This document shows positions 1 through 53,177 of a stretch of 53,177 bases of DNA, one piece after another. Both the position numbers and the translations under genes were made by a program. Each line of letters begins with the position of its first letter. The first letter of the stretch is position 1. Where the stretch lies: positions 124,001-177,177 of the forward strand of contig MEDY01000055.1 of NCBI GenBank assembly GCA_001724265.1. The letters are read 5' to 3'. The stretch comes from Rhizaria sp. SCN 62-66 (taxonomy: Eukaryota). Below the pieces are notes generated by a model. The model saw only the letters and a list, made by a program, of their open reading frames with translations. It was not told the DNA's origin and did not search any database.

Positions 1-1228
1 CGCTGTCGGTCAGAACAGGCGCAGGCTTAAGAACTTCGCTGAACGGCCCGTGCGTCCTCTTACCGGTGCCGCGGTTGGCCTTATCAACGTTCTCTTTGTC
101 CCCCGTGTTGCCCTCGCCGTGGGCTTCCCCTTCGTCTTCGTCGGTAGCGGGGCTGTGCGCCAGGAGCTGGCTCACCCACTCAGTGCGCTTTGCTAAGCCC
201 TCCTCGTCCGCAGCGGCACCTTCTTCGCTCTCTGCCTTTGCAGCAGCAACGTGAGCGCCACTGCGCTCGGTAGATGTGGGAGGAAGCTGACTTGAAGCGG
301 CCTTGTCACCGCTAGCCTGCTGCCCACGCATGTGCGCCTTGCGCCCGCCCGCGCCGCCGCCGTGCCTGCCGTGCGCAGCAGCAGTGGCAGCGGAGGCGGC
401 GGCGCTGACAGCAACGCCAGTAACTGTGCTCTGCATCGGCACAGGCGCAGGGCCGTGCGCAATAAAGTGGTCTAACTCGGCACGGCGCTCCTGGGTAGCG
501 ATAAGCAAAACAATAACGAGGTGAGAATCAAAGGAGCCCGAATGTGAGATGTGACTGTGATTTATCATAGACAACTGCAAACTCGATCATAGACAACTGC
601 AAACTCGAATCTCAAGTTCGCTGCTTTGTAAGTGAATATACAAATAAAAACATACCTCAGTCTCAACCTTTTCGAGCTTGGCAAGCCGCTCACTGGGACA
701 CAGCAGCCAGTACTCGTTATCGTTCTTCTTCGCCCTCACCTCGTCGTGGATGAAGCGACAGCGCGTCCCGAACCGGCACATGCGTGCGAGGTGGTAATTC
801 TGGCACAGCTCCGTCTTGTACCGCGGGCCAAACACGCGCGGGCGGATTTCTTCCACGCCGTGCGCGTAGTGGCATGCGTCGCCGAAGGGGCAGTGCGCGA
901 GGTCGCGGAAGAGCGTGCACATCTCCGTCTTGTACGTTTCCACCACGGCCGGCGGCAGCGACGGGTGCGCGGCGCGCGCCAGTGCGGCGGGGCTAGGCTG
1001 CGGGGCAATGCCCGCGGGGCCGGCGCCGCTGGCTGCAGCGGCGGTGTCGGGGCCGCTGTGGTACGGCGGGGACTGCTCGTGGGTACCGTACCCGTGCCCG
1101 TAGGGCTGGTTCTGAGAGAACTCTTGACGTTGGGCGTGAGGCTGACCGTGACCGGAGGCAGAAAGCAGTGCAGCGTCAGGGCCGCCAAGTGGGGCCTGAT
1201 TGGACGTTGATGCAATCTGGCTGCTCAT
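1..1228 (-). CDS. Tandem CCCH zinc-finger RNA-binding protein (TIS11/tristetraprolin-like), 3'-truncated by the window; exons 1228-656 and 490-<1
   Basis: Two CX8CX5CX3H fingers, each with a YKTEL/YKTEM lead-in (YKTEMCTLFRDLAHCPFGDACHYAH; YKTELCQNYHLARMCRFGTRCRFIH). Intron 655-491 (GTATGT...CAG, phase 0) joins a frame that stays open to the window edge. Confidence 0.88.
564..607. repeat. Exact 22-bp tandem duplication inside an intron
   Basis: ATCATAGACAACTGCAAACTCG twice (564-585, 586-607). Confidence 0.95.
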
Positions 1229-2318
1229 GGCGTCGGCTTCAAAGCAGCAACGCGCAGCTGAGCAGAACAGAGTCTAGCGACTCTTGGAGCTAGGTGACGA
1301 TTGTCTCTCCGCTGAGGGATAGAACAAGCGCGGTTGTGGGGGAAGCGAAATAAAGAGTGAAGTTCTGAAACTGAATGTCTGAGACGGTGTCACACAAAGT
1401 ATATCGTGATTGAGAATGAATGTGTGAGATCGGGCAAAGAGGGTCTTGGTCGAGGTCAGGGTCAGCACGGCCGAATCATGAAGATATGCCATAGTTAATC
1501 ATTGGTCAGTCCAAATATGAGCAAAAGAAGAGTAATAATACAACTTAAACAAAGTTATATAGGATATAGTATGCTTATATATGAGGTCTAGGCCTCGATC
1601 TTGCAGTATTATTTCGGCAACAACTTGAAGACCTGCGAGATCAGGCCTGAAAAAAATGAGTAGGTATATCGTAGAAACAATCACTCTGGAAGCTGTTCGC
1701 ATAATGCCACAGCTGATATGCTCATAAATAACTTGAATTGCATGATATCACTGCTATTCCCCCTCAATAACCCCAGAACCAATGTCATTTCTTGAGGTTT
1801 GGCTCACGGCGCAGCACGCAACGGCAACAACTTGGTCCGTCCAGTCGGACGGCCGCAGTGGGGTTCGCAAAAATTTGACGGTCGAAGCGAGTCGCTCGGC
1901 CAAATCGGCGAAGGTCAGCTTCGGCACGGTTTGGCGAGTTCAATATACAGCTTGATGGTGTGGATGTGATGTTATTATCAGATATGGATGTTTTTTTATT
2001 TCCGCATATCCGTACTGATGTGCATGAACGGTTTCCTGGGTCTGTAAGATGCCTTCCGATAGGTCAGATGAAGTCGCACATCGACGACCTCTCATCTGCG
2101 CTCCACCTGCCTGCCACGCCTATATACTCATCCCACCTCATTCAACGCGTGTTCTCCCATGTTTACTCAAGTCTAGGCCTTGCAACCAGCGTTGTCCGGT
2201 CCCCCCTCTGCTCTTTTTAGTTCCAGCATCCCGCTGAAACGTCTCTGAAGGCCGTCGAAAGTCCACACGCTCTCGCGTCCGCTTCCTCTCTTCCAGCCTC
2301 CAGCTCGCCGCGCTCGTG

Positions 2319-4570
2319 ATGTTCCGCAAGCTCTCCACAGTGGCCGTGCGCGCCGTCGCGCGCTCTACCCCTGCCGTGACCTCCGCCGTCGCCGCCGTCG
2401 CCGCCGTCGCTCCCCGCACTGCTGTCGTCGCCGCCGCCCCTCGCCGCGCCGCATCCTCGACCTCCGCTGTCGGCTTCACTGCCGCTCCCGCCGTCGCGCC
2501 CCGTCGTCCCGTTACTGCGTCCAGCTGCGCCGTCGTGGCTTCCACCCCGCGGGCCGCGTTCTCGAGCTGCTCCCGCGGCCTGTCGTCGCCACCCCCGTCT
2601 GTGTCGCCGCTGGGCTTGCCCGCTCTGTCGCCGACGATGGAGTCCGGCGGCATCGCCAAGTGGCACAAGGCTGAGGGCGACAAGATCAGCCCCGGCGACC
2701 TGATCTGCGAGATCGAGACGGACAAGGCCGTTGTCGGCTTCGAGGCCCAGGAGGAGGGCTTCCTGGCCGCGATCGTCGTCCCCGCCGGCACCGGCAACCT
2801 CCCGGTCGGCACCACGCTTGGCCTCACCGTCGAGGAGGAGGCCGACATCGCTGACGCCAAGGCCTACGCCGCCTCCCTTACCCCCGGCGCCGCCGCCCCC
2901 GCCGCTGCTGCCCCTAAGGCCGCCGCCCCTGCTGCTGCCGCCCCCGCCGCTGCCCCTGCCCCCGCTGCCGCCCCTGCTGTCGCGGCTCCGTCGCGCCCGT
3001 CGTCGGTGTCGCCGCTGGGCTTGCCCGCTCTGTCGCCCACCATGGAGTCGGGCGGGCTGGCTAAGTGGCACAAGAACGTCGGTGACAAGATCAACCCCGG
3101 AGAGCTCATCTGCGAGATCGAGACCGACAAGGCCGTGGTCGGTTTCGAGGCCCAGGAGGAGGGCTACCTCGCCGCCATCCTCATTCAGGTACGCTCTTGC
3201 GCATATATCTCGCCATAACAATATTATATCGCGAATTTATTCCACAATAATCCTAATTTCGCTATTGTTGAGTATAATCCATTAATTTACTTCAAAATAC
3301 TCACATCTTAGCGTTGACCCATCTCCCCGTCTTTAATCGCAACCAACAGGCCGGCACCAGCAACCTCCCCGTCGGCGCTACCCTCGGCCTCACCGTCGAG
3401 GAGGAGTCCGACATTCCCGCTGCCAAGGCCTACGCCGCTTCCCTTGCCTCCGCTGGCACTGCTTCTGCCGCCGCCCCCTCTGCCGCCGCCGCCGCCCCTG
3501 CCGCCGCCGCTGCTGCTGCTGCCCCCGCCGCCGCCGCCGCTGCCGGCGCAAGCGCTGGCTACAGCCACCGGCTGCCGTTCACGCCGGCCGTGGCGCACAT
3601 GCTGGCGACGCTGCACCTTGACCCCGCCTCAATTGCGCCCACGGGCCCCAAGGGCCGCCTGCTCAAGGGCGACGTCATCCTCGCCGTCGAGAACAAGACG
3701 GCGCGCGCCCTGTCAGCCTCCTCCTCTGTCGCTGCTGCTGCCCCCGCTGCGGCCAAGCGCGCTGCCGCCGCCGCCGCTGCGCCCGCCGCGGCCCCGTCGC
3801 TGCCCGGCATGTCGGCGCGCCGCCGCGCCGCCCGCACCCACACCGACGTGCCGCTCTCGACGCCCGCCGTGTCCGCCGCCGCCTCCGCGCAGACGGCCGC
3901 GAAGCTCGCCGTGCCGCACCTGTATCTGCAGGCGCAGGTGCCCTCGGCCGCCCTGCACGCCTTCTGCGCCGCCGCGGGCGTCACCGTCGAGTCGTTCGTC
4001 ACCCGCGCCGCCGCCGCCGCGCTCGAGGCCGTCGCCCCCGCCGCCACCGCCCTCGTCTCGCTCCCCGCCAGTGCTGCTGCTGCTGCTGAGGCCGTGGACG
4101 GCGGCGCGGGCCGGCTGGCCGTGCCCGTGGCGTCCGCCGCGACGGCGCCGCTGGCCGGCATCGCCGCCGCGCTGGCCGCGCGCCGCGGCGAACAGCTGCG
4201 CGCGACCGGCGGCGCCTCGGCCGTGGCCGGCGGCGCGCCCGTGGTGGCCGTGACCGTGCTGGCCGCCAGCGGGTCCACCAGCGCCGTCTCGTTCGGCTCG
4301 GACATCCTGCCCGCGGGCGCCGTCGCGGCCGTGACCGTGGGCGCGCAGGACGCCGGCGCCATTCGCGCGCACGGCGGCATGGTCGTCGACGTCGACGCCG
4401 CGGCCGACGGGGCCTTCGCGGCCGCGGCGGACCTGAGCCAGGCCAAGGTTGTGGCGACCACGATGCTGTCGCTGACCGTCGACGCTAGTGTTGTTGACGA
4501 GGTGGCCGCCGCCAAGGCGCTGCAGCGCATGGCCGCGATGGTGCAGAACCCCGTCATGATGCTCGTGTAA
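2319..4570 (+). CDS. PDHX: Pyruvate dehydrogenase E3-binding protein (protein X)-like / inactive E2 paralogue; exons 2319-3188 and 3350-4570
   Basis: Arg/Ala/Ser-rich mitochondrial presequence; two lipoyl domains (LPALSPTMESG...EIETDKA); peripheral subunit-binding domain (TGPKGRLLKGDV). C-terminal LSLTVDASVVDE lacks the catalytic His of the E2 DHRxxDG motif. Phase-0 intron GTACGC...CAG. Confidence 0.8.
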
Positions 4571-5191
4571 ATGGACAGGCAACGCAAAATCAGAAGAAAC
4601 AAACAACTGTCTTTAAAATGATCTCTTTTCAGAGTCGCAACAACCAAGTGTGGCTTGAGGAGTATCAGCTGTGAAGATGAGAATGTGACGGACTTCAAGG
4701 GTCGGGTATTTAAATGTAGGATGCTTATTGTATTAATATGGTGCTAGAGTAATTGAAGGTGATATGCCTCCTTGAACAACTTGAGTCTCAATGCCGGTGC
4801 AAAGTGTATAATCAACGTTGATGTTGGCGGCAAGTGAGAGGCTTTTCTTGTTAGTGGAGGTAATAGGACGTGATATGCGAGTATGTATGGACGTATAAAG
4901 GTGTATATGTAAAGATTAGTGTATAATACACATAATATTATAGTCACAAGACCACTGGACATTGTCTTAAATTGCTACATCCCTACATATGAAATTATGC
5001 GATTGTTGCTAATCGAACCGTTTTTCGATATGCTGAAGGTAATCGGATTTGTTTAAAGTAGTCTGAGCTCCAATATCCGTTAATGATTATATCGCGATAT
5101 GTTCTGGTAAATCCATTATTTCTTTTATTAGCTCATTTAATTAAATTCTCACACTAAGTAATCTACCCCCGGCTTTGTCTTGCTTTTAGAT

Positions 5192-8100
5192 ATGTCTTCG
5201 GCGGACCCTGATAACGACGGCGAGACCGCTCCCCAGGCTCTCATTGAGGGCCTTCTCTTCCGCACAGCCGCCACAGATGGCGCCGACGCGAATGAGCACG
5301 CGTTGTCCGAATCGGCGCGGCGCAACCGCCGGCAGACGATGGCCGCGTTCGTGGCCGAGGCCGAGAGCATGGGGCCCTACCCGGAGATCTTCGTGCGCCG
5401 CAACTCCAATGCCGGACTCACGCGTCCCACGCCGCCGCTGCCGACGCCGTCGCACCAGGCGGGCGCCGGCCGTGGCGGCGACGGCTTGCGCTCGCAGTTC
5501 CAGGTTGCGACCTCGTCTGCGCGCGACCGCAACGATTACTCGAAGCACAGCACGCTCGCCGACGCCGACGTCGATGGCGACGTGAGCGTCCGCAACCGCT
5601 ACACGACGCGCGACGACGACTTCGAGGACGCGGCGGCCGCCGGCAGCGGCAGGCACGGCGGGCGCGTGCTCTCAGCGCGCCGCGCGGCCGCCGCGGACTC
5701 CTGCGACAACGGTTTAACTCCGAGCTCGAGCTCCAGCTCCAGCGCCAATGCCAGCGCCGGTGTGAGCGCGGGTGTGAGCGCCAACGCGAGCCGGATGGGC
5801 ACGGGGGCGCAGGGCTCAGTTGCGCCGTCCCCGCGCAACAACGGCGGCGACGGCGGTACCGACAACGACGCGAGCGGTGCTGCGACAGCGAACTCAAGTG
5901 GCGGGAATGCTAGTACCCCCTCAGACTGGGCTGGAGCGCCGACGGCCACGGGGCAGTCATCGTCGTCCTCATCATCATCCTCTCGCAACCACGGCAACAG
6001 GGCGGCGGCGGCCGCGGACCCCGCCTCCGCCGACCCCACCGGCAGCACCGTCAGCGCCAGCGCCAGCGCCGACGCTGGGACCGGGGCCAGCAGCAACACC
6101 ACGGGCGAATCGTCGTACATCGTCTCGATCATCGGGCTGCTCAACGCGCTCCGTGGCTGCGCCGTGTGCCCGCCGCTGTCGCACCTCTTCGCTACACTCC
6201 GGGTTGACCAGCGCACGTGGCGGCTGCTCGCGCGCGCGCCCTGTCCCGACGCCATGGCCGCGGCCGAGCTGGCCCGTCTGCGCGAGGCCCTCTTCGAGCT
6301 AGTCAAGAAGCTAAGCCGACACGCGGAGGAAGAGAAGATTACCACGGCGCTGTCGCGGTCGCGTGCGCTGGCGGAGGAGGCGGCGTACGCGGCGAAGCTG
6401 CTGAAGCGCGTGCAGGCGCTGCGCGTGGTGCTGGGGACGCGCGTCGGCGGCAGCGTCGAGAAGCTTAAGGCCGCGGCGGGGCGGCGCGGGGCCGAGGCGG
6501 CGCCAGTGCTTATGAAGGCTGTATACAAGGCCGCCATGGTTGCTGTCGTTGAGGCGGACGTTGCGGCGGCCGGAGAGGCGCGCGCGCGGGAGCTGGAGGT
6601 CGGGCGCGAGCGAATGGCCAGGAAGCAGGCGCGCCGGGAGCGCAGGATGCGCAAGAAGCAAATCAAAAAGGAAGTACGTCGCAGCACTACTGTGCTTTGT
6701 GTATTAATTATGGGAACTTAATGGTGTGTAGTGTATTCTGCTTTAAGTTGCTTCTCTTTATCTTGCTCCATATCTCACGATTATCAACTTGTCTTTGCTC
6801 TCAACTTGAACTAGGACTCTGCGCGGCGCAAGCTCGCGAAGCGCGCGAGTGCGGCCGACGACGTCCCCTCCTCCGACGACTCGGACTCGCTGCTCTTTGG
6901 CAACGGCGACGGCAACGACGTTTCTTCCTCTTCAGAAGAGTCTGCGTCCTCCGGTGACGAAAACAGTCACGACGGCAACAACAGCAAGAATGCTGAGCGC
7001 AAGAGCAACGGTGATTCCGCCGCTAACGCTGCTGTTGTTGCTGCTGCTCCAGCGCCTCCGGTCAAGTCTATTCCGCTCGACGCAGTGGCGCTGTCGATCA
7101 CACCCGCGATGCTTCGCCGCGCGCGCGTCCGCGCTCGCCGCTGGCTATCCTACGGCCCCCTCGGCACGCCCTCCGCCTCCGCGCTCGCGCTCGCAGCCGC
7201 GGCCTCCGTCTCTGCGGGCACCTCCGCCGCCGCCACAGCGGCCGCCGCGGCGCGCGCGGCCCCGTGGCGTAGCGCGTTGCCCGAGGGCGAGTGCGACAGC
7301 GAGGAACTGAGCGAGAACGAATGCGGCGTCTCGGAGGGGCACGTTGTCAACGCAGGCAGCATCCACAACCAGGCGCAGCGCGTGTGGAAGCTAAGCCGCT
7401 TCGGCGTCTCCGTCGGTGAACTCACTGGTGGCGCGGCCGCAAGCGCCGCAAACACAAGCAGCGGCGGCAGCAGCACGAGCTCCGGCGCGTCGCTGGTGGC
7501 TGGCATCATCAGCAGCGCGGCCGGGGACGACGACGGCGGCGACGCACTGTCTCTGAACCTCACCGCGGCCGGGCTTCCGCCGCCCGCCGCGACGGTCAAC
7601 GCGCGCGCCGCGGCCGCCGCGGCCGCGAGCCGCGCGGGCGTCGAGGGCGACGGCGGGGACTGGGCCGGGGTCTCCTGGGAGGCGGCCGAGGGCGCGCGCC
7701 GGCTGCAATGGGGCTGCCCGGGCTTCACCGACGGCGACGACAACTGGATCCCCGGCTTCCTTTTCAAGCGCGGGCTCGGCGACTGGACGCAGAGCGACCT
7801 GGGCGACAGTCTGATCGCGCTGGCGCTGGCCGCCAAGCGCGAGTACGACGGTGAGATGGCCGCCAAGGAGGAGGCGCGTAGGCGCAAGGCGCAGCAGACA
7901 GCCGCCGTGGCCGAGGCCGAGGCCGCGGCCGCTGACGTAGCGGCCGCGATGGCGGCAGCGAACGGCAGCGCGAACGCCAACAGCAGTGCTAAAAAGGCGA
8001 ATGGTGCTGCTGCGAGCAGCCACGGCGACAGTGCTGAAGCCGTGGCCGCTGCGGCCGCGACAGCTCTCGCCCGCAACTTCGCCCTGAGTTCGAGCAGCAG

Positions 8101-9851
8101 CAGCAGAAGCAGCGGCGGCGTGGCCAGCGCGAGCGGCAGCGCGTTCGAGGGCGTGTGGGAGCGCCTGCTGTCGTACCACACGACGGCGGTGACGATGTGG
8201 CGCGAGCCCAACGTGTGGATGCTGCGCTCGCTGCGCCGCCGGCTCGGCACGCTCATCTACGCCTGCAAACTGGCCGAGGAGGCCGTGGCGGGCTATCTCG
8301 CCGTCGCGCTCGTCGACACCACTGCGCTCACGCTCGCGGCCCTGCTTGGCGACGCGCAGGGCCAGCTCACCGCCACGCGCGGCCTGACTAAGATCGGCGC
8401 GCACTGGGTCCGCGCGGGGCTGCCGCTGCTCGCGCAGCTGCTCTCGGTGGAGCCGACCGTGTTCCCGCAGAACGTCCTGCGCGTGTCGTTTGCGGGGATC
8501 GAGTCGGGCCCGCACTGGGCGCCCGCGCGGCAGCTGGTGCGGCAGGTCGCCGTGCTGCGCGACCTGCTCGCGGCCGTTGACGTGCACGTGCTGCCCCGCG
8601 GCATCCAGGCGCACTCGGGCGCCGTCAAGGCCAGCGGGCCCGCGGCGCTGTCAGCGTCATACGTGCTCACGGGCGGGCAGGACGGTGCGCTGCGCGTCTG
8701 GAACCTCCCGCGCGCCGAGTGCGTCGCGCAGCTCATCGGACACACGTCGGGCGTGTCGTGGTGCGCGCTCACCGAGGTGGACGCCACCGTCATCTCCACC
8801 TCGCTTGACGGCACGGTCAAGCTGTGGGAGGCCAAGACGGGCGCGTGCCTGGCCACGCTGGCCGACCACGGCGACGGCATTCTGTGCGCAGACATCAGCG
8901 CCAACGGCCGCTACCTCGTCACCGGCTCCATGGACTGCACGCTGCGTCTCTGGGGCGTGTCGCAGTCAGGGCAGACCTGTCTGCGCGTGTACGAGGGCCA
9001 CCAGCACTGGGTTACCGCTGTGCGCTTTACCGCCGACGGCGCCAGCATTGTCTCGTGTGGGCTCGACAAGCAGATCTTCGTCTGGCCGTTCAAGACAAAC
9101 ATTGGCGCCTCCTCCGCGGCGGGCAGCAAGGCTGGCAAATCGGCGGCCGGCTCGGCTGCTGCGGCAGCGGCCAACGCAGGCGGGCCGTTGCAGGCCAACG
9201 ACCTGCACAGGGACTTTGTGTCTTATTTGTTGCCGTTGGGAGGCTCGAAGATGCTGTCTGTGGCGCGCGACCAAACCGCCAAGATGTGGTGCACGCAGAC
9301 GGGACAGGTGGTACGTAATTCTTCGAACATGGTCGTATCATAAGACTCCGAGCACACTCCTGATTTATCTGTTCTCAAAATGCATAGATCTGACTTAATT
9401 TGTTAATTGTTATTTTGACTCTTTCTCCGTTCGTTCGATGCTTAGGAGGGAACACTGCCCAATCCTAACAGCCAAACTGTGTCTGCTGCGGCAATCAGTC
9501 CGAATCGCAAGCTCATCGCACTTGGAATGGTCGACTACACAGTGGTACGTCAACTCTCATTTTTGAACTTATTTCACTCCTCTTTCGTTGACCTTGCACG
9601 CAACCTCTCTGTTTTCCTTCTCGTGTGTACGTCAACACTTCATATCCTGCAATCTCACTTCACACTCGCTCTCTTTCTTTTGTATTGTCTTCCATGTATC
9701 GACGCAACAGACTATCTACGACTCGGCCACCGGCTCCCCGCTGCGCCACCTTAAGGTGCACTGCGAAGGCATCTCGCACATGCGCTTCACGACCAACAAG
9801 TCTCTGCTTGTCGGCACCACCGACGGACGGATCCTCACGCTTGAACTTTAA
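5192..9851 (+). CDS. Large WD40-repeat protein (about 1405 aa) with a long low-complexity/helical N-terminus; exons 5192-6673, 6815-9310, 9446-9544, 9711-9851
   Basis: C-terminal GH...WD-type repeats (LTGGQDGALRVWN, GHTSGVSWC...SLDGTVKLWE, TGSMDCTLRLW, GHQHWVTAVRF). Three phase-0 GTACGT...AG introns keep the frame to TAA. Confidence 0.8.
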
Positions 9852-10351
9852 CGATGCTGGCTTTAAGTTGCTCAGTTTCGCTGGAAGGGCGCCTGTGCAG
9901 CAATATATTTTACCTGCCTTCATGCGAACACAGTTCCCATCGTGCGTTATGTACAAATGCTGCGCACACTTTTGACTATCTAGCAATACATGGGGTTTTT
10001 TTGCATGGCGCTGGATTAAATCGAGTCAACACGTCATGTGGTGGCCAGGTGGTAGTGAGTTAAAGCACCGCGGCATCAAGAAGGAGGGGTTAGATTTGGT
10101 TAGATTTAAGTTCATGGGCAACTTTATTATATCTTCGAAAAGAATCAAACTTACAGCTTTTATCCCCACGCTAACCGTGATGATACAACATAAAACAGCA
10201 AGAAGGATAGTTTGACTGTTGCAGCTTACAACATCAACTCTCCCCAAAATGAAAATACAAACCTAAAAACAAATGAAAGACGTATCAAACAGAAGAATTC
10301 ACGACATGCAAGAGACACGCACAATTGGCGTTTAGACTGCGTCCACAGCAC

Positions 10352-13117
10352 TTAGAGCCTGGTGACAATGTTATCACGGTACATGCACTTGTTCTGCTCC
10401 GACAACAGCGTGAGAATCTCCTCCATCTCGTCCGCGGTAAAGGCCTCGACAGCCGCGCCGGCGCTGGAGTTAACTGCCGCGAGCACCTCATTGGCGTGCA
10501 GCTCGTCGGTGCGGCGGGTGCGGAACGCGCGGTTCATGAACGACGCGAACAGGCCCACGCGCGCCGCCTTCTCGCTCGGGTCGCGCTGGCTCGAGCGCGC
10601 GGAGCCCGTCGCGGAAGCGGCGCCGGAGCCCGTGGCGGGGGACGACGCGGCGCCGGCGGTGCGCGCGCCGCGGCGCAGCGGGGTCGAGGCCGCGGCGCGT
10701 GCGGAAGACGTCTTGCGCTTCGCGTCCTCGTCGTCCTCGTCGTCGTCGTCAGCGTCCATGTCCTTGTCGACGTCGTCGGCGGCGCGGGCGCGCTTGCCGC
10801 GGGGCACCGGGGAGGCCGTGTTGGCGGAGCCGGAGCCCGGCGGACGGCCGCGGCCGCGCGAGGGCGTCCCGGGGCTGGCGGGCGCGGCCTTGCCGCCGCG
10901 GGCGGGGGACTTGGGCGCGGGGCGCTTCTGCCCGCCGCGCTTGCCCTGGCTGCCGCTCTTGCCGTCGTCCTCCTCTTCCTCGTTGTCGCCGTTGCCTTCG
11001 CTTTCGTCATCGTCGTCGTCGTCATCGTCGTCCTCGGTGGAGGTGACATCGTCGTTGTAGTCGCTGTCATCGTCGCTCGACTCGTGCTCGGCGGGGCCGC
11101 CCATCGCGAGGATGGTGCCACGCACAAGCGCGAACGCGTGGCGGCAGTCCTCCTTAGTCACGACAAGCGAGAGACGCGCCTTGGCGTGCGCCGACGCGAG
11201 GCGAATCAGCGTCTCGAGCGCACGCGCCGTGACGGGCAGCGCACGGCGGTCGCTGCCGCCGCCAAGCCCGCCGCCGGGTGCCTTGGCCTCGTCACGCAGC
11301 TGCGCAAACTTCTCCTCAACGTAGGCCAGCGACTCGTCGTCCATGGTAGTGTTCTGGCAGCGCTCGCGCGCGTACTGAACGTACTTCTTGACGAAGCCGG
11401 TGGTGACGAGGTTCGTGATGACGCCGTTCGAGTGCTCCAGCCCAGGAATCGAGGCATGCAGGTTGCGGTCGTAACGCACATACACGTCGTTGTTCTTGCG
11501 GCCGCCCTCAAGGCGCTCCTCGTCCATCGCATTCTGCGTCGCGAAGGCCACGTCGTCATCGGTCTGCGTGGAGCGGTACCGGTGGTTGCTCAGCACGCGC
11601 AGCGCAATCGCGCGGTCCTTGGCGGCGTCGGCGTCGTCCGTTACAATAAAGAGCAGGTCGAAACGCGACAGCAGCGAGTCCTGGAGGCCGATATTGAAGT
11701 GTGGCGGACGCGAAGAGTCGTAGCGCCCGTAGACGGGGTTGGCGGCGGCCAGCACCGAGCAGCGCGCGTTGAGAGTCATGTGCAGGCCGGCCTTAGCGAT
11801 GGTGACGGTCTGCTGCTCCATCACTTCGTGGATGGCAACGCGGTCAAGATCGGACATCTTATCGAACTCATCGATGCAGACGACGCCGCGGTCAGCGAGC
11901 ACCATGGCGCCAGCCTCGAGGCGGCGCTCGCCAGTCTCGCGGTCAGTCGTCACGGCGGCGGTCAGACCGACGCCGGAGGAGCCGCGGCCAGTGGTGTTGA
12001 GCGCGAGAGGCGCAATGTGGAGCACGTAACGCAGCAACTGGGACTTAGCCGTCGAGGGGTCGCCGCACATGAGCACGTTGATGTCACCGCGGATGTGACC
12101 GCCGTTGTCGAGGTTGCGCTCGACACCGCCCAGCAGCATGAACAGCAGCGCGCGCTTGATATCATGGTGCCCATAGATGGACGGCGCGATAGAGCGCGAA
12201 AGAATGTCGATGGTCTTGGCGCCATGCTTCTGCTCGAAGGCGATCACCTTCTTGACGTCCTCCTCGGAGAGCTTGGCCGTGATCTGCGCCTGGCGCGTCA
12301 GCGACTGCACGCTCGTGGCGACAAGCAGCGTGCGGAAGAAAGCCGACGTCTCGCCCTGACCCTGCTGCTGCGAGATGGGCACGTACACACCGACGATCTG
12401 AATGCGGTCGCCTGGCTTGACCTTGTCGCAGAGGTCGCGCGCGAGCACGACGTCGACGGAGCAGGGCAGGTCGCCGGGCGGTGCGCGCTCGGGCATCTCC
12501 TGCACGGCCAGTGCCTGGCGGTCCTCGAACGTCGACAGGCCGAACTCGGCCGAGAGCGGGTTGCCGGCGTCGTCCTTGGTGGGGAACTGCGATGCCGTGG
12601 GGCGGCCGACCAGAGACGCCGAGTCGTGGAAGTTGAAGCGGTGCTGGCGGCCAGTGGCGATGCACGAGTAGACGGACTGGTTGAGCTTGGGGCGGATAGA
12701 GCCGAGCTTGGTGGCGACGCCCTCGACGCATACAAGCTGGCCCAGGCGCGTGGCGTTGAGGTCGCGCGGGGACACGCGGTTGGCGCCGAACGCACCTTCG
12801 AAGCCGACGGAGAAGGCGACCTTGTCGATCAGGATATTGGCGTGGTGCACCTGGATAAACTTGGACAGGGCGTCCTCAAAGGGCGCGATGTAGGCGAGCG
12901 GGCGCGCGATGATGTTGGCCATGGGGTCGGGCAGCACGCCAGCCAAGTCGGGGTCGTTGACCTGGACCAGGTAGCGCGTGGCGCCCGCGGCGAGCATGTC
13001 CGTGAACACATTGGGGTTCTTGGCCAGCTTGATGCGCAGGAAGTCTGTGAAAGCACTGCTCGTGTCCTGAAAGGACTGACTCTCCTTGTTGAAGTAGTCC
13101 TCGTTGGCGTTCTCCAT
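10352..13117 (-). CDS. MCM3: DNA replication licensing factor MCM3 (intronless)
   Basis: GDPSTAKSQLL Walker A; GRGSSGVGLTAAVTTDRETGERRLEAGAMVLADRGVVCIDEFDKM; SRFD Arg finger; TARALETLIRLASAHAK; acidic linker and C-terminal winged helix. Confidence 0.96.
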   Translation of the reverse strand: MENANEDYFNKESQSFQDTSSAFTDFLRIKLAKNPNVFTDMLAAGATRYLVQVNDPDLAGVLPDPMANIIARPLAYIAPFEDALSKFIQVHHANILIDKVAFSVGFEGAFGANRVSPRDLNATRLGQLVCVEGVATKLGSIRPKLNQSVYSCIATGRQHRFNFHDSASLVGRPTASQFPTKDDAGNPLSAEFGLSTFEDRQALAVQEMPERAPPGDLPCSVDVVLARDLCDKVKPGDRIQIVGVYVPISQQQGQGETSAFFRTLLVATSVQSLTRQAQITAKLSEEDVKKVIAFEQKHGAKTIDILSRSIAPSIYGHHDIKRALLFMLLGGVERNLDNGGHIRGDINVLMCGDPSTAKSQLLRYVLHIAPLALNTTGRGSSGVGLTAAVTTDRETGERRLEAGAMVLADRGVVCIDEFDKMSDLDRVAIHEVMEQQTVTIAKAGLHMTLNARCSVLAAANPVYGRYDSSRPPHFNIGLQDSLLSRFDLLFIVTDDADAAKDRAIALRVLSNHRYRSTQTDDDVAFATQNAMDEERLEGGRKNNDVYVRYDRNLHASIPGLEHSNGVITNLVTTGFVKKYVQYARERCQNTTMDDESLAYVEEKFAQLRDEAKAPGGGLGGGSDRRALPVTARALETLIRLASAHAKARLSLVVTKEDCRHAFALVRGTILAMGGPAEHESSDDDSDYNDDVTSTEDDDDDDDDDESEGNGDNEEEEDDGKSGSQGKRGGQKRPAPKSPARGGKAAPASPGTPSRGRGRPPGSGSANTASPVPRGKRARAADDVDKDMDADDDDEDDEDAKRKTSSARAAASTPLRRGARTAGAASSPATGSGAASATGSARSSQRDPSEKAARVGLFASFMNRAFRTRRTDELHANEVLAAVNSSAGAAVEAFTADEMEEILTLLSEQNKCMYRDNIVTRL

Positions 13118-13350
13118 CGTGTGCGCGGCGTCAAGTCTTGTGAATCAAGGGAGGAGGGGACGAGCGGTCGCGATCGAGGCTCAGGAGCGCCGAAAAGAAA
13201 GGGAAACGCTAAAAAGCGGCAAGGTGGCCAAATTAAGAGGAGGTTTTTCTGATCCACTGGCTAAGTGATGCTAGAAGTAGCGGTAGAGGGGGGAAAGCTG
13301 AAGGGAGCGGGACGAGAGGGGTTTGCGATTAGAGAGGATCGGCGGGGTGC

Positions 13351-13358
13351 GCGGCAAA
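13351..13358 (-). promoter_or_regulatory. Candidate E2F-type site upstream of MCM3
   Basis: TTTGCCGC on the minus strand fits TTTSSCGC, about 235 bp upstream of the MCM3 ATG. MCM genes are classic E2F targets, but an 8-mer can occur by chance. Confidence 0.3.
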
Positions 13359-13814
13359 GTAGTGTGTGAGCTATGTCGTTAGTTTTTTGAAAGGTTTCAA
13401 ATAGATTCAGATATTTCCTCAAATGTTAGTATGCAAACAAAAATAAGCAAGCATAACAACGTTAAGATCACATCGAAATCATCCGTCAAAGTTGGTTCGG
13501 CAGTCGTGCTTTCTTGCGCCTCTCGCTCGGTCGACCAACGAAACCCTTTTCTGCTCACAGTCATGAAGTGTGAAGCTACCTGCGACGACCTACACTAGTG
13601 CTCTAGCTCCACATAGATACCACTTTTAGAAATAAAACGTTTGAACATGAAAATGTTGTATTATTGTACATTTGAATCCGAATAAAATAGATAAATCTCT
13701 ACACAAAAGACATCAAACACTTTACTTGACAGAAACACCAACCGAGAGCAAACTTTGTGTGAGGCACAAGAGCAATGCGTCCTCAATTGGTTCGTGAGCG
13801 CTGTCTACACTTCT

Positions 13815-16700
13815 TTAAAGCACGATCTTCCTGGCGGTGGGGTCCGTCGCGGCCGCCGCCTCCGAAGCCGCGATGGCGTCGGCGTCCTGCGTGACGTACG
13901 ACGGCAGCGTCGCCGTGGTGCCCGCCACCACAGTCACGTACTGCATGCCGCTGCCGCTGCCGCTGCCCGCGCCGGCGTTGCCCGCCTCCGCGGCGCCGGC
14001 CTCGGCACCGGTGTCGCCGACGCGCGTGAGCTTCTCGGCGGCCTCGCTGTGCTTCTTGAAGACGCGCGAAGCGGACATGTCGCGCCGGTCGTGCCGCGGC
14101 ACGTGCTGCTCGTCCTCCTGTGGCTGCCCCCAATAGTTGATGTCGTTGGCCCAGTGCAGCCACATCCACGTCGACTGCAGCGCCAGCTCGCGCGCGCACA
14201 GCTCCGAGTACACGTACTTCTCCTTGAACTCGGTGCGCTGCTTCAGCGTCGCCTCGTACTGCTCCTCCATCGTCGGCCGCACCTCGTGGAACTTCTTGTT
14301 CTTGACGGCGCGCGAGTTGATCTCGGTCGTCTTGAGGTCGTACGTGCGGAAGTGCACGCGATCCAGCAGCAGCCCCAGCGCGGGCGCCATCGGCACGCGG
14401 ATGCGTTCCTCCGTGAAGAGCGCCTCGGTGGCGCGGGGCGCGAGCGTGCCGCGGGCGAGCGCGACCGAGTAGCCGATCATCTTGCGGATCTGGTGCAACA
14501 TGAACGACTGGCCGTGGACGACCATGTGGACGAACTCGACGCCGTTCATGTAGAAGAAGCCCGTGGTGACGAACGAGTCGATGAAGCGGCGGCACGACGG
14601 GTCGCGCGGGTGCCGGCCCTTAGTCAGGTTGTGGTGGTTCTGCGACCCGATGAAGGTCTTGAGGATCCCGTCTACGCGCGCGCGCTCCGCCGGCGACATG
14701 CGGTACTCAAGCAGCTCGGGCGGGCACGCGGGGATGCCGATCTCCGCGAGTGAGGCGCGCACCATCTCAGCCAGCGACTGCACCTCGCCTTGCTCCTCCT
14801 GCTCGGCCGCGGCGGCCGCGGCGGCGACGCCCGCGGCGGCCTCCTCGTCCGTCTTGTATCCGCTAAGGTCGTCGCCGCCGCGGCGCGCGGTCGCGGCGGC
14901 AGACTCGGAGAAGGCGTCGACAGTCTCCTTCTCGCCATCGCCGCCGTCGCTCGCGCCAGCGGCGTCCATCTTCTCCATCAGCTTCATGATCTGGTGCGTC
15001 GCCGCCGACAACGCCAGCTGCGGTCCCGCGGCTGAGGCGGCGGCGCGCGCGGCGGCCTCTGCGGCGGCGGCCTCGCGGGCGTCGACGACGGGGATCTCGT
15101 CGCTGTCGGCGACGGCCGTGACGGCGGCGGCGACGACCCCCGAGGTCGCGGACGCCGCCGCCGCGCGCGCCGACTCATCGGCCGCGGCGAAGGTCTCGGA
15201 CAGCGGTGGCACGGCGGCGAGCATGGCGGCGTGGAGCCCGGGCGGGTACTGCGCCACGGGCACGAAGGCAAAAGACGGGATGATGTACTCGTAGGTGCGC
15301 GAGGTGGCGCACAGCTTCGAGTCGAAGGTCGATGATACGCGGTCCACGCGCAGCACCTGGACCTGCGCCGGCAGGAAGGCGTTGATGCGCGCGCACATGG
15401 TCTCGGACGCGTACTCGGCGTCGATCAGCACGGAATGCTTCCACGAGAGCTCCTCCTTGAGGCGCGCCACGGTGGTGACGGCGGTGCGGACCAGCGGCGT
15501 CTGAACCTTGATGCGGACCGGGATCGTGTCGATGTACACCACCGTGCCGGGCGCAGTGCGCGTCGCTGACTCAGCAGTCGCAGGCGCAGTCTCGGTGCTC
15601 TCAGCAGTAGAGTCGGTCATAGCGGGAGCGTTCTCCGTGTTGCTGCTGCTGGGCAGAGGGAGGATGACGTCGGCGGCCTCGTAGGCAGCGAGCTCTTGCT
15701 TGAAGTCCTCGGGCTGCGCGTCCTTGACCTGCTGCGCGAGCTTCCTGATCTCGGCGCGCACCTCTGCCTCGCGGGCGTCGAACTCCGCCTGCTTCTCGGG
15801 CGGCATCAGCGCGTCGTCGGGCACGGTCATCTTGAGAGACACCACGTTGCCGGCCGCGTGCACGCCCTTGTCGGTGCGTGCAGCGCGCGACCAGCGGACC
15901 TTGGGCAGGTCGTTGTGGTTGTCCTCGGTGAGGAACCCGGCTTTGAAGATGGCGTTCTCCAGGTCGCCCTCAATGGTGCGCGTGCCTGGGTTGATCTGCA
16001 GCCCCTTGTAGCCCGTCCCGCGGTACGCCAGCAGCAGACACATTTTGAGCTTGCGGTTCTTGCCCTCGTCCTCGCCGCGCTCGCGCGGGGGCCGGTTGAT
16101 CTCACCCAGCGGCGCGTTGGGGTCACGTTCACGGTCTTCGCCGCCGTTGCCGCGGGCCGAACGGTCACGGGGCGTCCAGTCCTGGTTGCGGTTCAGCCGG
16201 GCCTCGTACGCCGCGCTGCGCTTCTCGCGACGCACGAACGGAGCAGTGCTGCTGTTGCCGTTGCCGCCTTCGGTGTTGTTGGGGTCGGAGGTGCGGGCAG
16301 CACCACGGTCGCCGCGGCCGCCGCCGTGGCCGCCGCGACCGCGACCGCCGGGACGACCGCCGCGGCGGTTATTGTTGTTGTTGTAGTCGCGGGCGTCTTT
16401 GGCGGCGTCGGTGCCCTTGAACCAGCCAGAGGTCGTGTCGCTACTGCTGGGGATCCCGGAGGCGTCAGAAGAAGATGAGGACTGGTCGGAAGACATGGTG
16501 CGGAGAGGATTCGAGAAGAGAAGAGTGCGAAACGAGGCGGAAGTCAACGAACTCGAACGCTGGGTGCTAAAGAAGAGACTGCGTAGACTGCGACTACTGC
16601 TGCTGTTGCAAGCACTGGCGAAAGGCTGTGCAGGGGTAAGGGCGGGGCAAGCGACTTTAGAAGCAGAGATACGGAGATTCGCGAGAGCTCGATTCAGCAT
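13815..16700 (-). CDS. PUS1: tRNA pseudouridine synthase, TruA/Pus1 family (intronless)
   Basis: LLAYRGTGYKGLQIN...TIEGDLENA; RAARTDKGVHAAGNVVSLK with the catalytic Asp; SRTYEYIIP; GQSFMLHQIRKMIG; PMAPALGLLL. Confidence 0.93.
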   Translation of the reverse strand: MLNRALANLRISASKVACPALTPAQPFASACNSSSSRSLRSLFFSTQRSSSLTSASFRTLLFSNPLRTMSSDQSSSSSDASGIPSSSDTTSGWFKGTDAAKDARDYNNNNNRRGGRPGGRGRGGHGGGRGDRGAARTSDPNNTEGGNGNSSTAPFVRREKRSAAYEARLNRNQDWTPRDRSARGNGGEDRERDPNAPLGEINRPPRERGEDEGKNRKLKMCLLLAYRGTGYKGLQINPGTRTIEGDLENAIFKAGFLTEDNHNDLPKVRWSRAARTDKGVHAAGNVVSLKMTVPDDALMPPEKQAEFDAREAEVRAEIRKLAQQVKDAQPEDFKQELAAYEAADVILPLPSSSNTENAPAMTDSTAESTETAPATAESATRTAPGTVVYIDTIPVRIKVQTPLVRTAVTTVARLKEELSWKHSVLIDAEYASETMCARINAFLPAQVQVLRVDRVSSTFDSKLCATSRTYEYIIPSFAFVPVAQYPPGLHAAMLAAVPPLSETFAAADESARAAAASATSGVVAAAVTAVADSDEIPVVDAREAAAAEAAARAAASAAGPQLALSAATHQIMKLMEKMDAAGASDGGDGEKETVDAFSESAAATARRGGDDLSGYKTDEEAAAGVAAAAAAAEQEEQGEVQSLAEMVRASLAEIGIPACPPELLEYRMSPAERARVDGILKTFIGSQNHHNLTKGRHPRDPSCRRFIDSFVTTGFFYMNGVEFVHMVVHGQSFMLHQIRKMIGYSVALARGTLAPRATEALFTEERIRVPMAPALGLLLDRVHFRTYDLKTTEINSRAVKNKKFHEVRPTMEEQYEATLKQRTEFKEKYVYSELCARELALQSTWMWLHWANDINYWGQPQEDEQHVPRHDRRDMSASRVFKKHSEAAEKLTRVGDTGAEAGAAEAGNAGAGSGSGSGMQYVTVVAGTTATLPSYVTQDADAIAASEAAAATDPTARKIVL

Positions 16701-17108
16701 ACACGCGGGGCGATGCGAAAAGAGAAAGACGCGTAAGGCCTAGGTCGCAATGAGAGAGCAAGCAACACGCATAAAGCAGTCAGGTCAGAGGGTGCGGCGG
16801 AGTGAACAAGGCGCGAGATATAGCGGTGCTACAGAAGGCACAGTTGCATTCGCATGTAATAAAACAAGTTATCTATGTGAATACAAGAGTGTTGTGGCAG
16901 TTGACGATGAAAACCTGCTCCTTTATCTGTTTGCCGAAAGGCGAAATCGAGGTCTCGACTGCGACCAGCTCACGGACCGAAAAAAAATGGAGCCAAAGCG
17001 GGGCGGTTTGGTTCGATCGGGGAAACAATTGCTGCGACTGCCACCGTCCGTCAAGATAAATGTTAGCCTTTGTTTCGTGAGAATCTAACTGTAAGCATAT
17101 AGACCACA

Positions 17109-18024
17109 ATGGTACGTTTTCATCTGCGCCATTTATCACGTCCAAACACAACCTTGAATCACTCCGCTCGACTGCAAGATTCGTCGTCTGACTCAATCGG
17201 CACGCGCCCTCTCCCTCCTTGCATCTCACTTCCATTGACCCTTATACCACATGATGTACTCATTTTACGTTTCACTTTACAGTCTGGCAACCTTGATAAC
17301 GCTGCTGCGTTCAACAAGCTCCGTGTACGTCGCCCTTGAATCCCAGCGTCGCTCGTCTTAACTACGGCTCCACTTACTCCTCTCATCCCGTAGATACCAC
17401 ATATCATTGCATAGCGCTATAGACTTCACATATGTTATATGGAAGTCTATCATTAGCTCATTTAAATTGCCCTTATCTGTGGATACGTTTGTTATTTTCG
17501 TGATATCGTGCCTCGCAGACGAACAAGCTCCGCTACGTGATCTACCGTCTCAACGACCGCGTTCCTTTCGTTGAGGCCGTCGGCGAGACTTCCTCGACGT
17601 GGAAGCACCTCCGCAGCGAGCTGTCCGACACCAAGCCCGCGTATGTGATCTACAACTACGAGTTTGTTACTCCTGACGGCCGCAAGACTTCCAAGTACGT
17701 TTCCCCCTTCATCACATCCGATCCCCCACTGTCACCACTTTCGTCGATATATTTCCACTAACTTTGTCCTTTTTGTAACCTCTGCAATATATTGTGGGTA
17801 CACTTGTTTTCTAATTGAATTCTTTCTCTTATATGCTTCCGCTTTGTTTTGCGCGTGCTAGGATGTACTTCCTGTACTGGAAGCCGACCAACACGCCCCA
17901 GGTGGAGCGCATTGTGTACGCGCAGTACCTGCCCACGTTCAAGCCTGAGTTCCCCGGCACGCTCTACTTCGAGCTCGAGGACGAGGAGGAGCTCGAGAAC
18001 ATGCTCCACGAGGAGCAGTTCTAA
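17109..18024 (+). CDS. ADF-H domain protein (ADF/cofilin or GMF-like); exons 17109-17111, 17283-17324, 17519-17694, 17862-18024
   Basis: Spliced product MSGNLDNAAAFNKLRTNKLRYVIYRL...ELSDTKPAYVIYNYEFVTPDGRKTSKMYFLYWKP...IVYA matches the ADF-H pattern; three GTACGT...AG introns. Confidence 0.88.
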
Positions 18025-18521
18025 GTCGCATTCGCTGCAGTAGGATGAGGCGAGCGATGGGAGGGAGGAGGCGTTGTGAGGTTTGGGTGTTATGATCGTT
18101 GATTGCTATGATTTTATCTTGCTCCTGTGCTATGTAGCATCAGTTTCAGATACTATTTCGGGTTACATGAGTGATGGATTCGCGACGGACTACGTTGCTT
18201 GTGTGCATGTTGCGGTTGTGAGTTTTACACAAATCTCCGGGCAGCGAGAGCAAGAAAACGAACTTCAAGTCAGTTACTAAAGGATTAGTAAGTGAATTCG
18301 AGCGGAACTACCATGTTTATATTGTAATACAATTTAACCGTACATTTGATCCGAGACTGTACTAGATATACCCTATGAAAATCCAAGATTTTAGTATTTC
18401 GGGTCGGGCATCGGTGACGACAGCGCGAGTGGGTCTGAGAGATGCCGAACTGAAAACTTAACAACCCGCTGTCAACTGGCCGCCAACGTTGCAATACACA
18501 CTAGATCCGATTTTTCTGCGA

Positions 18522-20102
18522 ATGGATATGTACTCTACATATTCAACACGCGACTTTTCGTTTCTTAAGCGCGAGGGTTGGCAGGGCGCAATGGCGCTCG
18601 TCGTTCTCAACTCGCCCCTCGACCCCGATGACGCTTTGTTCCCTGTTCTCTGGCAAAACTCAGTGCTTCGAGTTGCTGCTGACGGAGGCAGCGTGCGTAT
18701 TGCCTCATTAAACTCTGCGCGCGCTAAGCGCTCTACTAGCGTGGATCCTATTGCGGAGTACATTCCCGACGCAGTGGTGGGTGACATGGACTCAGCTCCG
18801 CCCGCTCTGCTGCGCCGTCTCAGCGCGCTCGGCGCCGATATTGTCACCATCGATGATCAGGATTCGACCGACTTCCACAAAGCTGTCTCCTACGTTATTG
18901 AGACCCGACGGCTTGGCACGCTCCCCCCGCTTTGCGCTGCTGTGTCCACCGCCGACGCCACTGCCTCTGCCACGCCCGCAGCTCTAACGACTGCATCAGC
19001 CGCTGATTGCTCCAGCAACACCCCCGTCAGCCTCATCGTGTGCTACGGCGCGTTTGGCGGCCGCTTTGATCAGCAGTTGTCGTGTCTGAGCGCTCTGTAC
19101 GCCCACGCCGCGGCCCCCGCCCCCGCGAGATCGGCCCCCGGCCCCGCCACAGCGACCGACTGCTCTGCTGCCTCGGCCTCTGAGGACGCTGCTGCGGGGA
19201 CCGGTGCGTCTGCGCTGCTGCCGAAGCCGCGGTTGGTGTTGATGGGCGACGGCAACGTGGCCGAGCTGCTGGCCCCGGGCGCGCACTGCATCCTCATGCC
19301 CCACATGCCACAGCAACCGACGCAGCAGCAACACAAACGCGCGTGCGAACAGCCACCGTTTCAGCAGGCGCCGCAGGCTGAGAACGACAGCGAGTGCGAG
19401 AGCGAGTGCGAGTGGAACCAAGACGAGCAGGTACATGACGAAGGCATCTACTGCGGTTTCATGCCACTTTATTCGCAACAACCTGCGCCCCAAGGCTGCC
19501 AGCGCTCACATTCGCAGTCGCAATCGCACTGCCCTCAGGCACATGCATGTGGCTCAGAGTCGCAGTTGCAGTCGCAGTCGCACTGCTCGCAGGCACCGCT
19601 GGTCGTGACCAGTGGGTTCAAGTGGGACGTGGGCACCGAGTCCGCCGTGGCGGCATTGCGCAGCACACTCACGGTCACAAATGCGTCCACAGTCACTGAT
19701 AGCGTTGGCTGTGATGCGACGGCTGCGTTTGTTGCAACCCTGCAGCAACACTGGCCTACAACTGATAACGCTAACAACAACGCCAACATCAACACCGCCG
19801 CCTCAGACGGAGCTATTCCTGCGTGTGCTACTAACGTGCCCATCGGCAGGCCCCCGCGCTCCGGCGCCGACTGCGTCATCAACGCGTTCGCGCGCAGTTT
19901 TGGTGCCGAAATGCGCCTCGGAGGCCTGATCAGCACTAGCAACCGCCTCCCACCCCCGCATGCGACTGTGAGCAGCGTGGACGGTGACGGCCGCGCGCCT
20001 CTGGCGACTGCGGACTCTGAGCAGGTGACTGTGAGCACTGCGGGCGTTGTAACGACACACCCGCTGCTGTGGACGGCGGCCGTGGGAAGCAAGAAACGGT
20101 GA
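18522..20102 (+). CDS. TPK1: Thiamine pyrophosphokinase with large low-complexity insertions (intronless; start ATG 18522 or 18528)
   Basis: LVVLN; VAADGG; PDAVVGDMDS; DQDSTDFHKA; GAFGGRFDQ; CGFMPL; TSGFKWD; GGLISTSN. Confidence 0.9.
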   Translation: MDMYSTYSTRDFSFLKREGWQGAMALVVLNSPLDPDDALFPVLWQNSVLRVAADGGSVRIASLNSARAKRSTSVDPIAEYIPDAVVGDMDSAPPALLRRLSALGADIVTIDDQDSTDFHKAVSYVIETRRLGTLPPLCAAVSTADATASATPAALTTASAADCSSNTPVSLIVCYGAFGGRFDQQLSCLSALYAHAAAPAPARSAPGPATATDCSAASASEDAAAGTGASALLPKPRLVLMGDGNVAELLAPGAHCILMPHMPQQPTQQQHKRACEQPPFQQAPQAENDSECESECEWNQDEQVHDEGIYCGFMPLYSQQPAPQGCQRSHSQSQSHCPQAHACGSESQLQSQSHCSQAPLVVTSGFKWDVGTESAVAALRSTLTVTNASTVTDSVGCDATAAFVATLQQHWPTTDNANNNANINTAASDGAIPACATNVPIGRPPRSGADCVINAFARSFGAEMRLGGLISTSNRLPPPHATVSSVDGDGRAPLATADSEQVTVSTAGVVTTHPLLWTAAVGSKKR

Positions 20103-21323
20103 AAGTGACGACGAAGACTGAAAAACAAGTTTTTCGATCAACAACTGTGACAAGCGACTGCTCGCGACAAGTTTTTATTTTACTGATACTTAGCCATGCG
20201 ATGTTTGTTTCATTCTTATTGTTCTCATTTGTGACTCTGATGTGATTCACTTATTGCAGACAATACAATATATCTCTTAACACACGCAATTCAACATAGG
20301 CTCTTTTTTTTACTGCCTAACACGATGATCACTGAACTTCTTTCGGCGCTTCCAACGTCTCTCGACGATTGCAGGAATTGCCTTGCGTTGCGCGACGCTC
20401 CGTTTGAACCTATGACGCCTCAAGTCTAGAAGTGTCATTTGCAACGCGGCGTATCGCATCACCTCAGACATGCACAACACGCACTCACATGTTCGACCTT
20501 AAGGCTGCTAGTGGTGGTGTTGAGACATGGGCTGCCGAAGATGTGCGAGCTGGCTCAACCTATCAATGATGCGAGCGATAAAGAATGAAGAGGAATTACA
20601 GCGGAATTTTGTTTAACTTCGACTTGCAGAGATATTAATTTTCAATGTGTTGATGAGTGCGAAGTGGATTTCAAGTCATGACAGGTGACCGACCTTTACG
20701 GTTCGTTCATGATCACTGATGTTTTGCTCACGACCCAAACGCAACATGGTTTCCTGGCGTTCTTAAGGTGTTTTCTTATAATACACACGTAAACGTATGG
20801 CTACCGGTTTGCGACGATTAAGAAGCGTGGAAAACATTTGAGTGATAGGTTGATGCGAGGGGAGAGGGTCAGCTTAAGTGCAGTTCGTGAAACCTGATCG
20901 TTTTTACAATTGAGAATCCAGAATCAGACTCATGAAATAATGTGTGTCTTATCCCCAAATCAAAAGGCGCATGTGTGACTTGTATTTCTTTTTTGGATCT
21001 CATGTAATTATTTACAACCACGTAATTGACAAAGTGATGATCTTCTGCAACTTAAACAAATCAGTTGTCCAAGTGCATTGCTCCCCAGGTCACATGCTGC
21101 TCCAAAAATGAGAGTTTGTTTTCGACGGATTCAACTGTTTCTTCATTCTGGCAATAACACTCTCTAGCAACCCTGATGGTGGCTTACACCAATCGACTCA
21201 AAAGGTCGAAACGTGCGTGTCACAAGTGGGTGGGTTCTGCATATGTTCACTGCAAAGCGCTTAGCAAAGAAGTGGCTGAGCGAAAACGAAACGGAAACAT
21301 CATGTAATTATCCCCCAAGCATA

Positions 21324-22745
21324 TCACCCACGCTTTTGAAACACTTCCAGGTAGTATTTCTCGCGCCACGACTCTTCCGGGTGCGACAGAAGCGTCCCGA
21401 ACATGTGTTTCGGCCACGGGTTGATGGGGTACGCCAAGTCGATGAACGGGTTGTGGCAGTGGCGATCTTGAAAGAACGCGCGCATCTCAATGTACTTCTG
21501 CTGCGAGGTATTTGTGTTGCAGTAGGGTACCGCGTTGTACATGTGAGTGGGGCTCACGTCTTCCGGGCGGCAAAAGCCGTAGAGCAGCCGGTGAGGGTTC
21601 CACTCCTGCAGCAGCTTGTCGGCGTCAATGCCCTCGCAGAGCGTCAGCTCAAGACGCATGGCGCGATAAGCGCTGTTCAACCGCTTCACAAACTCGCTTT
21701 CGCAGTCCGAGCTCATAAGGCAGCGCAGGTTGCCGCCCCTCTCGAAGAAGTAGAGCTCGATGTCGCTCTCAGTGATCCCGGGTTTCAGCACGCGCGCAAC
21801 CGCAGCAAGCTCAACGAGGGGGAGATCGTATAGGTACAGCTTAAGATAGTGGTGCGGCGAGTTGGCGGGATTGTAGTTTTTTTCGTTTGGCAGCGTCGGG
21901 ATAACAGTGCACCATGCAGGCATCTGCACATGAAACTCGTCTTTCCGCAGCTGCAGCGGCGAGTAGAAGTAGAGCGCCTCCGGGCTCGCGACAACATCTT
22001 TGAGGTGGCTGGCCTTGCCCATGTCGCGCTCCTTGGCGTCGTAAACCTCGACGTCGCCAGTGCCGCCCGGCACGTACACAACGCGCCTGTTTGCGAGCTC
22101 GGCCACGACCGGCGTGCCCTGGGCGATGAACTGCAGGATGCAGAAGTTGAGCGCAGCGGACTTGCCGCGGCCCTCAATGCCGTGGACAAGCGCGCCGCGA
22201 AAGTCAGCACGAGGCTCGAGCTCCGAGGGCAGCTTCGGATAACGCGGAGACTTGTATTGTTTCTTGCAGGCTTCAGCGTGTTTTTCGCGGAGCTTCTCAG
22301 CGTCCAGGGCCGCATTGTCGATGACAGCGCGGATAGCTTCGTTCGCGCGCCATGGAGCGACGTCTTCGGTCTTGATCGACTCGTGCAGCGCGCTGAGATG
22401 GGTCATGAGGGTGAACGTCTGATTGGTCGCGGCGAGCGTGGCGCCCGGGGGCGCCTCGGGAAAGCAGGCGAGCGGCGTCAAACCGCCCTCGGGGAGCGTG
22501 CAGGTCGCCACGTAACTGTCGGGTGGAAACCCAGTCGGGATCTTGAGCTGTCCCGAGCGAACGGCATCGACCGTGACTTGGATGCCGGTCTTCCACTCCT
22601 CTAATGTACGAGACTGAGGGCCCTTTGGGGGAGGTGTTTGTTGAGTTGAGAGGCACGCTGCAGTGACGCGTACCAAAGAGGTCGACAACGTGTCAAAGGA
22701 CAAACGTGCGGCGCCATTTTTAGCAAGGCTCAAAAGCCTAAACAT
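21324..22745 (-). CDS. P-loop NTPase resembling Crinkler/RHS-type (CR-NTPase) effectors, with a putative mitochondrial presequence (intronless, 473 aa from ATG 22745)
   Basis: Hydrophobic strand plus Walker A (GALVHGIEGRGKS); downstream PNEKNY, LPLVELAAV, FFERGGNLRCL and PHRLLY in the order recalled for CRN/RHS NTPases; N-terminus MFRLLSLAKNGAARLSF. Confidence 0.65.
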   Translation of the reverse strand: MFRLLSLAKNGAARLSFDTLSTSLVRVTAACLSTQQTPPPKGPQSRTLEEWKTGIQVTVDAVRSGQLKIPTGFPPDSYVATCTLPEGGLTPLACFPEAPPGATLAATNQTFTLMTHLSALHESIKTEDVAPWRANEAIRAVIDNAALDAEKLREKHAEACKKQYKSPRYPKLPSELEPRADFRGALVHGIEGRGKSAALNFCILQFIAQGTPVVAELANRRVVYVPGGTGDVEVYDAKERDMGKASHLKDVVASPEALYFYSPLQLRKDEFHVQMPAWCTVIPTLPNEKNYNPANSPHHYLKLYLYDLPLVELAAVARVLKPGITESDIELYFFERGGNLRCLMSSDCESEFVKRLNSAYRAMRLELTLCEGIDADKLLQEWNPHRLLYGFCRPEDVSPTHMYNAVPYCNTNTSQQKYIEMRAFFQDRHCHNPFIDLAYPINPWPKHMFGTLLSHPEESWREKYYLEVFQKRG

Positions 22746-24343
22746 AGCGACAAACTGCAAGGCAGAGGCAAATGTTGTGCGAACGAAAGAAGGCGAACAA
22801 GGGTGATGAACAGGTGTATGTCGAGTGCATGAGTCGCAACTTGCACCCAAAAACAGCACGTATAAAAGTGATAACTTAGAGTTTGAATTCACTGATAGTG
22901 TTGCAAATTTTCCATACTATTAAGAAATAACAATTAGAGTGCTTCAACGAGATTTTATGCTGCGCGTAAAGCGATCTCATGTCATGCGTCCCTGGGTCGA
23001 TGGTTCCCTGGTTCCATAGTCATCACGTCAAGTTGCTGTGACCACTGGTGACATGAAATCTAAAAACTAAGAGTTATGATTACGGATATTAACAGAGATG
23101 TTGCGAGGTGCGTTATTGGCGGGATGAAATGTTGACGTAAGTGTAATTTTGTCTATCTTGTGTCAGAAGTCACATGACTGTTACACGTATCTCGTTGTGT
23201 GCCAGTCATTCCTGCATTGTGTCATTCCTGCACTGATCGATATGCGACGATTTCTTGTGATAGTGTCTGAATAATGATATTTGTGTATAATCGCACAATG
23301 GCGAGGCGTACTAGTTAGACTGGGGTGGTGAAGGTGGTCGTGGGGATGTAAGTGTGAATGCAAGTGTCATACATGAAAAAGCAATTGAGAACAGAGTCTC
23401 AAACTCAATCTCGTTCTCACACAAATCGTGAAGTGCAAATCTCAAAGCAAGCATAAAGAGCGTAGCGAAGAGCACAACAACGTGAAAAGCAAGATCTAGA
23501 AGCGGAGACCGATGAGATGCAGACGACCGAGACATTTTGGGAGTGCGCTGTACTGATCAGTGTGATATCGTGTAAGTGAGTGTCGCTATCAATGTTATAA
23601 ATGCAACTGAGAGTAGACGTGTTGGAATCAAAGCATGTGAACGGACTGAGAGTAATGCAACAGCTATGTCGTCATCGATGAGGTGAAGCAGGCAGTTGCA
23701 ACACGCCAAAGAGAAATAGCAACAAACAGCTGCAGACATACACGCCCAGAGTGGTATGTACTCAAGCTAAGTCAACTCACACCTGCATCAAACCCACAAA
23801 TACAAACAAGCACAAAGAAACCGAATAGCAACAAAGCAGTCGACAGCGCTCCATAGCAAACAGCAAGGCTGACACACAAAAGCGTGTGGCAAAAAAAGCA
23901 ACAGTCTCGCTTTTAAATTGCCTCTCTCTGCTCGGGCGAATAACTCTGCCTCAACATGTGTGGTGCTGTTATAATCAATGTTGTTATCGTCTGTTCTTAA
24001 AACAACGACAAGCAACGATGATGATGAACATGAGACGGACCAAACGACACCAAAAAAAAATATTACAGAAAGCAAACGAAAAAAGAACTAAGAGAACGAG
24101 GAAAAACAAAAAAGAAGATAGAATTTACATGATATGGACCGGAAATTCGAAGGTGAACGAAAATAAAAAAACAAGAAGATTATTACATATCAGCATAATA
24201 ATAATAATTCGCGCAACTGATGACTTGTTTAGCGCTATCGCTGCTGACTGCAGCATCTGCACAGCGACACAGCTTAGCTCTCAAAGAGCTCCCTCGAACG
24301 AACTGACTGACATAGGACTGGTGAGCACGAGTAGCCAGCGGAC

Positions 24344-25964
24344 TTAGGGGCCGATGAAGAACTTGTGCCGCCAGAGCTGCTCCATGGCGAGCCCGACGCA
24401 CTCGAAGGAAATGCAGCACACGCAGTCGATGAGGCAGCTCGTGCAGTTGCAGCAGCAGCCGACGATGTTCTCCTTGTTCATGTGCGGCTTAAAGCACCCC
24501 GTGCACCAGCGCGGCCGCGCGCGGTCGCGGCACGCCTTGCAGTCAAGCCCCAGCGGGAAGTGGATGCTGCTGTCACCCGCGGCGCGGTAGATGTTGCCTC
24601 GCAGCGGCTGTCGCGCGCGGAACCACGTGCCCACGACCGCAGTCAGCACATGCACCGCGAGGAGCGCGATGGTGAGTACGAAACCCTGTGAGAAAAAAGC
24701 GTACTTGGTGCCCGCGTTGGTGAGCGCCTTTGCGCACGAGGACTCGTACTTGGACCAGATGTAGAACAAGTACGCGGCTGATAGCAGCCCGAATATCCAC
24801 ACGATTTGGGATAAAACGCCCCATATCTTCGAGTACACGACCATGGTCTTCTGGAAGCACGACAGTCGCTCAAAGTCCGAAAAGTGTAGCGACTTGGTCG
24901 AGGCCATGGCGATCGCGTAGAGGATCTCGAGGCCGACGAAGATTCCGAACACGGCGGCGGCGTACTTAAAGGCCGTCTTGTACTCAGTGTTAGGCTTGGC
25001 GGGGCACGTGTCGGTGGCGATGCACTGCGCGTTGAAGTCGGGGATGCACGTGATGTCCGTGGCGTTGATCTGCGAGACGATGCAGCCCGCGGTGTCGAAT
25101 TGGAGCGGGAAGTCGGTGCGGCAGCGCACATTGCAGGCGTCGGAGCCGGCGGTCGAGACGCAGCGCACCGTGGCGTTGGTGAATAGGCAGTTGCCCTCGA
25201 AGGTGTTGCAGGGCCGGAGATCAAAGTCGCCGGTGACGTTGCGGACGCATAGCGCGAGCAGGATGATGTAGATGATCATCTTGACGACGGCGTAAATCAT
25301 GGCGTTGAACTCGTAGGAACCGGTGCAGGGCCCGCCGTACACGTGGGGGTACTCCTGCTCCTTCATGCGCTGCGTGTCCTTGTCCATCTCGCGGCGGCGC
25401 TTCTCCTCGCGCAGACGGTGCAGCTTCTCCAGCATCGCGGGCGACAGGTCGTCGTCGTAGCCGCCGTCGCCCATCATCTCGGTCGTGATGGCGTTCTCGT
25501 CGTGGGCGTTGTTGCGGCCCAGCGTCGCCGAGGCCGACACCATCGGGGGCGGCGCGCGCGACGACGTCGAGGAGCCGGCGTCGCGGCCGCCGGAGGACCT
25601 GTGACGCAGCAGAAGCGAATGCATACACAATAGTGGACATCGAGAGAAAGAGGGAAAGAAACAGATTCAAGGACGGTCGTGAGAATGAAGAGGCAGATAC
25701 AAGAGTGAGATATGAAATGTAAAGAAACGGAGGACAGTAAATAGCAAAATTGAGCCATGAAATGCAGCGTGCACAAACGAATATCGCTGTTGGAGCAAAG
25801 GAGCGAACGTACTGTTGCTTGTTTTCGATGTCGCCGCCATCGTCCGAGTCGGAGTCGGAGTCGTCGCGACGGCGGCGACGGCGGCGGTCGCCGGAGCGGC
25901 CGCCGCCAGTGTTTTCCATCGCCACAGAGCCGGACGAGGCAGCTCCGCTCTGGCCTTGGCCCAT
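24344..25964 (-). CDS. Uncharacterised N-myristoylated 4-TM membrane protein with a Cys-rich loop and tail; exons 25964-25813 and 25598-24344
   Basis: MGQGQS start; phase-2 intron GTACGT...CAG; four hydrophobic segments; about 10 Cys in the first loop; GCCCNCTSC...CVCC tail; GC3-rich codon usage. Confidence 0.8.
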
Positions 25965-26362
25965 AGTGAGCCTAACAGTGCGGGCGGAGCAAGACAGGAA
26001 GCAAGCAAGGGAGGAAGGAAGAGTTGGATATCCAATGCAGTAGATGGGACTGGTGAGCAAGGGATATCACGCGACAATCAGCGCCACAAGGGCTGGAATA
26101 AGAAAAATAACAGTAAAAAGCATGTATAAAACTTCGAAAGTCCTAATGAACATTGCATGTCGACTCCTCGACGCGCTTGAACCTCGCTATTTCGTCTCCT
26201 TTCGTCCTCTCGCGCCCAGCAAACTTTCGAAGCCAGCCTCGGTTCGCGAAAAACCCGGCGACCGCCGACCGAAAGGAAGGAGTGAGCTGATGAAAATTGC
26301 AACTGCCTAGACTCGTGAGGACCGTCAACGATCGTGATTGGTGCGTGTAACAAAACACCACG

Positions 26363-26847
26363 ATGCAATTGTTTGCAGTTTTTCTTCTCATGTGCGCCCT
26401 GTGCGGTTTCGCCCTAGTACGTCCCATCTCCTTCCACCCCTCAACACCCTGTCACATGACTCGTTTTCCCAGCTCTCGCTCACCTCGCTCTTCGTCTGTT
26501 CGTCCTTCTCCTGCCTTCCCGCACAGGCCACGTCCGCCCCGTACGAAGCTGTGTACACGATGCCCTGGTGGGCGGCGATGTACCCCTCGGAGCAGCTCGA
26601 GCTGGTCATGGACATCAACGAGCTCACTGCCTCGACGGTGGGCTCCACGGCGCCGCCCGTCGCGCCCGGTTACGCCCCGCCCAGCGCCGAGACCGTGCTG
26701 ATGCCCTACCAGGGCGGCGGCATGGGCACCGTGCTGCTCGAGGACGCGCCCGAGCCCCCCGCGGGCGCGCCCCCGGAGCACGTCATCGGGCTGGACGAGC
26801 TGGCCGAGATGGTCGAGCAGAGCACGCACAACACCGTGCTCGGCTGA
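26363..26847 (+). CDS. Small acidic secreted protein of unknown function; exons 26363-26416 and 26527-26847
   Basis: Exon 1 encodes the signal peptide MQLFAVFLLMCALCGFAL; phase-0 GTACGT...CAG intron; GC3-rich exon 2. Confidence 0.78.
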
Positions 26848-27461
26848 GGAGCGCGACTGCCCGTAATGATATACCACGCAACCACTTGCTATCACAGCGC
26901 GGTGTGCTGTATCAAGGGTCAAGAGAGTGAGCTGGAATCCTTATATGTGTCTGTGACAGCATCAGGGAAGCGGAAGAGGCATGAGGGCCAGTGCCAGCGC
27001 GAGTGACAGAACACTACGCTTATATGCACTTTAACAACATGCCTCGCTACAATAGACCTCAATTTTTGATAGACCACACTATTTTAAATTGCATACTATG
27101 AAAATGCAATAATGACATATTGTTTTATTAATATAGACTCTGTGAAAGCTTTCGTGGTGAGTTGCAGTGTCCAACGCGTGCAACTGCGACCAAGGACCAC
27201 GAATCGAATCTCGAACTTGTGAAGCGCATCTGGTGCGGCACAGTGTCGCCGTCTAGAATGATGGCGTTTAATGACCCGAATTATCTAAGTGTTTTGTTTT
27301 TATAATTTAAATTAGATTGTCACGTTTTGTCTTTATAGCGTGTCTTGATCTCGTTTTTCCCCACTGGCCCCCTTTCCACGTCAGCCATCTTTCCCCCAAC
27401 TCCCGACATCCAACTCATGCCTATTGCGCCCCTCTCGTCTCCTGACACGCATCCTCCAGGA

Positions 27462-28256
27462 ATGCATCCATTTTCGCAAACCGCTGGTGGTGCTAGCTCT
27501 GGTTTGGGAGGTTACCCCTCTCAGCAGCAGTCGCAGCAGCCTCCGCAGCAGCCGTCTCAGCGGCAGCAGCAGCAGCAGCAGCAGCAGCAGCGGCCGGGCC
27601 AGCCGGGCCAAGGCCCCTTCCCGGCCAGCGCTGCCTCTGCTCTTGCTGCCAGCGCCGCTGTGTCCGCACACCCTTTTGGTGCGTTTGGCGGCTCCGCTTC
27701 CGCTTCAGGCCACCCCCAGCCCCCCTTCGGCGCCGCTGCCGGTAACAGCAGCTACAACAGCAACTTCACGAGCAGCAGCAGCAGCAGCAGTCGCGATAAG
27801 AGCTCCACCGACCCCGGCGCGAGTGCCGTTGCCGCCGTGCTGTCGGCCCCCGCGCACCCACCCCAGCCCGCCTCGGTCCCGCCCGTCTACGGCAGCGGCT
27901 ACGGCGGCTACGGCGGAGGCTACGGCGGGGACACGACAAGCGCCAGCGCTAGCTCCAGTGCCAGCTCTTCAGCGTCGCCGTTTTCCTCGCACGAGATGAG
28001 CGCCCTGTACAACAACAACGTTTACGGCAGCGGTAACACTCACAGCGCGGGTGTGTACGGCCAATACGGCTCTTCGGCCAGCGCTGCGACTGCGGCCCAC
28101 GGCTTCGGCGGCGGCAGCAGCGACGCGTATATCAACGCCGCGCCCTTCGGCTCCTCGGCGCACTTCGGAGCCGATCCCGCGTCTTCTGTCGGCGCTCTGA
28201 ACCCCCCGTTTGGTGGTGGCGCCGCCGCCGCACCGTTTGGCTCTGCTGCTTCATAT

Positions 28257-28300
<44 letters not shown>

Positions 28301-29899
28301 TAACCCACAGCAACACGCATCCGTGCTCGGCGCTGGCCTCGGCCTTACTAGCCCCGGTGTCAGCACCCTCAGCACCGGCGCCGGCGCTGGTCTTGGTGGC
28401 AGCGTGACGGGGCAGAGCGTGGGCGCGCTGATCAAGGCCGCGATGTCGCGGTCTGCCAGCTTAGAGCAGGCGCTGACGCAGTGGGAGCGGGAGAGGCTCA
28501 CCGTCACCGGCGCCGGCGGCAACGCGGCGCAGTTTGACGACGACGAGGAGGAGGGCGGCAACGCGCGCGCCGGCAACGCAAACAACACGGGCGATGGGTT
28601 CGCGCTGAGCCACCGCGCCGGCGCGGGTAGCCATAGTAGCAAGGCGGGGAAGCCGCCGCATAGCGACCGTGCGCAGGACCCCGAGTACTGGGAGGAGGAG
28701 ATGCGCAAGCACGCCGCGCTGCTGGCCGCTGTAGGGGAGCTGGACATCGCAGTCGAGACGGCCGCCCGGGCCGCCACGCAGACGCCGGAGCCCTACGCGA
28801 ACAGGTGCGTCGAAGGTGATCTTGACATATATCACGAAATTGAACGATTGATGTGAGATTCGACGCGAACTTATACTCGTATTTTGCGTGTAAATTATTT
28901 TTTTTTTACAACGATGATTTGACGACGAAAATGTATCACCTTGAACAACGATATACTTAACACGATTATTTGTTGTTGTTTTTTAATTTGTTTTGTTCCT
29001 ATCTTAGCCGCATCGAGTCTCTGCGAGAGACTGTGCGCGACGTCCGTGCTGAGCTCGCACGGTACTCGCGGTCCGCGGCTGAGGCGCGGCGCAAGCTGGC
29101 CGTCAACAAGGCCCTCGTTGGTGGCTACAAGGGCACGCATAGCGCGGAGACAGACGTACGCTGACGACAAACATGTAATCGTGTTATGCAAGTCTATAAA
29201 GTGTTGTAATTGCATTGTATTTGAATTATATGAGACGATTGAATATAATCGTGATCTATTTTGTGTTTTCCGTACTCTTGATCTTATTTCAATATCTGTG
29301 TTCTGTTGTGTCTCTTCTGTTTTGTCATTCCGCATCACGACAATTGCGCATCACAACACACCAGTCCGCGATCGCGCAGCTGGCCCGCGAGCGCGACGGG
29401 CTTAAGTCGGTCGGCAGCGCGCTGGACGACATTGTGGGCGTGGCCCGCAACTCGCTCGCCTCGCTGCACCGCCAGAGGGACATCTTCCAAGGTACGTGTC
29501 ATTCGAAATAACATACTGAAGCACCACGACACGCATTTTACGCATGGCGTCCGCACATCTCATTTTTTTTCTTCTGCTCTTTATTGCCTCGACTTGCTTG
29601 CTTGTTTGTCAACTTGAAAACACTTGTCGCATTCAGGCGTGCACCGCAAGGTCATCGGCGTGGCCGCGTCGCTGGGCGTGTCGCAACAGGTGCTGCGCAA
29701 AATTGAGCGCAAAGAGAACCTCAACGCGATTCTGACCTACGGCTGCATGGTCCTCACGGTGATCATTATCATCGTATTTTATAAGGTCTGGACGGCGAGC
29801 CCCGCTGCGATCGCGGTCGACATGGCCGCCGCCGTGAAGGCCGCGGCGGCCGAGGGCATCGGGAGCGTCGCGCCAGTGCCCGTCGGCGACTGGGACTGA
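27462..29899 (+). CDS. GOSR2: Qb-SNARE of the membrin/Bos1/GOSR2 family with a long disordered N-terminus; exons 27462-28804, 29008-29155, 29365-29491, 29637-29899
   Basis: SNARE motif ERDGLKSVGSALDDIVGVARNSLASLHRQRDIFQGVHRKVIGVAASLGVSQQVLRKIERK followed by a TM helix. Intron phases 2, 0, 1 keep the frame. Start codon uncertain. Confidence 0.8.
28257..28298 (+). repeat. (CAG)14 coding microsatellite (polyQ)
   Basis: Pure CAG run. Similar CAG/GCA/GCC runs occur near 27563, 40691, 41707 and 50701. Confidence 0.95.
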
Positions 29900-30208
29900 G
29901 CGAGAAACAAGAATATGTTGGTGTAAACAACAATACTCAACCGCGCACATGATATCTCAGTGAGTAATTTGTGAAATATCTTATCTTGTGTTGTTCTGTA
30001 TCTGCACATACTCACGATAGCCAGGAGCTAAGGCCATAGTTCAAATAAATAAACTACGGACAACATTTGAGGAGTTCTCTAAGAGAATAGTCACAAAGTA
30101 TGTGTATTATACTGCGATTTGAATATCATAATAACCTATATTTTCTACAAAGAAAGAATCCCCCATCACATCACAGACCTACCCTAGCCTACAGTCCCGT
30201 TCACTCGC

Positions 30209-33200
30209 TTAGAGCGCAGCGGCCGCGGCGGCGACCGCGTCAGCGACCGCAGCCGCGAGCGGCGCAGCCTCGGCCCTGACGTGCACGGCGAGCGCGCCCT
30301 CCGCGAGGCGGAGGTGCACGAGCACGGGCGTCGCGGCGGCCGTGCTGCCGAGTAAGTGCCCGGCCGCGATCGTCTCCTGCTTGCCGGCCGCGGCGGTTGC
30401 GATGGTCTGCACCACGTGTAACCCAGCGGTGCGAGCCAGCGCGGCGATGCCCTCGGTGGTGCCGGCCGCGGCGGGGACGGGCCGCGCGGGCAACTTAGCC
30501 TCGCCCGTCGCGCCGAGCGTCTTCCAGGCCTCGGCGTACTGCTTCGTGACCAGCTGCAGCGGCCGCAGCAGCGCGGGTGCGGGCACGGACACGGCGAGCG
30601 AGTCGAAGGAGCCCTTCTTGCCACCGTCGTGGCCGCCGAACTGCGCAGAAAGCTTCACCACGGCCGCCGCGGCACCCGCGGCGCCAGCGAAGAGCGCGGC
30701 AGCGGCCGAGGTGAAGGTGACAGTCAGCGCGACGGTTGTGGCGGCGGGCACGGAGCCCAGCTGCGCGAGGAAGTATCCGGCGCCGTTGCCGCGGCCGACG
30801 GCGGGGGCCTCGTAGGGCGAAAGCGCCGCCACAGACACGGCAGATGCCGTCGCGGCCGCGGAGGGCAGCGTGACGGCAAGCGCGACGGGGGCCCAGCTCT
30901 GCGCCTGCGACGGGTTAGCCAGGTACACCGTCAGCACGGCCGCCGCGGGGCCCGCGTGGACGGTGTAGGTGACGTTGAAGGAACCACAGAAGAGGCGCGG
31001 CGCGGACGTCTCGGACACGACCTCCTGCAGGGCGGACAGCTGCTGCGCCAGTGCGGGAATCGAGGCCAGCGCGGCGGCGGCGCCCACGGCGGGCGGCACA
31101 GCCGCCGTGGGCGAGAAGAGCGAGTGCCCCGTAGTGGCGGGCATCACGGAGGACGAGGACGAGGAGCCGGTACCGAAAAAGTCGAACGGGCTGGCGGCGT
31201 GCTCGGCGTCGGAGGTGGGGGACAGCAGGTCCAGCGGGCTCGCGGACAGCGCCGCGCCCGCAGACGCGGCGGGAGCGGCCGCGGAGAAGGCTGGGGTAAA
31301 GCCCGTGCCCAGGGAGAAGGGCGCCGCGGAGGCCCCGGCCCCGGCCCCGGCGCTGGGGGTGATGGTGGCGGGGGCGGACGAGCCCATGACCGAGAGCAGG
31401 TCGAAGCTGCCGGCGTTGGAGCTGGCGGTGGCCGCGGGTGCCGCGGCACTGCTGTTGTCGGAGGCGAAGAGCAGGTCCAGAGGCATCGGGCCAGCGGCAG
31501 CAGCAGCCGTAGGGGCAGCGGCAGCAGCAGCGGGGGCAGCAGCGGCGGGGGCAGCGGCGCCGCGCCAGCCGCCCGCGGGCGCGGCGGCGGCGGCGGCGGC
31601 GGGGCGGGCCGCGGGGGGACGCATGCCGGCGGCGGGCGCCGAAGACGTAGTAAGCCCCGCGAAGAGGGACTTGGCCGCGAGCTCCTTTTGGGTCGGCGCG
31701 CGCGGCTTGGCGGCGGCCGCGGCGGCGGCGGCGGCGGTGGCGGCCGCGGAGGCCAAGGCGGCGGCGGACGCGGCGGCCGCGTTGCTGGTCTTGCGGGAGT
31801 CAGCCTCAGCGGCGGCGGCGGCGGCGGTCGCGGCGGCGGCCGAGGCGGAGGCGGCGGAGGCGGCAGCGGCGGCGGCGGCGGCAGCCTCGGCCTTCTTGGC
31901 CTCCTCGGCCTGCTTGTCGGCGTTGAAGCCCTTGGGGCCCCAGGCGCGGCGCGCGGACGACTTGAGCTTGATGCCGGAGTCCATGTCCGCCGCGGCGCCA
32001 GTGTCAGCGCCAGCGCCACCGGCAGCGCCACCAGCGGCGGCGGCGGTCGCGGCGGCGGCGACGGGCGCCGAGGCCGCCGTGACGATGCGCGGTGGCTCGG
32101 GGCGCGTCTCGGGGGGCTTGGCGTAGGCCTCGAAGCGCAGCGTCTTGCCCTTGACGGCAGGCACGATGCCCGTCAGAGCGGCCGCGGCGACGGCGGCGGC
32201 GGCGGCAGCGGCGGCGGGCGAGGCCGAGGACCCCGCGGCGCCCGCGGCGGCAGCGGCGCGGACGAAGGCATCGAGGAACGACAGCGCGGGGTCCACAGCG
32301 AGCGGCGCGTGGCTGTCGACGGGCTGCACGGCCTGCAGCAGGGGGCGGTTGACCAGCAGCGCGGCGCACTCAATCGCGCGCTGTGCCAGCACTGGGTCGC
32401 GCGACGCCTGGCACACGCGCACCAGCGGCAGCACGGCGGGCGGGATGGGCTCCTCCGCGGTCAGGCGCGCGAGCAGCGACTGGACGGCGCCGAAGAGCCA
32501 GAGGCGGACCGACGAGTCGAGGAAGGAACGCGAGTTGAGCGTCTCGCACAGCAGGTCGATCGACTCGGGCGGGGTGAGGATCGACGAGAGGTGGCCGTAT
32601 TCGCCGATGGTCCACACGGCGACCTTGAGCAGCGTGTCGGGTACCGAGCGCGCCGTCTGCAGCAGCGCGATGTAGCTGTCGACGGCGCGCTGGCGCGTAC
32701 CCATGTCGCCCTCGACGTCGCCCGTGCCCTGCGCGATGACGTGCAGCACCGAGTGTCCCAGCCGCGCGGGCGTCGCGTCGCCGGCCAGTTCGAACGCGTT
32801 GTTCATCGTCGCGATAAACCAATCCGTGTCGGGCGCGTACCGCTCCGCCAAGTATGCGATGCGGGTGATCAGGAAGACCTTGGCGGCCGAGTCAGTCGCC
32901 AGGCGCAGGAAACGAACCAGCTTGTCCACGATCGCTGTCACGTTGGCAGGGTTGGTCACCGTGACGAGGAAGTCGAGAGTCTTGCGCTTGAGCGTCTCGT
33001 CCGAGTCCTCCAGGCAGTCGATGACGGTGACCTGGTGCTCGGCCACGAACGAGGGGTCGACTCGGACCAGCGCCGACAGCAGGGTCAGGCCGACGTAGCG
33101 GAAGTTCTGCTGCGCGGGGCCCGTGGCCGACACGCCGTGCTGCTCGGGCTTGAGAAACAGCGCCACAGCCTGCCCGGCGGCCGTCAGCAGCTCCTGGTTC

Positions 33201-34117
33201 GGGTAGATGGTCGCGATGGTGCGCACGCACTCAGCCACGATGGCGTAGCCGATGTTGGTGCCTACGGTTGCGCGCTTGAGCGCGTCGCCCAGGACGTCGT
33301 ACATCTGCGACGACCAGTGGCGGTCCGCGTGGCCAAGCTTGGCCAGCAGCCGCATGAGGTCCATCTGAATCCAGGGCGCCGGAATGAAGTGGTAGTCGAA
33401 GTCGTTGGGCAGACGGTGGTCGATGATCTGCTTCAGGATCGACACGAAAGATGGAACGAGCTCCTTGTACTGGTGGGGGTTGATCGAGACGAGCTCCTGC
33501 AGCAGCAGCAGTGTCGCGCCCATCACGCTGGGGTCGGGGTCGCACAGCGCGCGCTTGATCTTCTCGCCCATGTCGGTCAGCGACGTGGGGTCGAGCTCGA
33601 AGAAGCGGTGCAGACATGCGACGGCCTTCTTGCGCACCATCGGCACCTGGTGCTCGAGCAGCTTCGACACAAAGGGCAGCACGGCCGGGATGAGCGAGGT
33701 GTTGATGAGGCGCGCCACGGTGGTGAGCGCCATCGCGGCCTCGAGGAAGTTGTCGGACTCGAGGTCCTTCTGTAGCGCGTTGACGAGCAGCAGGATGAAG
33801 GCGTGGTCCTTGTGCAGCACGAGCGCGGCCGCCAGGTAGCCCACGCGCTTCTCCAGTAGGTTGCGCGACGAGAGCATCTTGATGGCATGGATCTGGCCGA
33901 AGGACGCCTCGTGGCCGAGCATCTCGACGTAGATCATGCGGATCAGGTACTCGCGCATGCGCTTCGAAGGCACGTCCTTGGCCGCCATGTTGGCCTTAAG
34001 CGTGCGGACCTCGGCCAGAACGACCTTGTCTTCCTCCTGCTTCGTCCGGCTCTCGCCGATGCTCTTGATGAGCTCGAAGAAGTCCTTGCTAAGCTGGCCA
34101 GAGCCGACCGCAGACAT
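30209..34117 (-). CDS. AP4E1: AP-4 complex subunit epsilon (coding region intronless)
   Basis: SKDFFELIKSIGESRTKQEED; YLIRMIYVEMLGHEASFG; HRLPNDFDYHFIPAPWIQ; DCLEDSDETLKRKTLD; LRFEAY; linker RRAWG; C-terminal appendage. Confidence 0.93.
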   Translation of the reverse strand: MSAVGSGQLSKDFFELIKSIGESRTKQEEDKVVLAEVRTLKANMAAKDVPSKRMREYLIRMIYVEMLGHEASFGQIHAIKMLSSRNLLEKRVGYLAAALVLHKDHAFILLLVNALQKDLESDNFLEAAMALTTVARLINTSLIPAVLPFVSKLLEHQVPMVRKKAVACLHRFFELDPTSLTDMGEKIKRALCDPDPSVMGATLLLLQELVSINPHQYKELVPSFVSILKQIIDHRLPNDFDYHFIPAPWIQMDLMRLLAKLGHADRHWSSQMYDVLGDALKRATVGTNIGYAIVAECVRTIATIYPNQELLTAAGQAVALFLKPEQHGVSATGPAQQNFRYVGLTLLSALVRVDPSFVAEHQVTVIDCLEDSDETLKRKTLDFLVTVTNPANVTAIVDKLVRFLRLATDSAAKVFLITRIAYLAERYAPDTDWFIATMNNAFELAGDATPARLGHSVLHVIAQGTGDVEGDMGTRQRAVDSYIALLQTARSVPDTLLKVAVWTIGEYGHLSSILTPPESIDLLCETLNSRSFLDSSVRLWLFGAVQSLLARLTAEEPIPPAVLPLVRVCQASRDPVLAQRAIECAALLVNRPLLQAVQPVDSHAPLAVDPALSFLDAFVRAAAAAGAAGSSASPAAAAAAAAVAAAALTGIVPAVKGKTLRFEAYAKPPETRPEPPRIVTAASAPVAAAATAAAAGGAAGGAGADTGAAADMDSGIKLKSSARRAWGPKGFNADKQAEEAKKAEAAAAAAAAASAASASAAAATAAAAAAEADSRKTSNAAAASAAALASAAATAAAAAAAAAKPRAPTQKELAAKSLFAGLTTSSAPAAGMRPPAARPAAAAAAAPAGGWRGAAAPAAAAPAAAAAAPTAAAAAGPMPLDLLFASDNSSAAAPAATASSNAGSFDLLSVMGSSAPATITPSAGAGAGASAAPFSLGTGFTPAFSAAAPAASAGAALSASPLDLLSPTSDAEHAASPFDFFGTGSSSSSSVMPATTGHSLFSPTAAVPPAVGAAAALASIPALAQQLSALQEVVSETSAPRLFCGSFNVTYTVHAGPAAAVLTVYLANPSQAQSWAPVALAVTLPSAAATASAVSVAALSPYEAPAVGRGNGAGYFLAQLGSVPAATTVALTVTFTSAAAALFAGAAGAAAAVVKLSAQFGGHDGGKKGSFDSLAVSVPAPALLRPLQLVTKQYAEAWKTLGATGEAKLPARPVPAAAGTTEGIAALARTAGLHVVQTIATAAAGKQETIAAGHLLGSTAAATPVLVHLRLAEGALAVHVRAEAAPLAAAVADAVAAAAAAL

Positions 34118-34863
34118 CTATGGCGTGAAATGAGACAGAGTTTCACGAGAGGGAGGGTGAAGGTGCAGAGAGAGAAAAGAATGTGAGATATCACGGGCAT
34201 AAAAAGGTGTTACAGCTATGCAATTTTACATCAGTAAACCAGAGCTACTGCTATTTCCATAAAATAAACTTTAAATCATATTGACGATGATCCCAGTGCG
34301 ACAGAGACAGCTTTCTGTCACCTCGAAGACGTGGCCTCGTCTATCTGTCTGTGTGGTTGGTCTACGACTTGACTTTGGCCCACGGTCACCTGGACTGGAC
34401 TGCGACTGTGGGCGGTAGAGTATTTCATGTGGGTGAACTCGTTGAGGTCGTGTAGGAAGTGTTCATCGCGCGCGAATAGGGCTCAAGCGCAATTGAATGG
34501 AGAATCTGCACTGTGTTCTATCTTGATTTACTGTCAGCGACTGCTGCGTAGCTGCGTATGCAGTGGATTTAGGCTCGGGAGACGAATGACCATGTCGTCT
34601 GGCGACACGACGCCTCCCGGTGGCCAGCACCCGAACTTCGTGGTAGAATAGGGGTAGACGCGCTTTGATGTCGCTGATTATTAACTATCAAAGACATGGA
34701 CGTTCTATCTACCTTATCACTTTGCTTCTATTTCTAGCGACGATCAAACTGAAGCTCTAGACCTGCTCCCACGATATCGTTAGAGTGACGTCTACTTTGT
34801 CTTCTCGCCCGCACATTATCTCACTTTCTTTCCTTCTTTCTTCTCGATTTTTCTCTGATAGCA

Positions 34864-36152
34864 ATGGCTCGGGCTTTAACCGTTCTTGCCGCGCTTGCGC
34901 TCATGTGCGCCACCGCCGTTGCTTCGCGCTTTGCCAACGTTCCCGTCACTTCGACCATGGTCTTCTCGTCCCAAAAGTCCGTCCCTTCCTAACCTCCCAC
35001 CAAACACTCTTTTCGTACCCTATATTCACATCTTCGTCCTTGAACCCCAACTCATGATAATTCTTCTTCTGCTTTTACTTTCTTAGGACCTTCACCCGCG
35101 ACAACATCGCGGCTGCCGCGGCCCCCGCGGACCTGTACAACGTCTTCGCCACGCTCGCGGGCCAGGAGCGCGACAGCAGCAGCCGTTCGCCGCTGTTCCG
35201 CGACATCGTCACCGCGACGGCCCCGGCCCCGCTCATCACGCTCGCCGTCTCGGCCACGGGCCTCACCAAGCCCCAGACCGCACAGGCGCTCGGCCTCTTC
35301 ACCGACTCAGTTCCTACGCTGACCAACTTCGCCGCCGCGCTCGCCGCGGCCCCGTCGTCGCTCGCCGTGTCCGACGTCTACGTCCCCGCTGCCGAGGTCG
35401 CGCCCGCCCTCCGCGCCGTCCGCGCCACCCGCGGCACCGCCCTGTCCTTCACCGCCACCGCCACGACCGACTGCGCTGAACTCACCAGCATCGTCTCGTC
35501 CCTCTCGACGGCCCGCGCGTCGTCGCTGCTCCACGTCACGGCCCCCGATGCCGCCGCGCTCGCCGCCGTCGACGCCTGCCTGCCCCCCGTGCTTGCCGCG
35601 CTCGCCGCCGCCTCTCGCGACCGCTACGCTGTGGCCCTCGTCGGCGCCCCCGCCCCCGGCGCCCGCGGCATGCGCACCACCTTCGGCGCTCTCGCCGAGC
35701 TTGAGGCCCAGGTACGAATATCGATTATAATAAATATATCTTAAGGTTTTTATCAGCGAGGACATTAATGTTCTCGCTGATAAAAACCTTAAGATATATT
35801 TATTAAACTATTGTGATTTATATATTACACTTAAATTTTAGTTTATAACAGTCTTATCTCACTTTTGCACATGTCGTTTTGCAATCTGTGTTTTGTTTGC
35901 TTCTCTGACGTTCTTCAGGAGGGCGTGTTCCTCCAGCTGGGCTCCCAGATCCGCGCCGACGCCGGCGTTACTGCCGGTGAGGAGACGTTCAATGGCCCCG
36001 AGTACGTGACCTCCGACGTTATCACCGTGATGCTCGTCGTCTTCCTCGGCCTCGGCATCCTCGCGCTGGGCTTCTCCTTCACGCTCGCGATCGAGACCCC
36101 CGTGCGGTACGCCACGCCCAGCATGGCGCTCCCCGTCACCCGCGAGTACTAA
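34864..36152 (+). CDS. Type I membrane protein, V-ATPase accessory Ac45/VOA1-like; exons 34864-34976, 35087-35711, 35919-36152
   Basis: Signal peptide MARALTVLAALALMCATAVA; C-terminal YVTSDVITVMLVVFLGLGILALGFSFTLAIETPVRY...REY resembles the Ac45-VOA1 TM/tail; intron phases 2 and 0. Confidence 0.65.
35728..35805. repeat. 78-bp near-perfect palindrome in intron 35712-35918
   Basis: TAATAAATATATCTTAAGGTTTTTATCAGCGAG (35728-35760) is the exact reverse complement of 35773-35805. The centre GACATTAATGTT is also palindromic except for one G/T pair. Confidence 0.97.
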
Positions 36153-36840
36153 GCGCACATGGGTAAACGGTGTACACACGCTCTGCTGCGGTGTGGCGCT
36201 CTATGGTTCATGGTCTCCGGTCTGTGGTCTATAGGGTGCAAACGCAGGCTTTTCTCTAGAACGGGGCTCTCGTCTCCCTTGCGAACAGTCGCACTGCTCG
36301 TTCAATGCCTACTCTCAGTTGTTACTTGCGTTTATCGTGATGTGACTCCGGGAATATGCGTGAATGACGCAATGTGACCCGTGTGAAGTGACGATGTGCT
36401 CTATTTGTTTCAAAATTAGCTCAAAAGCTCTTTTGTTTTTTAGGCCAACAAAATCACCTTCAATTCCAGATGGTGAACATTTTCGTTTCTCTTTTCAATT
36501 GTTTTTTCTTCAATTCGTTTCCTTAATACATCTCCTATAAATAGTATTAACAACAAACAACGTCGTTCATCAACAATCAATGGTACCGTCGTAAGCTTAA
36601 CATAAAGCAGAAACCATCATGATTCGTTGATACTGTGTGTGATATTGATTTGTATTAACATTGTTATATTTTTCAACTAATTACGATATGATATTTTCTT
36701 TGCTTTTTCCGTGTAACAACAATCACACCAGGACATAGGACATGAGTAAGTCTTGGGGTCATTGCAAAAACAATCTTTATCTTCTCTCCATCCATCCGAC
36801 AAACGATTCGTGCGCAGATACAGCAGTGAGTACTTAGCGC

Positions 36841-39384
36841 TTAGAAGTGCTTGGCGGTGACCTCCTTGAAGAGCGCGATGGCGTCGTCGAGCGTGTACTC
36901 GATCATCTTCTTGCTGGCGAGCGCGGCGGCCTTCTCGGCGGCGGCATCGGCAGGCTTATCGCCCTCGGCCGTGACGGCCGTGGGGGCGTCCTTGCCCGTG
37001 GTGGCCTTGACGAAGCCGTCGCGGAAGCGGATGTTGACGGTGCCCTGCTCCATCTCCTTCTGGCCGACAACGAGGATGAAGTTGTAGCCGGCAACGGCGG
37101 CCTCGGCGACCTTCTTGTTGAAGGTCGAGGTGCTGTCGTCGACGTCGGCGTAGAAGCCAGCCGCGTGCACGGCATCGCGGACCTTGTGCGCGTAGGCGAA
37201 GTTGATCTCGCTGATGGGCACGACGGCGACCTGGCGCGGGTTAAGCCAGAAGGGCCACTTGCCGCCAGTGTGCTCCGTCAGCACGGCGATCATGCGCTCG
37301 ATCGAGCCCAGGATCGCGCGGTGGATCATCACGGGCCGCTCGTGGCCGTTGGGCAGAGGAGACTCCTTCCAGACGTACTCCTTGCGGTGCGCGCCGCCGC
37401 AGCAGCCGCCCTCCTCGGCCGCCGCCACGGCTGCCGCCACGGCGTCCGCGGACACGACAGCGGTGCCGGCCTCGGGGGCGGCGGCGGCGGGGGCGTCGCC
37501 GGCCTTCTTGGCCTTGCGGTCCACGATGCCGTTCTCGGCGCGGAACTTGGCCAGCGCGGCGCCGACGTCCTCGCCCGCGGCCTCGGCGGCGGCCTTAACG
37601 GCGGCCTCCTTAGCCATGCGCTCGGCGTGCAACGCCTTGGCGGCGGCGGCGCGCTCCTCCTTGCTCTCGCGCGAGTTGTGCGGCGCCGCGCCACCCTTGG
37701 CAGCGCCGCCGGGGGCGCCCGCGGCGGCGGCGGCGGCCTCAGCGGCGGCCTCGGAGGCCTCGACAACGGCCTTGCCGCGGTAGGACAGGCCGAAGCGGAT
37801 GGGGAGCTGGAAGTCGAGCTGGCACGTGCCGCACTGGTGGCGGCGCTTCAGCGCGTCCGTGAGCTGGATGTCGATCTTGGGGCCGTAGAAGGCGCCGTCT
37901 CCAGGGTTGAGCGACCAGGTGTGGCCGAACTTGGCGCAGAACTCGTCCAGGCACGCCTTGAGCGCGGCCTCAGCCTCGTCCCACAGCTCGATCGCACCGA
38001 GGAACTTCTCCTCGGGGCGCGTCGACAGGCAGAGGTTAAAGGAGAAGCCGAAGTGGCCGTAGACCTCCTGGAGCATGTCGAGAACGCCCGACACCTCGGC
38101 CTGGATCTGCTCCTTGGTGCAGAAGATGTGCGCGTCGTCCTGCTGGAACCGGCGCACGCGGGTGAGGCCTGTCAGCGCACCCGAAAGCTCGTTGCGGTGC
38201 AGCACGCCGAAGTCGGCGACACGCATCGGCAGCTCGCGGTACGAGCGCAGGCGGTTGCCGAAAAGCAGGCAGTGGCCCGGACAGTTCATGGGCTTCATGG
38301 CGAACTCAACGCCCTCGCAGTCGAACGAGAACATGTTCTCGCGGTAGTTCTGGTAGTGTCCGGACTGCTTCCAGAGGTCGACGTTGAAGACGTTGGGCGT
38401 GACGACCTCGCAGTAGCCGCGCTTGTGGTACTGCGCGCGCACGTACTCCTGCAGCCGGTTGTAGAGGCGCGTGCCGTGGGGCAGGAAGAAGCACGAACCG
38501 GGCGAAAGCTCGTGGAAGAAGAAGAGCTCCTGTGCAGCGCCGATGCGGCGGTGATCGCGCTCCTCGGCGGCCTTGAGCAGCAGGCGGTGTTCCTCGAGCT
38601 GCGCCTTGGAGGGGAACGACACGCCGTACACGCGCTGCAGCGACTCCTTGGTGGCGTCGGCGTTCCAGTACGAGGACGAGTTGCGCGTGATCATCATGGC
38701 GGCGATGCGGCCGGTGTTCTGCACGTGCGGGCCGCGGCACAGGTCGATCAGCGGGCCGTTGCGGTAGGCCGTGGTGAGGTCGCCGTCGGGGATGCGCTTG
38801 GTGATGATCTCCTGCTTGAACTTGTTGGTGGAGAAGAGGTCGAGCGCCTGCTCCTTGGTCAGCACCACGCGCGTGAAGTTCTGCTTGGCCTTGATGATGG
38901 CGTCGACGCGCTTCTGGATGCGCTCGTAGTCGGCAGGAGAGATGGTGACGCCGGGAGGCAGGTAGACGTCGTAGTAGAAGCCGCCGTCCTCAAGCGGGGG
39001 ACCGATGCAGAGCTGCGCGTCGGGGAACTCGAGCTCGATCGCCTGGCCCAGGATGTGCGCCGACGAGTGCCAGAAGCAGTGCGTGCCCTCGGGCGAGTCG
39101 AAGTCGAAAAACTGCAGCGTGCAGTCGCCCTCGAACGGACGGTTGAGGTCCCACGCCTTGCCGTTGACCTGCGCGACGACCACAGTCTTGGCGAGCGAGT
39201 TGGACAGGGTCTTGCAGACGTCCATCGGGGTCTGGGCAGAGGTCGAGTCGATGATCTTGCCATCCTTGAGGGTGATCTTGACGGGGAAGGGCTCGGGCGC
39301 GGCGGGCGCGGCGGCGGCGATCGCTTCGAACTTGCGGATGCGCTCCTCGATGTACGCCGGCACAGCGGAAGCAGCAGCGGCCAT
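36841..39384 (-). CDS. TARS1: Threonyl-tRNA synthetase, eukaryotic cytosolic type
   Basis: TGS domain (WDLNRPFEGDC); FWHSSAHILG; DLCRGPH; RDHRRIG; KPMNCPGHC; RVRRFQQDDAHIFC; GAFYGPKID; HRAILGSIER; anticodon-binding domain. Confidence 0.97.
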   Translation of the reverse strand: MAAAASAVPAYIEERIRKFEAIAAAAPAAPEPFPVKITLKDGKIIDSTSAQTPMDVCKTLSNSLAKTVVVAQVNGKAWDLNRPFEGDCTLQFFDFDSPEGTHCFWHSSAHILGQAIELEFPDAQLCIGPPLEDGGFYYDVYLPPGVTISPADYERIQKRVDAIIKAKQNFTRVVLTKEQALDLFSTNKFKQEIITKRIPDGDLTTAYRNGPLIDLCRGPHVQNTGRIAAMMITRNSSSYWNADATKESLQRVYGVSFPSKAQLEEHRLLLKAAEERDHRRIGAAQELFFFHELSPGSCFFLPHGTRLYNRLQEYVRAQYHKRGYCEVVTPNVFNVDLWKQSGHYQNYRENMFSFDCEGVEFAMKPMNCPGHCLLFGNRLRSYRELPMRVADFGVLHRNELSGALTGLTRVRRFQQDDAHIFCTKEQIQAEVSGVLDMLQEVYGHFGFSFNLCLSTRPEEKFLGAIELWDEAEAALKACLDEFCAKFGHTWSLNPGDGAFYGPKIDIQLTDALKRRHQCGTCQLDFQLPIRFGLSYRGKAVVEASEAAAEAAAAAAGAPGGAAKGGAAPHNSRESKEERAAAAKALHAERMAKEAAVKAAAEAAGEDVGAALAKFRAENGIVDRKAKKAGDAPAAAAPEAGTAVVSADAVAAAVAAAEEGGCCGGAHRKEYVWKESPLPNGHERPVMIHRAILGSIERMIAVLTEHTGGKWPFWLNPRQVAVVPISEINFAYAHKVRDAVHAAGFYADVDDSTSTFNKKVAEAAVAGYNFILVVGQKEMEQGTVNIRFRDGFVKATTGKDAPTAVTAEGDKPADAAAEKAAALASKKMIEYTLDDAIALFKEVTAKHF

Positions 39385-40234
39385 CAGTGCTGTAGTTGCG
39401 TCACGTGTTGTCGAGATATAGGATCATACAACGTAAGATATTATGTCACAGAAGCAAAGAGTGATGCGGTGTCGGGAGAATGTCGGTTAGACAGAACGCG
39501 GAACGATGTTAGAGGCAGTGACGCAAAGGCGCAGTCAGCAAGCGAATCGAGAGTGAGAGCAGAGGTCGCCGTCGTCGTGGAAGAGAGCAAGCAGAGGGGG
39601 GCGGAGATGCAGACGAAGAGGCAGATATAGGTGGGTTGAACGTGAGATCGGTACGAGGTATATCGTGAGACGAGTGGGGTTTCACGCGAATGTCGCGCTG
39701 CGGGAGCAGGGAGTTAAGGCAAGACAAGGCACTAGGAGCCCTGGCTAGTCGGGACGCTCGGCTCCGGACGACGCTGTGCCCGGCCGCCACACACGTCGGC
39801 TCATCGAGAAAATTGCAATCAATGTGCACCAGTTTCGTGCTAACACTCCCGCGCAGTTAAGAACGAATAGAAGGAGAGATGGACGCCAGAATCGAATCGG
39901 AAACACCCTTTTGATGGGCTTGCGCAAAGTCGACTTTTTTTTGTGGTGTGATTTTTTCGGCCCCGGTCGATCCAGTAATCAGCCACCACCACGAGTCCAG
40001 AAGCTGACCTTCAATCGATTTCAAACATGTCTGATCTCTACCAGAACTCCGTCCTGTATTTTGTTTGTTTTTGGTCGTCTTTTATGTGAAGATTTCTCCT
40101 TGGTTTTACTTTTCTGACGCGCTATCTTGTCGTCATCCCCGTGATATCCACCCTCCTGCGACAGACCTTTCCTCCAGAACCTCGACTGATCCACGAAGCT
40201 CGCTTGTGCATCTGCCGCGTCACTCCCTGTCGCC

Positions 40235-40686
40235 ATGGCGTCCCAACAGATGTGCCAGTGCGCGGTCGCGCTCTCCGACGGCCGCCGCCTGCGCGCCTCG
40301 GTGCCGGCCTCGTCCTCGCTGCTGTCGGCCCTGCTCGCGGCGTCCCCAGCGCTGCTGACCGCGACCAACCCTGCCACCGGCCTGTGGCAGCAGCCCGTCG
40401 TATCGATCGCCCTCGCGCGCGGCCAGCGCCCCACGACCTACGGCTCCGTCTCGGCGCTTGCGGGCACGACGCTGCGCTCGCTGGGCAGCGTCGCCTCGGT
40501 CGGCGTGCTCATGTACATCACGTACACCGACTCGCAGTTCACGTTACAACAGGCACGGCTCGTCACGCTCTCGCTCGCGGCGTCCTCCCTCGCTCCCGCT
40601 GCTGCTGCCGCTGCGACGGCTGACCCTGCGGAGGGTGAGAAGGTCAAGGCCGAGCTCAACGCAGCCTTTGACGCTGCAGAGGCTGC

Positions 40687-40723
<37 letters not shown>

Positions 40724-43700
40724 GCAGCGACAGCGACGGCAAATGATGTTGCGTCTACGTCTGAGTTGCCTGCTCAGTCGCCCTCTGTTGAAGCCGCCTC
40801 TCTTGCTGCTTTAGGTAACACAGCGGCTGCCACTGCCGCCGACTCTACAGCTGTGGCGGCTGTTCCTGCGACAGCGAATGCTGCTGGTTTTGCTCCTAAC
40901 AGCACGATCACAGACACCAGCAGCAGCGGCAGCAGCAGCATCAGCAACAGCAGCAGCATCAGCAGCGTCACCAGTAGCGCGTCCCCCTTTGCCGCCACCC
41001 CGGGGTCCGCGGCCTCCGCGACGGGCGGCTCCGGCTCGCTCGGCGGCCACGGGCTGCCGCTGCCAGCGCTGCTGCGGACGCGGCTGCTGACCTCAGCGCT
41101 CTCGGCGCTCAGCGGCGACGTCATCACGCTCACCGCGCTTTCGTCCATCCTCGACAAAATCGTCGCCACTGCCTCCGCCCCCGCCACTGCCGCTGCAACT
41201 GCTGCGGCGAACAATACGAGTGTCAGTGCGAGTAGGAATGCGTCAGTGTGCGACGCCAGCAGCCTGCCTGTCAACCTGCGCGCCCTCTTCGCGGGCGACC
41301 GCCTGCGCTTCCGTTCCCTGCGCCTCGGCGACAGCGACGGCGCGGGCGCCAATCCCGCGCTGTGGGCGCGCGTCGGCTGCAACGCGCACGCCGTCGCCGT
41401 GCTGACAGCCGCCGGCTTCGGCTGGGTCAGGGCAGAGGACGACGGCACCTTCGCCTTCCCCGGCGACGCGGGGAATGTAAGTGCCAATGTAAGTGCGGGC
41501 GCGAGCGCGGGAGCGGTGACTGTGCCTGTGGACCCGACGCGGCTTATCTTCACCGCGACGCGGCCTACCTTAAACGACATCGCGCAGCTCAACGACGCCG
41601 CTGCAGTAGCTGATTCGTCGAGTCTGCTGCTGCTGCCCCAGCGCATGGTACTCCACCCCAGCCTCGAGCTTGACATCCCGGCATCTAGCTTCACCAACCC
41701 CAACCCCAGCAGCAGCAGCAGCAGCAGCAGTGTCCCGAGCAGCAGTGTCAGCAGCAGTGTCGGCGTGGCGGCCTTGGCACGCAAGGTCCGCTGGGCAGCC
41801 GAGGACGCCAAGCGCGTCGCCGACGCCGAGAAGGCCCATAGTAGCGAGGCGGGGCCCCCCGCCGCCGCTGCTGCAGTTGCTACTCCAGCTGCTGCTGCTT
41901 CTGTTGCTGTCCAGAGCACTGAAGTCGCCGGTGCAAAGGCCGTGAGTCGAAAGCGGACCAAGGAGAGCGCTGCCAATGACAACGAGGAGGAAGAGGAGGA
42001 GGAGGAGGATGTCAATGAGCAGCAGCAGCAGCAGCAGGGGCAACAGGGTCTCAAATCACCTGACTCCGGCTTTGGCTCCATCTTTGACTCGAGTTCTAGC
42101 GCCGTGAATGCTGACGCTGAGGCTGGCAGTGCTGAGAAAACTGTTCGCACTCCTGCTGCCATGACAGACGCCGACGCTGAGACTGGCGGCAACGACAACA
42201 TAAACGCTGTCTCTCAGTCGGTTGCCATGACCGACTCCGCGGACTCGGTCCCTGTCTCGATCCCGAGCCCCAATCAGGAGGGTGTGAGCACCAGTGCTGC
42301 TGGTAGCAACCCTGCTGAGTCAGCTGCGACCGCTGATTTTTCGCTGCTGACTGAGGCGCTGCAGCGGCTGCCGGGCGAGGCGCTGGCGTGCCCCTCAGAG
42401 GACCACCTTACCCGGCACGTACTTACATCGGCCCTCAAGAGTCTGCTGCAGCTCGCGCGCAAGCTCGAGGCCGACGCCGCCGCGCTCCTGTCCCCCGCCG
42501 CGCCCGCTCTCAACCTCAACGCGACCGCCGGCACCACGACTGCCGCAGAGGCGGTGACGACGGTCAAGACCAGTCACCGCGTGTTCGCGTCGGGGGCGGC
42601 CTTACTTCCATCCACGCGGCCGATCTTGGCTCACCTGGGCTTCGCGCCCGTCCCTCTCTGGCCGCTGCCGCTGCCGTCCACCATCACCGCCACAATCGTT
42701 AAAACCGCGACTGCGCCCGTGAGCAACAATGGCAACAACACGGAGTCTGGCGCCGCCCCGCTCTCCGCAGCGACCGTGAGCGCCCGCCTGCCGCGCGTCA
42801 TCACGGCCCTCTCGCGCGCGCTCGCGGCCGTGGCCGTAAGCCAAGACGCCGCGCGCGCAGCCGCAGTGCGCGGCGTTGCGCTGGCGCTCGCGAGCGACAA
42901 GGCCGCTAAGGGGGTACTTAGACTTGGCGACAGCGCTGGCCAGTGGTGCCACAAGTGGGCCGCCGCCGCCCCCGCCTCTGCTGCTGCTGCTCCTCCGACG
43001 GCGACGGCGAGTGCGAGTATTGACCTGACCGCTGGCGGGGTCCTGCCCTTCAGCGCCGGGGACGGGCTGGACTCTCTGTTCGTGCGCGACCGTGAGACCG
43101 TGTGCTACGACTGTGAGCTCGGCTCTGCCACTGCGTCGTCCTCGGTGCCCGTCAGGTCGCCGGTTGCGGGCGCCGCAGCCGTGGGGGGCTCGGTCCCTGC
43201 GACCGCGGGTTCGCAGCCTCCGTCGACTGCGCCAATGTCTGCGCTAGCCCGGCGGGGCGGCGGCTACTCGCTGGAAACGGGACAACGCACGGCGCCCATC
43301 GCGCCCGCGCGCGGCGGCGGCGTCGCTTTAGACGGCTCCATCCCGCAGCAGCCGCAGCAGCAACAATACGCTCCATCCAGCTTCAGTGCGAGCACGAGTG
43401 CAAGTGCGGGCAACGGCGTCAGCAGTCTGAGCGGTCGTCCAATGCCTACTTCAGCTGGCGCAGCGATGAGCGACGAAGGCAGCGACCGCGCCGACGCCGC
43501 CCTGCTGGCCTCCGTCCTCGCCTCCCGCAACCAGGCCGCGCTGGCCTCCGTGCTCGCACCCGCCACGGCCACGGCCGACGCGCGCTTTATGTCCAAGGCC
43601 GAGGCCGAGGCCGCGGCGGCTGCGCGCAGGCCCGAGTACGCGCGGTCAGTGGTGCGCGTCGTGTTCCCGGGCGGGCGCTTCGTGCTGCAGGGCCTGTTTG

Positions 43701-45109
43701 CGCCCTGGGAAGACGTCGAGGAGGTCTTCGCGTGGGTCCAGGCGCACATGCGCGCCGTGCCCACGGTCACCAGCGCCATCAAAGCGACGGGGAGTGACTC
43801 TGTTGACAGTACCAATCTGAGTGCAAGTGCCAGTGCCAGTGCGGCGATGAGTGATGCGTCGTCGTCTCAGTCTCAGTATCAGTCGCAGTGTGGGGTCTCC
43901 GTTGGCTGCGCGTACCCGCCCTTCGCGCTGCAGCTGTCGCCGACCGACTTCATCTACTCGGGCGTCGGACTTGTGCGTGACGGCAAGCGTGTCACGCCGC
44001 TGCCCGAGCCCCTCAAGATCAGCAACACGCACGAGGCATTCGCCTACGCGCGCGTTTTCGAGCGCTTCCCCGCCACGCTTGCCTCTAATACCCGCTCCAA
44101 CGCCAGCGCGAGTGCGAGCGCGAGTGCTCTTGTTGATGACAGTGATGTTGATGTTCCCTACGTCACTCTCGCGACCCCTATCCCTGCGACGGCGGAGACT
44201 GCGACTGCAGGGACAATGACGCCTGCCGCTGCCGCGGCCGCTGCCTCCGCTGCCGTCTCTGCGGCCGCTTCGTCTTCGCTGTCGGCCCCCGCGCGCGCGC
44301 TCGCCACGCTACGCCGCGGCCCCGGCTCAACGTACTTCCACGTGCCCCTCAAGTCCCTCGGCCTCGCCCCCGCAGTGACGCTGCATATGGTCCTAGCGCC
44401 CTCAATCGCCTCCAACCCCACCTCGAGCAGCAACAACAACAGCAGCAGCAATGCCTCCAACGCCAACGCAGGCGCTGTTGTGGATGTGCGCGGCGCGGGG
44501 CTCAGCAACGCGAGCTGTGGCAACGCGGCGTTCGCGCCCGCAGCGCTGTGCGCCCCGGCGCCCGCGAGCGCGCTCTTCGGTCCCAGTGGGTCCGCGCACG
44601 ACCAGCTCGTTGATGTAAGCACCTCTCTAAGTACCTCGAGCGCGTCGCTTGGCGTGCTCGGTGGCCGGATGCGCGCCGTGCCCGCCGCGCTTGCCCGCTC
44701 TCTCCGCGCCCACCTTAACTGCGGCAACGCAAGTACTAGCAGTGACCGTGAGCAGAGTGACCGTGAGCAAGCGGAGGAAGGCGACTGGGTGCAGCCGTAC
44801 GCGTTCGAGATGGCGCTGGCGAGCGAGGTGCCCGGCGAGGCCCTGCTGCGGCAGTGCGTCGTCGACGACGCGAAGCCGCTCGTGGCGATCGCAGCGCCCA
44901 AGGCCATCAACAACGCCGCCGCGGCCGCCGCGGCCTCCGCTGCCGCCGCCGCAGCTGCTGCTGCTGCCGCCTCTGCCACCGCGAGTGCGTCGGCGGGGGG
45001 CAAGAGTGGTGGCGCGGCGATGGAGGAGATCGACGATGAGATGCTGGAGCGTATGGCGCAGCAAATGATGTCCAAGGGTCGGCCCAAGCCGGGCTGGATG
45101 CGCAAGTAA
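40235..45109 (+). CDS. p97/Cdc48 cofactor-like protein with UBL, PUB-like and UBX domains (TUG/ASPSCR1-UBXN6-like), intronless, 1624 aa
   Basis: UBX: YARSVVRVVFPGGRFVLQGLFAPWEDVEEVFAWVQ...LKSLGLAPAVTLHM. PUB-like: RFRSLRL...LWARVGCNAHAVAVLTAAGF. C-terminal KPGWMRK recalls the TUG/Ubx4 PKW tail. Confidence 0.7.
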
Positions 45110-46018
45110 GGGAGACATATTCAGAATTGTGTCGCGACCACTTGTGGGTCCAAGTTAAAGTTTTCCTATTTCTGATATCAAAAATGTGATAACTAGTTTT
45201 CTAGTGTTTTAAATACATACAGTGCTTGTTATGTGACGATATTACCATCATTTCATCAAAAATCGGTGTTCCTGAGGGTTTGCGTTCCGAAAAATAAAAA
45301 GTTGTCAAAATGATTTTGCGAATCAAGGAGAAAAGAGTCTTAAATAGTGACGGATTCGATCGTTATTATGAACCATGTTTGACTATCTGTGATTTTCTGA
45401 ACTGTGGCGTTTTTGATCGTTTAAAACAATAGCATCTCTAGCGGTCTATGGCTGTCATATCGGTTCCGCAGCTCTGCCTCTCACGCCTCCGTTCTCTCCC
45501 TCTCCGCTGGACTGCCTTTACCATCGCTTTCTTTGTCATCATGTTCCCCCAAAGTTCCCTTAGTCCTCTTTACTACTTAGACAATCGGTCTTATAACTAA
45601 TTACCGGCTCTCTTTACATCTCCCCGTTGTTATTCAGCGCCTAGCAGCTGTCTCCCAACAAGGCCTGCTCCTCAGAAGTTTGCCCCTCTCCCGCCAAGCT
45701 CTCTGCTTCGCCCTCCCGCCCCGCTCTTTTCCTACCGCGCGCTCGCCAGTCAGTCCCGCTGTCTGTTGTCGCCCGTGTTCGCTGCTTTCTAGTTCCCAAC
45801 ACTGCTCGTTCGTGCGCTACAAGCACTGACTGAGCCGTCTTGTACCTCGACAGACTCTCGTCGCGTCGAATCTTCCACTCTCAAGTCAGCTCACTGAGTG
45901 ACTGCGAACAGCTCGTCTTTTCGCTCTCAACCCACGCAGCGTCTTTTCCCACACCTCGCCGACGCTCTGTCATTCTTGCGCGCACTAAGCACTCTTGCTT
46001 GACCGAAACTAAAGCAAA

Positions 46019-47377
46019 ATGAGCATGAACTCCGCTTCCCCCACAGCCATGACGCAGGAGCTCTACACCTACACAGTACGTCCCCAGTTCTACTCCACTA
46101 GCAACAAAAACAACAATCTTTGACCGCTTTACTGTTTCTCTACACCTTTTTTTTTTTTTAATTGGGGTCTTCTGTTTCTATCACGCTTACGGCTCTTCCC
46201 TGTATCTCACGTGCTCCCTTCGCTTTGCTCTTCTTGACTTGATATCCCTGTTACTTCACTCAGGCGCCGTGGCAGGTGTACTCTCTGTCCTGGTCCATGC
46301 GCTACGACCGGCCGTACCGCCTTGCCATGGGCTCCTTCATCGACGAGTTCTGCAACCGCATCTCTATCGTCCAGCTCAAGAACAACACCTTCCAGGTCCG
46401 TTATCAAGTTAGTATCACCACACCACACGTTTCAGCATGTGTGCTAATCGTACTGAAACTCCACAATAATCTAAACAACGACAAAAGATTTCATATCACA
46501 AAATCTCGACATATATTTCTTTTATCTAACTCATTTACAAACAATTGCTTGACTATACTCGTCTCAGGAGCTGCATACGTTCGACCACCCGTACCCCGCG
46601 ACCAAGATCATGTGGGCGCCGGACCGCGTGGCGAAGCGTGAGGACCTGTTCGCGACCTCTGGCGACTACCTGCGCATCTTCAAGATTGGCGACGACGGTT
46701 CGGTCAAGATGAAGTCGCTGCTCAACAACAACAAGCAGACGATGTACTGCGCGCCGCTGACGTCCTTCGACTGGAGCGAGCGGGACCCTACCCTCATCGG
46801 CACGTCCTCGATCGACACCACGTGCACGATCTGGAACGTCGAAACGGGCCAGGCCAAGACGCAGCTCATCGCGCACGACAAAGAGGTCTACGACTTCGTC
46901 TTTGCTCCCCTCAACGACGTCTTCGCCTCGGCCGGCGCCGACGGCAGCATCCGCATGTTCGACCTGCGCTCGCTCGAGCACTCGACGATCCTGTACGAGG
47001 CGCCGTCGCTGTCGCCGCTGTTGCGGCTGTCGTGGAACACGATGGACCCCAACTACGTGGCGACGATGCTGGCTGACGAGTGCCGCATCGTCGTGCTCGA
47101 CATCCGCAGCGCGTCCGTGCCTGTGGCGGAGCTCGTCGGCCACTCCAAGTCGATTAATGCGCTGACCTGGGCGCCGCACTCGTCCTGCCACCTCGCCTCA
47201 GCTGGCGACGACGGCCAGGCGCTGATCTGGGACCTCACCCAGCTGCCCATCAGCGGCGACGACGCGTACCTGACGTTCAACGCCGAGGACTCGATCAACG
47301 CGCTGCAGTGGAGCACCGCGCACCCCGACTGGGTCTCCATCGCGCACGGCAAGACCATGCAGATCCTCCGCGTGTAA
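46019..47377 (+). CDS. DCAF7: DCAF7/WDR68/AN11-TTG1 family WD40 protein; exons 46019-46075, 46264-46395, 46568-47377
   Basis: YTYTAPWQVYSLSWS; RLAMGSF; FDHPYPATKIMWAP; CAPLTSFDW; SSIDTTCTIW; TQLIAHDKEVYD; GADGSIRMFDLRSLEHSTILYE; ends QILRV. Confidence 0.96.
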
Positions 47378-47916
47378 AGAAAATCTTTGAGCTGACATAC
47401 CCCCGCATGCGCTGCGGTCTTGTTAAGACCGCAGTGCTCTGCTTGAAGTTGTAACTCCTTCATTATGTTTGTTGTTCTAATTTGGATGTTGTATGTTTAT
47501 GTATCTCTGTGACGCGGTGCCCTATCTTTTTCTCGTGATAATTATGTTTTCTCTTTTGTTGTTTTTATTCATCGATCGCGCCGTTTGGTCGCTCTCTTAT
47601 TTGTTTTTGTCCTCAACTGCAACAGGCCAGTCCCTGTCTAGTCTACTCTCCTCTCTCAAAATACAAAATTGTGTTAACTCAAATCGCATCTGTCTGACTC
47701 ACCTCGTCCGTCAACGGGAATGATAGTGTTGTGCCATAAATTAAGCGCCACTTAATAATCTCATATTTTTACACTATGCGTTTTTATTGCGTTTTAGGTT
47801 CAGCTTGTCTTCTTTTTCAAAACCACACCTCCAACTTGAGCTCTGTTCGCCTCTTCCCTCTCGACCCGTCGTCTCAGTCTCGACTCACTACCAGCGAGCT
47901 TCTCGGGCGCCTACTC

Positions 47917-49713
47917 ATGGCTAACTATCTTGCTCCTGAAGGCTCTGCCATCTGGCAGGACCGCGAGCTGCGCTTTGACAGCCCCATGAAGCTGCTTCTC
48001 CCTCGCACTGGCGAAAAGGTACGGCGACCCCCTGATTCTTCTATCTACGGTGTTACCGCTCGAGAACAACGGTTGCATAATGTTAGAGTGTCATATTCTG
48101 TTGCACTGCATTGGTTTACTGATGCTATGCACGTTTTATGACAAAAATTTGTCACTATCTTCCGCTCCGGCCAGCGCCAGCGAAGGCCTTCATAACGGTC
48201 ATGTTCGCTGCCAGCTCCTTCTGTCTGTTGTGCAGGACAAGCGCAACATGTTGCACATATATTTCTATCATTCAAACTATTCTCGTATCCACATTTGTTA
48301 TCATTCCTTGGTTATCTCTTTGTTTGCTCTGTCTTGCCTTACTTACCCTTTCTCTATGCATGCATACTTCACACGCACTCAGGTCATCGACTCGATCAAT
48401 GCCGTGGAGGATACCAAGGGCAACAACGGCGAGCGCGGCGCTTTTAGCGTTACTAATCTTCGCATTATCTGGTGCTCGCACGCCAACCCCAACATCAACC
48501 TTAGTACGTTCCCGTTCGCTTTTCACAGAATTGATTCATTTATAGCAATCGTGCAATTTCTCTTGTTATCACTGACTTGGGCAATCCTACTGTATTTGTC
48601 TCTGAATGACTCACGTGGACGTATGTGTTATCTTTTTGTCTTGTGCGTGATCATCTCTGTCGCCGCAGGCATCGGCTTCGACTGCGTGGTGTCGATGTCG
48701 ATCCGCTCGGCATCCTCCCGCCTCCGGGGCGGCAACGTCCAGGCCCTCCACGTCATGACCAAGTTCAACAATAGCCGCTTCGAGTTTATCTTCACCTCGC
48801 TTGTCAAGAACTCCCCGCGGCTCTTCACCACCATCCAGGCCGTCAGCAGGGCCTACGAGACCACGCGCGTGTACCGCGACGTCAAGTACGTGGACGGCAA
48901 CTCTCGATCGCGCGAAATACCTCTCCAATATATGCGCACTTTATAATTATTTTTATGAACGTATTCTACTTACTTTGACGGATAGTTCCTCATTTTTCCA
49001 ATTCAAATCTTTTCTTGCTTCCTCCTAGACTGCGCACGGCCATCATCCGCGACGGGTCCCTGCTGCTGCTGCCGCACGAGACGGTGATCGCGACTATCCC
49101 GCGCGTGAGCAACGCCTCGACTGCGAGCCCGACGTTGGGCACGCTGCACCTGACGAGCATCCGTCTCGTGTGGCACGCCGCGTCCAACGACGCCTTCAAC
49201 CTCAGCGTGCCCCACACGCGCATCGCGCGCGTCTACCACTTCAACAACAACAGCGCCGCCTCGAACGCGCTGCTCGTCGTGCAGACGCGCGCTGCGCCCG
49301 GGGAGCCCGCGGGGCACAAGCTGGGCTTCTTCCCCGACACGGATCGCGCACTGCCCGCGCTCGTGGAGCAAATCGGCAAGGTTTTCCTGCTCTACGCCGC
49401 GCGGCCCGAGTTGGGCATCGACACCGTGATTGATGACCGCCGCGCCGTCGCGGACCCGTCCTCGGTGGCCGCGAAGCGCGTGGAGGACGACTTGCGCGTG
49501 CTGGCGCCCGGCGAGGCTGAGAGCGCTGTCGCGGGCGGCGCCGGCGGCGGCAGCGGCGGCGGCGGCGGGTTCGACGCCCTGGCCGCTTTTTACGCTGACG
49601 GGCCGATCGATCTGGACCGGGAGCCAGAGTATAACGCAGACTTGGGACTCGCTGTGGAGCGCATGCGTGAAGGCATGGAGATCGCCGACCTCTGGCAGGT
49701 CACCAGCGGCTGA
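47917..49713 (+). CDS. BBS5: BBSome subunit BBS5; exons 47917-48018, 48383-48503, 48669-48885, 49029-49713
   Basis: WQDRELRFD; VEDTKGNNGERG; VTNLRIIW; RFEFIFT; RAYETTRVYRDVKLR; REPEYNADLGLAVE...LW; intron phases 0, 1, 2 keep the frame. Confidence 0.95.
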
Positions 49714-50535
49714 AAAACAAACGACTTGAATGACTTGAAAACGAGAAGGATTCGCTCTTGTCTTGTCTACTACGAGCTTATATCGCTCTCAATTCCGGAT
49801 ATTATGTTTTTTGCGAGGTGTTTGTCTATGTGTAGTTATTGTTTCTAGCTCATGTCGACGCAAGTATCTAGTTATTACGGCCATGGGATTGAGGGTGCAA
49901 CTTGAACAGGGCCGAACTGCTTCATGGATGACTATTGCAGAGAATATACAGCACTTCAGAATGATCATTTTACCATAGTCAGACTCCATAGTATATAAAA
50001 TGACACTTCATACAGCATACTCAAAACTTAGCTGGAATATCAACTATTAAGGGGCGATCAGCTTTGTTTTATATGGGGTTGCCAGTGTGATTCGAGTGCC
50101 TCTGTCAGCTCAACAAACTCTGGTCAAAAAAGTCAAGCCGCTTTCTAGGGAAACGGCTCGTGACGGAAGAAACATGTCTCAAAACAGGACACAACGACCG
50201 TCTATAAATGCCTAGTTGCAATATAGTGGTAATTGTATTGTATTGTTATTAGATATTTTGTTTTTATGCCCTGAATAACTGCCTACCCTGCTCTAGACGC
50301 GCTCCCGTCAAGCAGTCGATCCTCTCTAAAACGTCTAACTCGCTCCGATGTCTCTCAACGCATATTGCTCATTTATGCAATTCTTTTTCCCGCTGTTTCC
50401 TGTCCCACACTCTTAGCCCTTACTTTTTACAACACCTCACTGGCAGAGACACCAACCCGTGTAGTCTTGCTGTCCCCAAGCCCTAGCAACCGACAGCGCC
50501 CCTCAACTCAGAGAGTGAGATTGAGAGATTGAGAG

Positions 50536-50702
50536 ATGTCATCGTCCTCCTCCGCGGCCGCCCCGGCCTCCGCCTCGACGTCGGCGAACGAGTACACGGC
50601 CGACGCCTTTGAGACCACGGCTAACGAAGACTACAGCCAGGATCACAACGCTCACACCAACGCTGCTCTCATGCAAACTGCGCCTCAGCAGCCCCAGCAA
50701 CA

Positions 50703-50733
<31 letters not shown>

Positions 50734-52134
50734 TACTACCCCCAGCAGCAGTCGCACCAGCAGTACCAGCAGCAGCAGTACGGCGACGACGACACCGCGG
50801 CCCCCGTGTTCCTCACCGGCGTCGCCGCAGACCCCGCCTCACACAACAACGGTGATGCGAACAACACGAACAACGAGGACGACGGTGGCTACGAACAGTA
50901 CCGCACGAGCCAGCGCGACTACGACGCCCTGCAGCCCGACAACAACGGGGGCGCCGACGACGCCGCCGCCAACAACAACTACCAGCTCTACGACGGCGGC
51001 GCCAAGTATGGCTACAACCAGCAAGGCCAGCAGCAGCAAGGGCAGCAGCAGGACTACCAAGTGCAGGAGTACGACGACAACGAGCACCAGCTCGAGCAGC
51101 AGCAAGAGGAGGAGGACGACGACGCGGCGGCCGGCGGCGGCCTCTCCCTGGACCAGCTCATGGTGCAGGTGGAACGCATGATGCGCGAGTACGAGCAGAA
51201 CGCGCAGTACGTCGACGCCGAGCGCGCGCGGCAGCACCTCGAGTCGCTCAAGAAGCGCAAGAATGAGTTCAATCGGCGCGAGCTCGAGGTGATCCAACAG
51301 GAGGACGTGCGCGTCTTCTTCGACATGGTGGCTCACCACCAGACCAACTTCGACCAGACGTGGGCCAAGCGCTTCCTGGAGCACAAGCTGCGCGCGGACG
51401 ACATGATCGACGCGCTCAAGCGCAAGCACGACGACCAGCAGCGGCAGCTGTACGAGGAGCTGCGCCGCAAGCGCATCCCCAAGTTCTCTGTCGAGCTCCT
51501 CAACCTGCGCAAGCGCCAGGTTCTACTGGCCAAGGCCAAGAAGTACCTCAACGCGGAGAAGCTCAAGCGCCAGGCCGACATCCTCGAGTCGATCGAGATC
51601 GACCGCATCCGGCGCGCCGCCAAGCAGGACAACCAGCTGCGCTTCGAGGCGCTGCTGAAGCAGCAGCAGTGGGACCGCTCAATGCTGGCTGCCAAGCTGC
51701 GCACTGAGCGTCAGCACCTTCTTGAGGCCAAGGCGCAGGACTTCCAGCGGCTCCGCAACCGGCTCCGCAACGCCGAGTCCGAGCTCAAGAAGACGCACGT
51801 GCGCCAGGCGCTGCTGGCCGAGGGGCGGCTGCACCCCGTCTACTCCACGCTTGGCGCCGTCGCCCCCGGCACCGGCGCCGGCGCCGGGGGCGGCAATGCT
51901 GCCGGCGGCAAGCAGCAGCGCGGTGCCAGTGGCGGCCGCAACGGCATGGGCGCGTCGGGGCAGGTTGCGGTGCCGCCGCCGATCGCGGGCGCTCAGTCTA
52001 ACAACAATGGCGTTGGCGGTGGCGGCGACAGGCTCAACCCACATGGCAAGCCGTCGATGCGGTCCATGGTCAACAACAATAATAACAATAACACAGGGAA
52101 TGTTGCTGTGCCGCCGCCCATCCGCCAGCGCTGA
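50536..52134 (+). CDS. Coiled-coil protein with a Gln/Asn/Tyr-rich N-terminus (intronless)
   Basis: 532-aa ORF with strong GC3 bias. The charged helical core includes PKFSVELLNLRKRQVLLAKAKKYLNAEKLK, resembling an uncharacterised family recalled from flagellated protists. Confidence 0.8.
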
Positions 52135-52420
52135 ACGCACTGCAAACTGAGAGAAACTAATTGCTTGCTTTGACAGAGTGAGCTCTCTGCTTGTAGCGCT
52201 GATTACAGTGTACTAATTACGATTACCTACCTAGTTTTGTTATATGATATCATCGTAAAGGCCCTTTGTAAAGCATCACTGTAATACAAAACACACGAAT
52301 TTATTCTTGTTTTCGCAACAGTCTTCGCAACAGTCTTTTCTGATCGATTCGATCACTCATACAAGTACAAATAGTCGCTCAATCCTCACAGTCAAGCTCA
52401 ACATGTTCTCGTCACTCGCC

Positions 52421-53177
52421 TCACTCGCCGATGCCGTGGCCGCCGCTGCTGGTGCGCATGATCCTGTCGTCAGCAACCGCCGCACTGGTCGCCCGCAGCG
52501 TGTCGAGCTCTGCGGCAGCGCTGTTGCCCGCGCGCGCAGTGGCCCAGAGCACGAGCACCGCGCGAATAAGGTTGGCCGCCACGCCTGCCTCAGCGCTCGC
52601 ACCCACACTCGCACTGCTCACACCAGCGCTCTCAGTGGCGGCGTCGGCTCCTGCTGCAAATGCAGTCGGCGCGCCAGCGAGCACGAGTGCGCCGCTGTTG
52701 TTCTTGTTGTTATTGTTCACCGCGTTGTAGCTGCTCGACGCCGCAGTGAAGCTAGTCTCGAGCGCCCCGTTGCTCGGACCCAGCTGCTGCTGCTGCTGTT
52801 GCTGCGCCTCAGCACTGGCGTCCTGCGCCTCCGCCGCGGCCGCCGCGGTCGCCGCCGCCCCGCGCCAAACCCGCTCCGCGCGCGCGCGTTCGTCCTCGGC
52901 GGCCACGGCCTCAGCCACCGCGGCCACGGCCTCGGCCACGGCCGCGGCGCCCTCGGTGCGGCGGAGCCGGTTTGACAGCGAGAGCAACTCCGCGGGCGAC
53001 GTCATCGCGGGCCCCCACTGCTCCAGGCTCGCCGCCGCCTCTTCGGCAGGCAGCTGCGCCAGCTGCGCGGACCAGGCCTCGAGCAGCGCTGCGGGCGTCG
53101 TCCGGGCAACCGCGGCGGCCGCGGCGGCCACGGCGGCGCCAGCGGCCGCCCAGCGGCCCACCGTTGCCGCCGCGGCC
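52421..53177 (-). CDS. 3' end of an Ala-rich protein of unknown function (5'-truncated by the window)
   Basis: Minus-strand frame open from the window edge to TGA at 52421, with the same Ala/Gln/Asn-rich composition as the other exons; AT-rich DNA follows. Confidence 0.7.
   Translation of the reverse strand, partial: AAAATVGRWAAAGAAVAAAAAAVARTTPAALLEAWSAQLAQLPAEEAAASLEQWGPAMTSPAELLSLSNRLRRTEGAAAVAEAVAAVAEAVAAEDERARAERVWRGAAATAAAAAEAQDASAEAQQQQQQQLGPSNGALETSFTAASSSYNAVNNNNKNNSGALVLAGAPTAFAAGADAATESAGVSSASVGASAEAGVAANLIRAVLVLWATARAGNSAAAELDTLRATSAAVADDRIMRTSSGGHGIGE

Follow-up and report, generated by a model that had tools for sequence, protein, structure and literature searches.

P-loop NTPases of the Crinkler/RHS (CR/RHS) type are known from effector proteins and from proteins of selfish elements, and they are thought to regulate the nuclease to which they are attached. 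The RHS proteins of trypanosomes are nuclear. A second P-loop protein that proved relevant here is mS29 (DAP3), a mitochondrion-specific ribosomal protein for which we know of no bacterial ancestor. In the accessible parts of the mS29 literature, this protein is described as using its P-loop structurally and not catalytically, and the Walker A function lost in the human mutant K134A is reported to be dispensable for the mitoribosome. According to the accessible part of a 2017 review, Crinklers (CRNs) follow the architecture NTPase + HTH + REase, and the pairs of CR NTPase and REase are viewed as derived from prokaryotic transposon modules.

In this work, we describe P0001, a protein encoded in a stretch of 53,177 nucleotides (the window, that is, the whole stretch of DNA that was analyzed) whose host is an uncultured GC-rich eukaryote (protist) of wastewater or bioreactor communities. 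The intronless open reading frame (ORF) reported in the initial annotation was recovered on the minus strand, which that annotation had not given, and every motif string quoted for it was found again at its residues (Table 1). The remark that poly-Ala runs are missing also holds, as four or more consecutive Ala residues do not occur in P0001, while at least one such run is present in 8 of the 14 other ORFs compared. The ORF is a real gene, beyond chance, because its third codon positions are strongly GC-biased (GC3 0.753 versus GC2 0.435, with flanks of 0.41–0.47 GC) and because relatives exist at the protein level, with E-values down to 7.4e-77. The gene is nuclear and looks single-copy, and its identical sequence was found in sequencing runs from three studies. 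Neighboring genes include housekeeping genes and point to a eukaryote that carries BBS5, a cilium-associated gene; the window also encodes an MCM AAA+ protein, and no Rfam family or tRNA was detected in it. Transcript support consists of one 191-nt contig within the ORF, at a depth of about 2, from one polyA metatranscriptome, and a second RNA run (X14) contained nothing on the stretch. An RNA contig from run X7 (20812–21087) maps to the 3' flank, where two genes converge, and can be assigned to neither of them.

Table 1. Features of the P0001 gene and protein; positions refer to the window.
Feature	Residues	Position	Strand	Basis or content
Whole ORF, protein P0001		21324..22745	minus	473 codons + stop, intronless
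N-terminal extension, presequence-like	1-44	22614..22745	minus	composition, low pLDDT
Conserved N-terminal domain	45-140	22326..22613	minus	motifs QVTVDAVRSG, TCxLPEGG, HESIK
Variable linker	141-181	22203..22325	minus	low identity, pLDDT <50
P-loop NTPase core, RHS/Crinkler type	182-345	21711..22202	minus	hhalign, pLDDT mostly 70-95
Walker A GIEGRGKS, intact	189-196	22158..22181	minus	
ALYFYSP, Walker B region	257-263	21957..21977	minus	
Ser262 (TCG), Walker B acidic position	262	21960..21962	minus	end of predicted strand 258-262
PNEKNY	286-291		minus	
LPLVEL	308-313		minus	
FFERGGNLRCL	333-343		minus	
RGGNLRC	336-342	21720..21740	minus	
Post-NTPase helical/hairpin region	346-432	21450..21710	minus	hhalign, low pLDDT
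PHRLLY	384-389		minus	
Short C-terminal tail, with stop	433-473	21324..21449	minus	

The family to which P0001 belongs is very small. An exhaustive phmmer search of 1.84 billion representatives returned only six relatives, the best at E 7.4e-77, 3.3e-49, and 1.9e-27 and the weakest at about 2e-6; P0007, an NTPase protein that carries another domain C-terminally, was matched at E 2.1e-6. In a word-indexed search of 5.8e9 sequences, P0001 found itself alone and alignment A1 added only P0008, while a scan of metagenome contigs with alignment A2 yielded one 44-residue fragment, L001. The link to a known family came from profile comparison. When A2 was compared by hhalign with A3, an alignment of metagenomic NTPase proteins bearing an extra C-terminal domain, among them P0028, the two matched with 98.5% probability (E 1.4e-15) over 236 columns, corresponding to residues 182–432 of P0001; the window's own MCM AAA+ protein, used as a negative control, reached 0.1%. 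P0028 passes the Pfam model RHSP (E 2.6e-9, 37.4 bits at a cut-off of 25), and P0024, P0007, and P0008 give long but weak RHSP alignments below the cut-off (E 0.015–0.12). P0001 itself matches no Pfam family at E ≤10, RHSP included, and A2 against the RHSP-positive P0028 alone gave 50.6% probability (E 1.6e-4, 107 columns).

Protein-language-model neighbors in the ESM-Atlas point the same way. Compared by features, an RHS cluster was found at 0.96 and a Crinkler cluster at 0.87, and of the 30 named clusters closest to P0001, 11 were RHSP-bearing sets; compared by structure, the best match (TM 0.54) was a cluster in which 21% of the members carry Crinkler N-domains. The proposal of the initial annotation that P0001 is a CR/RHS-type NTPase is thus supported by the A2–A3 alignment, the RHSP score of P0028, and the Atlas neighbors, the link being transitive through one intermediate family. 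Other P-loop families were matched weakly: nSTAND3 and similar Pfam models hit the relatives within the P-loop only (nSTAND3 E 2.7e-4). Three phmmer matches in the PDB to the C962R primase of ASFV (E about 0.4) were dismissed as chance, and a term search of a 2026 paper on AACRNL found no NTPase or P-loop content.

With these kin, P0001 shares a homologous P-loop core and the helical region that follows it (kinetoplastid retrotransposon hot spot proteins, Pfam RHSP, PF07999; CRN C-termini of the NTPase + HTH + REase type), as well as the motifs G-x-x-G-x-G-K-S, hhhhD-P, S/T-x-P-N/K, and G-G-x-x-R common to CR/RHS kin and the P0001 family. It differs from them in having no domain at the position of the C-terminal nuclease, no Crinkler Ubl header of the LxLFLAK type but an N-terminal domain of its own, no Asp in Walker B, no sign, within the window, of belonging to a multi-copy or subtelomeric array, and a putative organellar presequence. 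STAND and AAA+ proteins (nSTAND3, NACHT-like, Cdc6/ORC, p97) have in common with P0001 the generic ASCE P-loop fold; their matches cover the neighborhood of Walker A only or superpose poorly, and P0001 lacks their repeat or sensor domains. Our preferred reading, to which we give about an even chance, is that P0001 belongs, as a degenerate and possibly organellar protein, to a nuclease-less side branch of the RHS/Crinkler-type P-loop NTPases that has very few members. Such an offshoot is new, whereas the CR/RHS NTPase kind itself is known.

The nuclease reported as missing is indeed absent, as about 40 residues are left past the region aligned with relatives, a tail too short to hold a nuclease domain. 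Residues 345–432 of P0001 align with residues 210–293 of P0007, that is, with the segment between the NTPase and the C-terminal domain, and the region 346–432 occupies the HTH position of the published CRN architecture. A tblastn search with 26 related proteins detected no nuclease relic in the 3' flank. The C-terminal domain of the relatives, for which Pfam gave no match, would be a nuclease by analogy with the published CRN architecture and from motifs read by eye.

At the other end of the protein, the initial annotation proposed that the header had been replaced by a mitochondrial presequence. A simple swap of this kind does not agree with our results, since the N-terminal extension is followed by a conserved domain of 96 residues that had been overlooked. 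This domain shares 47 of its 96 residues with P0002 and 41 with P0003, and most of its length is modeled at pLDDT 86–96 as a helix, two short strands, and then helices, which is not a beta-grasp fold. The domain has no Pfam match, and the Crinkler Ubl header (PF20147) was not matched in P0001 at E ≤10; the domain may represent a different, unclassified header. The linker behind it is far less similar, with 4 of 17 aligned residues identical to P0002 and 10 of 40 to P0003.

The NTPase core combines strong conservation (83 of 163 residues identical to P0002) with the loss of a catalytic residue. Walker A satisfies the GxxxxGK[ST] pattern. The statement that Walker B lacks its Asp proved accurate, as P0001 has Ser262 where relatives carry the acid: Asp in all 14 members of the clade with the C-terminal domain and in P0002 and P0003, and Glu in P0012, so that all 17 aligned relatives outside P0006 and P0011 are acidic here. 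The TCG codon matches neither Asp codon at any of its positions and is therefore not a single-base error; in both DNA runs compared, the contigs break around this codon (gaps 21920–21994 and 21962–21973), where allelic variants may have gone unseen. Further downstream, Gly337 is near-invariant over the superfamily, and Arg341, a possible sensor or finger Arg, is kept in all but one of the 19 members with sequence at this position. In the clade with the C-terminal domain, GK[ST] is kept in 13 of 13 members; among the six nuclease-less clusters, the Walker A Lys is kept in three (P0001, P0002, P0011) and is Asn or Thr in the other three. Decay of catalytic residues thus runs through the whole nuclease-less subfamily, with losses in several of its members, and P0001 is probably catalytically dead.

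Decay of this kind raises the question of whether P0001 is a relic of a selfish CR/RHS-type element, a functionless pseudogene in the making. We regard this as very improbable. It would account for the lost Walker B Asp, for relatives that lack the Walker A Lys or are shortened (P0011, 244 aa; P0003, 339 aa), for Y360C, a non-synonymous polymorphism seen in two runs of one study, and for the very thin RNA evidence. However, the 473-codon frame is intact, with a strong third-position GC bias matching that of host genes, the same sequence recurs in runs of three studies, and the locus has housekeeping neighbors and neither repeats nor transposon marks. Moreover, the N-terminal domain and the NTPase core are 49–51% identical to P0002, in contrast to 24–29% in the linker and C-terminal regions, a difference that indicates domain-wise constraint.

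The locus itself does not resemble a mobile element. No terminal, direct, or tandem repeats were found there beyond short repeats of 16–29 nt at chance level, no transposase or transposon ends lie near the gene, and the window holds no paralogue or second copy of P0001. A transposon nature of the locus was rejected from the chance-level repeats, the lack of tandem repeats, and the single copy in the window. The role in conflict or defense that had been suggested is likewise not supported, as transposon marks are missing and no paralogue occurs in the window.

The N-terminal extension bears on where P0001 would act. Its composition is as previously described (4 K/R, 1 D/E, and 9 S/T in residues 1–34), and residues 1–41 contain 5 K/R, 1 D/E, and 10 S/T before a Pro-rich linker, QQTPPPKGPQSR. 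M1 is the sole Met ahead of residue 114, and no in-frame ATG lies upstream; as M1 is the only possible start, the extension is always made. It is disordered in the AlphaFold2 (AF2) model (pLDDT <40). From its composition, we consider the extension a putative mitochondrial presequence, which would place the work of P0001 in the mitochondrion; the case for this is about evenly balanced.

P0001 might instead be a cytosolic or nuclear RHS-like protein, its 44-residue Arg/Ser/Ala-rich extension being a disordered segment typical of this GC-rich genome and not a targeting signal. We find this doubtful, although several observations lean toward it. Of 15 ORFs in the window, 5 have an N-terminal composition like that of a presequence (≥3 K/R and ≤1 D/E within 34 residues), and the amphipathicity of the extension is only moderate, with a hydrophobic moment of 0.39 compared with 0.20 on average and 0.51 at most in the rest of P0001. 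In addition, the sequence kin are of the RHS/Crinkler type, and published CRNs localize to nuclei according to the accessible part of the 2017 review. The relatives as called have no such extension and offer no aligned counterpart to it; however, their gene starts are unreliable, and the 'Met' start of P0003 is TTG in L001. Against a cytosolic or nuclear protein stand the obligatory start at M1, the classic M-F-R-L-L beginning, the single acidic residue in 41, the Pro-rich junction, and the fact that no basic cluster resembling a nuclear localization signal is evident by eye. Similar N-termini on two neighboring ORFs, one of them encoding a pseudouridine synthase, also favor a presequence.

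The predicted structure added an unexpected resemblance. The AF2 model was built from a shallow alignment of 22 sequences and has a mean pLDDT of 60.7, with 212 of 473 residues below 50; a single-sequence model (pLDDT 36.8) was unusable. Its top matches among solved structures are mitoribosomal chains (Z 11.3, 11.2, 11.1, and 9.7; rmsd 3.4–4.1 Å over 216–221 residues), while AAA+ proteins in the same comparison reached Z ≤9.0 at rmsd 6.8–9.5 Å. In an independent wide fold search, the six top rows were again mitoribosome entries (Z 10.9–9.3). The superposition begins at residue 65–67, inside the N-terminal domain, and its sequence identity is only 9–15%. No solved CR/RHS NTPase exists with which to compare these values. 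From entry titles and chain lengths, we take the matched small-subunit chains to be mS29. Foldseek searches were less specific and returned only generic AAA+ proteins from the PDB (p97/Cdc48, ClpB; TM about 0.24) and, from BFVD, generic viral AAA+ proteins, RFC, and one nSTAND3, with four matches at E ≤0.001, none of them specific.

mS29/DAP3 is thus the nearest solved fold to the P0001 model, including part of the region that precedes the P-loop, and, like P0001, it is nuclear-encoded and has an N-terminal extension. The two differ in that P0001 carries some 40 additional residues ahead of the P-loop, has another kind of C-terminal region, and finds its significant sequence kin among NTPase proteins with an extra C-terminal domain and not among ribosomal proteins. 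After mS29, the structural ranking continues with the transposon AAA+ regulators TnsC and MuB (7mbw_A, Z 9.0; 9g0f_A, 8.7; 7m99_A, 8.3; 7rzy_1, 8.2; 8xvb_A, 7.9), with a higher rmsd (5.8–7.0 Å) and no sequence similarity to P0001. This match fits the prokaryotic-transposon origin of CR NTPase and REase pairs given in the accessible part of the 2017 review.

A match to DAP3/mS29 had been named in advance as a result that would speak against a CR-type NTPase, and the outcome was divided: no sequence or profile method gave such a match, and among solved structures it was small-subunit chains of mitoribosomes that matched best. P0001 could instead be the host's own extremely divergent mS29/DAP3, a small-subunit head protein imported by its presequence, with orthologues in related protists as its relatives. 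We consider this unlikely. The matched chains do come from mammals, yeast, Neurospora, green algae, and a plant (Z 11.3–9.3, rmsd 3.4–5.4 Å, 205–237 residues), the size of 473 aa, the presequence-like N-terminus, and the missing nuclease are all compatible with it, and decay of the P-loop is tolerated in mS29, as the accessible account of human K134A indicates. But no sequence method gave a DAP3 signal, and the Pfam model DAP3 (PF10236) was not matched at E ≤10 by P0001 or by any of the 18 relatives scanned. Likewise, neither P0001 nor profiles A1, A3, and A4 matched a mitoribosomal PDB chain at E ≤10, although the fold searches showed chains from at least eight lineages to be present in the PDB. 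The exhaustive phmmer search gave an NTPase that has another domain at its C-terminus (E 2e-6) and no DAP3-like protein, and no DAP3 set stood among the ESM-Atlas neighbors listed. The P0001 family is also tiny, while mS29 is universal, and the mS29 identity of the matched chains is our own assignment and not a label given by the tool.

Under the preferred reading of P0001 as a nuclease-less RHS/Crinkler-type NTPase, the protein would consist of a basic, hydroxyl-rich extension, a subfamily-specific domain, a linker, the NTPase core, a helical/winged region, and a short tail. It would still bind nucleotide, because its Walker A is intact, but would hydrolyze it poorly or not at all, and may serve as a nucleotide-stabilized scaffold or switch instead of a motor or a nuclease regulator. 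The change of the Walker A Lys to Asn or Thr in relatives suggests that the subfamily has been selected for something other than catalysis, a role in which the conserved N-terminal domain is most likely the effective part. In terms of mechanism, the predicted model makes a ribonucleoprotein scaffold in mitochondria the most concrete guess, because the modeled N-terminal domain and NTPase superpose best on mS29, a structural P-loop protein.

A bolder possibility, which we hold to be distinctly improbable, joins the two lines of resemblance. A transposon-derived CR/RHS NTPase, shorn of its nuclease and of catalysis, could have been recruited to the mitochondrion as a structural protein whose fold is like that of mS29. 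It would then be either a lineage-specific addition to, or substitute within, the mitoribosome or nucleoid or, more broadly, a living intermediate showing that mS29/DAP3 arose from CR/TnsC-like stock. In full-text literature searches, 'retrotransposon hot spot' and 'DAP3' never occurred together in one paper, and the accessible portions of the matches listed for mS29, P-loop, and TnsC contain no link between mS29 and TnsC.

At present, P0001 stands as the product of an unannotated, orphan-like protist gene whose remote homology is solidly assigned. A conserved branch that has shed the nuclease, has lost catalytic residues in several members, and has acquired an N-terminal domain peculiar to it would clearly exemplify how a conflict module can be domesticated as a scaffold of the host. 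Should the mitochondrial address be real, P0001 would be one of few such modules at work inside an organelle, and the unexpected match to mS29 offers a testable lead on the origin of that mitochondrial protein.

The 473-residue protein P0001, product of the ORF under study, belongs to a rare, nuclease-less branch of RHS/Crinkler-type NTPases with an N-terminal domain of its own and, judging from its N-terminal composition, is possibly mitochondrial. Its gene is real and intact. The window is eukaryotic nuclear DNA, with a GC content of 0.60-0.72 in coding and about 0.42-0.47 in intergenic regions. The large ORFs code for an MCM protein, a threonyl-tRNA synthetase, a thiamin pyrophosphokinase, a WD40 protein, a pseudouridine synthase and a BBS5 fragment; the neighbours of the P0001 gene are housekeeping genes, and no repeats, tandem arrays or second copy of this gene were found in the window. 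All sequence strings quoted in the initial annotation are present in the ORF. Because its GC content is 0.753 at third and 0.435 at second codon positions and falls to 0.41-0.47 in the flanks, the overlapping plus-strand ORF was rejected as the usual GC-rich antisense artefact. Most GC-rich genes of the window are overlapped by long antisense ORFs, mechanical artefacts of GC-rich coding DNA. The BBS5 ORF, with a partial family match and a low GC content, is likely part of a gene with introns, in which case the genome is not wholly intronless. One polyA metatranscriptome contains a 191-nt contig within the ORF and a 276-nt contig in its 3' flank, and a second RNA run contains no contig on this stretch; the RNA contigs weakly support transcription.

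Features of the window around and beyond the P0001 gene
Feature	Position	Strand	Remarks
P0001 ORF	21324-22745	-	
Overlapping ORF	21849-22604	+	antisense artefact, not a gene
191-nt RNA contig	21523-21713		
Variant T>C	21667		Tyr360 to Cys; in X7 (RNA run) and X4, one study
Variant A>G	22481		synonymous, Leu89
Ser262 codon (TCG)	21960-21962		contig gaps 21920-21994 and 21962-21973
WD40-protein ORF	7109-9343	+	starts MLRRARVRARRW..., presequence-like, same style as P0001
Pseudouridine-synthase-domain ORF	13815-16700	-	starts MLNRALANLRISASK..., presequence-like, same style as P0001
BBS5 ORF	48080-48946	+	GC 0.50, unusually low; family match partial, two stretches within model positions 61-135 of 334

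P0001 contains no Pfam family at E <=10, and a PDB sequence search gave no meaningful match. An exhaustive phmmer search of 1.84 billion representatives returned only six relatives, all unnamed proteins from metagenome or run assemblies: P0002 (404 aa; 43% and E 7e-77 to P0001), P0003 (339 aa, E 3e-49), P0004 (233 aa), P0005 (295 aa), P0006 (183 aa, on a 700-nt contig) and P0007 (486 aa, E 2e-6). Since the window DNA is present, at no less than 0.89 of sampled words, in four runs from three wastewater or bioreactor studies, the source is an uncultured eukaryote. P0006 has a hydrophobic signal-peptide-like N-terminus, a shortened N-domain and Thr for the Walker A Lys; either it is a secreted variant or the gene call is faulty.

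The family assignment runs through P0007, whose 13 relatives all combine a P-loop core with a helical segment and a further, conserved domain of ~190 residues at the C-terminus. One of them, P0028, exceeds the Pfam cut-off for RHSP (37.4 bits versus 25, E 2.6e-9, model positions 1-199); P0024, P0007 and P0008 give long but sub-threshold RHSP alignments, and P0024 also carries SAM and SAP domains. Compared with the profile of the P0007 family (A3), a profile built from the four nearest full-length proteins (A2) matched with a probability of 98.5% (E 1.4e-15, 236 columns), pairing residues 182-432 of P0001 with 39-293 of P0007; a control comparison with MCM, an AAA+ protein encoded in the window, gave 0.1%, and P0028 alone gave 50.6% (E 1.6e-4). 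Independently of these profiles, P0001 lies in the ESM Atlas at 0.96 next to RHS clusters as well as fungal and oomycete clusters without a name; of the 30 nearest named clusters, 11 are RHSP-bearing sets, and a Crinkler cluster lies at 0.87. By structure, the closest Atlas neighbour (TM 0.54) is a cluster from chytrids, 21% of whose members carry a Crinkler N-domain. The initially proposed Crinkler/RHS NTPase core thus stands, by this transitive chain and with no direct family match. P0007-P0028, metagenomic proteins of 440-717 aa combining an RHS-like NTPase with the conserved C-terminal domain (motifs F-Q/E-D, I-D and F-Q-x-T-I-G), probably represent CR-type proteins from free-living eukaryotes that have escaped annotation.

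The predicted structure brings in another candidate relative, the mitoribosomal protein mS29/DAP3. The AF2 model (22-sequence alignment, pTM 0.61) has two confidently modelled parts, the NTPase core and a domain at residues 45-140. Foldseek returned only generic AAA+ proteins. A VIA-align search of 48,161 representative chains ranked six mitoribosome small-subunit chains first, namely 6ydp_Ag (Z 10.9, rmsd 3.5 Å, 218 residues aligned), 6yw5_XX (10.1), 8d8k_W (10.0), 8apn_Bw (9.7), 7pkq_x (9.6) and 9evs_W (9.3), followed by TnsC (9.0 and 8.7) and then Cdc6/Orc1, RFC and Clp proteins. A second comparison, over Foldseek's top 997 chains, agreed: 5aj3_g (Z 11.3 at 3.4 Å), 6gaz_Ag (11.2), 6rw4_X (11.1) and 8d8l_W (9.7) precede chains at Z <=9.0 and rmsd 6.8-9.5 Å. 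From entry titles and chain ends (397/398, 450), we take the matched chains to be mS29, which would be the closest fold to that predicted for P0001. Sequence methods (P0001, relatives and family profiles against Pfam and PDB) gave no mS29 match, and no DAP3 set is among the Atlas neighbours listed. As these searches revealed no solved CR/RHS NTPase, mS29 may be no more than the solved structure that happens to lie closest to the CR/RHS group in general. Together with mS29, the transposon ATPases TnsC and MuB adjoin in the ranking as the closest solved folds to an RHS/Crinkler-type NTPase, and this ranking hints that mS29 may belong to the same NTPase lineage, a relationship stated in no paper found by full-text literature search.

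At the N-terminus, residues 1-41 are disordered in the model and contain 5 K/R, 1 D/E and 10 S/T before a Pro-rich junction. Five of 15 window ORFs taken as genes show this crude composition too; the 15 were chosen from 31 ORFs of 200 aa or more, with the plausible member retained wherever two overlapped. Apart from M1, no Met precedes residue 114, and the stretch upstream holds no in-frame ATG, so the extension is always translated if the gene is unspliced. The relatives as called lack the extension, which proves nothing, since the start "Met" of P0003 is TTG on metagenome contig L001 (3053-3352), with no ATG at the called start, and a 41-codon ATG-started ORF lies just upstream in the same frame. 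The two are separated by a single TAG, for which a short intron, readthrough and a sequencing error are candidate explanations. In base composition (coding 0.6-0.83 GC, spacer 0.38) this contig is similar to the window; its P0003-like gene may therefore be a paralogue from the same genome or from a closely related one. We give mitochondrial import of P0001 roughly even chances on these features. Contrary to the initial suggestion, the header was not simply exchanged for a presequence, because the domain at residues 45-140, overlooked then, is conserved (47/96 identical to P0002; pLDDT 86-96 along most of it).

According to excerpts of a 2017 review, the commonest CRN C-terminus is NTPase, HTH and REase, and the NTPase-REase pair is tied to prokaryotic transposons. 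In P0001, P0002 and P0012, little sequence follows the segment they have in common with A3, and the A3 C-terminal domain, a putative nuclease by position and conserved acidic/polar motifs that has no Pfam match, lacks a counterpart there, in agreement with the absence of a nuclease noted initially. No relic of it was found downstream of the P0001 gene. The missing Walker B Asp was also confirmed: its place is taken by Ser262, the last residue of predicted strand 258-262. Logan contigs from both DNA runs break around this codon; the break may be an allelic bubble or strain difference exactly at the catalytic-site substitution. In one DNA run, the 168-nt contig after the break has a depth of 2.5 versus about 6.5. 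The clade with the C-terminal domain has the Walker B Asp in 14/14 and GK[ST] in 13/13, whereas the six nuclease-less clusters differ at the Walker A Lys, which is retained by P0001, P0002 and P0011 but replaced by Asn in P0003 and by Thr in P0012 and P0006; both motifs are intact in P0002 only. Published excerpts on mS29 describe its bound GDP as structural and its Walker A mutant K134A as dispensable. The conflict or defence role initially proposed for P0001 is supported by none of these results. Loss of the nuclease-position domain and relaxed catalysis coincide; the P0001 branch is probably hydrolysis-dead, and the two changes together argue for a scaffold or nucleotide-binding role of the nuclease-less branch.
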